This document shows, piece by piece, positions 1 through 64,000 of a stretch of DNA of 64,000 bases. Each line of letters opens with the position of its first letter. Position 1 is the stretch's first letter. A program made the translations under genes and the position numbers. The DNA comes from Candidatus Thorarchaeota archaeon (lineage in GTDB: Archaea; Asgardarchaeota; Thorarchaeia; Thorarchaeales; Thorarchaeaceae). The notes beneath the pieces were generated by a model. That model was given only the letters and a program-made list of their open reading frames with translations. It made no database searches and was not told where the DNA came from. The stretch covers positions 128,001 to 192,000 of the forward strand of contig DXJO01000006.1 in the NCBI GenBank assembly GCA_019057475.1, given 5' to 3'.

Positions 1-393
1 ATCAATTAAGCCGAGAGCCGTATATGACCTGTGTTCTGGACACTGACCACAGTCCTCAGGACAGCCCTTCACGGTCTTGGTCCTAGGATTATCCAGGCCC
101 ACTGTCTTATACCACCGTTTCTGGGCCTTTCTCCACATGTCTGCGTCGCCCCAGTAGACGTCAATGAACTCACCGTGCTTCTCGCAGGTCTTCTTGTACA
201 TGACCTTGCCGTCCTCTTCATAGAGGGTAGCATCTATCACATTTACTTCATCATGCTCCAAAATGCACTCAGGGCAGATGGACTGCGTAGTGTACGGAAG
301 CTCCTTTTCGGGATGTAGCTCAACATGGTATCTAGAAACGTCCCCATGAGTGAGTGGCTCTTCCGGAATTGGCTTTACTTCATCAGTTGCCAC
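1..393 (-). CDS. tes: Tetraether lipid synthase Tes (GDGT-MAS, MJ0619-family radical SAM), N-terminal part; runs off window start
   Basis: Not in the ORF track; translated by hand from GTG at 393 (GGGGTGGA upstream): MATDEVKP...YTTQSICPECIL...LYEEDGKVMYKKTCEKHGEFIDVYWGDADMW...KGCPEDCGQCPEHRSYTALGLID. The CPEC / KTCxxHGEFxDxYW / GCPxDCGxCPxH motifs match the Tes N-terminus just before the radical SAM motif. Confidence 0.85.
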   Translation of the reverse strand, partial: MATDEVKPIPEEPLTHGDVSRYHVELHPEKELPYTTQSICPECILEHDEVNVIDATLYEEDGKVMYKKTCEKHGEFIDVYWGDADMWRKAQKRWYKTVGLDNPRTKTVKGCPEDCGQCPEHRSYTALGLID

Positions 394-670
394 GATTGGT
401 CCACCCCATAATGGAAGTTCAGCCCACGCCCAGCAAGGCCGACTTGTGCCCTAAAACCTGGATTTTTCGGATATAACTTTTGCCCAATGTTTCGGACCGT
501 CCAAGAAGGAGGATAAAGACAACTTCTGATTTGGATTGCTAACGCACATCGAACGTTTTTAAGAATCTTCTACGATTTATGTTACTAGTTGAACCTGCAA
601 CTGTCGCAAAGCAAACGTTATATGTGCGCGATTGTGCATTTGATTTACACAACCGCTAGAGGATAATTCG

Positions 671-1255
671 ATGGAGTCCGAGAAACTTCTGATTGTGGGA
701 ATGATCGGTGTCATAATTGTGGTTGGCTTGATTGTTGTTGCCAGCCCATATCTGTTCTTGACGCCCACTGATGGGAACAATGACAATAGCAACGGCTCTA
801 GTGGAAGTATACCCCGTGACGTTGATCTTCTTGACCGCTCTCTCGAAGTACCGGATTGGAATCTCTTAATGTCGGACGATTCCATAATTGCAATACATGA
901 ACTCCGGGGCAAGTTTGTGATTGTTGATTTGATGGCGCTCTGGTGTGGTCCCTGTGCTTCTCAGAGCATCGAACTGCTTAAGGTCTACGATAACTTTGAT
1001 TCTGACTCGTTGATCATTATCTCGCTCACGATAGATGATGCAGAAACGATTGAGATGATGGCTGAGTATAAGACGGATAATGACTTGCCATGGCCACACG
1101 GCCTCGATACCAGTGATGTGTTTGGTGACTACTTCTCAGTATCATCCATTCCAACGTTAATAGTAATAGACGACAACGGATACTTTAGATGGGTGCACCC
1201 TGGCCTCTGGACTGAGAGCAGTATCTCCGAAACCCTCTCTCAAATGATGCCCTGA
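671..1255 (+). CDS. Membrane-anchored TlpA/ResA-type thiol-disulfide oxidoreductase
   Basis: N-terminal TM helix; WCGPC active site; SIPT cis-Pro loop; adjacent to ccdA. Confidence 0.85.
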   Translation: MESEKLLIVGMIGVIIVVGLIVVASPYLFLTPTDGNNDNSNGSSGSIPRDVDLLDRSLEVPDWNLLMSDDSIIAIHELRGKFVIVDLMALWCGPCASQSIELLKVYDNFDSDSLIIISLTIDDAETIEMMAEYKTDNDLPWPHGLDTSDVFGDYFSVSSIPTLIVIDDNGYFRWVHPGLWTESSISETLSQMMP

Positions 1256-1274
1256 TTGTTGAGTTGTTGAGCTG

Positions 1275-1967
1275 ATGATGCAAGGAGCAATTGAACTGGC
1301 CATCTTCTTGGCAGGGGCTTTCACGACTGGGCTCTATGTAGCTCTCTCACCGTGTCTATTCCCGTTACTTCCGCTATTTCTAATCCGTAGCCTTAATGCC
1401 ACTGATAGCAGAAAGCAGAGTCTTCTTGTAACTGGGGTTCTTGTCCTGGGTTTGATCACATCTCTGGCCGTACTATCTCTCGTAACGACTGTGGTACAGG
1501 CATTCCTGCTGAATCACTTCACTAACCTTCAAGCCGTGATAGGAGGCATAATTGTATTCTTTGGAATACTCACAATGTCGGACACCTTACGAAATGCATT
1601 GCACCTTTCCAGCTTAGCTCCAAAGGTTCAGCCGGGTAATCCAAAGAGTCTTGCAGGTGTTTTTTTGGTAGGGCTTGGCTATTCATTTATGGCAGCTCCT
1701 TGTGCATTCTCTGCAATAGTTGCCATCCCCATCATTTTTGGCGTTCAGTCGAACCCGTTTAACATGATTTTGATGTTTATTTTCCTTTCAATTGGAGTTT
1801 CGATTCCTTATCTAGCAATCGCAGTAGTCACCGGTGAAGGTAGAACGAGGATGGCCATGTCCATGCAACAGCACACACGTAAGGTTGAGATTCTGGCTGG
1901 AATCTTACTGATTGCAATTGGAATCATCCTAATACTCCCTGCCTTTGGGATTACGCTCCTGTACTAA
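1275..1967 (+). CDS. ccdA: CcdA/DsbD-family membrane electron transporter
   Basis: About 6 TM; two Pro-Cys motifs (SPCLFPL, APCAF). Confidence 0.85.
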   Translation: MMQGAIELAIFLAGAFTTGLYVALSPCLFPLLPLFLIRSLNATDSRKQSLLVTGVLVLGLITSLAVLSLVTTVVQAFLLNHFTNLQAVIGGIIVFFGILTMSDTLRNALHLSSLAPKVQPGNPKSLAGVFLVGLGYSFMAAPCAFSAIVAIPIIFGVQSNPFNMILMFIFLSIGVSIPYLAIAVVTGEGRTRMAMSMQQHTRKVEILAGILLIAIGIILILPAFGITLLY

Positions 1968-1977
1968 TGGCCTTGTT

Positions 1978-2745
1978 TCACAAGAAGAGATTCTCATCCC
2001 TAGACCTGAGAATGTCAGCTACAGAACCATCCTTCTGTTTGTACTCAATACCTCTGATCAAGGCAACCGGTATTCCTTCATTCGCTTGGCCCATCACGAG
2101 TTCTGCCGCAGAGGCGAGTTCGTCAGCTAGACAGACAAGAGAAGACCGCAGCTCTCTACCGTATAGGTCCTTTCTGTTTCTGTTATCCGTGAAGGGGGAC
2201 ATTCCAGCGACTCCTATCGCAAGATTGGTTGCCCCTTTTCTCCAGGGTCGGCCTTGAGTATCGCAGATGATTACGGGTAAGTGGAATCCAAAAACCTTGG
2301 AAAGCTTGACATGAAGTTTGCTGGCTGAATCATCTGGATGCTCTGGCAAAGCGATGAATCTTCCTGTAGGAGCGTTGCTACTGTCGACGCCTGAATAATC
2401 AGTGATAATCCCTTGTCTAGTTTGTGTAACCAGTACAGAGGATTCTCGAATTATCTCTGCTGCCTCGCGAAGAGCAAGTTCTACTTTCTCCGGTTCCTGA
2501 CCCATTTTCTCAGCGAGCATTCTTGCCTTGTCCGAGATATCCATTTCTTCTATTTTGAAGACTCTTCCTTCTGCAACTGATACAATTGTATGTGATACAA
2601 TTAGGATATCTCCTGGCTTCGGTTCTTGAGTGTCTGCTTGAAGGGTCGTCAGTATCAACTCAGATAGGTCGTCCAGCTCCTTCACCAAAGGCATGCCCCT
2701 AAGTGGGATTATCTCAAGACGCTGAGCTCGCATGGGGTCTATCAT
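1978..2745 (-). CDS. cofE: Coenzyme F420-0:gamma-glutamyl ligase
   Basis: IVSVAEG, GVDSSN, DTQGRPWRKG, DLYGREL and ADELASAAELVMGQANEGIPVALIRG motifs. Confidence 0.92.
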   Translation of the reverse strand: MIDPMRAQRLEIIPLRGMPLVKELDDLSELILTTLQADTQEPKPGDILIVSHTIVSVAEGRVFKIEEMDISDKARMLAEKMGQEPEKVELALREAAEIIRESSVLVTQTRQGIITDYSGVDSSNAPTGRFIALPEHPDDSASKLHVKLSKVFGFHLPVIICDTQGRPWRKGATNLAIGVAGMSPFTDNRNRKDLYGRELRSSLVCLADELASAAELVMGQANEGIPVALIRGIEYKQKDGSVADILRSRDENLFL

Positions 2746-3422
2746 CTCTCTTTGGAGACTTCCGTTTCGCCAATCTCCTTTGCTTCAGGTATCTCATCCT
2801 GCGGTAGCTTTTCAATTGCAGATATGCCTTGATTGATGTTGTCACCTAGTCCTGCTTGTAACCTCAACTCTATTGGTATCGCTTTGTACAGCAGAACTCC
2901 CCCAATGACATTGATGCATGCTTGTACGATATTCCAAGGAAAATACAAGATTGCATCAGCAAGAGCAAATTCGAAAGTTGCCGCGTAGAAATAGGGTGAC
3001 AAAATAAGAGTTGCGAAGAACATGCCTACCGACCTGAATAGAGAAGCTGTCACCACCCAAATGAAAATTTCTGTCCATTCACTCGTCTCACGTCTGCGTG
3101 TTATTTTCTTAGCAAGCACTATTCCCAGAATCGTAAGCAATTCAGCTACGCCCTTGAATGTAGCACTTGCTATTTTTCCTCTGTATGCAATGGAAACCCA
3201 CATGATGAAAATGGTGATGATCGAATAGAAGCCACCCAATCCAAGAAGAACAATCACTAAAGGGATTCCCGTTGGATCGAGGGTGAAGAATCCAACAGTC
3301 CTGATGTCAGTGACTCCAAGAATGGGGTAAGCTTCAAGCATGATGACCATTGCACTGAATAGAGCTAGAAGGGCTATGCTCTTGGAATCCTTACGAACCG
3401 GACTGATTCTTGGCCATTGCAT
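2742..3422 (-). CDS. ECF transporter S component (vitamin-binding)
   Basis: About 6 TM; LDPTGIP and PWNIVQ motifs typical of RibU/PanT-like S components; ATGA overlap with cofE. Confidence 0.65.
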   Translation of the reverse strand: MQWPRISPVRKDSKSIALLALFSAMVIMLEAYPILGVTDIRTVGFFTLDPTGIPLVIVLLGLGGFYSIITIFIMWVSIAYRGKIASATFKGVAELLTILGIVLAKKITRRRETSEWTEIFIWVVTASLFRSVGMFFATLILSPYFYAATFEFALADAILYFPWNIVQACINVIGGVLLYKAIPIELRLQAGLGDNINQGISAIEKLPQDEIPEAKEIGETEVSKER

Positions 3423-3529
3423 CGGCGCAGTGTGTCTCCTTGTATACTAATTTATGGACCTGTGTAGTTTCACTAAGCAGCCTAAAAACTAGAGAGTATT
3501 AAACGATTGCCAAAGGAATGAGAGAGATA

Positions 3530-3553
3530 GTCCCCGACCCGAAGACCGGGGAC
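3530..3553 (-). terminator. Hairpin downstream of the zinc-finger microprotein
   Basis: GTCCCCG...CGGGGAC 7-bp inverted repeat, flanked by pyrimidine-rich tracts on the minus strand. Confidence 0.5.
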
Positions 3554-3577
3554 AAAGGAGGAGAAAAGAGAATAGTT

Positions 3578-3682
3578 CTATTTGCCTTTCATTGCTTCTG
3601 GGTGATTCTCCATGACATGACTCTTCATTTCCGCTTGGGAGTTGAAGGAATGACTACAGAGCTTGCACTCAAACTTTGTTAA
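3578..3682 (-). CDS. C2H2 zinc-finger microprotein (about 34 aa), start uncertain
   Basis: Hand translation LTKFECKLCSHSFNSQAEMKSHVMENHPEAMKGK*; pattern F-x-C-x2-C-x3-F-x5-M-x2-H-x4-H; TATA-like TTTTATAT upstream on minus strand; no in-frame ATG/GTG/TTG before the finger. Confidence 0.7.
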   Translation of the reverse strand, partial: LTKFECKLCSHSFNSQAEMKSHVMENHPEAMKGK

Positions 3683-3861
3683 TCCATTTCGGGCATAACT
3701 ATCAATTAACTATAGTACACTTAACAATATAAAAGTATTGCGTTTGGGCGTTGAGAAGGTTCTTGTATTCGGAGATCCAGCATTTGGTCCAACATCATAC
3801 TAGCGTATACATTAGGAAACCCTTTTCATACTCAAAGTCGAAAGGTACAGAGTGACCAGCA

Positions 3862-5613
3862 ATGTTTGGTGTCGAAGAAGAAGCATACCCGCTCGAGCAA
3901 ATGATTGACGTTGCTTCAGGCAGAGCGCGCGCAGACCTCGTTCTGAAGAACGCATCTGTGGTCAACGTCTTTACTAATGACATCATTGAGGGTGATGTTG
4001 CCATTCATCGGGGCTACGTCGCTGGTATTGGGAACTACGAAGGCAACTCTGCTATCGATATGAAGGGCAAGTATGTCGCTCCCTCTTTCATTGATGGTCA
4101 TGTGCATATTGAATCATCAATGGTCACGCCCATTCAGTATGCCCGCGCTGTTGTACCACGTGGCACCGGTGCAGTGATTGCAGATCCTCATGAGATTGCG
4201 AACGTTCTCGGCATGGAGGGGATTATGTTCATGCGCAAGAGCATGCGAAGCGGTTTACTGGACTTCTATGTCATGCTGCCATCATGTGTTCCATCAACTG
4301 ATCTAGAAACCAACGGCGTGGCTCTTGATTCCCTAGATATAAAGCCGTTAATGACCGAGCCGTATGTCCTTGGACTGGCCGAGGTGATGAACTATCCAGG
4401 AGTGATCTATAGAGACCCCGCGGTCCTTGGGAAGATTCGGGTTGCAATGCAACACAATAAGCGGATAGATGGTCATGCTCCGGGTCTATCTGGAATGAGT
4501 CTAAACGCTTACGCCGTCGCGCGCATAACCTCTGAACACGAATGCACAACATTAGAGGAGGCCAAGGAGAAACTAGCTGTTGGAATGCAAATTCATATCA
4601 GAGAAGGCTCAACGGCTAAGAATCTCAAGGCCCTTGCGGGAATTCTCAATCCGGGAAGTGCTATGTTCTGTAGCTTCGTAACGGATGATCGTAACACACT
4701 GGATTTGGTCACTAAAGGACACATTGACAGTATGGTGCGGGATGCCATCGCTCTAGGTGTAGACCCAATCGTAGCCATAAAAGCTGCAACGATTTCCACT
4801 GCGAGGCACTACGGTCTCAGACACAAGGGGTCTATTGCTCCAGGTCACAACGCAGACCTCGTAGTTCTTGATAGTCTTAAGAAAGTCAATGTGAAGATGG
4901 TGTTCAAGAAAGGCGAGCTTGTAGCAAAAGATGGTGTGCTAGTTAAGGAGATGGGTGAGATTGAAACCCCGCGCTTAAGAAGATCCGTGAACATCAGCTG
5001 GCTGGAGCCTCACGATTTCCAGGTGAAGGCTGAAGGGGAACTCATGAATGTGATTGGAATGATTCCAAATCAGCTCATAACTGAGCATTTGGTAGAAGAA
5101 ACGTGCATAGTGGATGGTCTGGCTGTTCCTGACATCGACCGCGACCTTGCAAAAGTTTCAATCATAGAACGCCACAACGCGACAGAACCTCACGCCGTTG
5201 GATTCGTAAAAGGGACTGGTATTAAAGAAGGTGCCATGGTATCATCCGTTGCGCACGACAGTCACAATATAGTTGCAGTTGCTACAAATGATCATGACCT
5301 CATCGATGCGGCGATTCAGATAGTGCGGATGCACGGTGGAATAGCGATTGTGCGCGATGGTGAAGTCTTGGAGTCACTTCCCTTGCCTATTGCTGGCCTA
5401 ATGTCGGACCGCTCAATTGAAGAGGTTAGTGAGAAGTTGAAATCTCTGAATGAAGCAGCTCACGTCATCGGCACTACGCTGGACGAACCGTTTATGGCAA
5501 TGGCCTTCCTTTCATTGCCAGTGATTCCCGAGCTCAAGATTTCTGACCTTGGACTGATAGACGTTGAAAAACAACGAATCATAGGTCTCTTTGAAACTCC
5601 AGATGAAGCATGA
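3862..5613 (+). CDS. ade: Adenine deaminase
   Basis: DGHVHIESSM, DPHEIANV, DGHAP, HEC, IREGS, TDDR, SSVAHDSHN and LPVIPELKISDLG motifs. Confidence 0.95.
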   Translation: MFGVEEEAYPLEQMIDVASGRARADLVLKNASVVNVFTNDIIEGDVAIHRGYVAGIGNYEGNSAIDMKGKYVAPSFIDGHVHIESSMVTPIQYARAVVPRGTGAVIADPHEIANVLGMEGIMFMRKSMRSGLLDFYVMLPSCVPSTDLETNGVALDSLDIKPLMTEPYVLGLAEVMNYPGVIYRDPAVLGKIRVAMQHNKRIDGHAPGLSGMSLNAYAVARITSEHECTTLEEAKEKLAVGMQIHIREGSTAKNLKALAGILNPGSAMFCSFVTDDRNTLDLVTKGHIDSMVRDAIALGVDPIVAIKAATISTARHYGLRHKGSIAPGHNADLVVLDSLKKVNVKMVFKKGELVAKDGVLVKEMGEIETPRLRRSVNISWLEPHDFQVKAEGELMNVIGMIPNQLITEHLVEETCIVDGLAVPDIDRDLAKVSIIERHNATEPHAVGFVKGTGIKEGAMVSSVAHDSHNIVAVATNDHDLIDAAIQIVRMHGGIAIVRDGEVLESLPLPIAGLMSDRSIEEVSEKLKSLNEAAHVIGTTLDEPFMAMAFLSLPVIPELKISDLGLIDVEKQRIIGLFETPDEA

Positions 5614-5657
5614 TTCATCTGTTCAAAGGTTGCATTCGATTCGTTGTGGCGGGCCAA

Positions 5658-6503
5658 TTACATAGAAAGCCCTAGCTTCTCCCCGGCTTTCTTCAGCTGC
5701 TTCCGCTTCTTCACTCCATTGGATATTGCCATTAAAGCTCCAACGAAGATGAGAATTGTAGCAAATAAGAATGCAGAGAATAGAATTTGCACTACTGGCG
5801 GGTTGGGATAGGCACTGAGATTGAAGAAGATACCCCTGTACAATAGATACAAAGCTTCTACGATTATAAGAATCATTAGAGCAATTCCTGCCCCCAGCTG
5901 CCTGCCGTGTAAGTGCACTTGAAGTGATGTCTGAAGCAGTATCGCTCCGAGAAGGTTGCCCACGATGTTCATTCCCACAACCACGAAACCCATTACAATG
6001 ATAGCATCTCCCGGGAATAGGAAGAATGACACACTGCTTGCAACCCCGTAAGGGGTGAAATACTGAATATACAACATGGTGAGGATAAAAATGAGCTCGA
6101 ACACCATCATAATCACAGCTCCGAAACCAGTTACTCGAAGAATAAAATTGTCAGATTTATCTGCCCAGTCCATATTTATGAGTTTCTCGTAATCTTCATT
6201 GATCGGTCGTGCCCATTCGCTCTCAGCAACGCATGTTCTTTTTGTGCAGTTGACGACTGTAAACAACTTGCCCCCATAGTCACCTGCTCTACGGTCCATG
6301 CAATCTTCGCAGATCAAGTCGCCGCAAACTGCACAGGTTGCTTTTGCCAGTGTACCAAGATGATTCACACAGTCTCGGCTTTGACTGGGACCTAAGACCG
6401 GATTTGCGCAATACTCGCATCGATTCACTTTGTCATCATACTGGACGTTGATTGAACCGCCGCAGACCGGACAGATGATTGTTGACTTCAACATCTTGAT
6501 CAT
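5658..6503 (-). CDS. Membrane protein: N-terminal Zn ribbon + B-box-type Zn finger, then about 4 TM helices
   Basis: CPVC..CEYC; CVNH-x6-CAVC-x4-CEDC..CTKRTC; four hydrophobic segments; ATGA overlap with upstream gene. Confidence 0.75.
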   Translation of the reverse strand: MIKMLKSTIICPVCGGSINVQYDDKVNRCEYCANPVLGPSQSRDCVNHLGTLAKATCAVCGDLICEDCMDRRAGDYGGKLFTVVNCTKRTCVAESEWARPINEDYEKLINMDWADKSDNFILRVTGFGAVIMMVFELIFILTMLYIQYFTPYGVASSVSFFLFPGDAIIVMGFVVVGMNIVGNLLGAILLQTSLQVHLHGRQLGAGIALMILIIVEALYLLYRGIFFNLSAYPNPPVVQILFSAFLFATILIFVGALMAISNGVKKRKQLKKAGEKLGLSM

Positions 6504-7906
6504 CTCCTGAAGAAGGTTTCTGTCATCGGCCTATCGCGTTCGTGCTCCCGAGTAAAGGGGGCCTCGCGAAGTTTGGACTCCCTTTTCTTAACCGGGCGAC
6601 CGATCTCAATGCCCTTCTTCCTTGCCTGATCTATGGAGAGGAAATCTGTGCGTCTGATTATTTTCACTGCTTCGATTGTGATGCCTATGAGACCGATATA
6701 GAAGATCAATGGGATGATGACAATTGATCCAAGAAGCAGCAGTATGCCTATGGCAACCGGAATCGCAACAATTGCAACAATGATAACGATAATGATCGAT
6801 GCGGCATTATCACCTCCACTTCCCTTCCCACTACCCTTAGCTACGCTTCCCGCCAATCTAATAGAAAATTCAAGTACGTAACGCATGATGCCTAGATACT
6901 TGCCAAGGAACTTCTTGTAGATTCCTCCCACCCTTGAGAAGCGTCTGCCAGATTGAGAAAATAGCTTATCTATCGGGATTACAAGCGAAGTAGTTGTCAC
7001 AGCAGGCCGGAAACGCCCCTCGAAACAATTCTGGCACAGGTAGACTGTTGAGCCTTCCCATCGCTCATCCACCGGCGGCTCTTGGGCAGTCAGGCACCTT
7101 CTGCAGAAGCGATCTCCACAAACTGCGCAAGTTGTAGCCGCAAGGAACTCCGGATGGTTGTCGCACGGTACGAAAACGCTGCTGACGGCTAGAGTGACTC
7201 CACAGTAACTGCATGGTACTGTGTTGTTATCACCCATCTTCGTTAAAGGAGTGGCTCCACCACAGTTAGAACATAGAATCGCCATCCCTTCATCAGTTTC
7301 TATCCTCCGTATTTCCATGACTCGCTGAGTTTCTTCGGGAGTCAGAATTGATTGTCCGTCAGGGGCTAGTAGATTTGGTGATAGAGGAGTTGGTTGGAGA
7401 CCATCTTCAATCATCCTGGCTTTTCGCCGGTCTCTTACAATCACAGCGCCTAGTGGAGGAACAACGTAGTTCCAACGAATGACAAGATACAGAGCGAAGA
7501 TTGCTTCTACAACAACGATGAGGAGTGCCACATTTCCAATAGCTAAGATTATTTCCGTTTCGAAAAGTGGAATTGTCCAGAAGTATCCAATGCCTCTGAT
7601 GATGAGAAACGAACCGGCTGCAATCACAGCAAATGTGCTATAGAAGACCTGGGCAAATACTGCATTTCGCCTGAGGTCATCGACGTAATTTCCGATGACA
7701 AGGCTAGGAATAGCTGCCCCGAAGATGATAAGCAATACGTAGACTAAACCCAACTCGGCAATCTCAGGTACTCCAAGTTGCCATGCAACGAAGATGCCCA
7801 CGGCCCCGACAGCGGCTAGAACGCCGAAGGTCATTTGCGTAATGCCGATGAGTCTAAGGCCCCCCGGTCGGTCAAAAATGGTATCCATCTCTGATTCTTC
7901 TGTCAA
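6500..7906 (-). CDS. Membrane protein: about 4 TM, Zn ribbon + B-box-type Zn finger, C-terminal long hydrophobic hairpin
   Basis: CSNC..CSYC; CDNH-x7-CAVC-x4-CRRC..CQNC; TTG start with GGTGAGG SD. Confidence 0.75.
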   Translation of the reverse strand: MTEESEMDTIFDRPGGLRLIGITQMTFGVLAAVGAVGIFVAWQLGVPEIAELGLVYVLLIIFGAAIPSLVIGNYVDDLRRNAVFAQVFYSTFAVIAAGSFLIIRGIGYFWTIPLFETEIILAIGNVALLIVVVEAIFALYLVIRWNYVVPPLGAVIVRDRRKARMIEDGLQPTPLSPNLLAPDGQSILTPEETQRVMEIRRIETDEGMAILCSNCGGATPLTKMGDNNTVPCSYCGVTLAVSSVFVPCDNHPEFLAATTCAVCGDRFCRRCLTAQEPPVDERWEGSTVYLCQNCFEGRFRPAVTTTSLVIPIDKLFSQSGRRFSRVGGIYKKFLGKYLGIMRYVLEFSIRLAGSVAKGSGKGSGGDNAASIIIVIIVAIVAIPVAIGILLLLGSIVIIPLIFYIGLIGITIEAVKIIRRTDFLSIDQARKKGIEIGRPVKKRESKLREAPFTREHERDRPMTETFFRR

Positions 7907-8114
7907 AGCTCCTCACCTTAGCACGGACAATCAAAATCACTTGGCAGTAATTCCCTATTGCAAGAAGCCGCTTTTACCCTTTGTGGCTTCCATTGGAAGA
8001 CACAGTCAAATCGAGCGATACTACAACAAGGCCATCCTGCATTTTCAGATTAGTTTATATCCGGGGCCACAAGCCCTTAGTCAAGCGACGCTTTTCACGG
8101 AGTATAGATATTCT

Positions 8115-8789
8115 GTGGCAGAACCTGAGGATGAAAATAAACGAGCGACTCAACCAAGAATTAGTTCCCTCGAGGAAGGTGGGTTGGTTGAGCGAGTGAT
8201 GAGGTCTCTTGAGCTGACCAAGGGTGTCGAGATTGCCCGACGATATCTCGCGATGAATGCTTTTGACGGTGCCCTTACTATGCTGGGTTTGCTTCTGGGC
8301 GGATTGATTACAATTGATCCACTTAACTCCACTCCTGGCTTCAATGCTATTCTACTGGCCGCAGCGGGAACAAGCATAGCCATGGCGGTGTCCGGTTTCA
8401 GCGGCTCGTATCTTGCAGAGAGCGCAGAGCGAGAACGTGAAGTCGAGGAGATGGGCAGAGCCATGTTAACGGACATGACTGATTCTATGTATGCAAAGGC
8501 CTCTAGGACAACGGCAGTCGTAGTTGCGATAGTCGATGGAGCGGCTCCTGCTGTAGCTGCTCTGATTATCATGTCTCCTTTGTGGTTTGTTCCGTACGGT
8601 CTTCTCACTTACGACCTTGCATTCTACATCGCAATGGCTATCTGCATGCTTTTGTTGGTCTTGCTAGGCCTATTCCTTGGCCATATTTCAAAGAAAAGCA
8701 TGTGGAAGTATGCTGCAAGGACCTTGTTCGCCGGAATAGTTACAGCAGTTCTGCTGTACTCAATCGCTCTCCTGACTGGTGGAGGATAA
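8115..8789 (+). CDS. VIT1/CCC1-family Fe/Mn transporter
   Basis: RRYLAMNAFDGALT and AMAVSGFSGSYLAESAER motifs; about 5 TM; GTG at 8115 preferred over the ORF-track start, which overlaps the divergent gene. Confidence 0.8.
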   Translation: MAEPEDENKRATQPRISSLEEGGLVERVMRSLELTKGVEIARRYLAMNAFDGALTMLGLLLGGLITIDPLNSTPGFNAILLAAAGTSIAMAVSGFSGSYLAESAEREREVEEMGRAMLTDMTDSMYAKASRTTAVVVAIVDGAAPAVAALIIMSPLWFVPYGLLTYDLAFYIAMAICMLLLVLLGLFLGHISKKSMWKYAARTLFAGIVTAVLLYSIALLTGGG

Positions 8790-8870
8790 CTCTCCTTTTT
8801 GGTGAACTGCTGATGGACTTCGAGAGATTCAAACTAGTCATGTTTAGTGATGACAAGATTCCTTGAAAAT

Positions 8871-9602
8871 CTAGAGAACAAAACCTTCAGTGTCAGCGAG
8901 GGATTTGTCCTTAATTTCTGAAACCCATAGTTTGTAGGCGCAAGGATACTCAGCTTTGCCCGTGTCGACGTATCGCACTCCAAATAGCGCAAGAAGGATT
9001 CTCATGTATTTGTAAAAGGGGTCTCCTGGAGGTACGATTTCAGCAATACAGTTGATCTGCAGCCCCCTTTGTGTTACTTCATTTGGTAAGGGCCATGAAA
9101 CGCATAGTGAAACTCGGGGGTCTTTTTTGATATTGGCGTAGCTGGCACTTCCATACATCTCTACTGCACCAAGACGAAAGAGATCCAACTTGGAATCGTC
9201 AAGATGAAGATTCCTATATAGATCGACGCGCTCGTCAGCGGTGTCCTCAAAAGACCTGCCTTGAAGGGCGAGGAATTGACCCTCCAAATCGTTGATTCTA
9301 TCTTCAATCGCTTCATCAGTCAACGTGAGTCTTATCCTCTTTATGGCTGAATTAATTGGAAAGGGATTATCGAGGTTGAGTGAACCCATTGATGCCTTGT
9401 CAACTCGCGCTCTTAGCATTCCAAGATTATCCTCTTTAACGGGAGCGGTATCAGCGAGATCTGCAAGAGCTTGGTACAAGTCGTCAGGAATTGCATTCAG
9501 AGGATAGGACATTATCACTTTGTCTCTGATGAGGTCAATCATTCGCCTTTCGCGATCTATGAATCTGACAGATGTTGGTTTCAGTTCAGCCACAAGACAC
9601 AC
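8871..9602 (-). CDS. Pyridoxamine 5'-phosphate oxidase-like (split-barrel, FMN/F420-binding) protein
   Basis: SYANIKKDPRVSL and LQINCIAEIV..GDPFYKY motifs. Confidence 0.6.
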   Translation of the reverse strand: MCLVAELKPTSVRFIDRERRMIDLIRDKVIMSYPLNAIPDDLYQALADLADTAPVKEDNLGMLRARVDKASMGSLNLDNPFPINSAIKRIRLTLTDEAIEDRINDLEGQFLALQGRSFEDTADERVDLYRNLHLDDSKLDLFRLGAVEMYGSASYANIKKDPRVSLCVSWPLPNEVTQRGLQINCIAEIVPPGDPFYKYMRILLALFGVRYVDTGKAEYPCAYKLWVSEIKDKSLADTEGFVL

Positions 9603-9764
9603 ACCCTTTGGCTTCGTCCTTCCAATTGTTTCCAGAATGTAACCAATAAGCGTATCTCTGATTAAGCAATTCTAGCAAAACAATCCACCTTTGCGCCAAG
9701 CTATTGCCATTGAAAAGGATGATAAGTGAGTCTGTAAAATGAAACGTCCAACTGCTTTGAAGGA

Positions 9765-10049
9765 ATGGGCTCAATGGTAGAAGTCTTCGAGATGGATTCG
9801 GGCGCAAAAATGATTGCTATCAGCATGGAGAAGGGCTCTCTAGATTCCACAAAAGTGCTTATCTTCATAGACCACGAGAATAAGACTGTGTATCTGTGGA
9901 GGGGAAACAAGGCTGACCTCTTCAAGAAGCTCATGGGCACAAGGGTCGCTGCCAAGTTGAGTCACACATATTCCAAGTACCGAATCCGTCCCATAGCTGA
10001 AGGCTCAGAGCCGGCAGCATTTCTGGACCTTACAGGTATAAGACGGTAG
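9765..10049 (+). CDS. Single-domain gelsolin-like protein (ProGel type; eukaryotic signature protein)
   Basis: LDSTKVLIFID..TVYLWRGNKA..K..and IAEGSEPAAF: gelsolin repeat consensus (L.S.D.FILD, IYVWxG, .EG.E...F). Confidence 0.8.
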   Translation: MGSMVEVFEMDSGAKMIAISMEKGSLDSTKVLIFIDHENKTVYLWRGNKADLFKKLMGTRVAAKLSHTYSKYRIRPIAEGSEPAAFLDLTGIRR

Positions 10050-10108
10050 CGTAATAATCGACTTCTCGCCAATACACAAATAGATGCTGCTGCTGATTAT
10101 CTAGCGGG

Positions 10109-10426
10109 TTGAATATCCTGATTATTGACCGAAGAGCCTACCTCCACTGGATTAGAAACATCCGACAAGGTTTGGCTACACGCACCGCCATCCTCAGGGC
10201 GCTAGAAAGCGATCAGTGGTTGACTGCCTCCAAGATATCAACTGAAGTTAGCGTAACGGCTGGCACTGTTTCTTATCATCTGAGGAATATGGAGCGGGAG
10301 GATATCGTGACTCGTGACCCTGAAGGAAAAGGCTGGCGCTTGGGTGACTTCGACCAGACGGCTCTTGCAGATTATGTGTCAAAGCGCAGGAAGAAGGCTC
10401 GAAAGAAACGTAGCAAGAAGACGTGA
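10109..10426 (+). CDS. ArsR-like winged-helix protein with PIP-box-like motif and basic tail
   Basis: TRTAILRAL..TASKIS..TVSYHLRNMEREDIV..KGWRL; C-terminal QTALADYV then SKRRKKARKKRSKKT. Confidence 0.75.
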   Translation: MNILIIDRRAYLHWIRNIRQGLATRTAILRALESDQWLTASKISTEVSVTAGTVSYHLRNMEREDIVTRDPEGKGWRLGDFDQTALADYVSKRRKKARKKRSKKT

Positions 10427-10431
10427 TGAAC

Positions 10432-11376
10432 CTAGTGTCCGTATAGACGCTCAGCATTCTCCCAGTAGATTTTCCTGCAGACAGAGTCAGACAGAGCCAA
10501 TCCGTTGATGAATGTCCCACCACTATCTACGGTGTCAGCATCCGTAAAGGGAAGAGGTACGCTTTTTGCATCGCTCTCAAGCAATAGTCGTAAGGACTTG
10601 TATCTACCCTCATAGTAGTCAATCTCGGGGGTATATGCTACGCAGTCCGTGGCGAAGAGAATCCGACCGGCGTACTTAGTCAGGAACGACCGCGATTTCG
10701 AGGCGGCCTTCCCCAATTCTCTTACCATCCATCTGGCCGAACCCATGTCCACGTTGAAGTTCTTGTACCTGTCAAACCACTTGCCCAATTCATTTAGTCG
10801 CCCAGTTTCGGGTTGGGCAGCGAAATGAGCCAGTTGAAGCTTCACTTCGGGATGTCTTGCGACAACGCCTTCCAATTCCTGTAAATCGGCTTTTTTGGAA
10901 CTGAAGTAATTCTGATCATTGTACCTCTTCTCATAGTAAGTATCCGGATCGGATAGATGAAGCAAAAAAGGAATATCCTCGTCAGCAAGGGCTTCAAAGA
11001 ACGGGTCTAGCTCGACTGAGTCCATTTTGAGAACATCAGGTCGCACCTTGACTCTTCCTCGCATCATGGGTGCCGACTGCATCTTCGCCAAGGCGTAACC
11101 CTCTTCTCTGAGAGTCTTCACTTCCCTTACTATCGCATCTACATTTTCGGTGAAACGCAGAGTGCTCGGGATGTATTTTGCGAGAACAAAGCGGCCCGGA
11201 TACATCTTCTCAGCAAATTCCTTTGCGCCAAGGCTGTGGCAGATTAGTAAGGACCTTTCCACTCCATATTTAGTTCCGATTTTCACGAGAATTTGGAGCA
11301 CATCAGTGTCGATTATGTGAGTATGCGCATCGAAAATTGGACCGCTGTATTTGAGTTCATGGCTCAGTCCCAGCAC
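10432..11376 (-). CDS. Amidohydrolase family 2 protein
   Basis: FDAHTH, LLHLSDP, LAHF, RILFATD and KIYWENAERL motifs. Confidence 0.85.
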   Translation of the reverse strand: MLGLSHELKYSGPIFDAHTHIIDTDVLQILVKIGTKYGVERSLLICHSLGAKEFAEKMYPGRFVLAKYIPSTLRFTENVDAIVREVKTLREEGYALAKMQSAPMMRGRVKVRPDVLKMDSVELDPFFEALADEDIPFLLHLSDPDTYYEKRYNDQNYFSSKKADLQELEGVVARHPEVKLQLAHFAAQPETGRLNELGKWFDRYKNFNVDMGSARWMVRELGKAASKSRSFLTKYAGRILFATDCVAYTPEIDYYEGRYKSLRLLLESDAKSVPLPFTDADTVDSGGTFINGLALSDSVCRKIYWENAERLYGH

Positions 11377-11477
11377 CTCAAAGCGGCAAAGGACTCTCTA
11401 CTGAAAACTGTGTCTGTCTGAGTTTTTTTCATGCCCAGCATTTTCCTTTCAATGGCAATTCAAGCTGCTTAAGCAGA

Positions 11478-12806
11478 CTACTCATTTAGCTTGCTCCATA
11501 AGCGTTTGGCAGACTCCGATGATTTCTTGGAAACCTCTTCATCCGAGATCTTAACCAGTCTACCATCGTCCACAACCTTTTCGCCATGGACAAACACGCT
11601 TTTCACGTCGCGACCGCTGAACGTGTTGACTAGATGACCCACAACCGAGTCCGAAGTTAGGGGTGTTGGTACTCTGGTCGTGTCGAGCAACACGATATCT
11701 GCAAGCTTATCAGACTCGATGCTTCCAATCTCATGCTCCAGACCGTAGCATGTTGCACCTTCAAGAGTGGCCATCCTTAATATCTCTTCAGCCCCAATGA
11801 TGCTTGGGTTGCCAGTAGCAAGCCGGTGCACAGTGAGAGCGCATCTCATATTCTCGAACGGATCGTAGATCCAGCCGTCATTTCCGAGACCCACAGGTAT
11901 TCCTCTCTCTAGCATCTTGGGGACGGGAGCTGTGCCCACTCCATTTAGCATGTTACTCATTGGATTATGTGCAACAGAACTTCCGCTTGCTGCAATCAGG
12001 TCCAATTCGTGTTCATCCACGTGCACACAATGAGCTAAAACGGTCCGCGGTCCAAGCAAGCCAACTCGGTCAAGTCTTTCGACTGTTCTTTCTCCGTATT
12101 TCTCTAGATTGTGATAGAGGTCGACTAAACCTTCTGACGTGTGGACTGTGATTGGCATATTGAGACCTTTAGCTGTTGCAACAGCTTTTATAACAATCTC
12201 ATCGCCAACCGTGAACGATGCATGGACGCTCATCATGGCTGACGTGAGCGGATCCTTCTTGCATTTATTGGCAAATCGAATGTTCTCCTTGAGACCCCTA
12301 TTTGCTTCTCCAGCTTCGTTTCTTTCAGTCAATTCGAATGCAAGCATTGCCCTGATACCTACCTTACGAGTTGCTTCGGCGATTGTGTCTAGGCTTCCCT
12401 CGATTGAGTTTGGGCCTGAGTAGGTATCAGCGAAAAATGTCGAACCGTTTCTCAACATATCTGCTGAAGCTGACAGAGCACTAGCATTTGCATCCTTGAG
12501 TGTAAGTGCCGCATCGACAGGCCACCATACGCGTTGAAGAATCTGTGCGAAATCAATAGGCGGTTCAATGCTCAGATTAGCACCGCGTAGTAGAATGCCA
12601 TAAAGATGGGTATGCGCAGTGACAAGACCGGGTATCACGACACAGTTCGAGGCATCTATTGTCCGCTCGGATGAGTCAGCAGGTCGTCCCGAACCCACCT
12701 CTACGATTTTTTCTCCCTCGAAACGCACAAATCCGTTAGGGATTATTGTGCCCTTCTCATCGCAGGTTACAACCAATCCGCCCTTTATCAGAACGCTACC
12801 TTCCAT
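11478..12806 (-). CDS. Amidohydrolase, SsnA / MTA-SAH deaminase-like
   Basis: PGLVTAHTH, VHTSE, LAHCVH, HNPMSN, GLGND motifs. Confidence 0.85.
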   Translation of the reverse strand: MEGSVLIKGGLVVTCDEKGTIIPNGFVRFEGEKIVEVGSGRPADSSERTIDASNCVVIPGLVTAHTHLYGILLRGANLSIEPPIDFAQILQRVWWPVDAALTLKDANASALSASADMLRNGSTFFADTYSGPNSIEGSLDTIAEATRKVGIRAMLAFELTERNEAGEANRGLKENIRFANKCKKDPLTSAMMSVHASFTVGDEIVIKAVATAKGLNMPITVHTSEGLVDLYHNLEKYGERTVERLDRVGLLGPRTVLAHCVHVDEHELDLIAASGSSVAHNPMSNMLNGVGTAPVPKMLERGIPVGLGNDGWIYDPFENMRCALTVHRLATGNPSIIGAEEILRMATLEGATCYGLEHEIGSIESDKLADIVLLDTTRVPTPLTSDSVVGHLVNTFSGRDVKSVFVHGEKVVDDGRLVKISDEEVSKKSSESAKRLWSKLNE

Positions 12807-12824
12807 TAAGCCAACCTCGCAATA

Positions 12825-13230
12825 TCTTGGTTAGGTCTTCAAGTCTGCCAGCGATTGGAGGACTAACCGAGAATAGGGCGCACCCCCGAAGAGCAAAACC
12901 CGCGCTATGACTGATAGACATGGTCACAAACGCTTACCAGGAGCGACCCGTTCTTGGGTGCGGTACAACCCACCTAAGAACCTTTTCTTCGATGACGGTG
13001 TAGATTGAGCAGGAAAGTTATGCATGGGTCCGGATCATTCAGCTTGGCAAACAAGAGTAGTATTACTCGCGGAGGCAGCGCTTGCGAACGGGTCATGGCT
13101 GCTGGCGACAAGACGAGATAGAACCCGACCGCAAGAGCCATTGTCGAATAAAGCAGTTTTGCGAAGGCAAAACGAGGATTTGAAACTTGAGAGGACTGAA
13201 GAATCCGTGGAACCTCACCTTTGCATACAG
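12825..13230. other. Hairpin-rich intergenic region (candidate structured RNA or regulatory leader)
   Basis: Stems at 12825-12872, 12950-12981, 13055-13068 and 13156-13173; perfect 9-bp complement 12945-12953/13086-13094. Confidence 0.4.
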
Positions 13231-13285
13231 TATTCACAAGATTCAAGAGCTTTTGTCCCAAGCTTGAACCAAGAGGGGCCTTCGA

Positions 13286-15577
13286 ATGTGGTATGCGAGA
13301 ATGAAGAGGTTCATGCACGTGTCTGTAGGACTCGTGTTGTTCATTCTTGTTGCTGCTTGTTTGGCTCAGCCAATGAGCGCATGGTCAGGGCTCAAGGATT
13401 CTTCTATGTTCCCTACGCAAGACGCAGACGAACCGCTAGTAATTACCAGCAATGCCGATTTCGAATCACAAGGGTGGCAAGGAACTGGAACCAATGAAGA
13501 CCCCTATGTCATCGAAGGATTGCTTTACGACGGGGGTTTCGGACCGTACATTAACATTACAGGTGTAGATGCACGCTTCGTGATTAGAAATTGCGAAATG
13601 TTGTCACGTCCTGTTGTGCCACAGGAATATGGTTATACTTCTGCGACCTATGTGACCATAAGAAATACACAGAACTTCACTATTGAAGACTGCAGATTTA
13701 TCGGCGGAAGTACTCACATTGTTGTCCATGATTCGAAATGTGTCCGCATACATAGCAACACATTTGCCCAGGGCAATGGCATCGTGTGTATGGACGTTGA
13801 CATCTTGAACGTTTCTGAAAACTCTATAGAAGACTCACATTTCCTGCGTGTGTGGGAAAGCGGCAATGTCAATGTGAGGAATAACTCAATCTTGGGCTAT
13901 GTCTTTTTGTCGGAACCTGCCTATGTGGAAATGGGACCGTACATCATGATTCACACACGGCAGAGAGTCGAGTTCGTTTCAAACACAGTCGTGGGAGAAA
14001 TCGATTTGAGTATCTCTTCAAGGGAGGTTGTGATTCGCAACAACACATTCCTTAATATGACGGGTGGAATCTCAATGCCATACGAGTCATGGTATTCAGG
14101 CGTGAGAACAGTCCAAGTCGAAATCACAGATAACCACTTTGATGGTGGTGGACTATCATTTTGGCAGGACAGCAGCTACCCACTAGACATCGCAGTTATT
14201 GAGAACAACTACATAGCTGGCAAACCCATCCTGTTTCAGAGAGAAGAATCAGAAAAGGTGATCAACTGTCAGTATTATGGACAGGTAATCTCATACCTTT
14301 GTTCGGATACGATATACAGCGGGGGAACCTTCAGGAATGTGAGCATAGGACTTGTGATAATAGACTGCTTCAATTCGAGTATAAGCGACATCGATTTCAG
14401 CTCCTGCTATACTGGTATCATGCTAAGGCACAGCAATAAAATATCCATTGAACGAGTACAGGTGATTGACTGTGTTTTGGGACTGAACGCTCACTACTCA
14501 CACAATATGACAGTGTCCAACTGTCTGTTTGAACAATGCTCTGAGGGTGTGACTTGGTGGTGGTGCGAGGACGGGGAAATCGTATCGAATGTATTTCGCG
14601 AGAATTGGATGGGTCTCAATCTGGACTGGTGCTGTAGGGCTACTGTCACCAGCAACCTGTTCGACCGAAACTTTCGAAATGCGCAAGATTATGGTTATTT
14701 CCCGAACAACTGGGATAACAACACATGGAGTGACTATTCGGGGTTCGGTGTTCACATCTTGTTTATTCATGATGGCAGGATTATAGCAGACCACTACCCT
14801 AAATCCACATTACCTTGGTATCAGCTTCCTGTGGTTATTCAGCTCATATCCATTCTCACGGTGCTATTGCTTCTGTTCACTACCTACATGGTAAGCAAAT
14901 GGACGGGCGGAAGACTGGCGCGATTCCTTAGCAGCAAGAACAATATGCTCGCTCTCCTGTTGCAAATTGAGGTGCTCGCTTCTCCCGTTGTTTTTTCTGT
15001 AGGGGAATCGACGGTCCCCGCTAACATCGAACCTGAGAGCTATTTGATGCTAGGCTCAATCCTCTGGAGAGTGTGGGTACAAGGAATCTGGACATACTTC
15101 CAGGGACCACTCTCAACATACTCTCAGGAGTCATGGAGTCAGTTCTACATAACTAGTAGTCAAATACTGGCAATACTCCTCCTGATGGCGTTCACATTGA
15201 ATAGCTGGCGCCTTCAGCGAATGGGGGCAAGTCGTTTAGACAAGAGAGCTAATATCCTACTCCTGCTCTTGTCAGCTGTCTACCTCGCCTTGATTTACCC
15301 ACAGGCGGGATTGCCATTGCCAGTTGGACCAGTTCTTGTGTATTTCACGCTGAAACTTGTGAGCGAATCTCCTCAGGATACAAGTCCTTCCAAAGGCCTT
15401 CCCCCAGACTACTTGCGGCTTAAATGTCCTAATTGTGGAGCGGTTTATTCTTACAGTCCTTCTTCTCGAGTCAAGGAGGGCGTAGTCAGATGTCAGAACT
15501 GCAACAGGGAGTTTGATCCAAAGCTCATCTCAAAGGAAACGTTGGATGGCAATTACTCGGCCAAAGCCAATGCCTGA
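13286..15577 (+). CDS. NosD/CASH right-handed beta-helix surface protein with polytopic TM region and C-terminal Zn ribbon
   Basis: Signal peptide; GTGTNEDPYVI; parallel beta-helix repeats; NNWDNNTWSDY..DHYP; several TMs; CPNC..CQNC. Confidence 0.8.
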   Translation: MWYARMKRFMHVSVGLVLFILVAACLAQPMSAWSGLKDSSMFPTQDADEPLVITSNADFESQGWQGTGTNEDPYVIEGLLYDGGFGPYINITGVDARFVIRNCEMLSRPVVPQEYGYTSATYVTIRNTQNFTIEDCRFIGGSTHIVVHDSKCVRIHSNTFAQGNGIVCMDVDILNVSENSIEDSHFLRVWESGNVNVRNNSILGYVFLSEPAYVEMGPYIMIHTRQRVEFVSNTVVGEIDLSISSREVVIRNNTFLNMTGGISMPYESWYSGVRTVQVEITDNHFDGGGLSFWQDSSYPLDIAVIENNYIAGKPILFQREESEKVINCQYYGQVISYLCSDTIYSGGTFRNVSIGLVIIDCFNSSISDIDFSSCYTGIMLRHSNKISIERVQVIDCVLGLNAHYSHNMTVSNCLFEQCSEGVTWWWCEDGEIVSNVFRENWMGLNLDWCCRATVTSNLFDRNFRNAQDYGYFPNNWDNNTWSDYSGFGVHILFIHDGRIIADHYPKSTLPWYQLPVVIQLISILTVLLLLFTTYMVSKWTGGRLARFLSSKNNMLALLLQIEVLASPVVFSVGESTVPANIEPESYLMLGSILWRVWVQGIWTYFQGPLSTYSQESWSQFYITSSQILAILLLMAFTLNSWRLQRMGASRLDKRANILLLLLSAVYLALIYPQAGLPLPVGPVLVYFTLKLVSESPQDTSPSKGLPPDYLRLKCPNCGAVYSYSPSSRVKEGVVRCQNCNREFDPKLISKETLDGNYSAKANA

Positions 15578-15588
15578 CCTTGGTGTCT

Positions 15589-17073
15589 TTACATCTCCAT
15601 ATCCACATAGCTGACAGTTCCTTTCTTGGACCTGTATACAACTCCTTCACGCTCAAGCTTGGAGAGTGCTTTCTCGAATTGGGCTCCGGATAACCCTGAT
15701 GAGTCGCATCTTTCCTTTAATGCATCTAATGGGACATTCTTGTTACCTTCAGATGCTATCTGTTTCAAAACCTTTACGAACTTCTGCGTTGGCGGCAAGG
15801 ATTGGTCAATCACTGTGAGTTCTGGTGCGGGTTTGACGCCAATTGAAAAAGGAGGCGCCGAGTCAATGCTAGCAGCTTTCTTCGCACTGAGCAAAGCGGA
15901 TAAGAGATCTATCTTTCCAGGCGCAGCTGCCGGCTTAGTTTCAGAGGGTGCGATATCAGCCAGACTGACTCCTTCTGGTTCTCCCGACGTTTCTCCTATG
16001 AATGGAATTGACTGGGTCTCACCGTAATCAATACCTAACCATTGCGAATCAATATCCTGATTTACAGGGGCGGCTCGAAGAAGCTGGGTTCTATATCGCC
16101 TCATAATTTTCGTTCTCTGAGAGTCGAGATCTGAGCTGGAACATGTTTGCGCTCCCAGCATAAGCAATGAACGTTCGGCTAGGCCACGGACTCGCTTATG
16201 AGAGTCAGTCACGAGATAACCTAAGATTCGGAGAAGACTACTGAACTTGGATGATGAAATGTGCAGATTTTCTAGAAGGCTTTGCTTGACTTTCCAATCT
16301 GGGTCAGCAACCAAATCCATTACAATCCCCCTTGTTGACACGATTCCAAGCTTGCCAACAGCAGACGCTACTTGCACTCGGTCCTTCCAACTTGTTGTTC
16401 TTAGAAATGCAGTGAGATACTTGGATGTAGTGTGATCTACGATTCCACAGATATAGGACAGCAGCTCACGCTTGCTTTCTGCTGACATTTGACATAGGAG
16501 TTGAATCATTTTCCGGCGTGTGCGATTAGGAAAAGCTAAGACCTTCGGTACTGTTCCCAGCGAAATGACCTTAATGTTATCGCGAATCTTTTTCATAGCC
16601 CATCTTGCACCCGGAGGCCCAAGCGATGCCATCAAGCCGAAGACAGTTGGTTGATGCTCTACACCCAAACTCTCAAGAGCGGTAATCCATTGTCTTCGAG
16701 AGTTGTTGGAAATTGGGGCACCATCCTGAACAAATTCTTCCTCAATGCCCTGCAGCACTTGCTCTCTCTCAGCAGGGTTGAGGGTTGTCATGGATCTGAA
16801 GAGTTCTGGAAGATAGACACCGTATGCGTTTCGCACAGCCATCCTAAAGACAAGCTTGCGTAGTATCTGATTATCATCGTCAAGGAGAGTCATAACTTTT
16901 GGCAGTAATGATCGTGCGACAGGATGGGCAACCAGCTGCCCGGCAGATCCGTACAGGGCGCCCAAATCGAACGAGTCTAGGGAACCTGCAATCCGTTTCA
17001 ACTCCCTCAGCTTGGTCATCTCAAGTTTGGTGATATCCAACCGAGCCGTCTTTCTAGGGGTCAAGTCATCCAA
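15589..17073 (-). CDS. HEAT-repeat protein with Pro/Ala linker and C-terminal winged helix
   Basis: HEAT-like units (DDNQILRK, SWKDRVQVA, DPDWKVKQ, DSHKRVRGLA); C-terminus VPLDALKERC..QFEKALSKLEREGVVYRSKKGTV; TTG start with GAGGGG upstream. Confidence 0.7.
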   Translation of the reverse strand: MDDLTPRKTARLDITKLEMTKLRELKRIAGSLDSFDLGALYGSAGQLVAHPVARSLLPKVMTLLDDDNQILRKLVFRMAVRNAYGVYLPELFRSMTTLNPAEREQVLQGIEEEFVQDGAPISNNSRRQWITALESLGVEHQPTVFGLMASLGPPGARWAMKKIRDNIKVISLGTVPKVLAFPNRTRRKMIQLLCQMSAESKRELLSYICGIVDHTTSKYLTAFLRTTSWKDRVQVASAVGKLGIVSTRGIVMDLVADPDWKVKQSLLENLHISSSKFSSLLRILGYLVTDSHKRVRGLAERSLLMLGAQTCSSSDLDSQRTKIMRRYRTQLLRAAPVNQDIDSQWLGIDYGETQSIPFIGETSGEPEGVSLADIAPSETKPAAAPGKIDLLSALLSAKKAASIDSAPPFSIGVKPAPELTVIDQSLPPTQKFVKVLKQIASEGNKNVPLDALKERCDSSGLSGAQFEKALSKLEREGVVYRSKKGTVSYVDMEM

Positions 17074-17093
17074 CCCCCTCGAATATCAATCAC

Positions 17094-18035
17094 CTATTTG
17101 CGCCCTCCCTTTTTCTTAGCTAACGATTTCTTGCTGCGTTTTTTCTTGGATGTTTTGCGCTTTCGAGACTTTGGACGTGAACCTTTCGCGGTTACAAGCA
17201 AGTACTCTGTGAGTGGAGCTTGCACGCTAGGTGTTGGTTCCTTCGCCTTATGGATTTCCTCCTTATCCGCTGAATCTTCAATTAGCTTGCCATTGAGTGT
17301 GACTTGTTCCGTTGATTCTATAGGAATGATTCTGGAAGCATCCGTAATTTCTAGCTCAAGAATTAGATTGTCATATGTTTCCAAAATTTCTACAGCTGCT
17401 GGATCAGCTTCATCTATAGAGCTGGCAGCAATCGTTTTCTCACGGAGTAATCTGCGTCCATACACTGTTCTAGATAGCGCCTTGAGGTCCAGTTTCCCAT
17501 CCTTAGTCTTGGGTCTAGCCATCTTGAATTCCTTGAGATGTGCTTCATGCAAAGAGGCCAGGAGGAATCCCATGCCATCTCTCTCGAGCGCAGATGGTGT
17601 CAGGTTGCCGAGGTCACCCTTCTCTATTAGCTCCATTGCAAGAGTTGAGCACTCAGCTCGGGCCAATCTCCTTCCGTCTTTCCAGCTTTCTCCTTTGCAG
17701 ACCAGCACTAGAACTTCGCTTGCGGGAATGTTTAGCGCCAAACTTAATGAGAGCATTTCAAGGGATCCAAAAATAGCATCTCTAAGCAGAATTAGTGTTT
17801 CTTGAAGATCCTGATCCGGATTCTCTTTTTCCCACTGTGTTTCAATTATTGCGTAAAGCCTATGCCATGGATAAGCCCTCTTGTCCTTCCAGTAACCCTT
17901 GAGCAATTCAGAAATCGCTTCAATATCGCCACGGCTGCTCAAGTCAGCTATCTTGTGGACAAAGACGAGTTTGCTTGATTTGGGCGATCTGCCCTTCTTG
18001 CTCAGAGCATTCATCCTCCGTGGACAAGATGACAC
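17094..18035 (-). CDS. Hypothetical helical protein with PIP-box-like motif and very basic C-terminal tail
   Basis: 313-aa ORF in operon arrangement with the HEAT gene; QAPLTEYL followed by KGSRPKSRKRKTSKKKRSKKSLAKKKGGRK; true start may be the ATG near 18011. Confidence 0.65.
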   Translation of the reverse strand: MSSCPRRMNALSKKGRSPKSSKLVFVHKIADLSSRGDIEAISELLKGYWKDKRAYPWHRLYAIIETQWEKENPDQDLQETLILLRDAIFGSLEMLSLSLALNIPASEVLVLVCKGESWKDGRRLARAECSTLAMELIEKGDLGNLTPSALERDGMGFLLASLHEAHLKEFKMARPKTKDGKLDLKALSRTVYGRRLLREKTIAASSIDEADPAAVEILETYDNLILELEITDASRIIPIESTEQVTLNGKLIEDSADKEEIHKAKEPTPSVQAPLTEYLLVTAKGSRPKSRKRKTSKKKRSKKSLAKKKGGRK

Positions 18036-18122
18036 ATAACGGTAGTGCCTTATTTCACTTTATTGTGACTGTGTCAGTCAATATTGAGGGTAGTATGACT
18101 AGCATTTGAATGAGATGCATAA

Positions 18123-18875
18123 TTAAAAAAGGAGCGAAAGACACGTCAGTGCTCCTTCGCACTTCTCAAACTCGCTCATATCTAGGGTGATGACATCAAA
18201 ACCTGCCTCTCGAACCATAAGAGCAGATTTAGGATAGCCGTTCGTCATTAGAATAGCACCCCCAACTGCCAACGTGTTTGCGGCATAGGCTTCCTTTTCT
18301 GCCACTACTAGTTTCTCGAATTGCACCAGCACTGGATGGTCTACGTATCGTCCTGTACAAATGACAATGCCTTTGCCCAAGTATGTGACATGACTTTTGA
18401 GATGAACAATCTCGGTATCAATAATTGTCTTGACAGGAACTTGGAGCCACTCGCCGACCTGTTCAGCGCCTTCTGCAGTCGTCCTCTGTGTTACTCCAAT
18501 GAGCAACTTATCTGGCAGATGGATGACGTCGCCGCCTTCAATCGTTGCTGGGGGTTGACAGTTCCTCACGTTGAGATGTTTCTCAAACATTTTTCTGACG
18601 GGTGCTTCCTCTCCTCGGCGGGAGCTTGTTCCCATTCGTGCAATAAATGCCCGGTTCCGATGGATGATGGCTATGTCCTCAACGAAACATGAGTCGGGAA
18701 AAGTATCATCTGGAGCAAGTCGTATCAACTCCAGTCCGAGTTCCTTGAGTGTATCGCAGTAAACCTTGTGCTGATCCAGTACTCTGGCTAGGTCAATGGT
18801 GCTTTTCAGCGGATGTGACGAGATACATCTCTGATAGCTATGGCTTGGTGACCTTACAATAGCACGCTTTGCCAT
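18123..18875 (-). CDS. ddaH: Dimethylarginine dimethylaminohydrolase / amidinotransferase (pentein) family
   Basis: FPDSCFVED, RRGE, IEGGD, HLKS and GALTCLS catalytic motifs. Confidence 0.88.
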   Translation of the reverse strand: MAKRAIVRSPSHSYQRCISSHPLKSTIDLARVLDQHKVYCDTLKELGLELIRLAPDDTFPDSCFVEDIAIIHRNRAFIARMGTSSRRGEEAPVRKMFEKHLNVRNCQPPATIEGGDVIHLPDKLLIGVTQRTTAEGAEQVGEWLQVPVKTIIDTEIVHLKSHVTYLGKGIVICTGRYVDHPVLVQFEKLVVAEKEAYAANTLAVGGAILMTNGYPKSALMVREAGFDVITLDMSEFEKCEGALTCLSLLF

Positions 18876-19022
18876 GGCAGCCTTGTCATGACTGCGAACC
18901 CTTTTGATTCCATCGAACCGAGGACATTGCAGCTTGAAATAGTAGGCTAAGGCACCTACCTCAACCTTATTTTGCAGTCACACAAATGGAATACCCAAGC
19001 AAGAAGGAGCCCCGATTCCGAA

Positions 19023-19313
19023 ATGATGATACAAGTCAATTACTTCGGTTTTCTCAGGTCAAAGCTCTCCAAGAGCTCTGAGGCAATTTGTCTATCAGAC
19101 GGTGCGAAGCTTAGAGACTTATTGCTCTCTCTTGCAGACAGATACGGTGACAATGTTGAAACATACGTATTTGATCGCGTGTCATCAGACGTCAAGGGTG
19201 ACATTGTGGTCAACGTCAATGATATGCCCCACCGACGAATTCAGGGTCTCGAAACGCAGCTCAATGAGGGTGACCGAGTGGACTTGATGCCAATGTTTGC
19301 CGGTGGCGGATAG
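19023..19313 (+). CDS. MoaD/ThiS/SAMP ubiquitin-like sulfur carrier
   Basis: Beta-grasp pattern IQVNYFGFLR..VNVND..LNEGDRVDLMPMFAGGG ending in diglycine; ATG 19023 preferred. Confidence 0.85.
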   Translation: MMIQVNYFGFLRSKLSKSSEAICLSDGAKLRDLLLSLADRYGDNVETYVFDRVSSDVKGDIVVNVNDMPHRRIQGLETQLNEGDRVDLMPMFAGGG

Positions 19314-19354
19314 ACTATCTTGTTCGAACAGCATTTTGCTGATCTGCTTAATAC

Positions 19355-19972
19355 TCAAATGAAAAGCCGTGAGATTCTCTTCCAGATTGTTTCTCCCATC
19401 TGTCTGTATCCCCGAATGCTAAGATGCAGACCATCACCGCTGTCGAATGTTGGCCGAAGAAGGTTATCAGAATCCGCCAGCACTGAGAATAGGTCGACAA
19501 CGATAAGTCCCTCGATGTCCTTCGGAGCCCTCAGTATCAGACTATTCAATTCTTCCTGTTTCACTTGTATATCTGGGAAGGCTGAACCGATGGGTGGAAC
19601 CGTGCAGGCTACAACTCTAGCTCCGCTATCGCTCGCCAAGCTCCAGAGGTTTGTTAGTGTTTTGAAGATTGCATGAACCGGATAGCCCCAGCCAATATCG
19701 TTCGATCCCCCAAGGATGATTACTGCACCGTATCGCTTCTGTTGAAGCAAGCGTTCCAATCGACCATGCATAAGCTGAGCTAGCTCCCCAGGAACGCCCT
19801 GATTCACAAATGAAACGGAATAGTGTCCTTCGCTCTTGCTTGATTTCAATAGCCAGAACCCGTATTGAGAACTCTCATCTCCTCCGTAACTAGGGTCGTA
19901 ACCCGGAGTGCCTGCGGTCAGACTGTCGCCAAAGCCAAGCATCGTAATAGCTGTTTCTTCATCCGGATTCAA
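19355..19972 (-). CDS. SGNH/GDSL hydrolase
   Basis: GDSLTAG, NQGVPG, GGSND and DGLHL blocks. Confidence 0.9.
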   Translation of the reverse strand: MNPDEETAITMLGFGDSLTAGTPGYDPSYGGDESSQYGFWLLKSSKSEGHYSVSFVNQGVPGELAQLMHGRLERLLQQKRYGAVIILGGSNDIGWGYPVHAIFKTLTNLWSLASDSGARVVACTVPPIGSAFPDIQVKQEELNSLILRAPKDIEGLIVVDLFSVLADSDNLLRPTFDSGDGLHLSIRGYRQMGETIWKRISRLFI

Positions 19973-20465
19973 GAGCCTTGATCTCCTTGTCGATCTTCGT
20001 TTTCTTGCGAAGCAGCTCGTGTCCTTCCTTTACAAGACTGGTCAGTTGTTTCTTGTATTCCTTCTCGCCGACGAGTCCGCGCTCATGCTTCTTCTCAAGT
20101 CTATCACGTCTATTTCGGACACTGTTCCACATCAATTCGAAGGACTTGGCTCTGATCCGGAGTCTGACTAGCTTTTTTGGGCCTTTTGATTTGTCGCGTC
20201 GCCTTGGCAAGGGTCTCTTTGTCTTACCAATGATAGTTCTAGCTTCTCTGAGTTCTAGCTTGGAAGGGCTAATCAATTGTCGTGGCGGTCCTGGAGCAAC
20301 TATTGCCATTTTGGGCTTTGCGGATTTCGCCGGTACCGTTGTAGTTTTCTTCACCTTTTTCGTTTTCGCCCCCTCTGAAATGCTGCTCTTTTCTTCTTCT
20401 GCCAGCTTGGCCAGGTCCTTCTTGTACTTCTCAAGGCGCTTCTGGGGGGTTGATTCCTTACTCAA
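19959..20465 (-). CDS. Lys/Arg-rich hypothetical protein with coiled coil and SHOCT-like segment
   Basis: Very basic 168 aa; LEKKHERGLVGEKEYKKQL; overlaps next gene; TTG start with GGTG SD. Confidence 0.6.
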   Translation of the reverse strand: MSKESTPQKRLEKYKKDLAKLAEEEKSSISEGAKTKKVKKTTTVPAKSAKPKMAIVAPGPPRQLISPSKLELREARTIIGKTKRPLPRRRDKSKGPKKLVRLRIRAKSFELMWNSVRNRRDRLEKKHERGLVGEKEYKKQLTSLVKEGHELLRKKTKIDKEIKALESG

Positions 20466-20552
20466 CTAGACACCACTCATTGATTCAACTCGGTCCCAAC
20501 ACCAGAGTTCATATGTTTCGTATTAAACATTCTTCGAATGAAGGAGTGCTGT

Positions 20553-21752
20553 CTAGAAGAATGACGGCTCTGTTTCGAATGCGCCCTTCGGCGTCTTCAT
20601 CTTCATCGTCTTTTTGGCAGAGAGTAGCTCTACTATCTTGTATTCTTTCGATCCCATACCAAGCTTCTCGGCATAGTCGAGGACTAGATATGGATTCTTC
20701 ATAGGACCAAAAAGACGGGCAAATGGATGAAGATCAACCTCTGGGTCCAAGTTAGTCTTGATGAATGGAGGAATCATGCTCTCTATGAGACCCTCTTTGG
20801 CAACAAGATCAAGGCTAGCCGCCTCGATTGCCACGATATCCCTACTACCCAGCACTCCTATGTCGTTTACTACATGTGGCTGAGCGATACCCCAACAGTC
20901 GCAAAGAGCGGTGATGTCTATGAGGAAATTGATGAAGAAAACCTTGTTCTCATCGAATGTATCCAAGACCGCCTTTGCACCAATCGCCATTAGTTCCTGA
21001 AACGCGGAGAAATACTCCGGTCTAATCTTCATGCACCCGATGTCTTTGTCAGCCTCAATGCATTCCATACACTGATTGCACATGTCAAAAGCGAATGTAA
21101 GCTTGTGTTTCTCCTCGTTGTATTTCAGGCACTTCTTAGGACAGGACTTAACCAATTTCTTGGCGTGTTCTGGTGTGCACTTCTCAGCGTTCCAATATTC
21201 GAATGATTCATGAATAGCGTGGAACTTATGCCATCTTGAAGGGCCATGAAAGCCGCCCAGAGCGATATTCTTGATGGCACCCCCGTAGCCACAACTGTTG
21301 TGGCCCTTTACATGCGTTAGGTCAATTAATACATCTGCATCGTGAAGGCTACCCACAAGCTCAAGGCTATCCACATTCTTGTATTTTATTTTCATCTTGT
21401 ATGTGTAGCCGTCCTTTACACCCGCTGTGGGAAGAATCGGACATCCACAGGTTTCAGAAGTATAGCCACGGTTCACTGCGTTGTAGACAGCAGTGGGGTT
21501 ATCAGTCACATATGGATATCCTCCTGCATCCTTGACAGCCTTCACGATTCGACGCACGAAGAAAACTGGGATAGTCTGATATCCATCATTGAATCCGAGG
21601 TGCATCTTTACTGCAACCTTGTCTTTCTTTTCGATTGTGGAGAAGTCGAGTTTCTTCACGACCTCGTCGACTTTCTGTGAGAATGAAGCGAATCTACCGG
21701 GGTTTCCGTGTTGAATTGACCCGTAATAGACTATAGATGGCTTGGAACTCAT
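20553..21752 (-). CDS. DUF362-family Fe-S protein with ferredoxin-like insert
   Basis: VAVKMHLG, HVKGH, GGAIKNIALG, CNQCMEC, CDCW, DIVAIEAASLDL; ATG 21752 preferred. Confidence 0.85.
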   Translation of the reverse strand: MSSKPSIVYYGSIQHGNPGRFASFSQKVDEVVKKLDFSTIEKKDKVAVKMHLGFNDGYQTIPVFFVRRIVKAVKDAGGYPYVTDNPTAVYNAVNRGYTSETCGCPILPTAGVKDGYTYKMKIKYKNVDSLELVGSLHDADVLIDLTHVKGHNSCGYGGAIKNIALGGFHGPSRWHKFHAIHESFEYWNAEKCTPEHAKKLVKSCPKKCLKYNEEKHKLTFAFDMCNQCMECIEADKDIGCMKIRPEYFSAFQELMAIGAKAVLDTFDENKVFFINFLIDITALCDCWGIAQPHVVNDIGVLGSRDIVAIEAASLDLVAKEGLIESMIPPFIKTNLDPEVDLHPFARLFGPMKNPYLVLDYAEKLGMGSKEYKIVELLSAKKTMKMKTPKGAFETEPSFF

Positions 21753-21870
21753 AGTGTTGCAGTTCAGTACCTCTACTAAAAATGGTTCCGTGTGAGGCAA
21801 ATACGCTCCGAATGAAATATGAGTGACTCAGCATTATGAATAGAGAGCCATTTCTGGGAGGTTCGTTGAA

Positions 21871-23052
21871 TTGCCTGGTGAAATTAGGATTAACACGGAA
21901 GAATCTGGTGAGAGTACTTCCACGCTAGTCTTCGGGGCCGCGTCATTTCTCAATGATATGGGGTCAGACCTGATTGCACCGATTTGGCCTACATACTTAA
22001 GAAATCATCTTTTTCTCAGTTTCTTTCAGCTGGGACTAATCGATGGTTTGGCGATAACCATTACAGCGCTATCTAAAATCGGAGCTGGATACGCCTCTGA
22101 TAGGATTGGAAGAAGAAAGCCATTCATTACGCTTGGTTATTTCATGTCAATGGTTGGGCGCCTCGGATTCATCATTGCAATTGGCTTCTATCATATTCTC
22201 TTTTGGAAGTCAATGGACCGCCTTGGTAAGATGCGCAGTGCGCCACGCGATGCGATTGTTGCCGCAGTGACAACCGAGGAAAAAAGAGGGAGGGCGTTTG
22301 GTTTGCTACGGGCACTTGACTCCGCAGGAGCTGTTGTTGGCGCAGTTATCTCTTACTTGCTGTTCACATCCATAGGTTACTTCGGCATATTCCTGCTGGC
22401 GGCCATTCCTGGTGCAGGATCGGTCATCATTATCGCAGCTCTCGTAAAAGAAAAGAGAGGCAAGGATGTGTTCAAGGGTGTCAATTTCAGAGGGCTGGAT
22501 AGAAATCTCAATCTCTTTTTCTTATCTTCTGCATTATTCGCGTTAGCCACATTCAGCTACTCATTTCTCATGTTATTTTCAAGCGGATTTGGCTATGCCG
22601 ATGGGCAGTTACCTTTGCTCTACATTCTGTTTACGGTTGTATATGCTACAGCTGCATACCCCTTTGGACGAGCTTCCGATCGGATAGGAAGAAAACCGAT
22701 TCTCATTGTAGCTTTTGCTCTGCTGATTCTCACTGCCGCGTGGGCGTTCCTGGTTCGTGATTGGGTTACAGTGATTCCTCTATTCATTTTATTTGGACTT
22801 TCGACTGCTGCACTTGATCCAGTGCAGACCACATTGGTAGTCGACCTTGTGGAAGAAGAAAGTAGAGCAAGCATTCTCGGAGCTTTTCAAATGGTGATTG
22901 GTCTGTGTGCTCTGCCAGCTGGAATGATTATGGGCTATCTCTGGGAAACGATTGGAGCACTCATGGTCTTTCAGTACTCAATGGCTCTCGCTGGAGCGGC
23001 GACTATGATTCTTCTAACGATACGTGTGAAGGACTTCAATGTGGTTGCTTAA
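21871..23052 (+). CDS. MFS transporter
   Basis: About 12 TM; GYASDRIGRRK and GRASDRIGRK motif-A copies. Confidence 0.9.
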   Translation: MPGEIRINTEESGESTSTLVFGAASFLNDMGSDLIAPIWPTYLRNHLFLSFFQLGLIDGLAITITALSKIGAGYASDRIGRRKPFITLGYFMSMVGRLGFIIAIGFYHILFWKSMDRLGKMRSAPRDAIVAAVTTEEKRGRAFGLLRALDSAGAVVGAVISYLLFTSIGYFGIFLLAAIPGAGSVIIIAALVKEKRGKDVFKGVNFRGLDRNLNLFFLSSALFALATFSYSFLMLFSSGFGYADGQLPLLYILFTVVYATAAYPFGRASDRIGRKPILIVAFALLILTAAWAFLVRDWVTVIPLFILFGLSTAALDPVQTTLVVDLVEEESRASILGAFQMVIGLCALPAGMIMGYLWETIGALMVFQYSMALAGAATMILLTIRVKDFNVVA

Positions 23053-23054
23053 AC

Positions 23055-23588
23055 CTACATTGTCCCGACTCCAAGGAATTTCCGCAACATCATGCCAAGA
23101 CTCATGCTCGTAAACATATACCAGTAAATGAAGTAAAGGCCGAAGCCACCTTGGACATTCGTTCCCATGAAGCCTTCAAGAAACGTGATGTGAAATGGAA
23201 GTATGGCGGCTGGTGTAGCTCCAAAGAGAGTACTGAGAACACCGAAGACCGCAAATATTGGAATCAAGGTTATGCACATCGGCTTCATTTTAGAACTCAT
23301 CATGCTACCTTGAAGTTTCATGATCCGCCCTTGGTCTGCCATGACTTCCTCAAGAAGCTCTTGATTCATTGTATTTCTTGCTTCGTTGAATCTCGTCTGC
23401 CACGCCTTTATCTCTTCCATGTCTGCGTTTGCTTGCTCTACATCAGTAAATTTCTTGGTAGCCCATGTTGTGAATAGTGCCACTAGTACACTGACGATAG
23501 CAACAAACGGTGCAGATAGCGGCATTGACCCTACGGGTGTGAGCAGTGCCGCAATAGACTGGAGGAAATTGGCCAAGATGTCTTGCAT
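23055..23588 (-). CDS. EMC3/TMCO1/Get1 (Oxa1 superfamily, DUF106) membrane insertase
   Basis: TM1, cytosolic coiled coil, Met-rich segment MMSSKMKPMCITLIP, TM3 FIYWYMFTSM..LRKFLG. Confidence 0.85.
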   Translation of the reverse strand: MQDILANFLQSIAALLTPVGSMPLSAPFVAIVSVLVALFTTWATKKFTDVEQANADMEEIKAWQTRFNEARNTMNQELLEEVMADQGRIMKLQGSMMSSKMKPMCITLIPIFAVFGVLSTLFGATPAAILPFHITFLEGFMGTNVQGGFGLYFIYWYMFTSMSLGMMLRKFLGVGTM

Positions 23589-23739
23589 TTCTTCACTTCC
23601 AAGAATATGAACTTCGCACCTGCTTGCATTTTAAGCATTATCCTCTGTGGACCACTTGATGCGGTCATCCCGTTAAGAGTTGAAATGCATCCGAAAGCTT
23701 GTCCTAACCGCTAGGTTGAGATTTGCAGGTCACCACACC

Positions 23740-24993
23740 TTATGCATCGTTTCTGGAAATTATCTCATCTAGTCGAATATGGATGTCATCAAGCACTTGG
23801 CAAGAACCCGTGTCTAGAAACTCCTCTACAGTATTCAGTAATTGAGAATCGACCATCAGTTGCTCAGCCAGCGTCCCTTCTTCTCTCATCTTGCTAAGGT
23901 CGTCAATACCCTTCTCAATTCTAAGAGCCAGTTCGCGATATGGTGTTGACTTGGTCCAACTCATTCCAAGGAGATACGTTTGACGAAAGATAATGTCAAG
24001 CAGAGTTCCAAGGACCCTGTTATTCGCCTCAGGTTCATTTGTCAGCCTGTGTCGAATCGTCCTGTCACTGATTCCCACATCCCTGCAAATCTCGTAACCC
24101 CGGAGCATTATATTGACCGGGAGCTCCTTGTAGTCAGCATGCCCGTACGGGTGGTTCTTTCTGAATATACGTTCCAGTAGTTCCAACTTCTCAGGAAATC
24201 TCTTTTTGACCACATTCAGAAAATGCACTTTTTGACGACCAGGTTTGAGCGTCATGCCGCCCCAAAGAATGAACTGAGCACCAGCATGTTTTGCCTCCTT
24301 TGCGAGACCTCTCATGTTTTCATAGGTATCCCCAATACCTGGAATGATCGGGGTTGCCATAACTCCGCCGAAGAAACCTTCTTTTCTGATTCTTTTCAGT
24401 GCCTTGTATCTCATTGAAGTAGTCGAGGCTCTTGGTTCGAAGATTCTCTGAACCTTATCATCTACGAGTGTAATCGTGAACAGTACATCAGCAAAGGCGA
24501 CCTCATGAATCCTCTTGAGCAAGTCAAGGTCTCTAAGGACAAGGTCTGACTTCGTCAATACGAAAACAGGCATCTCGAAATCAAGCAGCGTTTCGAGAAC
24601 TTGGCGAGTTATCTCATGTTCCTTTTCCGCTGGTTGATAGCCGTCAGAAACACCCCCGCAGACTCCTATTACCTGCTTCCGTGGGGACTTCATGGCCAGT
24701 CTCTTTGCATCCTCTTCATCCAAAAAGGACCAGAGGGTTTCCGTTTCGAGTTCGCTCCCCGAAGTGAATCCGTCCTTCTTGAGTTCTCTTCGAAGGATCT
24801 GAGCAGCATTCTCCTTGATCCTTATGTGCGTGAGAAAGTTGTCCACATGGTAGTTCTCTGACATGCCATCACAGTAGACGAATCCATGCTCACACCCGCG
24901 GTAGGCGTTCATTGACCGATTGATGTGAAACCATCCATCAGCTGTGATGGGTTTTGAGAGGAGGGACTTGGCTTTGATTCGCTCATACCTCAT
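23740..24993 (-). CDS. SplB-like radical SAM protein (Rv2578c-like) with altered CxxxCxxC motif
   Basis: MNAYRGCEHGFVYCD, SDGYQPAE, LTKSDLVLRDLDLL, FEPRA, PIIPGIGD; second Cys reads Phe. Confidence 0.8.
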   Translation of the reverse strand: MRYERIKAKSLLSKPITADGWFHINRSMNAYRGCEHGFVYCDGMSENYHVDNFLTHIRIKENAAQILRRELKKDGFTSGSELETETLWSFLDEEDAKRLAMKSPRKQVIGVCGGVSDGYQPAEKEHEITRQVLETLLDFEMPVFVLTKSDLVLRDLDLLKRIHEVAFADVLFTITLVDDKVQRIFEPRASTTSMRYKALKRIRKEGFFGGVMATPIIPGIGDTYENMRGLAKEAKHAGAQFILWGGMTLKPGRQKVHFLNVVKKRFPEKLELLERIFRKNHPYGHADYKELPVNIMLRGYEICRDVGISDRTIRHRLTNEPEANNRVLGTLLDIIFRQTYLLGMSWTKSTPYRELALRIEKGIDDLSKMREEGTLAEQLMVDSQLLNTVEEFLDTGSCQVLDDIHIRLDEIISRNDA

Positions 24994-25155
24994 TGAGAGA
25001 ACGCTCGTTGATTATTTATGAATGGGACATATTGGGCCGCCAGCCATATGATTCTGTTGGAACAAAATTTCTTCAGGAAGTTATGATTACTTGTCAGGTT
25101 AATTCCTAGGTGGTTCAATGTGTACCAATTAGCGGCAGTCATGCATCATGCAGTA

Positions 25156-25599
25156 TTACTGTGAAAATAGGTCCAAGACAATCCTTACAGCCGTGGCCAC
25201 GAACTCAGAACACTGATCACTGAATACTCCTCTTTCACGGGCCGCTTTCCTAGCTTCTGGGTCTTTCATATCAACGCCAATGAGTTCGTAGCATTGAGTT
25301 GTTTTGAATTTCTCCTTGAGCCGTTCAATCAGTATGCTTGAAATCTTGTACGTGCGCTCCTTGCTCTGTACAACATCTTTGCTACGCAATCCATTCAAGA
25401 CTCCGATTGCCATGATTGCACCAGAAACAGCGCCGCAGGTCTTTCCTTCTCCCGCTATCCCGCCTCCAAATCCGGAGCTCGATGACATTGCTTCATCAAA
25501 GAAGACGCCTTTCTCTTCAAGAACGGCTTTCAAGACAGATTGTGCACAGTTGTACCCTGAAGCGAGATACTCGCGGGAGTTCATTCCTGCATCAGTCAT
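25156..25599 (-). CDS. C_GCAxxG_C_C family putative redox-active protein
   Basis: YNCAQS, GFGGG, TCGAVSG, plus two later Cys. Confidence 0.88.
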   Translation of the reverse strand: MTDAGMNSREYLASGYNCAQSVLKAVLEEKGVFFDEAMSSSSGFGGGIAGEGKTCGAVSGAIMAIGVLNGLRSKDVVQSKERTYKISSILIERLKEKFKTTQCYELIGVDMKDPEARKAARERGVFSDQCSEFVATAVRIVLDLFSQ

Positions 25600-25759
25600 T
25601 CTGAGAACCTCTTGGAACGTGATTGATTATGAGCGTGCCTGACCTGCACAGAGTAAATAGATTATGGAATAACTCCTTCAGTGGATTCTCCTTGATTCTC
25701 CGTCATCGACATCATCTTAAGACTGGCACGTTCGTAGCGAGGCACTGGAGATCCAGCCA

Positions 25760-27013
25760 ATGCCAGATGGTCACAAGGCAGAGTCATCAAATGAAGGTCA
25801 TGGACGCACAATGTCATCATCCGGTTTTATGGGGCTCAATCGCAATCTTTGGAAGCTCGCAGCGGTCATGGGCGTAGTTCAATTTTCAGTTGCGCTTTGG
25901 AAGTGGGAATTCAGTATCTTCCTCAGGACAATGGTCGATCCATGGCAGATGGGTCTGATCTTCTCTTTTGGCACACTTGCCAGTCTTGTGGCAGGCTTCG
26001 TATCGGGAACAGTTGCTGACCTCATTGGCAGAAAACGGTCTATGGCATTTGGCCTCATTCCAGTCGCTGTTGGCCTATTGGCTATGTCATACCTCTCCTT
26101 CTGGCCATTCATCATCTTGCAGTTCGGTCTTGTCTGGTACGGTTTGAGCACCATCAGAGTTATTTCTCAAGCTATGCCGGCAGACGAGATTGCAAAGGAT
26201 GAGGGAAGGAATCCCGCGCGGAGATTCATGATGGTTTTGATGCCATTATGGTTTATGGATGGGTTGGGTCCTCTAATAGGAGCGTCTCTCCTCAATTCAG
26301 GATTCACTTCTTCAGATCTTCATCGCTTCGCAGCTGTCGGAGCTATTGCTGCTTTTTTCGTGGTGCTCCTTGTTGTAGAAGAATCACTGGACGCGGATAT
26401 CATGGAGAAGGCGAGAGCTGGAGCGATAATCTCATTTCGACAGCTTGGAGGGGGCTTTTGGAAGCTTGTTGTGGGGATGGTCGGTTTCTACTTCTTCTTC
26501 GCCTCTGCAATCTCGTATTTGGGAAACCTTAGTGTTGAAGAATGGGGGGTTAGCACGGTCACGTACGGTTATGCATGGAGCGCATTTTCATTCACTAGTT
26601 TCGTGCTCATATACGTAGTCAGCGGTCTAGCGGATAGGAATCTAAAAGGAGCTCTTCTACTCTCAATGGTTGGAAATGGCTTAGTCTATATAGCGTTTGG
26701 TTTCTGGAGCGGCGCCTCGGGGCTGTACCTCCTGAATATCCTTTGGGCTGTACCCTTCATTGTCTGGCTTGGCACCGAGAGGAGCCTGATAACAGCAAAC
26801 GTTCCAGAAGAGGCCAAAGGGCGAGCATTAGGTACATATCATTTCCTGATGAGCTCAACAGCAATGGTTTCCGCTCTCTTTGGAGCATTACTCTGGGAAG
26901 TTACAGGCAGTCTAAGAACGGTGTGGATTATCGCGGGCGTTGGAATGCTTTGTACAGTTCTGTTATTGGTTCCCATACTTCGCTCGGTTGAAACTGGAAA
27001 TCCCCAGAATTGA
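25760..27013 (+). CDS. MFS transporter
   Basis: About 12 TM; GTVADLIGRKR; KGRALG. Confidence 0.85.
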   Translation: MPDGHKAESSNEGHGRTMSSSGFMGLNRNLWKLAAVMGVVQFSVALWKWEFSIFLRTMVDPWQMGLIFSFGTLASLVAGFVSGTVADLIGRKRSMAFGLIPVAVGLLAMSYLSFWPFIILQFGLVWYGLSTIRVISQAMPADEIAKDEGRNPARRFMMVLMPLWFMDGLGPLIGASLLNSGFTSSDLHRFAAVGAIAAFFVVLLVVEESLDADIMEKARAGAIISFRQLGGGFWKLVVGMVGFYFFFASAISYLGNLSVEEWGVSTVTYGYAWSAFSFTSFVLIYVVSGLADRNLKGALLLSMVGNGLVYIAFGFWSGASGLYLLNILWAVPFIVWLGTERSLITANVPEEAKGRALGTYHFLMSSTAMVSALFGALLWEVTGSLRTVWIIAGVGMLCTVLLLVPILRSVETGNPQN

Positions 27014-27190
27014 CTAGGTCCGCAGCTTTCTCTTCAGAGATATATACAAACTTACATTCCTCCTCTCCAGCTATACATGATTTTAGGAGTTGAATTTGGA
27101 CTGGTTTCTGGCATAATGTTATTCACCGTTTCTAGTACTGTCGTTCATCAAAACATTTAATAAAACTGGTTGTGAAAGATTTAGTGTGGG

Positions 27191-28585
27191 TTGCTCGTGA
27201 GTGGGAAAAATCCAAAGAAAACGAAAGATCTTCTGGCTTCATCAGGCGCGGGCATAGCAGAAGTCCTTAGTAGCTTCGCCAATGAAAAGCGTCTGCAACT
27301 GTTTGCTATGATGATAGATGGTCCAACAGGATTTGAGGAACTGCAGAATGCGTCAGGTTTGAGCAAGACTGCATTGGCCAATCATCTGAAACGACTGCTC
27401 AGGACGGGTGTTGTGCGAAGGCTCGAACGAGGCACATATGCTCTCTCTGAAGATGGCCTGAATCTCTTGAGCGCAATAGGATCTGCATACTCTGTGACTC
27501 AAAGAAGGCGTCGAGATGAAGCGTCAAGAACTGCAAGGCTGTACTCGCGTGATCCAACCCTAAAGGAAGAAGGAGAAATGGACGAATTTGAAGTTAAAAA
27601 CAAGGCTAAATGGGAACCCGCATGGACATCGTACGTGGGTACTGTATCTGGGATACTCAAGTCGCTCGGCGTCAAGGCTGAGATGCCAGATGTTGGAGGT
27701 TACACAGGCTACGCGTTCTTGGTGAATGTGGCCAAGAGTGCGACATGTCCTTCGGCTCCAACCTGTCATACTGCATTCGGGATGTTCGCAAAGGCTGTGG
27801 AGATGAGCTTCGGTTGGAAGATTGGATTCAATTGGGACAAAGAGGGGGGAAGTTATCCTAGTGACGAATCCCCAACGCTTGATGATCTGAAACGGGCAAA
27901 AGCTTACTTTGAGTTGATGAAAGGCACACTGGCACGTACGAACAGACCAATAGGTCTCTGGGGGCTCGTTGTGCCAGAGTACTTCATTATGAATGGATAC
28001 AAGGGAGACTACTATCTAGCCAGCACAATGAGAGAATGCCACAATGAGCCTGAGACGCCATTGAAGTATGACTCGCTACATGCCCCGGGAGGATTCTCTG
28101 AGATTGTATTCGAAAAAGAAACCAAGCCTCTTGAGCTAGATCGTCGGGACAAACAGGCTCTCCAGCGCGCCGTACGTGTGGCTGAAGGAAAATACGTTGA
28201 AGATGGCTATGTTCAGGGACCGAAAGCGTTTGATACGTGGGCACTGCAACTCAAGGAAGGACAGGAGAATGTTCTACTATATCACGGCAACTCGTACGTT
28301 GGTGCCTGTATGCACGAGGGAATGGAATGGGCCACTCAGTTCCTGAAGGGCTTGTCACAGCGATACAAGAAACAACCTCAAGGAGAATTCCTGAATAGCG
28401 CCAGCAAAGAATATAGCAAAGCGGCAGCAAGCATGAAGGAATTTACAGAGCTGTTTCCATTTGGTTTCCAGGGGGACCTTCCAGAAGCGAAGCGGAAGAA
28501 GGGAGCCAAACTGCTAGAGAGCACAAAGCCTCATGTGGAGTCTGCTTTGGTCCACATGAAAAAGGCTCATAAGAATTGGACTTAA
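27191..28585 (+). CDS. ArsR-family HTH fused to a roughly 335-aa C-terminal domain of unknown function
   Basis: FANEKRLQL..LSKTALANHLKRLLRTGVV..YALSEDG; internal AAGGAG + ATG at 27578. Confidence 0.75.
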   Translation: MLVSGKNPKKTKDLLASSGAGIAEVLSSFANEKRLQLFAMMIDGPTGFEELQNASGLSKTALANHLKRLLRTGVVRRLERGTYALSEDGLNLLSAIGSAYSVTQRRRRDEASRTARLYSRDPTLKEEGEMDEFEVKNKAKWEPAWTSYVGTVSGILKSLGVKAEMPDVGGYTGYAFLVNVAKSATCPSAPTCHTAFGMFAKAVEMSFGWKIGFNWDKEGGSYPSDESPTLDDLKRAKAYFELMKGTLARTNRPIGLWGLVVPEYFIMNGYKGDYYLASTMRECHNEPETPLKYDSLHAPGGFSEIVFEKETKPLELDRRDKQALQRAVRVAEGKYVEDGYVQGPKAFDTWALQLKEGQENVLLYHGNSYVGACMHEGMEWATQFLKGLSQRYKKQPQGEFLNSASKEYSKAAASMKEFTELFPFGFQGDLPEAKRKKGAKLLESTKPHVESALVHMKKAHKNWT

Positions 28586-28705
28586 TCTGCAGAACCTGGG
28601 AGAAGATGTGGCATAGGAAAAACCAAAGTCCTCTGCCAAGAAATGAATATCATCGCTCCATCCTCTCTTTCGAAAAGACAGAGTGGGTCGATGAAAACAA
28701 GAAGG

Positions 28706-28723
28706 GAGGGGGTTTCCCCCCTC
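28706..28723 (-). terminator. Hairpin terminator after the UMF1/Atg22-like MFS gene
   Basis: GAGGGGG-TTTC-CCCCCTC stem directly after the stop, followed on the minus strand by CCTTCTTGTTTTC. Confidence 0.55.
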
Positions 28724-28731
28724 ACATTGAC

Positions 28732-30075
28732 CTAGGCAGCTGATGCCAATTTATCCCCTACGTCGATCTGCGTTCCTCTCTTGACCGGCTGCTTAACGCC
28801 CAACATAATCAGTGCCCCAAGCACGAAGAAGCTCGCAAGGGCTACCATGGCGTAAAGGTGCTGGTCAACGGGACCAAGGCCGGCGCCCGCGCCGAGTAAT
28901 ATGATGGTCGCGTAGAAGAATGGACCGAGAATTGCGGCAAACTTGCCAGTCAGAGCATAGAAGCCGTACATCTCGCTCTTCTTCTCCTCAGGGATGAATT
29001 GACCGTACATACTGCGTGCGGTGCTCTGAGATGAACCCATTCCCACGCCGGCAATCATGCCGACAATCCACCACACGATTTGTCCATATGGCACTCCGAA
29101 GAATGCAATAAGGAGCGCGATAATCCAGATGAATAGACTGATTATCAACGTCTTTTTCGTGCCGATCTTGTCGCCAATCCATCCAAAGATGAAGGCACCC
29201 GGTATCGCGGCCAGCTGGGTCACTGCGAAGAAGATCAATATATCTGTTATTGAGAATCCGTAAACAACCTGTCCGAAAATCGCTGCATAATAGATGACAG
29301 TTGTGATCGCATCAGAAAAGAGGAAGTATGCAACCAAGAAGCGAGGCACTCCCTCGTAGGTCCGTATTTCTTTTAGCGTTTTGCGGACCCTTGAAAACCC
29401 AATCGATATGCTGCTCGTGCCTTCTTCTCCAGGATATTGCTTGGGTGGCCTATTCTTCAGACCCATAATGGCAGGAAAACCAAAAATACCAAAGAAAAGA
29501 GCTCCGAAGAGAAAAGGTAGGGTCGGTTGGTCCGCAAGCATCAGCGTACTGATGAGGGCGATGACGATAGTAATCAATGCTCCTACATACCCCACAGCCC
29601 AGCCATTGCCGCCAATTCTTCCGATGTTTTCTTCGGTACTTATCTCTGGAAGCCATGCGTTATAAAACGGAAGAGCTCCCTGAAATCCAATATTTGCTAT
29701 GACGAAAATAATCCACGCCCACACCCAGGCTGAAGGACCCAAAAATGTTACGGTCGCAAAGAAGAGCAACGCATTGAAGACGACGCACAGGATTGTGTAC
29801 GCGTAAACGAACTTCTTCTTGGACCCTGAATGGTCAGCAATTGCTCCAAGCACAGGTGATGATATGGCTATTATGAGCATCGTGACGCTTCCAGCGTATC
29901 CCCACCATGCCGTTCCTAGCGCTTCAGGTAAGCCGGCATCAACAAAAAGGCTTATGAAATACAGCGGAAATAGCGCAGTTACCATCAGCACAGAGAAGCT
30001 GGTATTTGCAAAATCATACATGTACCATGACCAGCGTTCTTTCCGGTCAGTTGGTATTACTTTTTCAGTTTCCAT
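28732..30075 (-). CDS. MFS transporter, UMF1/Atg22-like family
   Basis: WSWYMYDFAN, SPVLGAIAD..KKK, YNAWLP, GFYALTGK motifs. Confidence 0.88.
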   Translation of the reverse strand: METEKVIPTDRKERWSWYMYDFANTSFSVLMVTALFPLYFISLFVDAGLPEALGTAWWGYAGSVTMLIIAISSPVLGAIADHSGSKKKFVYAYTILCVVFNALLFFATVTFLGPSAWVWAWIIFVIANIGFQGALPFYNAWLPEISTEENIGRIGGNGWAVGYVGALITIVIALISTLMLADQPTLPFLFGALFFGIFGFPAIMGLKNRPPKQYPGEEGTSSISIGFSRVRKTLKEIRTYEGVPRFLVAYFLFSDAITTVIYYAAIFGQVVYGFSITDILIFFAVTQLAAIPGAFIFGWIGDKIGTKKTLIISLFIWIIALLIAFFGVPYGQIVWWIVGMIAGVGMGSSQSTARSMYGQFIPEEKKSEMYGFYALTGKFAAILGPFFYATIILLGAGAGLGPVDQHLYAMVALASFFVLGALIMLGVKQPVKRGTQIDVGDKLASAA

Positions 30076-30254
30076 TCTCTACTCTCCTCAATTGAGGCTT
30101 TGAATACCTTCACCAGAGGGCACACCGGTATATATCAGTGCGGGATTAAGGACTCAGCCCGGCAGCTGGACCGCGGAACCCCCATCGTTATACTCGTAAT
30201 CGGGTTTAAGCAACAATTAAGAACGACCGATACGATACTCTGTGTTGCCAATTC

Positions 30255-31826
30255 GTGGGGATTTGCGCTATGACAGTTGAGATTGTCTGGACTGACATTC
30301 ATGGAGAACAGAAGAGCGCGAGTGTTCCTGAAGAAACAGGTACAATCGATCTCTCCTCTAGGAGAATATCGCGCATCGACCTAATACCCATAGTCAAGCT
30401 GAAGAATCTAAAGACCCTCGTGATTAGGGCGAACCACTTGACTTCATTGGACCTATCTCCTCTAGCCCAGTACACTCAACTACAGGCGCTCGACCTTGAC
30501 AACAACAGCCTAGCAAGCATAGACCTCGCACCCCTGTCTTCTTGTCCAGATCTCCGAAGCGTGGACCTCGAAGCCAACAACCTGAGCGTAATTGACCTTG
30601 GTCCCCTTTCGAAGTGTCCCCGACTTGAAATCATCGACCTGTCTTCGAACATCATCAATGAAATAAATTTGGAGCCTTTGTCGCACTGTTCGAAACTGAA
30701 GCGAATAGACTTGGATGGAAACCAGCTCACAGACGCGCCCCTTTGGCCACTTGCCGGATGCCTTAACCTGACAAAGATATTCCTGAACAGCAACAAGATA
30801 CCCTTCATCGATTTGAGTCCGGTAGCCAACTGGACAGACTTGACTGTGCTTGATTTGTCGATGAATCAACTAACAGGAGTCAATCTCCGGCCATTGGAGA
30901 AATGCGCGAAGCTAGAGAGCCTTCTGCTTCATAGTAATCGGTTGGCATTCATCGATCTCAGTCCAATGGGTGCAAGCAAACGGCTAACTATAGTGCGTCT
31001 GGATGCAAACGCGCTAACAAGTATTGATCTAGTTCCCCTGAGCGGGTGCTCCAAACTAGTTGAACTCAACCTAGCCGATAACAGGTTAGCTGAAGTTGAT
31101 CTTAGTCCTGTGAACAAATGCTCCGAGCTGCTATATCTCCACCTGAGCAATAACCAACTCCAATCTATTGACTTAGCCCCATTAAGAGGATGCTCTCACC
31201 TGAAATCTCTGACTCTGTTCAAGAACAAGCTGGCCACTATCAATCTCGCGGCTTTGGCAGCTTGTCCTGAACTTGAGCGACTGGACCTTGATAGCAATGA
31301 GCTAGGGGGTATAGATCTGGAACCTATAACAAATTGTCGAGAGATACAAGAACTTGATGTGAGTGGCAATCAAATCACTAAGATTGATTTGGATCCGTTG
31401 AAACGATGCCGAAAACTGGAAACATTGCGTCTTGATGGCAATCATCTTACTGAAATCGGTCTCAGCCCTCTTGCGAAGCTGACGGGTTTAGAGAAACTGT
31501 TTCTGAATGGAAACAGCCTTGAAAGAGCTAACCTAGGTCCTCTTGCATACTGTTCAAGCCTTGAGATTCTGTCGCTCTCTGGCAATAACTTAAAACGGAT
31601 AGACCTGGTGCCGCTTTCAAAATGCGAGAATCTAACAATCCTTGACATATCCGCTAATAGGTTCGAGTTTCTTGATCTTAGCCCACTCTTCTCATGTCCA
31701 GCATTGCAAGGATTGGATTTGCCATATCACATCAAGCCCACTGCGAAGGTGGCACTCTCGAGCTCAACAATCCTGCCAATGGCACTTGGTATGCTAATTG
31801 AAGGTGACGGGATCGATTGGATCTGA
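30255..31826 (+). CDS. Leucine-rich repeat protein (about 21 repeats of 22 aa)
   Basis: Tandem LxxLxLxxNxLxxIDLxPLxxC repeats; no signal peptide or TM seen; start may be the ATG near 30270. Confidence 0.9.
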   Translation: MGICAMTVEIVWTDIHGEQKSASVPEETGTIDLSSRRISRIDLIPIVKLKNLKTLVIRANHLTSLDLSPLAQYTQLQALDLDNNSLASIDLAPLSSCPDLRSVDLEANNLSVIDLGPLSKCPRLEIIDLSSNIINEINLEPLSHCSKLKRIDLDGNQLTDAPLWPLAGCLNLTKIFLNSNKIPFIDLSPVANWTDLTVLDLSMNQLTGVNLRPLEKCAKLESLLLHSNRLAFIDLSPMGASKRLTIVRLDANALTSIDLVPLSGCSKLVELNLADNRLAEVDLSPVNKCSELLYLHLSNNQLQSIDLAPLRGCSHLKSLTLFKNKLATINLAALAACPELERLDLDSNELGGIDLEPITNCREIQELDVSGNQITKIDLDPLKRCRKLETLRLDGNHLTEIGLSPLAKLTGLEKLFLNGNSLERANLGPLAYCSSLEILSLSGNNLKRIDLVPLSKCENLTILDISANRFEFLDLSPLFSCPALQGLDLPYHIKPTAKVALSSSTILPMALGMLIEGDGIDWI

Positions 31827-31829
31827 GCG

Positions 31830-32249
31830 ATGGATTCTCATTGGAAGGAAGTTACCATGGACAATATTGAATTGGCTGAGTTCTGCAGCGAGTGGCTTGA
31901 ACACTGGACCGGGAATATGCCTGAGAAATTGATCAAGTTCTACACAGAAGATGCTCTCTATATAGATCCGGCAAATCGTAATGGGCTTCGTGGGCACAAG
32001 GAAATACTGCCTTATTTTGAAAAGATATTGGCCGTTTACCCGGATTGGACTTGGGAACCACTTGAGATTATTCCAACTGAAAAGGGCTGCATCCTCAAGT
32101 GGGAATGCACCATTCCCGTAGGTGGAAGAATCATCAATGAGAAGGGCCTTGATATTGTGGAGCTGAGGGGACGTAGGATTTGCAGGAACGAGGTGTACTT
32201 CGACCAAACGCGTCTTGTTGCAGCGATTAAGAAACAGAAACGCGTGTAG
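31830..32249 (+). CDS. SnoaL/NTF2-like protein
   Basis: FYTEDALYIDP, LRGHKEI, KGLDIVELRGRRICRNEVYFD. Confidence 0.85.
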   Translation: MDSHWKEVTMDNIELAEFCSEWLEHWTGNMPEKLIKFYTEDALYIDPANRNGLRGHKEILPYFEKILAVYPDWTWEPLEIIPTEKGCILKWECTIPVGGRIINEKGLDIVELRGRRICRNEVYFDQTRLVAAIKKQKRV

Positions 32250-32269
32250 AGGTTAAGACACTTGGTGAA

Positions 32270-33025
32270 CTAGAGATTCCTGGCCCACGAGAGTATTTCT
32301 TGATTGACCTTCGACGATTGCTCCAGCATGACACTGTGTCCTGCATTCTCGATGACAAGTAGCTGTGATTTCTCGATTTGGACATGCAGGTATTTGGAGT
32401 ACTTCACAGGAGTCATCATATCCTGCGCTCCCACGATAATGAGTGTAGGAATTTGTATTTCCTTCAGCCTGTCCATGACATTGAACGCATTGCACAGCTC
32501 ATAATCACGACGGATTACTGGCACGGGACACTTGCGGACTTCAGCAACTGATGCTTCTACGAGTTCTTTAGATGTGTTCTTGTGAAACATGAATTCTTCA
32601 ACGGCACCCAAATATCCCTCGAAATCAGTGTTAAGAAGATCAAACACCATATCAGCTACTCTAAGCTTTGCTCCGGTCGCTATGAGAATGAGGCCGCTTA
32701 GTCTGTCTGAATGTTGAAGAGCGTAGAGCTGTGCGAGTGCACCTCCCATCGAGTGCCCTGCAAGAATCGGCATTTCGTATTGCGATACAATCGAGTCAAT
32801 ATCCTCAAGGTAGGATTCCACAAGGTTCTCATCCAACCGATCTTGGGTTCTGCCATGACCATTAAGGTCAAGCGCGACTACATACAAGCTATCCGAAAGA
32901 CCTCTGTGTTGCATGAACCATGTTGCCGTGGAGCCTCCTGCTCCGTGAATCATGATGATGGTCCTTTGAGTGTCGTCACCCAATTCCTCGGTGTGCACGC
33001 TCATGAACAGCAAAGGAATTACCAT
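32270..33025 (-). CDS. Alpha/beta-fold hydrolase
   Basis: HGAGG, DLNGHG, GHSMGG, GAQD and AGH triad motifs. Confidence 0.9.
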   Translation of the reverse strand: MVIPLLFMSVHTEELGDDTQRTIIMIHGAGGSTATWFMQHRGLSDSLYVVALDLNGHGRTQDRLDENLVESYLEDIDSIVSQYEMPILAGHSMGGALAQLYALQHSDRLSGLILIATGAKLRVADMVFDLLNTDFEGYLGAVEEFMFHKNTSKELVEASVAEVRKCPVPVIRRDYELCNAFNVMDRLKEIQIPTLIIVGAQDMMTPVKYSKYLHVQIEKSQLLVIENAGHSVMLEQSSKVNQEILSWARNL

Positions 33026-33229
33026 GTCCTTTGAGTATTGTGGCGTGACCTCAAATAGCAGCCTAGATGAATGTCCCTACGGGAATTGACGACCCCATCT
33101 ACACTTGTTGTCAGGGGTCAATGAGTTTTTTAAGGCCTTTTGTGGCTTAGGGTCAAGTTGAGACGCTAGATATGCCCAGTGCAACTGGCGTTTACAGTTT
33201 CTCGGCCTAATGCATTAGGAGCATAGAGA

Positions 33230-34327
33230 ATGAGCTTTTCAAATAAAGGCATGATTGCCGCTGTTGTGATTGTAATAATCGCAGTTGCTGCAGTTGGTGC
33301 CTACATAGTAATTTACGATCCATTCGCTCCCCCGCCAGACGAATTTGTGGAGAATCCATACGACGTTGCCATTGTATTCGCCACGGGTGGTCTCGGTGAC
33401 AAGTCGTTTAATGACGGCTGTAAGCAGGGAGCGGATGACGCCGTAACAGAGCTTAGCATCAACTTTACGTATGTTGAGCCAACATCAATAACGGAATACG
33501 AAGGATTCCTTCGTTCATATGCGGAGCATACCGATTATGACGAACCCTATGACCTCATCATTAGCATTGGCTTCGATCAAGCGGATGCGGTGATGGCAGT
33601 TGCTGAAGACTACCCAAACCAATACATGGCTATTGTTGACATGTTCATTGACCCAGCGACTTATCCAAACGTTACGTCATTGCTCTTTAATGAGCATGAG
33701 GGCTCAGCCCTAGTCGGAGCAATGGCTGGACTGATGACTGAAACAGACATGGTCGGTTTCGTTGGTGGAATGGACATCCCGTTGATCAACAAGTTTGCAG
33801 CTGGATACGTATTTGGTGCAAACTACACAAACAAAGGTATCAACCACACAATCGCTTACGTGGGCGATTGGGCTAACCCAAGCGTGGGTCAGACTCTGGC
33901 GAACGGAATGTATGCTGCAGGAACGGATGTGATATTCGCAGCTGCAGGGCGGTCTGGTCTCGGAGTCATTGCCAGTGCAAAGGCGAACAATATTTCTCAC
34001 GCTTACCATACTTGGGCGATTGGTGTCGACAGTCCACAGATGTACCTTGGTTGCGTGGATCCGGAGTATCCTGAGCCTCCAACACTGGTCATGACATCGA
34101 TGCTGAAGAGAGTTGATGTTGCGGTCTACAACGTAATTGAACAGGTCGTTGATGGCTCATACACTGGAGGTCTAATGTTCTTCAGTCTATCGAATGGTGG
34201 TATTGACTACGAGATCAATGAGGATCTCCTAGTGATTGCCCCTGCCATCATAACTGAGATCAACACTCTCAAGGCTGCCATCATAGCCGGCACCGTCGTT
34301 GTCCCAGATGAGATTTACTGGACATAA
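33230..34327 (+). CDS. BMP-family (purine nucleoside) ABC substrate-binding protein, TM-anchored
   Basis: GGLGDKSFND, IGFDQAD, EGSALVG, FAAAGRSGLG, IGVD, TSMLKRVD; N-terminal TM without lipobox. Confidence 0.92.
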   Translation: MSFSNKGMIAAVVIVIIAVAAVGAYIVIYDPFAPPPDEFVENPYDVAIVFATGGLGDKSFNDGCKQGADDAVTELSINFTYVEPTSITEYEGFLRSYAEHTDYDEPYDLIISIGFDQADAVMAVAEDYPNQYMAIVDMFIDPATYPNVTSLLFNEHEGSALVGAMAGLMTETDMVGFVGGMDIPLINKFAAGYVFGANYTNKGINHTIAYVGDWANPSVGQTLANGMYAAGTDVIFAAAGRSGLGVIASAKANNISHAYHTWAIGVDSPQMYLGCVDPEYPEPPTLVMTSMLKRVDVAVYNVIEQVVDGSYTGGLMFFSLSNGGIDYEINEDLLVIAPAIITEINTLKAAIIAGTVVVPDEIYWT

Positions 34328-34338
34328 TCTGAATATCT

Positions 34339-34373
34339 AGAGGGGCATAACGCCTCTCTTCTCCCCTTTTTTT
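34339..34373 (+). terminator. Intra-operon hairpin + U-tract after the binding-protein gene
   Basis: AGAGGGGC-ATAAC-GCCTCTCT stem then TCTCCCCTTTTTTT. Confidence 0.65.
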
Positions 34374-34478
34374 GCATTACCGTTCGACAGCTCCAGCTCT
34401 ATCCCTATATATTAAATACCGCGACGTTTCAGCCTTGATGCAACCGTATCTCGTGTCAGGAAGACAGAGGTCAGTGGA

Positions 34479-36245
34479 ATGGAACAAGAAGGCAGGTATG
34501 CTGTTGAGCTTATCGGGATAAACAAGACGTTTCCCGGAGGAATCCAAGCAAACAAGGACATCACTCTCAGAATCCGCGAGGGCGAAGTCCATGGTCTGCT
34601 AGGGGAAAATGGAGCAGGCAAAAGCACCATCATGAATATTCTGTACGGGTTCCTTTCAAAAGACTCTGGACGCATAATTATTAGGGGTGAAGAAATCGAA
34701 CCAAAGTCGCCGCAGGACGCTATCGACCGTGGTGTGGGTATGGTTCACCAACACTTCAAGCTTATTCCTCCTCTGACGGTAACTGAGAATGTGATTCTAG
34801 GGCTTGAGCCAGCTTCAAAGAAACCAGACCGAGATAACTCTCTGGCTATGATTTCGGCGTCCCTATTGGTTCTCTTTCTCATGTACTTCTTTCTCCCTCC
34901 TGTTGAATTTCTATTCAGCGCTGCAGTACTTTTAGTTTTTCTTACGGTGTTAATTAGGCCACTTCAAGGAATCGGAAACTCTGCGACTCTAGCACGATTC
35001 GGAAGACTGCTTGGAAGATTAGGAAGCGATGTTCTACCTCTTGGCTTTGATGACGCGGCCAAGAGAATTCAGCGGATTGCAGATGAGAATGGACTGCTAG
35101 TTGATCCGTACGCTATAGTTCAAGACCTCTCAGTGGGACTTCAGCAGCGTGTTGAGGTGATTAAGACTCTATACCGTGAGGCAGATATCTTAATTCTTGA
35201 TGAACCAACAAGCGTACTCACACCACAAGAGGTTGATGAGTTATTCGTGACTCTGGAAACCTTCAAGGAGAGCGGCAAGACCATCATATTAATCACTCAC
35301 AAGCTGCGCGAACCTATGGCTCTGTGTGACAGGATTAGCGTTCTTCGAGATGGAGCCCTCGTAGGAACAGTCAACAAAGATGAAACTTCAGCCGAGGAGC
35401 TTGCGCAGATGATGGTGGGCCGCCCTGTTGTCTTTACTGTTGAGAAACCTCCTGCAACTCCGGGAGAGATTGTTCTCAATGTGAATGACTTGAAAGTGGA
35501 AGACCATCGAGGACTACCGAAAGTCATAGGTGTTTCCTTTCAAGTCCGTGCTGGTGAAATACTTGGAATAGCTGGCGTAGAAGGCAATGGCCAGACTGAG
35601 CTTGTTGAAGCATTGGTTGGCCTTCGAAAGCCCTCGGGCGGAGCGATATTCGTAGGTGATATCCATACAACAGGCAAGAATCCCCGGTTTGTGCGAGAAG
35701 CTGGAGTTAGTCATATTCCTGAAGACCGTCACCGTAGAGGTCTGATTCTACCATTTACCGTGGAGGAGAACCTTATACTGGGACAGCACTATAAACCACC
35801 CTTCATTTCTATGCCAGGTATTTTGGCATTGGATACGTTCGGAAGTATTTCCGGTGAACTCGTGGAGAAATACTCAATAAAGACAACGGGAGTTGATAGT
35901 TTTGCCAACACTCTTTCCGGCGGCAATCAGCAGAAGCTTATTGTAGCTAGGGAACTGGAATCGAGTCCGAAACTGTTGATTGCTGCTCAGCCCACAAGAG
36001 GGCTGGACGTCGGTGCCACAGAGTTTATCCATAAGACATTGATTTCGATGCGTGATCAGGGAGTTGCCATTCTACTTGTTTCTGCCGAACTGGACGAGAT
36101 AAGGTCTGTTACTGATCGCATTCTAGTCATGTTTGACGGACGAATAGTGGGAGAGAAGATGTCAGATGAAACGGATGCTCAAGAGCTTGGGCTGCTCATG
36201 GCAGGACATTTGGATGGAGAAGAGCAAACGGAGGCAATCAATTGA
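34479..36245 (+). CDS. CUT2/nucleoside ABC transporter ATP-binding protein (two NBDs) with hydrophobic insertion
   Basis: GENGAGKST, MVHQHF, LSVGLQQRVE, LILDEPT, ITHKL, LSGGNQQK, QPTRGLD; about 70-aa hydrophobic insert at 34812-35040. Confidence 0.92.
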   Translation: MEQEGRYAVELIGINKTFPGGIQANKDITLRIREGEVHGLLGENGAGKSTIMNILYGFLSKDSGRIIIRGEEIEPKSPQDAIDRGVGMVHQHFKLIPPLTVTENVILGLEPASKKPDRDNSLAMISASLLVLFLMYFFLPPVEFLFSAAVLLVFLTVLIRPLQGIGNSATLARFGRLLGRLGSDVLPLGFDDAAKRIQRIADENGLLVDPYAIVQDLSVGLQQRVEVIKTLYREADILILDEPTSVLTPQEVDELFVTLETFKESGKTIILITHKLREPMALCDRISVLRDGALVGTVNKDETSAEELAQMMVGRPVVFTVEKPPATPGEIVLNVNDLKVEDHRGLPKVIGVSFQVRAGEILGIAGVEGNGQTELVEALVGLRKPSGGAIFVGDIHTTGKNPRFVREAGVSHIPEDRHRRGLILPFTVEENLILGQHYKPPFISMPGILALDTFGSISGELVEKYSIKTTGVDSFANTLSGGNQQKLIVARELESSPKLLIAAQPTRGLDVGATEFIHKTLISMRDQGVAILLVSAELDEIRSVTDRILVMFDGRIVGEKMSDETDAQELGLLMAGHLDGEEQTEAIN

Positions 36246-37804
36246 GCGAAAATCGTCTGCAAGATACCCGAGAGCCGTCTAATGAAACTCAGACAAGCCT
36301 GCTATCACGAATTCAGGCTGACGTCGAGCAGATACGCATCAAACTAGTTAATATTGCTGAGGAAGCACCTCGTCCAATCAAGCCAATCATAGTCGCAGTT
36401 GCGAAGCTGCTGACTTGGACCTTCTGGAAGCCAGTGATCTGGGCGATCTTCTCGGTTATTCTGGCGGTCATCACAAGTGCTGTCATTATGGAGCTTTCTG
36501 GATACAATTCGAGTGAAGCTTTCATTGCCCTCATCACTGGAGCGTTAAGGCAATTCGACAGGGTTCTCTTCTTTTCAACACCACTGATCTTCACAGGATT
36601 GTCTGTGGCTTTCGTCTTCAAGAGTGGTTTGTTCAATATTGGCGCCGAAGGTCAGCTCTACATGGGCTCTATGGCTGCCGCAATATTGGGGTACATAATC
36701 CCACTTCCGTACGGGGTTCACCCTCTAGTGTGTCTCGCAACAGGGGTTCTTGCAGGAGCACTATGGGGGTTCCTTCCAGGTCTGCTCAAGGCTTACAGAG
36801 GCGCGCACGAGGTGGTCACCACAATGATGTTGACCTACACTGCGATTCTGTTCACGCAGTGGTTGGCTGCTGGACCGCTGAAAGAACCCGGCGAGTTCCA
36901 GTGGAATGCCCAAACAGCACGAATCCTTGAAACAGCCGAACTGCCAACTATATGGGGAAACTACCTTCACGCAGGCTTCCTCGTGGCAATCGTCTGTGTC
37001 ATCGTTGTGGCATTCATACTGAATCGCACCGTCATGGGATACGAGATGAGAGCTGTCGGACTAAATGAAGCGGCAGCTGAAACTGCAGGGATTAATCCGA
37101 AGAAAAACATGGCGTTGTCGCTGGCTATCGGCGGCGGTCTCGCTGGGCTTGCGGGGGCATCTGAGGTTCAGGGCAATCTTCATCGCTTCTACAACCTCTG
37201 GTCACCGGGTTTGGGATTCGACGGAATCACAGTCGCTGTGTTAGGCAGTAACAACCCGTTTGGCTGTTTGTTGGCTGCGATTTTCTTTGGATTCCTAAGA
37301 GCTGGAGGAAATGCTATGCATCAGCAGGCTCATGTGCCGATTGAGATGGTGGGCGTGATGCAAGGCCTCGTTGTGCTCTTTGTAGCGGCTCCACGGCTCG
37401 TACAGTGGATGGCAGATCAATCATTAGATTACGGAAAATGGTTTAGCGTCGAGAAAGCGCGACCAATCCTATTCATATTCAATATGGCTATTGTCCTTTA
37501 CGGAGCTTGCTTCAGTTTCAGCTTGCTAGGTGAAACTCAGCTTGGGCTGGCGTTCATTGGCATCTCTGCCGCGGTGAGCATTCTAAGCATTGCTGCATTC
37601 TTCCTCCTTTTCGCAAGAAACTGGCGAGGCATCATCGTTTCTCTCATTGTGTCAATGTGTTGGTTTGCATTAGCAGTGATCGGAATGGGAGCTGGCGCCG
37701 ATACTGGTTTCATATTTCTGGTTGGTTTGGTGCAAGCTGTCTTGTCAGGGTTATCACTATTGCTGGTGAAAGGCGTTGGCCAATCCAAGGGAGGTGGTGC
37801 CTGA
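36242..37804 (+). CDS. Nucleoside ABC transporter permease 1, with N- and C-terminal extensions
   Basis: GLFNIGAEGQ, HEVVTTMM, GYEMRAVG, GFDGITVAVLG; about 4 extra C-terminal TMs. Confidence 0.9.
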   Translation: MSENRLQDTREPSNETQTSLLSRIQADVEQIRIKLVNIAEEAPRPIKPIIVAVAKLLTWTFWKPVIWAIFSVILAVITSAVIMELSGYNSSEAFIALITGALRQFDRVLFFSTPLIFTGLSVAFVFKSGLFNIGAEGQLYMGSMAAAILGYIIPLPYGVHPLVCLATGVLAGALWGFLPGLLKAYRGAHEVVTTMMLTYTAILFTQWLAAGPLKEPGEFQWNAQTARILETAELPTIWGNYLHAGFLVAIVCVIVVAFILNRTVMGYEMRAVGLNEAAAETAGINPKKNMALSLAIGGGLAGLAGASEVQGNLHRFYNLWSPGLGFDGITVAVLGSNNPFGCLLAAIFFGFLRAGGNAMHQQAHVPIEMVGVMQGLVVLFVAAPRLVQWMADQSLDYGKWFSVEKARPILFIFNMAIVLYGACFSFSLLGETQLGLAFIGISAAVSILSIAAFFLLFARNWRGIIVSLIVSMCWFALAVIGMGAGADTGFIFLVGLVQAVLSGLSLLLVKGVGQSKGGGA

Positions 37805-38862
37805 TGGAATTCTCTATGAAACGTTTCCTCCGAAGAGACGTGATAATACCTGTGGTCCTTCTAGCGTCAATCACAATACTCCTGAAACTGACCTATGATA
37901 CAGTCGATGATACTGAAACATTCTATGCACTCACAGGCTGGCTTCTGGAGGCCACTCTGCAGTCCGCAACTCCGCTCATTCTAGCTGCACTGGGAGGAAT
38001 GTTTTCTGAAAAGTCAGGTGTTGTCAACATAGGCCTAGAAGGAATGATGCTTATTGGAGCGTTCGCTGCTGTTGCGGCCACCTACTTCTTCTACGACCCC
38101 TGGATCGGACTTATCGTTGCAGTTCTGGCTGGTGGCGCACTTGCTGTAGTCCACGCGATCATCAGTGTAAAGATGAAAGGGAATCATATCGTTAGCGGAA
38201 CCGGGATAATACTTTTCGCGGCGGGGTTCACGACCTTGATGCTGGAGGTCATCTGGAATCGGAAGGGTATGTCAGAGCAGGTCGCTGCACTCCCAAAAGT
38301 AAGTATGCCTTTCTTGCGGGATATCCCCATTATTGGCGTTGCTTTCGATAATCTATCACCTATTGTGTATTTCACCTTCGTTTTGGTTATAGTCAGCTGG
38401 TACGTGATGTATCGCACCCCGTTCGGTCTTAGATTGCGAGCAGCTGGAGAGGATCCAAGCACACTTGACGCAGCAGGAGTTAGTGTTGAGAAGTATCGAT
38501 TCGTTGGTGTTGTGATCAGCGGGCTCCTCGCTGGTCTTGGTGGTGCCTACTTAAGCATCGGCCGAGAACTCCCAGCCTTTGGAAAACAGATGACTGCAGG
38601 CAGAGGGTTCATTGCTCTTGCTGCATTGATATTTGGTAACTGGTCTCCTCTGGGCGTACTCATAGCTGGCTTATTCTTTGGATTCCTAGATACACTGCGA
38701 TTCTTTGTAGGCTTTGTGCCTGCTTGGGAATGGGTTCAGGGTTATAGTCAGTTCCTTCAAATGATGCCATTTGTTTTGGTGGTGCTCGCTCTTGCTGGAA
38801 TCCGCAAGTCAGTACCTCCGAAAGCCATCGCGGTTCCATATGAGAAGGAGGTAAAAGCCTAG
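37804..38862 (+). CDS. Nucleoside ABC transporter permease 2
   Basis: SEKSGVVNIGLEGMML, TPFGLRLRAAGE, GRGFIALAALIFG; TGATG overlap gives start 37804. Confidence 0.9.
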   Translation: MEFSMKRFLRRDVIIPVVLLASITILLKLTYDTVDDTETFYALTGWLLEATLQSATPLILAALGGMFSEKSGVVNIGLEGMMLIGAFAAVAATYFFYDPWIGLIVAVLAGGALAVVHAIISVKMKGNHIVSGTGIILFAAGFTTLMLEVIWNRKGMSEQVAALPKVSMPFLRDIPIIGVAFDNLSPIVYFTFVLVIVSWYVMYRTPFGLRLRAAGEDPSTLDAAGVSVEKYRFVGVVISGLLAGLGGAYLSIGRELPAFGKQMTAGRGFIALAALIFGNWSPLGVLIAGLFFGFLDTLRFFVGFVPAWEWVQGYSQFLQMMPFVLVVLALAGIRKSVPPKAIAVPYEKEVKA

Positions 38863-38867
38863 TATCT

Positions 38868-39371
38868 TTGGGAGATCATTACGCCTGCACTATGCTTAAA
38901 TCACGAACTCGTCGAGGGTCGTTTGCCTTGAAGAAAAACGTACACAACAGCAATGCCTTCCTTCTCTGTTTGGTAGGTGGTATTCTGATGATGCTTGCAG
39001 GAATTAGTGGGACACTCCAGCTTATGGGGGAACTCCTTCTGAGCAACGAAGATGTCATGGACCCAACAGCTATGATGACTGTTGAAATCGTAACAGGTAT
39101 GTTGGTACTGCTGACTGCACTGGGTGGATTGGGAGTCATTGCCAGCGGCATCATTCTAACAACAAGAAGAGTACAATTGGGCCGGATACTTGTGGCTCTA
39201 TTTACAGGAATGGGGGTCCTAGGATTAGTGACTAATCTAGCCCAGCTTGTAATGGTGGGCACTTTGGCAATGGATCTAATGCATCAGGTGGGCCAATCAC
39301 TTGGTTGGATAGGAGCGATTTTCGCAATCATCGCTCGAACAGTAGCTGTGCAGAAGCCCATAGTGGAATAG
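38868..39371 (+). CDS. Hypothetical 4-TM membrane protein
   Basis: Four Gly-rich hydrophobic helices; follows the permeases; start uncertain. Confidence 0.65.
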   Translation: MGDHYACTMLKSRTRRGSFALKKNVHNSNAFLLCLVGGILMMLAGISGTLQLMGELLLSNEDVMDPTAMMTVEIVTGMLVLLTALGGLGVIASGIILTTRRVQLGRILVALFTGMGVLGLVTNLAQLVMVGTLAMDLMHQVGQSLGWIGAIFAIIARTVAVQKPIVE

Positions 39372-39394
39372 GTATCGTCACTGACAGGGAGCAA

Positions 39395-39790
39395 TCAACC
39401 GAACCCCATGGCCGAAACAGAGCTCTCGATACTCTTCGCAGCCTGCACACACTCCCGAAGGATTCCGCTCTTGTCTGTATCCATGCGCGTAAAGATGGAA
39501 ACGAACCAAACCCCTTTGCCTGTACCGCAGATAAAACTGAGTGCTCCTTCTGGGTTTATTCCAACAAAGCCATTCTCTGTTGTCAATGCCGAGAGAAATG
39601 CCATCCCGCCTACTGTGAAGCTCTGAGCTTGGTGTTGCCATGACGCTAGAATCGCTGGAACATCCTGAGCAATCTGCATATTCTCCGTAGCATATGCCAC
39701 CCTTCCTTCATAGGTGAAAACACACGACCCGAGAATCTCGCTGTAATTACTCATTGCTACGTCAATTGTTCGTTTGATGCGCATCACCAT
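39395..39790 (-). CDS. Asgard-type profilin (eukaryotic signature protein)
   Basis: Aligns by eye to Asgard profilins: GSCVFTYEGRVAYATENMQI..QSFTVGGMAF..TENGFVGINPEG..ILRECVQAAKSI; ATG 39790 (AAGGA SD) preferred, ORF-track start 39853 would add an N-terminal extension. Confidence 0.75.
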   Translation of the reverse strand: MVMRIKRTIDVAMSNYSEILGSCVFTYEGRVAYATENMQIAQDVPAILASWQHQAQSFTVGGMAFLSALTTENGFVGINPEGALSFICGTGKGVWFVSIFTRMDTDKSGILRECVQAAKSIESSVSAMGFG

Positions 39791-39858
39791 TGCTGATTCC
39801 TTTGCGGTTTGTCTGCTGATATTGAAATAGCTATGTTGCGCATCCTTGACCAAGAAAT

Positions 39859-40461
39859 CTACGAAGCTGGGTTTATGCTTGCTATGGCCTTGGCCATCAA
39901 CAGAGCACGATGGTGTAGCTCATCATGTCCAATCCATGTGGTGAAGCGTCCATTTTTGGAAGACATGCCGTGTCGCAAAGCGATGCTATAGAGATTATTT
40001 CCAGTTAAGGGGCAGGATGTGAATCGGTAGACAAACCAGTCTCCGGAGCTTGCTTCTTTGATTCTGCATCGTACGTCAATGTGACTACCGCTCTCAAGAA
40101 AGACTCTGAAGCGCTTACCGATGTTTTGCTTAATTCTCACATTCTGTCCGAAGAGACCTCGAAAAGCCGCTTCGGTGTAGGAAACGGCTGGACTCGGAAA
40201 GAAAGCCCACGACCAGAAACCATATGCAAAGACAATCAAAGAGAAAGCTAGGAAGAACGCTACCGTGTTAAGGGAAGCCACTACCTCGAAAATCTCTATC
40301 CAACCCGCTGGAAACCATTCAGGAGGCGTTGCCCCGAATCCATGAATTCCTGTACTGTAGAAGCTGTAAAACACAACTGTGAAGATAATCGTAAGCGTAG
40401 CTATGGTTGCCCTCTGCCTGCTGTTGTACAGGCCTTGTGCTTGCTTCAGAAGGCAATCCAT
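39859..40461 (-). CDS. Hypothetical protein: 2 TM plus C-terminal soluble domain
   Basis: Two hydrophobic segments; GGAG SD before ATG 40461. Confidence 0.65.
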   Translation of the reverse strand: MDCLLKQAQGLYNSRQRATIATLTIIFTVVFYSFYSTGIHGFGATPPEWFPAGWIEIFEVVASLNTVAFFLAFSLIVFAYGFWSWAFFPSPAVSYTEAAFRGLFGQNVRIKQNIGKRFRVFLESGSHIDVRCRIKEASSGDWFVYRFTSCPLTGNNLYSIALRHGMSSKNGRFTTWIGHDELHHRALLMAKAIASINPAS

Positions 40462-40463
40462 TC

Positions 40464-40814
40464 CTACTCCTCCAACGCTTTGGCATAGATCTTCGAAGTA
40501 TCTTCCCCGTATTTCCTGCACAACTCAACAAGCACTAGCAACAGAGGGTGCTCACTATTGATTCTGATTGCGTGAAGTCTTGGAGTGAGCTCGTCTATCA
40601 AGATCATGTTATCTTCCTTCATGTGAGTTAAGACTCCTCGGTAAAGGCTTCTTGACTTTCCGCTGTAGCCAATAAGGCGGCTTAGTTGAACACCACTCAC
40701 ACTTCGGGGGTACACGTGGCTTAGCGCAAGGAGAATCGCTCTCCGAGTTTCATTAAGAGAAGACATGAGCTGAACCAGTTCGTACACCGTGTGCAGAGTA
40801 TCGTCATCAGCCAT
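40464..40814 (-). CDS. Winged-helix protein
   Basis: ETRRAILLAL..SVSGVQLSRLIG..LYRGVLTHMKEDNMI. Confidence 0.65.
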   Translation of the reverse strand: MADDDTLHTVYELVQLMSSLNETRRAILLALSHVYPRSVSGVQLSRLIGYSGKSRSLYRGVLTHMKEDNMILIDELTPRLHAIRINSEHPLLLVLVELCRKYGEDTSKIYAKALEE

Positions 40815-41072
40815 CCTTCTCGCCGGTCTATTTAGTTACTTGTGCTTATTTGAACACAAAGCCATGTAAATACTCAGAACGAAGCAATGGTTACTTGCCT
40901 TTGGGGATGCAAATGTTCGTTCGGAGTCGAACAATTGGTCGGCATTTTCTATTTTTCGGACAGAAAAGCAGCCATTTCTCAACATCGACACCTTTCGACT
41001 TTTCGTTCCCAATATGAGCAGCAAAGTGTTAATAGCGTTCATTCGGGCAATTCAATTGAGTTCAGTAGTTTA

Positions 41073-41678
41073 GTGGAGGTTTTCATTATTAGCACGTTTG
41101 GAAGTAAATATTTCGGGTGGCTTGCGTCTCTAGTCATTGTTCTTGCCGCTGGCTGGTTTCTGCTGCCTACGGGATATGTCACCTTAATTCAATGGCTCTC
41201 GCCTATCCTAGGCAACTATGTACGGCCGACCTTTGTGATGGTCAACATCCTGGTTGTGAACCCCCTGGGGAACCTTGTCATGGCTGCAATCTGGGTTATC
41301 GCAGGGTTGGTGGGAGGATTAATGTCAGGAACTAAGAAAGGAGGCATCTTGATCGCGTTCATGACTTGGTTCAGCTGCATTGGTATAGGCGTTTTCTGTC
41401 TAATTCAATTCTTGTTGCCAGTCATGGAGGGAACAATCACCATGTCCATGCCGCCGATTCCGCCGGGAACATCCCTTGCTGATGTTCTGTCAATTCCATT
41501 AGTCCAGTCGTTCATCAGCGATTTGCCTGGGCTAATCGCCAGTATGACCGGTGGTGGCAGTGGGCCCGATTTTGTCGGTCTCGTTATGTCAGTCGCGGTC
41601 TACGTTCTCTCACCATTGATAATCGCCATAATCGGGGGCATTGTTGGCGCAATCCTTAGACCAAAGGAGGAATTTTAG
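41073..41678 (+). CDS. Hypothetical polytopic membrane protein
   Basis: Several TMs with GxxxG motifs; in-frame GTG at 41073, or near-cognate ATT at 41088 behind GGAGGT. Confidence 0.65.
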   Translation: MEVFIISTFGSKYFGWLASLVIVLAAGWFLLPTGYVTLIQWLSPILGNYVRPTFVMVNILVVNPLGNLVMAAIWVIAGLVGGLMSGTKKGGILIAFMTWFSCIGIGVFCLIQFLLPVMEGTITMSMPPIPPGTSLADVLSIPLVQSFISDLPGLIASMTGGGSGPDFVGLVMSVAVYVLSPLIIAIIGGIVGAILRPKEEF

Positions 41679-43301
41679 ATGCACGTCGATAAGAAATACG
41701 CAATAGCATTCCTGTTGTTTGCATTCTTGATACTGCCCATGGCCGCCTCAGCATATCCGGTCGTGTCTCAAGATGGTCCCGAGGGAATCATTGAGCTCCT
41801 CCTGACCGAAGGCGCGGAGATTCTCGTCACGAGCATAGATGAGAACGGAGCTCCTGCTGTAATCTACGCGCAGCTAGGGTCTCCGGTAGAGGCGCTTGAC
41901 CTCGAAGCGGAAATGTACGACAATTGTCTCGCGCTTGCTGTTATAGCGACACGTGGTGAACTCTTGGACTACATTTTCAGCCTGATCGGGGAAGACTTCA
42001 TGGGTGGTGGAGAGCCGGGTTTCACGCTTTCTCAACTTGATGCAGGTTTCACTCCAGAAGCCATCTTGGATCTCCTTGGTTCTGATTTCAGCCTGCTGAT
42101 ATCTGCTTACTACAACCTCGATGAGGCTGTGGCAATAAGCAAGATGGGCCAAGTCCTTGCTAACCTTGCGAATCCTGCCGTGTTTGGTTTCAGCTTTGCA
42201 GATATCATTCACCTTCGTATTGATGAGGCCTTCTTCGGAGAAGGGTTTGACGTAACACTCCCCTTCGAGGCACTTGATGTTTTCATGTATCAGGTCACAA
42301 ACCCATTTGCTGATGCGCTCAATGCTGTGCTTGGCGGGCTTGACAATTCAGGCATTCTAACTAACATTGACTCGGAAATTTTCCTTGCAGAGCGTGGCGC
42401 GGCTGCGGGCCTTCTGGCCATCCCTGATATGGGTGACTTGGTCGAGCTCTTTAACAGTACCATGGGTGGCGGCGGCTTTTCATTAGCTGCTGAGTCATTC
42501 TTCCCATCTCAGTTAGAGATGATTGATGGCTCAATCGCTGTTGCCTTTGTCGGATATATCGGCGAGCAAATCGTGTCATATGGCGATACTAACCTGAGCA
42601 TAGGAAGTCTGGTCGGCGCTACTGGTTCATTCCGTCCAATGGATGACGGTATCTCTATTGTTATGGCTATGCTGCCTGGAAGCTCTAACATCACGAGCTA
42701 CAGTCCTGATGATGAAGGCTTAGTAACGCATGATAACGAATCCAATATGATCCTTTGGAATGCTAGCGGGCTGGGTGTAGTATCAGACTACATCATTGAG
42801 TTTGAATCCGACAACTTCCCGCCAGATATCGTGATTGCGAGAACCTTTAGTCCTGGGAGCACAGTGCCCGGTGGTTCTGTGGACGTCACCGTTACTGTGA
42901 CGAACGACGGGACTGTTCCAATAGAAAACATCGTAATTGTTGACAATGGTGTTGGAGCGATATACAGCACAGTTACTGTTACAGGAACTACGACCGATAC
43001 CATAGCTTCTCTTGCCGGAGGAGCTTCTGCGTCAATCACTTATACTGTGACTTTCACGAACGAAGGCAAGTACACATTCCCCAACGCTGAGCTTACCTAT
43101 GAGTTCAATGCTCGGGAGTACGCCAAGGACACAGCAACTGATGGCTATAATGTCGATGCAGACCCTGTTCAATTGTTATCTCAGATGATATTGGATGGGA
43201 TGCCATATTCAGCTGCAATCCTAGGCATCGTCGCTTTGGGTGCTATTTTCAACATCAACAAGATGCGGAAAGGTGGCAGCTCCGGCGGGTACCAAGTCTA
43301 G
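41679..43301 (+). CDS. Secreted acidic surface protein with CARDB/DUF11-like Ig domain and C-terminal TM anchor
   Basis: Signal peptide; VDVTVTVTNDG..IENIVIVD..LAGGASASITYTV; C-terminal TM; AGGAGG SD. Confidence 0.75.
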   Translation: MHVDKKYAIAFLLFAFLILPMAASAYPVVSQDGPEGIIELLLTEGAEILVTSIDENGAPAVIYAQLGSPVEALDLEAEMYDNCLALAVIATRGELLDYIFSLIGEDFMGGGEPGFTLSQLDAGFTPEAILDLLGSDFSLLISAYYNLDEAVAISKMGQVLANLANPAVFGFSFADIIHLRIDEAFFGEGFDVTLPFEALDVFMYQVTNPFADALNAVLGGLDNSGILTNIDSEIFLAERGAAAGLLAIPDMGDLVELFNSTMGGGGFSLAAESFFPSQLEMIDGSIAVAFVGYIGEQIVSYGDTNLSIGSLVGATGSFRPMDDGISIVMAMLPGSSNITSYSPDDEGLVTHDNESNMILWNASGLGVVSDYIIEFESDNFPPDIVIARTFSPGSTVPGGSVDVTVTVTNDGTVPIENIVIVDNGVGAIYSTVTVTGTTTDTIASLAGGASASITYTVTFTNEGKYTFPNAELTYEFNAREYAKDTATDGYNVDADPVQLLSQMILDGMPYSAAILGIVALGAIFNINKMRKGGSSGGYQV

Positions 43302-43309
43302 AATAGATT

Positions 43310-43360
43310 GACGACTCTCGACGCGATTTTAGTCGGGAGTCGTTACCCCCTTTATTTTTT
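43310..43360 (+). terminator. Hairpin + U-tract terminator
   Basis: GACGACTCTCGAC / GTCGGGAGTCGTT 13-bp stem with G-U pairs, then CCCCCTTTATTTTTT. Confidence 0.7.
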
Positions 43361-43444
43361 CTCAACAACAAGCTTTGTTTCTTGGACTTCATTCTTCAGC
43401 AGCTTTATCTTTGAACAACTGTCACAAACCTAGTGTGATGTCGG

Positions 43445-44386
43445 ATGCCGCTTAAAGATTCACTCAATGGATACCTACGTTTGCCCCGTGATTTCTTTGG
43501 AATTTCACAGCCAGCAACCGGTGACCCCGACGTTGGTGTGCTTGGAATACCCTACGATCTGACATCAAGCTATATGCCGGGGGCTCGCTTTGGCCCCGAT
43601 GCCATTCGAAAGGCTACAGATAGTGAACGGTCGCATAGCTATCCACTGAGTATTGGTCAACCATCTGCCAATAATGACATAGCGCTTTCAGAGCGGATTA
43701 CTTTGGAGGACATTGGAGACCTCGAGGTTTCGCTTAGGCTTCCTGAACAAGCAATGCTCGACATCACTGAAGCTGCAGCTAAGCTAGCTGAGCAAGATAG
43801 TCACCTGCTATTCATAGGCGGTGACCACTTCATCACCTACCCTATATTGAGGGGTCTCAGTCGCAGCAAACCTGGGACCTATGGACTAGTCTATCTCGAC
43901 GCCCATGCTGATTTCTATCCTGCCTACTCTGGTCATCAGTACTCACATGCGACTACACTTAGAAGAATCCTCACAGATGGCTTGATTGACAGGGTTAACT
44001 TGTTAACCCATGATCTTAGGGCCGCTCTCCCTGAGCAGAAGGCAGAACTAGCTAAATTTGGAGCAGTCATACCTAAATCTCCAAAGTCCTTCTCCAAGGC
44101 AATCAACAAAATCGCAACGCAAGTAGACACCATCTATATCTCAGTTGATCTAGATGTTCTGGACCCCAGTGTTGCACCTGGAGTTAGTCATCCGGAATCA
44201 GGAGGCCTCAACATGGTTGAGCTCGCTGAACTGTTGAGAGCTTGCTTTGCTACTTGCAAGGTAAAGTACGCAGACATTGCAGAGCTAAACCCATTGATTG
44301 ATACTACGGGTCGAACATCCGTTGCAGCCCGAGACGTGGTCAAAGAGACACTCACGGGCTTTGCTAGTCAGAAGGATTATAAGTAG
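43445..44386 (+). CDS. speB: Agmatinase / arginase (ureohydrolase) family
   Basis: PGARFGP, GGDH, DAHAD, SHAT, DLDVLDP, ELNP motifs; substrate not certain. Confidence 0.85.
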   Translation: MPLKDSLNGYLRLPRDFFGISQPATGDPDVGVLGIPYDLTSSYMPGARFGPDAIRKATDSERSHSYPLSIGQPSANNDIALSERITLEDIGDLEVSLRLPEQAMLDITEAAAKLAEQDSHLLFIGGDHFITYPILRGLSRSKPGTYGLVYLDAHADFYPAYSGHQYSHATTLRRILTDGLIDRVNLLTHDLRAALPEQKAELAKFGAVIPKSPKSFSKAINKIATQVDTIYISVDLDVLDPSVAPGVSHPESGGLNMVELAELLRACFATCKVKYADIAELNPLIDTTGRTSVAARDVVKETLTGFASQKDYK

Positions 44387-44437
44387 TAATTGCACATAAC
44401 GCAATTGGCTGAGATGAGCCATTAGAGTGGGCATACC

Positions 44438-45148
44438 ATGGAGAATCCCGTTTCACGTGTCAGTGAGGTCCTTAGAGACCTAGGTTTCGGTGCACATGAA
44501 GCGGAGGTTATTGTTGCGCTGAACAGATTGGAATCTGCAACCGTGTCGGAACTGTCTTCAGTCACAGGGATCCATCACGCCAATCTCTACACCATACTTG
44601 ATGGGCTTGTCGGCAAGGGAATAGTTGTGAGCAGTGGGGGCCGACCAAGAGTCTATGGGTTTGCTCCGCTTTCTCACCTGAAGGACCTTCTCTCAACAAG
44701 AGTCAATCAATTGATTGCGGATCTTAAACATTTGCAGAGAAATCGGGAACCCAGTCAGGTCGTGCCGGCTCTTGTCTATACGATACGTGGCATGAGCGAA
44801 GTCCATGCCAAGATGTTAAGGATGCTGGGAAACTCAAAAAATCGGATAATGATTGCTGCTCCGAGCCTAGCGGAGCTTGGAGATTCTGTTGTCGAGGCGC
44901 TTCAGTTGGCATCTGAACGAAGAGTTATCATCAGAGCTATCCTCGGTACCAAATTCACTACTCATGAGTTCGATATCCAGCAACATATTAAGGACGACAC
45001 GATGGCAATCAACTTGGTTGTCGATGGCGAGGAAGCCCTGATTTCGATGCCAGATCTGTCTGTTTGTGGATGGGTCGATAACTCGCTCATCTCATTGCAA
45101 CTCGAGAGCTTTCTCGAGCAGACTTGGAAAACTATCAAAGAGGTTTGA
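44438..45148 (+). CDS. TrmB-family transcriptional regulator
   Basis: LRDLGFGAHEAEV..YTILDGLVGKGIV..GRPRVY; C-terminal TrmB effector domain. Confidence 0.85.
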   Translation: MENPVSRVSEVLRDLGFGAHEAEVIVALNRLESATVSELSSVTGIHHANLYTILDGLVGKGIVVSSGGRPRVYGFAPLSHLKDLLSTRVNQLIADLKHLQRNREPSQVVPALVYTIRGMSEVHAKMLRMLGNSKNRIMIAAPSLAELGDSVVEALQLASERRVIIRAILGTKFTTHEFDIQQHIKDDTMAINLVVDGEEALISMPDLSVCGWVDNSLISLQLESFLEQTWKTIKEV

Positions 45149-45151
45149 TCT

Positions 45152-46525
45152 ATGATGGATTATGATGTGATCATCGCTGGCGCAGGTACCGGCGGAGCAA
45201 CAATGGCATACACACTGGGAAAGAAAGGCCACTCTATTCTTCTCATTGATAGAAAGCAGAAGGACATGATTGGTTACAAGACATGCGGAGACGCTCTCGG
45301 CTCTCACCATCTCAAGGAGTTGGATAACCTTGTGGACCTCCCAAAGATGCCAAAAGGAATCGTCGAGTACGATGTGGCTGGAATAGACATTATAGCTCCA
45401 GATAGAAAACACAAACTCAGAATGGCTGGACCAACAACCAGTGGTTTCTCATTTAACCGATTGAAGTTGGGACAGTGGATGCTCTCAATTGCAGAAGACG
45501 CTGGCGCAACCGTCATGGCTTCCACACGAGTAAAGCGATTGATGTTTGATGGGGGTAAGGTCGCGGGTGTTAGGATCACGGAAGAGGGTTCTGACTCTGA
45601 TAAGGAATTGACCGCTAGGATTGTTGTGGATGCTACCGGCGCTGTTGGAATGCTTCGTCGTCAACTTCCTGAGTCTTCGCCTGTAGAAAGGATAATAGCA
45701 AAGGAGGACTTCATGGTTGCCGTTCGCGATATCTATGAAACCCCCGATTACACCTTTGAAACCCCGGACATCCTAGAGATATTTTGGGACCAAGAACAGA
45801 CGCTGGGGGGGTACATCTGGGTTTTCCCGCAAGGCCCCAATAGGGTCAATGTTGGCTGCGGACTAATGACGATTCCAGGTCACAAAAAGCCTCAGGATAT
45901 ATTCAACAACTTTGTCCGGAAGAATTGGGATTTTATGAAGACCAAGCTAGTTGCAATTCATTCAGGCGGTGGAATCGCTCCTGTGCGTCGTCCAATAGAC
46001 ACACTTGTTGATGACAACTTCATGCTCGTCGGTGATTCAGGAGCGCAGGTCAACCCAATTCACGGAGGAGGAATAGGATCGTCAATGCTTGGCGGTGCAC
46101 AAGCCGGGATTACTGCTTCCGAGGCGCTTGAACAGAACGACACCTCAATCAACGCCCTATGGCCGTACAACCCGAGGTACATGGAGAGCTATGGAATCAA
46201 GCAAGCGTCTCTTGACGTCTTCAGGTGGTTCCTTCTGAACATTACAAACGAGGACATCAATTTCGCCTTCAAGAAACAGATAGTGAAGGCGAGCGACTTA
46301 CTCAACACAAGCATGACCGGAAAGATGTCAATGGGGTCCGGAGAGAAGTTCAAACGGCTGGTGTCAGGTGTCGGAAAGGTTCCTTTGCTCATGAGAATCA
46401 ACAAGATTGGGAAGATTATGGAGGAGGTCAAAGTTGTCTATGCAGCATATCCTGACTCTCCTAAGGGTCTCCAAGACTGGAAAGCACGGCTTGTTCCAAT
46501 CTACGATGCTGCCAAGAAGGCATAG
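45152..46525 (+). CDS. Digeranylgeranylglycerophospholipid (geranylgeranyl) reductase
   Basis: GAGTGG, IGYKTCGD, GGYIWVFP, GDSGAQVNPIHGGG and KQASLDVFR, resembling Sulfolobus-type GGR over its full length. Confidence 0.88.
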   Translation: MMDYDVIIAGAGTGGATMAYTLGKKGHSILLIDRKQKDMIGYKTCGDALGSHHLKELDNLVDLPKMPKGIVEYDVAGIDIIAPDRKHKLRMAGPTTSGFSFNRLKLGQWMLSIAEDAGATVMASTRVKRLMFDGGKVAGVRITEEGSDSDKELTARIVVDATGAVGMLRRQLPESSPVERIIAKEDFMVAVRDIYETPDYTFETPDILEIFWDQEQTLGGYIWVFPQGPNRVNVGCGLMTIPGHKKPQDIFNNFVRKNWDFMKTKLVAIHSGGGIAPVRRPIDTLVDDNFMLVGDSGAQVNPIHGGGIGSSMLGGAQAGITASEALEQNDTSINALWPYNPRYMESYGIKQASLDVFRWFLLNITNEDINFAFKKQIVKASDLLNTSMTGKMSMGSGEKFKRLVSGVGKVPLLMRINKIGKIMEEVKVVYAAYPDSPKGLQDWKARLVPIYDAAKKA

Positions 46526-46528
46526 AGC

Positions 46529-47497
46529 ATGCGAAGGGTGGGCTCAGCTGCGGGGATTGATCTCTTCGCTCCAGCTGACGCCTACTTCTCATATTTCAAT
46601 AGCCCATACGTGGGTCATAAACAAGGTGCATCGATCGACATCTACCCGAGCCACGAAGAATGGGGCGGTCCCGCTTACTCTCCAATCGCAGGTCAAGTCA
46701 TTCGCGTCAAGAAAATGAGAATGGGCAATGAGAGGGTTTTTCCTTCCGATGAAACGGACTTTGGCATAGCCATTGCTCCAGAAGGGTCCACTAATATTGT
46801 ACGCATCTTGCATTGCGTCCCAGAAGTCGATGAGGGAACGACAGTTGAAGCTGGACAACGATTGGGATTTCTTATTCGATCACGCTACTTCAACTACTGG
46901 ACCGGACCTCACTATCACATAGAGATAATGAATGCTAGCGATTTCAGCAGGGCTACTAGGTCATATCCTCTTAGCGTCGAACTTGCCTCCGTGCAACAGA
47001 TACAACAGAAGAGCGCTTCTGAACTCGAATGCTTGATCACAAGAGTTACTGATGACGTCATAATAGCAATCACAGATGACTCACCCATAGCTATTTCCGG
47101 AGACCTCGTTGGGCATGCAGCTTACTATGGGAGCGACAGAAGACAAGGTATTCTGGATGCCGGAGTCCCCCATTACAGCCACGGCGGCATTCTAGGTCTT
47201 GCCAAACCCGTTGAGGAAAGCACGGTCACCGCGTGGAACACTGACATCGGATACGCAGTATCGAACATGGATAGCCGACTTCCCTTCAAGAGAGGAGAGC
47301 CGTTCCAGCCGATTTTCGAAGGCGAAATCATCAGAGGAGTTTCATGTTTTGCATTCACGAAAAAACAAATAGTGAAGGGGGTTCCGCCCGTCATAGTGAT
47401 TCCTCAACAGTATGGTGGGTTCTCTGGAAAGTTCGCGGAGGGAGATGTGGGTGTCCTTTCCTTCAAACGCTCAAACGACATCGTTAAAGAGCAATAG
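46529..47497 (+). CDS. Peptidase M23 / duplicated-hybrid-motif-like protein
   Basis: HxxxxSID, YSPIAGQV, LHC..VDEGTTVEAGQRLG, TGPHYHIEI; no signal peptide. Confidence 0.6.
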   Translation: MRRVGSAAGIDLFAPADAYFSYFNSPYVGHKQGASIDIYPSHEEWGGPAYSPIAGQVIRVKKMRMGNERVFPSDETDFGIAIAPEGSTNIVRILHCVPEVDEGTTVEAGQRLGFLIRSRYFNYWTGPHYHIEIMNASDFSRATRSYPLSVELASVQQIQQKSASELECLITRVTDDVIIAITDDSPIAISGDLVGHAAYYGSDRRQGILDAGVPHYSHGGILGLAKPVEESTVTAWNTDIGYAVSNMDSRLPFKRGEPFQPIFEGEIIRGVSCFAFTKKQIVKGVPPVIVIPQQYGGFSGKFAEGDVGVLSFKRSNDIVKEQ

Positions 47498-47519
47498 ATA
47501 GCCTTGACATACGATTGCT

Positions 47520-48515
47520 TTGGTCGACCTGGTACGCCTTTCATTGGGCACTGCAATAGAAGTGGAGCTTGAGGAAGGAACAAACGATCCGAATTTTTCG
47601 ACTGCTTTCATTATGACTTACAGCGAAAACAAATGTTCCGCAAATTGTGCATTCTGTCCTCAAGCACAGGACAGTAATTCATCGCCTCACATGCTATCGA
47701 GGATTGGGTGGCCCGTGTACAAGCTTGATGATTTCATTCATCACTTGCGGCCGGGATTAAACTTCAGAAGAGCATGTATACAATGCTTGAACTATCCAAC
47801 AGTTGTGGATGATGTCGAAAAGATACTCGCTGCTGTCAAGACCAAAGTTAAACTGCCTGTATCCATTTGCATTCATCCAGTAAGTCTGGAAGAGATGAAA
47901 CGTCTGAAAAAGGCTGGAGCGCAGAAGATTGGGATTGCTGTGGATGCATGCACTCCCGAGTTATTCGAAAAAATCAAAGGTGCAGGTCGTAGAGGACCAT
48001 ACCAATGGGGCCGCCATCTTGAAGCCATGCAGCAGGCGTTGGAAGTGTTCGCCCCCGGAAACGTCACTACTCATCTTATCGTTGGGCTAGGTGAAACAGA
48101 AGAAGAGGCGGCTGATTTCATCATCAAGATGTATGCAATGGGGATAACAGTAGGACTATTTGCGTTTACACCAATTCGAGGCACGGCACTAGAAGAAATG
48201 AGTCAGCCTGCTCTAGAGTCCTACAGACGTTTGCAGGTCCTGAGGTATCTTGTCGCCAACAAATTGATTGACAGTGAAGGGGTTTCCGCAGATGAGCGGG
48301 GCAAACTTGAATTGAAAAGCGATGCCGCATGGCTCAGGGAAACCTTATCATCAGGCGAGGCGTTTAGAGTGACGGGTTGCAGTGGTTGCAATCGACCCTA
48401 CTATAACGAAAGGCCTCGCGGGCCTATGTACAATTACCCTCGACCCCTATCAGAGGATGAAGTACACAAAGCTCTCGCAGAGGCAGGATTCGTGAGCCGC
48501 GATGGAAGAGTTTAG
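47520..48515 (+). CDS. lipS2: Archaeal lipoyl synthase subunit LipS2 (radical SAM)
   Basis: CSANCAFCPQ plus C-terminal TGCSGCNRP (LipS2 TxGCPxC(N/D)RP-like); overlaps lplA. Confidence 0.8.
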   Translation: MVDLVRLSLGTAIEVELEEGTNDPNFSTAFIMTYSENKCSANCAFCPQAQDSNSSPHMLSRIGWPVYKLDDFIHHLRPGLNFRRACIQCLNYPTVVDDVEKILAAVKTKVKLPVSICIHPVSLEEMKRLKKAGAQKIGIAVDACTPELFEKIKGAGRRGPYQWGRHLEAMQQALEVFAPGNVTTHLIVGLGETEEEAADFIIKMYAMGITVGLFAFTPIRGTALEEMSQPALESYRRLQVLRYLVANKLIDSEGVSADERGKLELKSDAAWLRETLSSGEAFRVTGCSGCNRPYYNERPRGPMYNYPRPLSEDEVHKALAEAGFVSRDGRV

Positions 48516-49269
48516 GTTCCTGGAACTATGTGTACACAATGCCTACGAGAATATGGCTGTTGATGAAGCAATTACGTTGGCCATGAAAGAGGGAGAAGCG
48601 CCTCCCACCCTGCGTCTCTACAGATGGAGACCCTCTGCAGTATCCATTGGAACGTTTCAGGGCATGACAGATGAAGTCGACCTCAAGTATTGCAGACTGA
48701 ACAAGATCGATTACATTCGAAGGATCACAGGTGGTGGAGCGGTATACCACGATTTCGATGGGGAAGTGACCTACAGTCTCATCGTTCCTAAGGGCCATCG
48801 CTTGGCTCCGCCTGATATTCTGAAGTCTTACAGAATAATTTGCGGAGGAATCATTGAGGCCCTTGAACATCTGAAAATAAAGTCCAAGTTTCGACCGATA
48901 AACGATGTAGTAACTGACGGAAAGAAAATCTCTGGCAATGCTCAGACGCGACGCAATTTGTGTGTACTGCAACACGGAACGACTTTACTCGACTTGGATG
49001 TTGAAGTGATGTTCTCCATACTGAAGGTTCCCAAGGAGAAGATATCTGATAAGATGATCCAAGACGTGAAGAAGAGCGTGACTTCCATCAGGGAAATCTT
49101 GGACAGGCATGTAGAAGTGGACGAACTCGGGAACGCGCTTGAGGCCGGGTTCTCAAAAGCGCTGAAAATCGACTTGGTTCCTGGTGCCCTCATGGCACGA
49201 GAATGGGCTGATGCTCAGAGATTGATGAAAGAGAAATATTCAACCACCAAATGGAACCTCTCGAGGTAG
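48502..49269 (+). CDS. lplA: Lipoate-protein ligase catalytic subunit
   Basis: NMAVDE, RRITGGGAVYHD, KKISGNAQ, LQHGT. Confidence 0.92.
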   Translation: MEEFRFLELCVHNAYENMAVDEAITLAMKEGEAPPTLRLYRWRPSAVSIGTFQGMTDEVDLKYCRLNKIDYIRRITGGGAVYHDFDGEVTYSLIVPKGHRLAPPDILKSYRIICGGIIEALEHLKIKSKFRPINDVVTDGKKISGNAQTRRNLCVLQHGTTLLDLDVEVMFSILKVPKEKISDKMIQDVKKSVTSIREILDRHVEVDELGNALEAGFSKALKIDLVPGALMAREWADAQRLMKEKYSTTKWNLSR

Positions 49270-49275
49270 AATATC

Positions 49276-49548
49276 ATGGGCGATAGTATATTCAAAGTTC
49301 CGGGTGGAAAGCTTCTGAAGATCAAGCTCACACCCTCAGAAGATCGGATTCGTGCTATAGTCATTAAAGGAGATTTTTTCCTTCATCCTGAAGAAACACT
49401 GGTGGCTCTTGAAGAGTTCCTTGCCGGGAAAGAGCTTGATGAGATCTACCTCGCTGCTGACATTCAAGATTTCCTGGATGAAGCTGGTGCCAAGCTAGTG
49501 GGAGCCGGTGCCGCGGACATAGCTAAGGCTATCTTGATGGCAAAGTGA
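49276..49548 (+). CDS. lplB: Lipoate-protein ligase accessory (C-terminal) subunit
   Basis: KVPGGKLLK..IKGDFFLHPEE..LEEFL. Confidence 0.88.
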   Translation: MGDSIFKVPGGKLLKIKLTPSEDRIRAIVIKGDFFLHPEETLVALEEFLAGKELDEIYLAADIQDFLDEAGAKLVGAGAADIAKAILMAK

Positions 49549-49555
49549 ATGAGAA

Positions 49556-50425
49556 ATGAAACTCGTGCGTTTCACGGAAGGAATGAAGCCAGTTGCAGGA
49601 CTTATCGAGGGCACCGATGTACTTGTCTACGAAGGATTCGGGTGCGACCCGTTCAAGAGCTTTGTTGAGCTTCGGAAACCGGACGACATTGGTTTCAATG
49701 AGTTCTTACGCTCCTTGATAGAAGGTGAAACTCCTAGAAGGTACAAGCTCGACTGGGTGAAGAATCAATTCATAATGCCCATGATCCCCGCTGAGGTCTG
49801 GGCGGCGGGTGTGACCTACCGGCGAAGCGTGACTGCGCGAGAAGATGAAACCGAAGTGAAGGGAATCTACGATCGCGTATATGAATCCAAGAGACCCGAA
49901 GTTCTATTCAAGGGGCTTGGATACCGAACGGTTGGCCCCAATGACATCATCTGCATCAGAAGTGATGCGACTTGGAATGTACCAGAACCCGAGTTCACTC
50001 TGGTCTATGGGGAACGCAAAATTATCGGTTACATGATTGGAAACGATGTCAGTTCGAGGGACATTGAAGGAGAGAATCCTCTCTATCTGCCACAGGCGAA
50101 GGTATTCAGGAGCTCCTGCTCGATTGGGCCCAACCTAGCTACCGTTGATGAGTTCAAGGACCCAAAGAAAGTCGGAATCAAGCTGATGGTATACAGGGAA
50201 AGCGAAATGGTCTTCTCTGGCGAAACGAATACATCCCAAATGAAGAGGTCATTCGAGGAGTTGACGGAATATCTATTCCGCGACAACCCAGTACCACGCG
50301 GTTCGATTATGCTCACTGGCGTTGGAGTCGTTCCTCCAGATGATTTCAGTCTCATGCATGGAGACCTAGTTGAGATCTCAATGGACGGGCTTGGCACCAT
50401 GAGAAATAGAGTGCGCCAACTGTGA
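49556..50425 (+). CDS. Fumarylacetoacetate hydrolase family (KdaD/XylX-like 2-keto-3-deoxy acid dehydratase)
   Basis: EVWAAGVTY, RPEVLFK, WNVPEPE, GNDVSSRDIEGENPLYLPQAK. Confidence 0.85.
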   Translation: MKLVRFTEGMKPVAGLIEGTDVLVYEGFGCDPFKSFVELRKPDDIGFNEFLRSLIEGETPRRYKLDWVKNQFIMPMIPAEVWAAGVTYRRSVTAREDETEVKGIYDRVYESKRPEVLFKGLGYRTVGPNDIICIRSDATWNVPEPEFTLVYGERKIIGYMIGNDVSSRDIEGENPLYLPQAKVFRSSCSIGPNLATVDEFKDPKKVGIKLMVYRESEMVFSGETNTSQMKRSFEELTEYLFRDNPVPRGSIMLTGVGVVPPDDFSLMHGDLVEISMDGLGTMRNRVRQL

Positions 50426-50436
50426 TTGTCAGCGGT

Positions 50437-51393
50437 CTATCGATTACCTTCAGTCTGATTGTTCGAAACTCTCTTGGCCTGACTCACTTGAACGAGCAGA
50501 ACACTGACTGCAATCAGTGATAGTGCAATCCAGTCGACAATGGAGGGGATTTCTCCCAAAAAGATGACTGAGAGAATGACAATTTGAGGCATCATTGTGC
50601 TTTGAATCAAGGACATGTCAACCGCTCTGAGATACTGCATTGCCTTGTTCCAAAGAGTGAATGCAAGAGCCGTGTTCACTACGCTCAGCCAGATGATGTA
50701 AGTCCAAGAGGTCAGCGACAATGCTGGGACTCCTTCGGTCACGAAACCCCAGATTAGGAGAATTGCGGCACCGAATGTCATACTTATTCCAGTTATGGTG
50801 AGTGCTGGAGCCGTTCTGCTGCGATTAATCGCTCTGCCGACAACTGCGGAAAGCGAGTTGGCTAACAATCCAACTACAGTTACTAAGACCCCAAAGAGCA
50901 CCACTTCTCCCACGTCTTTGGGATGGAAGTAAACCACAATTCCAATAATCCCGATTAAGATGAATCCAACTTGATCAAGTGAAGGCCGTTCCCTAAGTAG
51001 ACCCACCGAAAGGAGTAGTACAACAATGGGAGTAAGGTTCAGAATCAACGACACCGTAATTGCTGGGAGAAGCCTAAGGCCCATGAACTGTGTTCCCTGC
51101 GTAACAGTAACGAAAATGATTCCATAACCAGCTATAGCAAGCCACCATCTTCTGTTCTGCCTCCCTACAGCGTTACGGGCTTCCTTATTCGCAAGAATTA
51201 TTCCAAGCAGGATTGCGGCCGCTAAGCCGTATCTAAGACCAGCAAACGTAACGGGGGGTATATCCTCTAAGCCAAATTTGATGATAACCCAAGAAGACGC
51301 CCAGAGTGCCGTGACTACTAGAGCAAGAAGAACCGCCATTAGATATGTGCGAAATGAAGAGCGAGTTTCAGTTTCATGCTCTTGTTGCTGCAA
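50437..51393 (-). CDS. EamA/DMT-family transporter
   Basis: LWASSWVIIK..PPVTFAGLR; about 10 TM; TTG 51393 with GTGGTGA SD preferred. Confidence 0.88.
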   Translation of the reverse strand: MQQQEHETETRSSFRTYLMAVLLALVVTALWASSWVIIKFGLEDIPPVTFAGLRYGLAAAILLGIILANKEARNAVGRQNRRWWLAIAGYGIIFVTVTQGTQFMGLRLLPAITVSLILNLTPIVVLLLSVGLLRERPSLDQVGFILIGIIGIVVYFHPKDVGEVVLFGVLVTVVGLLANSLSAVVGRAINRSRTAPALTITGISMTFGAAILLIWGFVTEGVPALSLTSWTYIIWLSVVNTALAFTLWNKAMQYLRAVDMSLIQSTMMPQIVILSVIFLGEIPSIVDWIALSLIAVSVLLVQVSQAKRVSNNQTEGNR

Positions 51394-51485
51394 GCATTCA
51401 CCACACCCCGGACTTCTTGAATCGTATGAAAGCAAGCCTTATCACGGACATCAATGTATTGCCGTCTTACGACGGGTGTTTAAAA

Positions 51486-52133
51486 GTGATTCAAGCAAAG
51501 GTTCTGATTAGTACAGAGGACTACTACACGTGCGACATCACACGGACTATTCCAGTGAGAGTAAGCATTACCACAATTAACGGTCCAGTTGGGTTTGGCA
51601 TAATTGAAGCATTGGACGGAGAAGAAGAGTCACTCAAGCAGTATGTGTCTGCCATGAAAGCATCTTCTAGCGTAATTGAGATTGAAATCACATATCAGTC
51701 ACCCACAGTCTATTGGACTCGTGTCGTTATCCAACCGGATACTCCATCGATTTACGAGACAGTTCTTGAGAGCTCGTGCATGACACGACTCCCTGTCATC
51801 ATCCAGAAAGGAGTTCAAGAGCACACAGTTCTCGCACCATCTAGGGAAGCTTTTCGGGATATGCTGAACTCATTGAAGGCTAGCTATTCCCAAGTGCGAC
51901 TGAGGCATGTACGCTCATTTGCTTCAACTCTCCCCAAACACAACCTCACAGTGAAACAGATGGAAGCGATGATTATGGCATTCAGCTCTGGATACTACGA
52001 TATTCCGAGAGGGATAACTGTGGTCGAGATGTCTGAACGCCTGGGGATCAAGCGAGTCGCAATGCAAGAGCGACTTAGGAGAGCAGAGCGGACAATAATA
52101 ACTGATTTCGTCGAGGACTCACTTGTGTACTAG
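51486..52133 (+). CDS. Bacterio-opsin activator (Bat/HTH_10)-type regulator
   Basis: LTVKQMEAMIMAFSSGYYDIPRGIT..ERLRRAE; start uncertain (GTG 51486 or CTG/ATT 51504-51507); divergent from the EamA gene. Confidence 0.85.
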   Translation: MIQAKVLISTEDYYTCDITRTIPVRVSITTINGPVGFGIIEALDGEEESLKQYVSAMKASSSVIEIEITYQSPTVYWTRVVIQPDTPSIYETVLESSCMTRLPVIIQKGVQEHTVLAPSREAFRDMLNSLKASYSQVRLRHVRSFASTLPKHNLTVKQMEAMIMAFSSGYYDIPRGITVVEMSERLGIKRVAMQERLRRAERTIITDFVEDSLVY

Positions 52134-52212
52134 GGCGAAGACCTTGCTCAGATAGAAGTGTTATTGCTTTGGACATTCATACCTGTGTGTTTTTTCCGAA
52201 GCGACATCACCT

Positions 52213-52893
52213 TTAGTTGTCTAAATGATCTGTGAATACCTGATTCATTATAAGAATCAGGTTGTCTAGTGCACTGCCAGGTTCGAGGACGGCGCCATTC
52301 AAGAGATTGATATCTCTACCAAGATCGTAACCAAAGGGACTAGTGGTATCGGGAATGTTCTGATAAGTTCCTTCAAGAAGTATCATGTATCCAACGCCAC
52401 TCTGAATCGTAAGCAGCTGAATCCATGTGCCATCATTGTATAGGATGTCCAAACCAAATCCCATTATGCCAAGGTCTGTAACATCGTAGATTGAAACTTG
52501 AGATTCAGTTGTATACTCCAGATCTCCATAGAGTGCTTGATTGATTGCCTCCACTTCTGAAACTGAAGCGTAAAACTCCTCTTCATATATGGATAGATTA
52601 TACGGGCCCTCTGAATCGTCCAAGAGTGTTGTCCTTACCAACCATGTTCCACCCTCCTGAGGAATGAATACAGCATCCATAAGCTCCGGGTAGACTATGT
52701 CAGAGCTATTCCCGAGTATGGCCATGGCAAGGATGTCACTTGATTTGTCCACCATGTAATCTGCTAATGAAACCCCAAACCGTCCGTCAGTTTCGTTATT
52801 GGCTGAAGGATCATTGACTAGCATGTACGTAATGATAACGGCAGAAAGAATCCCGCAAGCGATCATTGCTGCTGCAATGTGTTTAGTGTTCAT
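52213..52893 (-). CDS. Hypothetical membrane-anchored acidic extracellular protein
   Basis: N-terminal TM; Asp/Glu-rich; NxS/T sequons. Confidence 0.65.
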   Translation of the reverse strand: MNTKHIAAAMIACGILSAVIITYMLVNDPSANNETDGRFGVSLADYMVDKSSDILAMAILGNSSDIVYPELMDAVFIPQEGGTWLVRTTLLDDSEGPYNLSIYEEEFYASVSEVEAINQALYGDLEYTTESQVSIYDVTDLGIMGFGLDILYNDGTWIQLLTIQSGVGYMILLEGTYQNIPDTTSPFGYDLGRDINLLNGAVLEPGSALDNLILIMNQVFTDHLDN

Positions 52894-53109
52894 CAGGCCA
52901 TCATCCCATCTCTACTGACACATTGGGGCGAGAACCCTATTCTCTTTTTGCTATCAAGCATAGTGCAATGCTCAAATGAACCCAACTTAGGCTCGAGTTG
53001 CCAAGCAAGGTTGAGGCGTGGACAACAGTGAAATACCGGCAGTGTCAGCATCTCATAATCTCTATGAAGAACATAGAGGTGTCATAGCAACGCCCTAGTT
53101 GCAGAGGGA

Positions 53110-54099
53110 TTGGTAATGAACGCTTACTTCATGATTGTCTTGCTTGCCGTTGTGCTGTTCTTCGTGGTATGGGGACTGGGATGGTTCTTGGAACGCATGT
53201 CACATCTCACACTCCAAACGACGCGGAATCCTGGCTCACGAGCATGGTACCTTCTTGTTGGACCGGGTGTAGCCCTACACGAGTCCTCACATGCACTTGG
53301 ATGTGTCTTCACACGAACGCCTATTGTCGAGTTCAAACCAATTAACGTGTCAGTTCAAGGAGATCAAGTTGTGCTCGGTTACGTGCGATATCAGAATCCA
53401 CCGAGCCATTTCAAGCGCGCAATCATCAATCTTGCACCTGTGGGAGTATCACTGGTTCTCCTAACTACATTCGCATTGGTTGCAACCTACTTAGCTCCAG
53501 AATACACTGGCATTGGTGGTGAAGCTCTCAACCTGCTTTTTGGCCTAATATCCCTCAAGACTGACCCAAACCTTCTTGCGAACCCTGCCTTGCCGGTCAT
53601 TCAGATTGCGGACTTTGTCTACAGCTTCTTCACAGCAATTGCGGGTTTCACAGTCATCAATCCGATATTCTGGATCATTGCTTTCTTTGCTATGACAATA
53701 ATGTTTAGCAACGCTCCATCAGATGTTGATATCAAGAATGCATCTGTTGGATTGAAGGCTATCATCATCTTCGACGTAATCTGGCTCGCTTTAGCAGCTG
53801 TATTTCCCGAAGTGGGCTGGCTCCTCCCCGGATTGTTCGAGCTGCTCGCAATGCTATTTGCCCTTGCGCTGGGTTTCGCAGTTGTTGCGTATGGCTTCTT
53901 CATAATGATAACAGGGATGTCACACCTCAAGACCCCATTCAACATCATTCCATTCTTAGCGTGCATCGCAACAGGAGCAGTAATGTCATACTACAATGTT
54001 GGCACCCCGGCTTTCCAGACTGTTGTGTCACTCGTGGTCTTTGTAGTTGTGATACTACCTTTGCTGTATACGAAAGCATTCAGAGTGGGACGAAGCTAA
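53110..54099 (+). CDS. Membrane zinc metalloprotease, M50/S2P-like
   Basis: PGVALHESSHAL (HExxH), LGYV, INLAP, PSDVD; polytopic. Confidence 0.75.
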   Translation: MVMNAYFMIVLLAVVLFFVVWGLGWFLERMSHLTLQTTRNPGSRAWYLLVGPGVALHESSHALGCVFTRTPIVEFKPINVSVQGDQVVLGYVRYQNPPSHFKRAIINLAPVGVSLVLLTTFALVATYLAPEYTGIGGEALNLLFGLISLKTDPNLLANPALPVIQIADFVYSFFTAIAGFTVINPIFWIIAFFAMTIMFSNAPSDVDIKNASVGLKAIIIFDVIWLALAAVFPEVGWLLPGLFELLAMLFALALGFAVVAYGFFIMITGMSHLKTPFNIIPFLACIATGAVMSYYNVGTPAFQTVVSLVVFVVVILPLLYTKAFRVGRS

Positions 54100-54191
54100 A
54101 GCACACACGCAAGAATGCATGGTTCAATATCATGTCACCGTAATACGTGATGTCATATTGCATCCCTCGCACTCATACACGGTTATCAGAT

Positions 54192-54539
54192 ATGACCAAA
54201 ATTGAGATTGTCCGACGGCCCTCACTGATTAGCCCGCGTCATTTGCTCAGGTATATCTTCTTCACGGAGATGCAGGTTGAGCAAGCTGCCAAGATACTCA
54301 ATGAAATCGTCAAGGCCGATGGTGTTATCCCGGATTCTGACTGGCAGCAGTTTGTATACACTAGCAGGGGCCTCTACGTCAAGGTCATGAGAAAGCTTCG
54401 TGATGTGGGTCTAGTAGAGAAACGGATGGGCGAGTACAGACTCGCCAAGGATTTCTCAAGCGCGCTTGAAAAGATAGCAAAATACTGGGCGGATATTGTC
54501 AGCTCCTTCAATGAAGGCGATAGGTCAATATCATTCTAA
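54192..54539 (+). CDS. Small winged-helix protein
   Basis: LYVKVMRKLRDVGLVEKRMGEYRLAKDF; ATG 54192 preferred. Confidence 0.7.
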   Translation: MTKIEIVRRPSLISPRHLLRYIFFTEMQVEQAAKILNEIVKADGVIPDSDWQQFVYTSRGLYVKVMRKLRDVGLVEKRMGEYRLAKDFSSALEKIAKYWADIVSSFNEGDRSISF

Positions 54540-54573
54540 AGAGGTTCAAGCCCAAGTCCAAAGAGCCTTCTCC

Positions 54574-56136
54574 TTATTCGAATTTGATTTCTTTCAGTGT
54601 CGAGATTGCTTTCTCGCCCTTTATCTTTAGCACACCAAGCTTCTCAAGTTCTCTCGCGTGCTTGGTAGCCAATCCCACCGGAACTCCCAATGACTTGCCG
54701 AGTTCAGTAAATGTAACTGAGCCAACTTCGTCCACTAGCAGTAGAACTTTTGTGTTTGCTTCCATGCCAAGCACCATGATATAGCGCTTGGTTCGTTCAT
54801 CGGAAAGGTCTCTCATCTCAAGTGCAATATCTCTCTCTTTCTCCATCAAGCGAGTGGCTTTTTCAAAAGCCTCTCTTTGCATCTCAACGATGCGCACTTG
54901 CTCTTGCGATTCTTTCAGCTCATTCTCGAAGTCGTAAACACTCTGCTCCAAGTCCTTTACTCGTTTGATCTTATCAGAAATGAATTTCAGCTCATCACTG
55001 TGGCTCTTGGCAGTCGCTTCCGCTGCCCTCTTGTCTTTCAGCGCGGTTTCCAAATCCCGCTCAAGGTCCTTGACCCTTGTAGTTCCAGCATCTGCCTCTT
55101 CACGTTTTTCCTTGAGCGTCTTCTCAATTAGCTCGATTTTCGATTCTAGTGCCTCAATTTCTGCAACTGACTTTATTGGGGCTTTCTTTGCTGCTTCGGC
55201 TTCAGACTTGTAGACTTCCACTTCACTCTGAGATTCGCCTAATTGGAGTTTAACCTCTCTGGCTTCTGCTCTTGCAGCCTGCGTTTCTTTCATCCTTTCA
55301 TCAATGACAGCCTCTTTCTTCAGCAGCTCATCTTTTAGAGCTGTCACCTGCGCACCTAGATCAGAAATCTTGCGGTTGAACTCTTCGGTTGCAGCGTCAA
55401 CAGTAGCTGTATCATCAATACTGCCCTGAAGCTTTCTAATGCTCGCTTCCAGTTTTGTTATCTCGACCTGCTTCTCTACAAGCTCTGCTCGTTGAGATGC
55501 AGTTTCTTCTTCGAGGCTTTCCATGAAAGAGCGGACTACATTTTGCTGCTCCACTATTGTTGATCTGAGGTCCATCTCAGATTCCCGAACTCTGGATCCA
55601 AAGTCTTTGAATCGATCCTGTGTTTGCTCCACAATCTTATCAACGAGGTCCTTCTCAAGCGCCGCGAATTCACTATCCACAATATCAACGAAGGTTGATT
55701 CAATGAAGCTTTTGAAGAACTTCATCCGAAGCCTTTCGACCATCTCTTCAGAAATAGCTGATTTGAGATCAACAACCTTCCCTCTAAATGTAAGAAGCTG
55801 AGCTGCGAAAACACCAACCACTCCTCGCTGTAGAGATGTAATATCTGCCCTTAGGTGCTCCAACTTCAATAGAAGGGCATCAAAGCCAGCCACGGCCTCA
55901 CCATCTTTCATGAAACCGGGTCTGGGAGGCGGGGATTCAAGTGCCTCAACGAACTCCAAAGCAGTGGCGGCAGCACTGAGCAAGTCCTCACTCGTGTCCG
56001 TAGGAAGAATTGGCTTTCCTGATTCATCCACGCCCTCTGCAAGCCCATATACTTCTGAGTCGGAAACAGATGCGCCGCGTAATGCATCTTCCAGGGCGGA
56101 CTTCTCTTTTTCACTCAGCTTGTCTTTTCGTGGCAT
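54574..56136 (-). CDS. Long coiled-coil protein with C-terminal winged helix
   Basis: About 350 aa heptad-rich E/K/R/A region; C-terminus KVLLLVDEVGSVTFTELGKSLG..HARELEKLGVLKI; no Walker motifs. Confidence 0.75.
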   Translation of the reverse strand: MPRKDKLSEKEKSALEDALRGASVSDSEVYGLAEGVDESGKPILPTDTSEDLLSAAATALEFVEALESPPPRPGFMKDGEAVAGFDALLLKLEHLRADITSLQRGVVGVFAAQLLTFRGKVVDLKSAISEEMVERLRMKFFKSFIESTFVDIVDSEFAALEKDLVDKIVEQTQDRFKDFGSRVRESEMDLRSTIVEQQNVVRSFMESLEEETASQRAELVEKQVEITKLEASIRKLQGSIDDTATVDAATEEFNRKISDLGAQVTALKDELLKKEAVIDERMKETQAARAEAREVKLQLGESQSEVEVYKSEAEAAKKAPIKSVAEIEALESKIELIEKTLKEKREEADAGTTRVKDLERDLETALKDKRAAEATAKSHSDELKFISDKIKRVKDLEQSVYDFENELKESQEQVRIVEMQREAFEKATRLMEKERDIALEMRDLSDERTKRYIMVLGMEANTKVLLLVDEVGSVTFTELGKSLGVPVGLATKHARELEKLGVLKIKGEKAISTLKEIKFE

Positions 56137-56491
56137 TTCATTCCCTCGAGGAGCAGACAATTGCACACAGACTCCGTTAGGTATAAGCTTTGTGCGAACC
56201 GCCTCCCACCTTGATAAAAAACAAATCTGAATATCACTTTGTGTGCTTAATTTCGAACACTCTTATGTCACGGTCCCCCGTGATGACGCTATGCTCTTCA
56301 TGGGGTTCGAACAATGCAGTATCACTCGGCGCTATTACTAGCGTTTCCACACCATTGTGTTGTGTGCGAATTGATTTCGGAGTGTTCAGTGTAAAATACT
56401 CTGAATCCATAGAAGAGTGTCTTAACAAGAAAACATTATCAGGTATCACGCATATGGAAACTTGGCCCAGTTGAGGCCATCGGTGATTCTC

Positions 56492-57427
56492 ATGAGGGAA
56501 TGTCCCAAATGCGGCAAGGCTAATCAGCCAACACGCAAGTTCTGTATTCGGTGTGCGGCTTCTTTGATTGCACCAAGAAAGCCAGCGACCATATCTCAGC
56601 CGACACCCCTGGCGCCTGCCCCTCCGCCAACACCACAACCGACTGCCCCACCCCAAGCACCTCAAGCGGCTTCAAATCAAGCTTCAGTGACAACAGGAGA
56701 TCAATGGGTGCGCCCAAGCGAGATCTCAAGGGACAGGGTAAGAACTGCGACCGGAGCGAAGAGGAAGACTGAACTGGAGAAAGCACGTGAAGCATTTGAA
56801 CGAGCAGAAAACGTGGGGATTGATGAAGCTGCGGGCTCAGGTATCGTCGAGTCAAGAATGTTGAGAGCCAGTGAAGTCAGAGAGCTTTTAGAGCAGACTG
56901 CAGAATATTCAGCCTCTGAAGTGCCAGCTCCTACCTTGATGCCGGGCTCGGAACACCTACCTCCAGATGCTGCGTACCTAGCAGCCCCAGCAATGCCTAC
57001 TCCAACTGACGTGGAGCATTCGATACTCGGAGCCAAATCTACTCTTGTTGAGCAGCCAGCACCTGCTCCAGCTGAGGTAGCGCCGCCAATCACTCCGGAG
57101 CCTACCCCTGAGGCACCGGTCGCTCCAGCGGCTCCAACAACACCAGCAACTCCTGCACCTTCACTCGCTGGAGGGCCAGAAAATGTTACAACTTGCACCA
57201 CGTGCGGCTCAGTCATCAATGTGGATATGTTCGAGTATCCGAAAGAAGTCTACGGTGCAATGGGTAATGCGAGATTGAAGCAAGCACGTTTCCTTGTCGT
57301 TCAAGGCAAGTATGAAGACGCGCAGCATGTCGTTCGGATCTCAAGGTTTCTCTTCATGAAAGCCGAAGATAAGGATGGTCTTACCGAGGTTGGCAAGCTC
57401 GTTGATTCCCTGGCGAAAAGACCTTGA
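56492..57427 (+). CDS. Zn-ribbon, Pro-rich protein with C-terminal helical (TPR-like) domain
   Basis: CPKC..CIRC; two Pro/Ala/Thr-rich tracts; CTTC; helical tail; GGTGA SD before ATG 56492. Confidence 0.7.
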   Translation: MRECPKCGKANQPTRKFCIRCAASLIAPRKPATISQPTPLAPAPPPTPQPTAPPQAPQAASNQASVTTGDQWVRPSEISRDRVRTATGAKRKTELEKAREAFERAENVGIDEAAGSGIVESRMLRASEVRELLEQTAEYSASEVPAPTLMPGSEHLPPDAAYLAAPAMPTPTDVEHSILGAKSTLVEQPAPAPAEVAPPITPEPTPEAPVAPAAPTTPATPAPSLAGGPENVTTCTTCGSVINVDMFEYPKEVYGAMGNARLKQARFLVVQGKYEDAQHVVRISRFLFMKAEDKDGLTEVGKLVDSLAKRP

Positions 57428-57469
57428 TTTCGAACCATGTGCCACTGCTATGTCAGCTAGTGGTATTTA

Positions 57470-58081
57470 GTGGCGATAGTGTTATTAGATGAGTGCCATT
57501 CAGGTGTAAATAATTGGCTCAACCTGTGGAGAGTAGACGCCCTGTCAGAGAATATCGCCTACCTGAAAAAGCTTGTTTTCTTAGGGGAAGGAGCTGTTGG
57601 AAAAACTTCACTTGTCGGGCGCTACGTCTATGATTCCTTCGAAGGTGATTATCTTGCAACTATCGGCACTGACATCCATGTCAAGATGATTCAGGTCGAA
57701 GATGATGTTCTTGTCAAGCTGGTTATTTGGGACATAGCTGGTCAGGACGACTTTGCACAGTTACGCAAGGCTTACTACGTAAACTCGAGCGGCGCGTTCT
57801 TCGTCTTCGACACAACTCGACCTGAAACGATAGAGCGTGTTGACGAATGGATTGATGCTCTCTATGACGTCACAGGGGAAATTCCGTTGGTCTTGCTTGA
57901 GAACAAGGTTGATCTTGAAACAGCGATATCCAAGGAGAACATCAAGAAACTCGTTCATAAGTACAAGGTAGATTTGATACGAACGAGTGCAAAAGAGGAT
58001 ACGAATGTTGAAAAGGCATTCAAGAAGATGACCAAAGAAATCCTCAGGCGTGCTCGTATACAAAGGCGCAAACCGATTTAG
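57470..58081 (+). CDS. Rab-like small GTPase 1
   Basis: G1 GEGAVGKT, G2 ATIGTD, G3 WDIAGQ, G4 ENKVD, G5 TSAK; polybasic C-terminus with no Cys; start may be CTG 57542. Confidence 0.92.
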   Translation: MAIVLLDECHSGVNNWLNLWRVDALSENIAYLKKLVFLGEGAVGKTSLVGRYVYDSFEGDYLATIGTDIHVKMIQVEDDVLVKLVIWDIAGQDDFAQLRKAYYVNSSGAFFVFDTTRPETIERVDEWIDALYDVTGEIPLVLLENKVDLETAISKENIKKLVHKYKVDLIRTSAKEDTNVEKAFKKMTKEILRRARIQRRKPI

Positions 58082-58121
58082 CATTCGGGGGATATACAAC
58101 AGATATCGGAGGCTGAAGAAT

Positions 58122-58658
58122 ATGACCAAAGCCACTGCTGATTTCATTCATAAACTGGTTTTCCTGGGGGACTCTTCTGTGGGCAAGACATCTCTGGTCC
58201 AACGATACGTCTACAACAGCTTGGATCCGAACATAGGGCGGACAATAGGTGCCATGCTCCACGTGAAGATAGTGCAGTATGAGGATGCTTTGCACAAGCT
58301 GGTGATCTGGGATCTTGGAGGACAACAGTCATTCCACGTCTTACGAGAGCAGTACTGTGCACAGGCTTCTGGAGCCTTCTTTGTCATGGACAGGACACGC
58401 CCTGACACGTTGGAAAGCATTGACTCCTGGCTTGGTGACCTGTACAATGCCGCTGGAAAGGTTCCTGTTGTCGTGGTGGAGAACAAGGTCGACTTGGAGC
58501 CGGCAATTTCGCATGACAAAATAGTTCAGGAAGTTGAATCAAGAGGGCACAAACTGATAACAACAAGCGCGCTTGAAAATCGCAACGTCAACCAAGCATT
58601 CACAGAGCTTCTTGTTGAGGTTGCTAAGAAAACCAGAGAGAAAGAAACAATCATTTGA
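58122..58658 (+). CDS. Rab-like small GTPase 2
   Basis: G1 GDSSVGKT, G2 RTIG, G3 WDLGGQ, G4 ENKVD, G5 TSAL; GGAGG SD before ATG 58122. Confidence 0.92.
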   Translation: MTKATADFIHKLVFLGDSSVGKTSLVQRYVYNSLDPNIGRTIGAMLHVKIVQYEDALHKLVIWDLGGQQSFHVLREQYCAQASGAFFVMDRTRPDTLESIDSWLGDLYNAAGKVPVVVVENKVDLEPAISHDKIVQEVESRGHKLITTSALENRNVNQAFTELLVEVAKKTREKETII

Positions 58659-58763
58659 AGCTCAAGCAGTTCACTCTCTTCTGTAGATACATGGCAGAGT
58701 CACGCATCTGGATACTTGCGGTTTCAGAAGCCTTACAGTAATTGCAAATGTTCTACAATGAAG

Positions 58764-58953
58764 CATATGTATCATATGACGAAGCATTATAGCAATAGAT
58801 TGTAATAGTACAGCCTGAGGGGGGAGTTCCCTAGTAGGGGACACGGAGCGGCGGTAGCGCCACCATCGTCGCTCCGGCGATTAATTTATCTCTTAGCAAG
58901 ACCTAACCAATACAAGTGCAAACCATTTGTTTCATATGACGCATCGTTTGCAC
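58764..58953 (+). promoter_or_regulatory. Putative operator/leader upstream of the AbrB-PhoU regulator
   Basis: TCATATGACG at 58772 and 58932 (palindromic core TCATATGA); GC-rich stem 58844-58876; GTGCAAAC/GTTTGCAC inverted repeat 58916-58953. Confidence 0.45.
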
Positions 58954-58964
58954 ACCTGCGGTCC

Positions 58965-60017
58965 ATGCAATTAGGTGGCTTTGTGTTGATAACGACTCGA
59001 AAACTCAATAGAGTACGTAATTCGCTCTATGTTTATCTGCCGAAACAGTGGTGTTCCGACTACAACCTGACAAGCGATTCGGAGGTTCGCATTCAAGAGG
59101 GCGCGGACGGTACGCTTATGATATCGCCCACTTCCACGAAACCCAAGGAGAGGGATTATCTTCGATTTCAGATAGATGATGTGATCAAGGACCAAATCGA
59201 GAACTTGTTGGTCGGAGCGTATATAGTGGGGGTGCAAGGACTCAATATCGGCACGTCCAAGCCTCTGGATATGAAGACCCGCGAAAGAATAAGTAGTTGG
59301 ATCAGGAAGCTGCCAGGTTTCGAGATTCTGGACGAGCATGAGAAGAGCGTTACAATTAATGACACAAGCGAGAAGCAGTTCGTACTACCTGTGTTGAGAC
59401 GACAATTCTCCACAACAAAATACATGCTCGGGGGTCTCCTGCGGGCTCTGGAAACTGGCGAAACAGAGGAGACCTCTAGAATCGTAAGCCGGGATGATGA
59501 TGTTGACCGTCATCGATACTTCGTTGAGCGGCTCTGCCACATTGCCCTGCACGACCCTGCCTACGCGCGCCGGATTTCAATAACAACCTCTGATTGTCTT
59601 CACTTTAGTCTTGCGGCGAAGTACATCGAAAGAATAGCTGACCATGTGTGTGGTGCTATTGCCGAAATAGCTAACGTTGAGGAAGTCGATCCGTTTCTTG
59701 CTAAGTCAGGCAAAGCCCTCGCGAAAGCTTATGATGAAGCAACTCATACATTCTTCAGTTCCGAGGCAAATCGGGGGGATAAACGTCGAACAGCCCTCAC
59801 AAAAGCATCTAGAGAAGCATTCGAAGCGTTGATCAGTGCCAAACGGATGTCAGTAAGGCTCTCTAAGCGAGAAACCTCAAAGAGAAGCTACGGACCACAT
59901 GAGGCTCTAATTCTATTCCACATGGAGAGAATAGCATCCTATTGCAGCGACATTGGAGAGGTTGCAATCAATCGAATCATCGAGAAACGAATCCATGGGC
60001 CGTCGATAGTGGAGTGA
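58965..60017 (+). CDS. phoU: Archaeal phosphate uptake regulator (AbrB domain + two PhoU domains)
   Basis: TRKLNRVRNSLYVYLPKQW; DDDVDR; IERIADH; MERIASY. Confidence 0.88.
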   Translation: MQLGGFVLITTRKLNRVRNSLYVYLPKQWCSDYNLTSDSEVRIQEGADGTLMISPTSTKPKERDYLRFQIDDVIKDQIENLLVGAYIVGVQGLNIGTSKPLDMKTRERISSWIRKLPGFEILDEHEKSVTINDTSEKQFVLPVLRRQFSTTKYMLGGLLRALETGETEETSRIVSRDDDVDRHRYFVERLCHIALHDPAYARRISITTSDCLHFSLAAKYIERIADHVCGAIAEIANVEEVDPFLAKSGKALAKAYDEATHTFFSSEANRGDKRRTALTKASREAFEALISAKRMSVRLSKRETSKRSYGPHEALILFHMERIASYCSDIGEVAINRIIEKRIHGPSIVE

Positions 60018-60022
60018 TTGTA

Positions 60023-60868
60023 ATGGTTACCGACAGCTCAAAATCAAAGCACCTCAACGAACTAAATGGCAAGGACTGGGTCAAATCTACCAAGTCTTGG
60101 TTTGTTGTAAATCCTAGGCCGCGCAGGAAGGCACAGAAGAACCATCCTGCGAAATTTCCTGAAGAGCTTGTCAGTCGCTTTGTGCAGTTTTTTACCCAAC
60201 CTGACGCATGGGTGATTGACCCTTTCGCCGGCGTAGGAAGTACATCCGTGGCTTGTGGTCAGCTCGAAAGGAACTCCGTAGGAATTGAGCTAATGCCTGA
60301 ATTCGTTGAGATAGGTCTCGAGGCTCTCAAAGCGACATCCATTGGCACTGAACACCATTTAATTGTGGGAGATTCTACTAAGATAGATAGTGTACTTGCT
60401 GAGCACTTCGGCGACGATTTACCGGTATTTGATTTCCTGATAACGTCACCCCCGTATTGGAATATGCTGCGCAAGTCGCGTGGAGGGAATGAAACAGTTC
60501 ACAAAGAGAGAGAGGCCAAAGGACTCAAGCAGTACTACAGCGATTCGAATCTGGATATTGGTAACATAAACTCGTACGAGAGCTACATCGAATCTGTTGG
60601 CCGAGTATTGGATGGTGTCCGTCCGTTCCTTTCTGACGGAGCGTATCTCGCGGTTGTTGCTCAAAACATGCGTGACGTTGATGGGATTATGCGACCCATT
60701 GCGTGGGACCTTGCACGCAGACTGTCTCACACCTACGAACTGAAACAGGAACAGATCTGGTGTCAGGATAACAAGCGCCTAGGTTGTTGGGGATTTCCCA
60801 CTACCTATGTTTCGAACGTACACCACCATTACTGCCTTGTGCTCCAAAAAGCAAAAGCGAAAACCTAA
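60023..60868 (+). CDS. Orphan N4-cytosine/N6-adenine DNA methyltransferase
   Basis: HPAKFP, DPFAGVGST (motif I) before TSPPY (motif IV); ATG 60023 preferred. Confidence 0.85.
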   Translation: MVTDSSKSKHLNELNGKDWVKSTKSWFVVNPRPRRKAQKNHPAKFPEELVSRFVQFFTQPDAWVIDPFAGVGSTSVACGQLERNSVGIELMPEFVEIGLEALKATSIGTEHHLIVGDSTKIDSVLAEHFGDDLPVFDFLITSPPYWNMLRKSRGGNETVHKEREAKGLKQYYSDSNLDIGNINSYESYIESVGRVLDGVRPFLSDGAYLAVVAQNMRDVDGIMRPIAWDLARRLSHTYELKQEQIWCQDNKRLGCWGFPTTYVSNVHHHYCLVLQKAKAKT

Positions 60869-60935
60869 GAGGAAATCTCTCAAAGCGGAGTCAGCCATCT
60901 CACATTTGTAATGGCGTAGGGAGAGGAGAATCACA

Positions 60936-63629
60936 ATGTTCAAACACGGTCGCCACCTCATCTGTTCGCTTCTAATTCTGTCTATTGTTGTGTCTGCAAG
61001 TCCATTATGGAACGAGGCACATGTTGCTTCAAATCATATTCAAACATCGTTCACGCCTGCAGATTTCGCTTGGGAAACGTTCTCTAGGGACATGAACGTC
61101 ACAACATTTGTTTCACCGGATGGCAGTCGCGATGAGATTTGGCACCTATTGCAGAGTGCTCAGGACAGCATCTACGTTGAGATTTATGGTATTAACAATC
61201 CCTACATTCTTGACCTCATCCACGAGCTGCATGATTCAAAACCAATGCTGGAGATGAAATTCCTCCTAGGGTGGAACAGCTTGGGATATTACAGTCCAAA
61301 TGATTACGTGGCAAATAACCTTACAGAGCTCGGCTATCCCGTCAGATGGACCAATGATACAGAGTTCACCTATGCTCATCAGAAATTCTTCATCATCGAC
61401 AACATAACTACTGTGGTACATTCTGGCAACTGGGCAAAGACTAGCTTTCCAGAGGATGGTAAGAAAGCCAATCGTGAGTGGAGCATTGCTATGACTGACT
61501 TGGTCATTACAGAGTACTACCGTTCAGTATTTGATTATGATTGGGGGAACGGGATAGACTATGATCCAGTGATTCACGGCACAGGCGAGCCTCTTGTGTA
61601 CACTGAAGCCTCCAGCACCTATCATCGACCATTCAATGAATCTGGGCACTTTAGCGGCACAATGAATGTAACACCCATAGTCAGTCCGGAAACCAGTCTG
61701 CAGGGAATTCTTTACTGCATAGACAGCGCAAAGGTCACATTAGACATCCAAATCCCCTACTTCACAAGCTATGGTGATGCAGGAGCAGTCGATGATGTCG
61801 TGGATGCCATCATCGCAGCAAAAGAACGAGGCGTGACTGTACGAGTGATTACTGAAGAGGGGCAAAAGGATAATGATGCAGTTGCTGCTGACCTAATGGC
61901 CTACGACATTCCTGTTATCTGGCAAGATGAGCGATGGTTTACTGCACAGCACAACAAGGGCATCATCGTTGATGGCCGCATGGTACTCATCAGCAGAATA
62001 AACTACAGCGACGGCAGCATTACTGCCAACCGTGAAGCAGGAGTAATTATCCTACACGAGGGCATTGCTCAATGGTACCAAGAGATTTACGACTTCGACT
62101 GGGGTTTGGGTGATTGTGATGTCATGGAGGAAGTCAATCTCTATTGGGAGCCAAACATACCCAAAGATGACGCAATAATCAATGTAACAGTATACACACA
62201 GAAGCTGTATTCAGATGTTACCGAGGTCAAACTCGGTGTTAGAATCGCTGAGGGGGGCTGGATCAACCACACTATCACAGCCAATGTCTTTCCGTCAGCA
62301 GAAGGTCAATATGAGAACTACTACCATGAAATTGCCGCTCAGCCAAACTTCACGAATATATCTGTGCAAGCCTTCGTTGAAGCTCTTGGGGTTTGGCACA
62401 CTGGTGTAGAAATGCAGATACGCGTCCTCAACGAAATCGATTACACCTTCACGATTGATAGTCCTGAGGACATGGAATACGAAGCAGGTAGCATTGGACA
62501 TTCAATAACGTGGTCACCGATTTCGTACAAAGCCCATAGTTACGAAGTTTACAGAAATGGCACAGAGGTAGCCTCCGGCAATTGGAATGGCTCGCCAATC
62601 ACTGTTTCAATTGATGGATTATTTGCGAATCTGTATAACTTCACACTCAATGTGACTGATACTGAGGGACTATCCCGATACGATACGGTGTATGTGCGTA
62701 CACATCCATCGATTGACCCAACAATAACTGCGCCTGCAGATATGGGGTACGAGTACGGTTCTTCAGGACATTTCTTGGAGTGGGAGTCATACGATTTATA
62801 CCCGAACTCGTATCAGGTATACCGCAACGGGACGCTTCACCTCTCTGGTAACTGGAGCGGAGCGAGTATTGTGGTTCAGGTTGATGGTCTAGACCTTGCG
62901 ATGTTCAACTACACTCTCATCGTTTTCGATGATTCAAGCAATTCAGCAAAAAGCACAGTCTGGGTTACTGTTGTTGATACAACCAGTCCCACAATCAATC
63001 ATCCCTCAGACTCTGAGGTCGAGGTTGGTACTTCAGGGAATCTGATTACATGGTCACCTGGAGACCTTCTTCCTTCTTCATATGAGATACTGCGAAACGG
63101 AGCCGTCCTGTATTCAGGAATTTGGACAGGATCAAGCATTGTGATAAACGTAGACGGATTGGCCCTTGGATTATTCAACTATACAGTGCAAGTTTCTGAT
63201 ACCAGTGGAAACACTGCTACGGATACTGTCTTCGTAACTGTGATTGACACCACTAGTCCAAGCATCAATGGTCCCGCAGCCACTGACTATCTCTACGACA
63301 GTACGGGTAACTCCATTGTCTGGGTCGGGTCAGACATCCTCCCGATGTCATATCAAATCCTCAGAAACGGAGCTGTTATTGATAGTGGAATCTGGGATGG
63401 GTCTGACATCACTATTTCGATTGACGGTCTAGAACCGGGAGAGTACAATTTCACAATTGCTGTTATAGACACGAGTGGGAACACAGCAACACACACCACA
63501 ATTGTAACTGTAACCCAACCGCTTGATGTCGTTGGAATGCTACTTGAGAATTGGGCGATTCTCGTAACAGCGGTTTCAGTGCTCGCCTTTGTGATTCTTG
63601 GGTCTCGCGTATGTCGATCTAAACGATGA
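60936..63629 (+). CDS. Cell-surface phospholipase D-family protein with Ig-like repeats and C-terminal TM anchor
   Basis: Signal peptide; HQKFFIID and HNKGIIVD HKD motifs; four repeats of about 90 aa; C-terminal TM + basic tail. Confidence 0.85.
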   Translation: MFKHGRHLICSLLILSIVVSASPLWNEAHVASNHIQTSFTPADFAWETFSRDMNVTTFVSPDGSRDEIWHLLQSAQDSIYVEIYGINNPYILDLIHELHDSKPMLEMKFLLGWNSLGYYSPNDYVANNLTELGYPVRWTNDTEFTYAHQKFFIIDNITTVVHSGNWAKTSFPEDGKKANREWSIAMTDLVITEYYRSVFDYDWGNGIDYDPVIHGTGEPLVYTEASSTYHRPFNESGHFSGTMNVTPIVSPETSLQGILYCIDSAKVTLDIQIPYFTSYGDAGAVDDVVDAIIAAKERGVTVRVITEEGQKDNDAVAADLMAYDIPVIWQDERWFTAQHNKGIIVDGRMVLISRINYSDGSITANREAGVIILHEGIAQWYQEIYDFDWGLGDCDVMEEVNLYWEPNIPKDDAIINVTVYTQKLYSDVTEVKLGVRIAEGGWINHTITANVFPSAEGQYENYYHEIAAQPNFTNISVQAFVEALGVWHTGVEMQIRVLNEIDYTFTIDSPEDMEYEAGSIGHSITWSPISYKAHSYEVYRNGTEVASGNWNGSPITVSIDGLFANLYNFTLNVTDTEGLSRYDTVYVRTHPSIDPTITAPADMGYEYGSSGHFLEWESYDLYPNSYQVYRNGTLHLSGNWSGASIVVQVDGLDLAMFNYTLIVFDDSSNSAKSTVWVTVVDTTSPTINHPSDSEVEVGTSGNLITWSPGDLLPSSYEILRNGAVLYSGIWTGSSIVINVDGLALGLFNYTVQVSDTSGNTATDTVFVTVIDTTSPSINGPAATDYLYDSTGNSIVWVGSDILPMSYQILRNGAVIDSGIWDGSDITISIDGLEPGEYNFTIAVIDTSGNTATHTTIVTVTQPLDVVGMLLENWAILVTAVSVLAFVILGSRVCRSKR
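62450..63520 (+). repeat. Four tandem Ig-like domain repeats within the PLD gene
   Basis: Recurrent PTI..P.D..YE.G..G..I.W, Y....RNG....SG.W.G..I.V..DGL..YN.T..V.D.SGN units; boundaries approximate. Confidence 0.75.
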
Positions 63630-63687
63630 GCATTGCACTCATGTCCACTTCAGACCATTCATATACTAAGAATCGAAGCCAAACGTT

Positions 63688-64000
63688 ATGCCTGAACAGT
63701 TTCGAAACCTCCAACTTTCGGATGAGAGATCAGTTAGAGAGCTCTGTAAGGACATCTGGGAAGGTAACGACTATGTACCTGATCGCTTCTCCAGCTGGAT
63801 TAGGGAGGATAATTCTAATCCGATTGGTCTCTTTATTGATGGGGAACTTGTTGCCTTAGGGAATCTTGCAGCCGCTCCTGACTCTCCTGTTGCTTGGATT
63901 AAGGGACTTAGGGTGAACACGAGCCGCCAACACGAAGGTCATGGGACAAAACTGGTTGAACATATGATCAACCTGGCGAAGAAAAGGGGCATCAAGAAGC
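63688..64000 (+). CDS. GNAT-family acetyltransferase (partial; runs off window end)
   Basis: Not in the ORF track; hand translation MPEQFRNL..CKDIWEGNDYVP..WIKGLRVNTSRQHEGHGTKLV with the acetyl-CoA motif. Confidence 0.8.
   Translation, partial: MPEQFRNLQLSDERSVRELCKDIWEGNDYVPDRFSSWIREDNSNPIGLFIDGELVALGNLAAAPDSPVAWIKGLRVNTSRQHEGHGTKLVEHMINLAKKRGIKK

Follow-up and report, generated by a model that had tools for sequence, protein, structure and literature searches.

A two-gene locus of the Thorarchaeaceae encodes a predicted complex of an orphan-domain protein with a PIP-box-like motif and a HEAT-repeat protein with an MCM-type winged helix

Introduction

No known group is more closely related to eukaryotes than the Asgard archaea, and to our knowledge there has been hardly any experimental work on the accessory factors of their replication and chromatin. 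A 64,000 nt stretch of a Candidatus Thorarchaeota archaeon genome (assembly GCA_019057475.1, contig DXJO01000006.1, positions 128,001 to 192,000; hereafter the window) contains two neighbouring genes that raise the question of whether they encode such a factor. The first, here gene A, carries a PIP-box-like motif and a basic tail, and the second, here gene B, combines HEAT-like repeats with a terminal winged helix. A preliminary description of the locus had proposed either an Asgard two-subunit complex docking on PCNA and DNA or a HEAT scaffold that binds the NLS-like tail of its partner. Here we ask which of these readings the conservation, domain content and predicted structure of the two proteins favour.

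Gene structure and distribution

Both genes are encoded on the minus strand. Gene A (P0001; 17094-18035), as read from the open reading frame and its translation, encodes for 313 aa from a GTG at position 18035; the ATG at 18014 (306 aa) is the likelier start, given the catalogued protein P0123 and distant orthologues starting with M-x-x-LSKK. Gene B (P0002; 15589-17073) encodes for 494 aa from a TTG at 17073, and its likely start is the second TTG at 17064 (491 aa), which fits the MTPRK start of the orthologues. The minus-strand spacer between the stop of gene A and the first TTG of gene B measured 20 nt (17074-17093) when read directly from the sequence, so that co-orientation and gap were as first described. 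The distance to the second TTG is 29 nt, a GAGGGGG stretch (17074-17080) precedes the start codons of gene B, and the corresponding spacer in other loci ranged from 0 to 150 nt.

Gene A was found in 66 and gene B in 71 of the 85 genomes of a single GTDB family of Thorarchaeota, the Thorarchaeaceae, whereas among 315 other Asgard genomes gene A was absent and no full-length gene B was detected. No genome encoded gene A without gene B. Of the five genomes with gene B only, four had it at a contig end, the fifth being G379. Gene A was directly upstream of gene B on the same strand in each of the 28 loci inspected, which came from 16 genera. The flanking order DUF362, gene A, gene B, amidohydrolase was conserved across genera, and the pair is by this criterion vertically inherited; a mobile element or a defence island was ruled out by the same conserved gene order. 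Since both genes were missing from some high-quality genomes of the family, for example G336 (97% completeness), the complex would be accessory. Neighbouring genes were metabolic, with no replication genes beside the pair. Literature on Asgard archaea with PCNA or PIP, and on Thorarchaeota with HEAT or winged helix, yielded no description of the two genes, and a search of public sequencing runs listed no RNA run containing them. The earlier proposal of an undescribed Asgard complex therefore stands as far as the pair itself is concerned (strict adjacency, co-occurrence and a strong structure prediction) and fails in its Asgard-wide scope, the pair being confined to one family of Thorarchaeota.

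Domain X of gene A

The globular part of gene A, termed domain X (aa 20-238; 17322-17978, minus strand), consists mainly of helices and a small beta element and was predicted with AF2 block-mean pLDDT values of 87-96 across aa 21-230. It is an orphan domain for which neither a known fold nor an outside homologue was found, although such blanks are not proof of a new fold. Gene A had no match in Pfam or NCBIfam, and when 1.84 billion representatives were searched with a profile, only 41 proteins were returned, all of them strong matches to the family profile and 40 at E<=1e-10. Searches with the profile against the PDB gave nothing under E 2.9, and the best Foldseek match of the fold to the PDB had an E value of 0.48. 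VIA-align against 48,161 chains reached a best Z of 6.2 that covered only the helical hairpin 157-238, and the ESM Atlas gave TM <0.3 by shape and no usable match by features. Many matches carried a '1 TGA inside' flag; these proved to be terminal stop codons on translation, and a selenocysteine in gene A was accordingly rejected.

Within the Thorarchaeota, HEAT proteins of 690 aa have an N-domain that is homologous to the core of domain X (aa 86-233; hhalign 95%, E 2.6e-8) and runs into HEAT_2 repeats, and this domain fusion supports the pairing of A with B. A simple gene fission from such a paralogue was considered and rejected because the repeats of B are not specifically related to those of the 690-aa proteins (hhalign probability 1.9%). 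Thorarchaeal paralogues of domain X are found in fusion with HEAT, LRR or WD40 scaffolds. No DNA-related domain was found among these fusions, and the domain X core itself therefore gives no link to DNA.

Gene B

In the AF2 model of gene B, 19 helices form a solenoid (14-334), from which a disordered linker of Pro, Ala and acidic residues (about 341-425) leads to a winged helix (428-489). The HEAT-like nature of the repeats, noted at first inspection, was borne out by several searches. Pfam HEAT_2 matched at 219-303 (E 2e-4; 21.9 bits, under the cut-off of 27.7) and is also recorded for many orthologues, VIA gave Z 15.3-10 against PP2A-A-like proteins, IntS4 and importins, and Foldseek likewise returned HEAT/ARM proteins; with rmsd values of 5-12 Å these matches represent a generic solenoid likeness. 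In its roughly 320 aa of paired-helix repeats gene B thus resembles HEAT/ARM scaffolds such as the PP2A A subunit, Integrator IntS4, importin-alpha and the condensin/cohesin HAWKs. It differs from them by a strongly basic solenoid and shows no specific family relationship. The basic character resides in the C-terminal part (aa 135-340; 16054-16671, minus strand), which has a net charge of +17 (median +14 in 38 orthologues) and a pI of about 10.

The linker (aa 341-425; 15799-16053, minus strand) had pLDDT <50 except for one helix. It contains conserved islands at W345-L-G, G368-V-S-L and the helix 391-403, with L390, A393 and L394 being invariant. As to a possible homology of this helix to the MCM linker helix, matches reaching profile position 381-383 were seen in two Asgard genomes only, and the alignment of gene B with the MCM of its own genome covers the winged helix only.

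The C-terminal winged helix (aa 426-489; 15607-15798, minus strand) is of the MCM type and a paralogue of the MCM C-terminal winged helix by both sequence and fold, as had been suspected from inspection. It matched positions 622-681 of the NCBIfam MCM model (E 0.0018) and the winged helix of Sso MCM in the PDB (2m45, E 8.5e-4), was 34% identical to the C-terminus of the genome's own MCM (E 3.9e-6), and superimposed on the winged helix of Mth MCM (2ma3) with a VIA Z of 9.0 and an rmsd of 1.8 Å over 66 aligned residues. The likeness extends to the architecture, as in both proteins the domain (about 65 residues in gene B) forms the very C-terminus and is preceded by a flexible linker with a short helix. 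Unlike MCM, gene B is without the MCM N-terminal and AAA+ domains (no PF00493 or AAA+ match in Pfam) and is therefore not a helicase; the actual MCM of this genome is encoded elsewhere, on contig C54. The winged helix of Sso MCM acts in cis to modulate the ATPase and helicase activities of the protein (2015, PMC4357721). A combination of solenoid and MCM-type winged helix was not found elsewhere in the searches that were run.

The predicted A-B complex

Structure prediction strongly supported binding of the globular domain of A to the first repeats of B. The predicted complex had an ipSAE of 0.79 (three runs: 0.81, 0.79 and 0.79), the best of three controls scoring 0.00; this value is the model's own confidence, obtained from custom alignments. 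For comparison, 58 of 80 solved complexes and 2 of 110 mismatched pairs attained that mark. Partner pLDDT was 70, and at least 62% of contacts were common to the runs. In the model, residues 32-203 of A contact the N-terminal repeats of B (aa 12-128; 16690-17040, minus strand), which would thus be the docking site for domain X, and both the motif and the tail of A lie outside the interface. The invariant or near-invariant B residues E18, L56, L57, K59, Y87, G118 and P120 sit in the predicted interface. Foldseek, VIA and PDB profile searches found no similar solved complex. No fused A-B protein was present among the 41 profile matches to gene A, the longest of which had 342 aa; in genome G386 a TAG separates genes A and B, which share one reading frame.

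The C-terminal arm of gene A

The motif QAPLTEYL was found exactly where it had first been reported (17199-17222, minus strand; aa 272-279). It follows the family consensus Q-x-[P/x]-L-[TS]-[ED]-[FY]-[LIMFV], in which Q272 and L275 are invariant in A1 sequences, and agrees with the PIP-box pattern Q-x-x-[LIM]-x-x-[FY]-[FY or hydrophobic]. The strict motif was conserved in 70 of 74 family proteins, compared to 0.3% of shuffled family tails and a background rate of 8.7e-5 per residue in the ORFs of this genome, and conservation in orthologues, on which the first reading depended, is thus established. It is located in a flexible terminal arm (AF2 pLDDT <50 around it) with a short helix at 275-278.

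Archaeal clients that bind PCNA by a PIP-box include FEN1, PolY/Dpo4, NreA and short XPF. The genome in question encodes one PCNA, and the C-termini of its own FEN1, PolY and NreA match the motif of A, with the pattern Q-x-x-L-x-[DEN]-[FY]-[FLY]. The arm of A is similarly C-terminal and disordered with a Q-x-x-L-x-[DE]-[FY]-[hydrophobic] motif. It differs in that the motif does not occupy the extreme C-terminus but stands within the arm, ahead of a polybasic tail, and in that the protein body consists of a non-enzymatic orphan domain. To judge from the motif, gene A might perhaps dock on PCNA.

Directly after the motif follows the polybasic tail (aa 280-313; 17097-17198, minus strand). The preliminary description was right about its presence and gave it 30 aa; the tail has 34 aa, 18 of which are Lys or Arg. 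Across the family its length after the motif varies between 23 and 58 aa with a median net charge of +12. In genus g16 the tail is replaced by a Pfam HHH_5 domain (E 3e-11) and the motif is kept, while genus g11 has lost the arm of A and carries HHH_5 (E 2.6e-13) together with a basic stretch at the N-terminus of gene B. HhH_5 is a duplex-DNA-binding module, and the exchange of tail for HhH in two genera indicates that the tail is most likely a DNA-binding appendage, presumably a non-specific one. The g16 variant, with its motif next to an HhH domain, also recalls crenarchaeal XPF, which has both PIP and HhH modules.

Possible functions of the A-B pair

We consider it probable that A and B form a DNA-tethered two-protein complex, which perhaps is tethered to PCNA as well. 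The fuller proposal, a Thorarchaeaceae-specific two-subunit complex serving as a DNA- and clamp-tethered scaffold at replicating or repairing DNA, we regard as evenly poised. In this proposal domain X would cap the N-terminal repeats of the B solenoid and leave two flexible arms free, one of A with PIP-box and polybasic tail, and one of B with acidic linker and MCM-type winged helix. The tail, or HhH in some genera, would hold the complex on duplex DNA, with the PIP-box serving to dock it on PCNA. A further surface for nucleic acids may be provided by the basic half of the solenoid, where the acidic linker could act as a mask, and the winged helix of B would engage the same partner as the C-terminal winged helix of MCM.

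PIP-like motifs are able to serve other partners, and the pair might be a DNA- or chromatin-bound scaffold that does without PCNA, with Q-x-x-L-T-E-[FY]-L recognizing the B winged helix, the B solenoid or an unrelated protein, and the tail or HhH alone acting as tether. We regard this as unlikely. The exchange of tail and HhH points to DNA and not to PCNA, the solenoid is basic, and the metabolic surroundings offer no replication context. Genera g5, g8 and g11 are without the motif, so that PCNA docking, if real, is dispensable there. However, the motif has the C-terminal pattern of the genome's known PCNA clients and lies outside the confident predicted interface, and its retention in g16 despite the exchanged tail indicates that motif and tail are separate in function.

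A more novel reading would be a clamp-tethered regulator that displays, on DNA loaded with PCNA, a mimic of the MCM C-terminal domain together with an acidic linker that may bind histones. Such a Thorarchaeal invention would couple the clamp to the helicase or to chromatin re-assembly using unrelated parts, including a new fold; at present we find this rather improbable.

RNP and translation factors, too, can have basic tails and HEAT solenoids. Association of the pair with RNA or ribosomes, or some other role away from DNA, would be compatible with the polybasic tail, the basic solenoid and the lack of a DNA link among the domain X paralogues, but the replacement of the tail by a duplex-DNA-binding module, the MCM type of the winged helix and a PIP pattern common to DNA enzymes of the same genome leave this reading a slim chance.

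In CAF-1, a KER region that binds DNA is combined with a PIP, a WHD and an acidic, disordered ED domain that becomes folded on histones (PMC10942606). A and B have a parallel set of modules, namely a PIP, a basic tail as putative DNA binder, a disordered segment of acidic character and a winged helix at the C-terminus, and might by analogy act as a replication-coupled histone chaperone built of unrelated parts, with the PIP as PCNA tether, the tail on DNA and the linker on histones. The genome encodes an archaeal histone, and the linker, which contains conserved islands, is acidic (median net charge -15). Against this, the charge is only -7 in the protein from the window, the A-B modules are split over two proteins, and genes for WD40 subunits were not found in the locus. 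Pfam, NCBIfam, PDB, Foldseek and VIA showed no sequence or fold relation to the CAF-1 large subunit (Cac1/Pcf1/p150), and with the likeness limited to the list of modules we consider a chaperone of this kind very unlikely.

An importin-like binding of the NLS-like tail of A in the B groove, the second of the original proposals, appears highly improbable: Foldseek matched B best to importin-alpha and to designed armadillo proteins in complex with (KR)n peptides (E about 1e-4, TM 0.2-0.3), but these are generic solenoid matches, the predicted interface is formed by the globular domain of A and the first repeats of B, the rest of the solenoid (net +14) would repel a polybasic tail, and the tail is lost or swapped for HhH in several genera that keep the A-B pairing.

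Being lineage-restricted, the A-B pair is not the ancestor of any eukaryotic factor. Should the regulator reading be true, the pair would be a functional analogue of eukaryotic fork-coupling or CAF-1-type factors made from unrelated parts. As an orphan-fold protein with a conserved motif of the clamp-binding type, strongly predicted to bind a HEAT partner with a copy of the regulatory winged helix of the helicase, it represents a clean and testable candidate. Its modular logic is of a eukaryotic style, in that a solenoid serves as scaffold, the disordered arms carry short linear motifs and the DNA tethers can be exchanged, and it arose within one family of archaea.

Gene structure and distribution

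The two genes lie next to each other in the same orientation, as the preliminary description had stated, on the minus strand of the window, and the open reading frames together with an AF2 model of the gene B product matched the architecture proposed there. Gene A (17094-18035) encodes an orphan protein of 313 aa counted from a GTG codon; judging from the sequence, the likelier start codon is an ATG at 18014 (306 aa), since this is where an identical catalogued protein (P0123) and distant orthologues start. Its PIP-box-like motif QAPLTEYL (residues 272-279; 17199-17222, minus strand) was found exactly at the position first reported, followed by 34 residues to the end of the protein, 18 of them Lys or Arg. 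Gene B (15589-17073) encodes 494 aa counted from a TTG codon, and its orthologues begin with MTPRK, in agreement with the second TTG (17064). A spacer of 20 nt with GAGGGGG at its end separates the genes. In the AF2 model of the gene B product, aa 14-334 form a helical solenoid, about aa 341-425 a disordered linker with one short helix (391-403), and aa 428-489 a winged helix.

Among the 85 genomes of the window's GTDB family, 66 encoded gene A and 71 full-length gene B, while none of the 315 other genomes of the phylum encoded either. Named database relatives of both were nearly all labelled Candidatus Thorarchaeota. When 1.84 billion representative proteins were searched with a profile, only 41 relatives of the gene A product came up, all strong against the family profile (40 at E<=1e-10), and no remote tail of weaker matches. 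Gene A never occurred without gene B and was located directly upstream of it on the same strand in 28/28 loci inspected, representing 16 genera. Five genomes encoded gene B only; in the four of them that were checked (all but G379) it was situated at a contig edge. Literature searches turned up no description of the pair. The two genes are a real, conserved and previously undescribed module.

The gene order DUF362, A, B, amidohydrolase is kept across genera. This shared order shows the pair to be vertically inherited chromosomal DNA and rules out a mobile island. The genes next to the pair have metabolic functions. The pair is missing from some near-complete genomes of the family, which makes it accessory.

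Compared to other genera, the window has insertions around the pair: a gene for a NosD-like membrane protein of beta-helix type that ends in a zinc ribbon (13286-15577, plus strand) between gene B and the amidohydrolase gene, and DDAH/arginine-deiminase-like and ThiS-like genes (18123-19313) upstream of gene A. A 168-aa Lys-rich coiled-coil-like protein without Pfam match is encoded at 19959-20465 (minus strand), with GDSL, ThiS and DDAH-like genes between it and gene A. In other genera (L006, L007, L030) a relative of this protein immediately precedes gene A, so it may once have shared one unit with gene A. In the single-contig genome G369, gene A is present in two halves on opposite strands about 100 kb apart (L028 and L029; G369:C1:637977-638483 and 738285-738665), of which only the C-terminal half, with motif and tail, adjoins gene B; a rearrangement or an assembly artefact is the probable cause.

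Predicted complex and domain X

Complex prediction for the two proteins, run on alignments built within this analysis, gave an ipSAE of 0.79 (runs 0.81, 0.79 and 0.79; best control 0.00); 58 of 80 solved complexes scored at least this high, as did 2 of 110 mismatched pairs. The pLDDT of the partner was 70 and at least 62% of contacts were common to the runs. Structure searches found no similar solved complex, so the score seems unlikely to reflect a memorised structure. The predicted interface joins A 32-203 with B 12-128 and includes family-invariant residues on both sides (L81, R85, F89 and S96 of A; E18, L56, L57, K59, Y87, G118 and P120 of B). Since the A tail and the B winged helix lie outside the confident interface, both would be left free. 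The model supports binding between A and B, which we consider probable. Of the undescribed Asgard two-subunit complex originally proposed, novelty and co-occurrence of the genes were borne out and binding was supported by prediction, but the pair is restricted to one Thorarchaeal family and not Asgard-wide.

No known fold or family was found for the body of the gene A product (domain X) in Pfam, NCBIfam, Foldseek, VIA, ESM Atlas and a PDB profile search. Homologues of its core (aa 86-233) form the N-terminal domain of further Thorarchaeal proteins, which run on into HEAT_2 repeats (hhalign 95%, E 2.6e-8 for proteins of ~690 aa; 93% for proteins of 429 aa). A profile of this N-terminal domain detected several paralogues per genome in 52/85 family genomes and in 1/315 elsewhere. 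Sampled paralogues carried HEAT, LRR or WD40+LRR repeats or no recognisable domain, which marks domain X as a lineage-specific module regularly found alongside solenoid scaffolds; by sequence, it is expanded and Thorarchaeaceae-specific. These fusions lend fusion-type support to A binding a HEAT protein. The repeats of B show no specific relationship to the repeats in the fused paralogue, and the paralogues showed no link to DNA. Fusions observed (L044, L046, L047, L048-L054) were HEAT_2 proteins of ~430, ~540 and 690-710 aa, and a WD40+LRR protein of 1483 aa; the 690-aa family has a conserved acidic-aromatic end (..D-[DE]-F-W-A). The window's own genome encodes an LRR + domain X paralogue (L055; G000:C8:89625-91388, minus strand).

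The C-terminal arm of subunit A

The motif is conserved among orthologues, occurring in its strict form in 70 of 74 family proteins compared to 0.3% of shuffled tails, and is missing from three genera (g5, g8 and g11). In an alignment of 26 sequences Q272 and L275 were invariant, and the flanking stretches were variable and predicted to be disordered. In archaea, PCNA has FEN1, Y-family polymerases and NreA among its established clients. These three proteins of the window's own genome end in the same pattern (..QSTLSDFF, ..QMCLTNFL and ..QRTLEEFY, respectively), so the A motif agrees with the PIP consensus of this organism. The genome encodes one PCNA, and a census found six proteins ending exactly in this pattern. 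The other three are candidates for unrecognised PCNA clients: a DUF2797 protein (..QSGLLDYI; L034, G000:C12:12426-13349, minus strand) and two frames without Pfam match, of 226 aa (..QEVIQNFL; L035, G000:C42:61015-61692, plus strand) and 168 aa (..QSELVEFI; L036, G000:C19:89700-90203, plus strand).

The appendage following the motif comprises 23-58 residues with 11-27 Lys/Arg in most genera, and is short and non-basic in g14 and g15, which keep the motif. Genus g16 (L026, G390:C9) retains the motif as QEELTEYV and has the tail replaced by Pfam HHH_5 (E 3e-11). In g11 (L021, G337:C96) the whole arm is lost, and B carries an added N-terminal HHH_5 (E 2.6e-13) and a basic stretch. The helix-hairpin-helix domain is a non-specific duplex-DNA binder, and its exchange for the polybasic tail is the best evidence here for the tail as a DNA tether; it also shows the motif to have a role of its own. 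Association of the complex with DNA appears likely, and for docking of the motif on PCNA the balance tips slightly in favour.

Subunit B and possible functions

Similarities of the B solenoid to PP2A-A-like proteins, IntS4, importins and HAWKs were generic only (Z 10-15, rmsd 5-12 A, Foldseek TM 0.2-0.3). Its C-terminal two-thirds are strongly basic (median net charge +14, pI about 10) and the linker, which contains invariant islands, is acidic (median -15). The winged helix is, by sequence and fold, of the MCM type: it matched positions 622-681 of the NCBIfam MCM model (E 0.0018), the Sso MCM winged helix 2m45 (E 8.5e-4) and that of Mth MCM, 2ma3 (Z 9.0, rmsd 1.8 A over 66 residues). Its best match in the own genome after B itself was the very C-terminal end of MCM (34% identity, E 3.9e-6). 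Most B-profile matches outside the family span the winged-helix region only, and four of these lie in 687-695-aa ORFs, the size of the own-genome MCM frame (711 aa). In Sulfolobus MCM, the winged helix together with its linker helix influences both ATPase and helicase activity (PMC4357721).

In the best-supported picture, A and B would form a heterodimeric scaffold with two flexible arms, tethered to DNA and probably to PCNA, a combined reading to which we give an even chance. The A arm would hold the complex on duplex DNA via its tail or helix-hairpin-helix domain and would probably dock on PCNA via its motif, and B would supply the basic solenoid, the acidic linker and the MCM-type winged helix, the last for some further partner. 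CAF-1 combines a PIP motif, a DNA binder, an acidic disordered segment and a winged helix (PMC10942606); A-B has putative counterparts of all four and the own genome encodes a histone, but the likeness is one of module lists, and a CAF-1-like factor is of low probability. Also of low probability is that the complex delivers a mimic of the MCM C-terminal domain to PCNA. The earlier alternative that the HEAT solenoid binds an NLS-like tail of A is disfavoured, given where the predicted interface lies, how the solenoid is charged and that the tail can be exchanged between genera. The tethered scaffold would be a new variation on the theme of adaptors held on DNA or the clamp, combining an orphan domain with a HEAT solenoid and a duplicated MCM winged helix.
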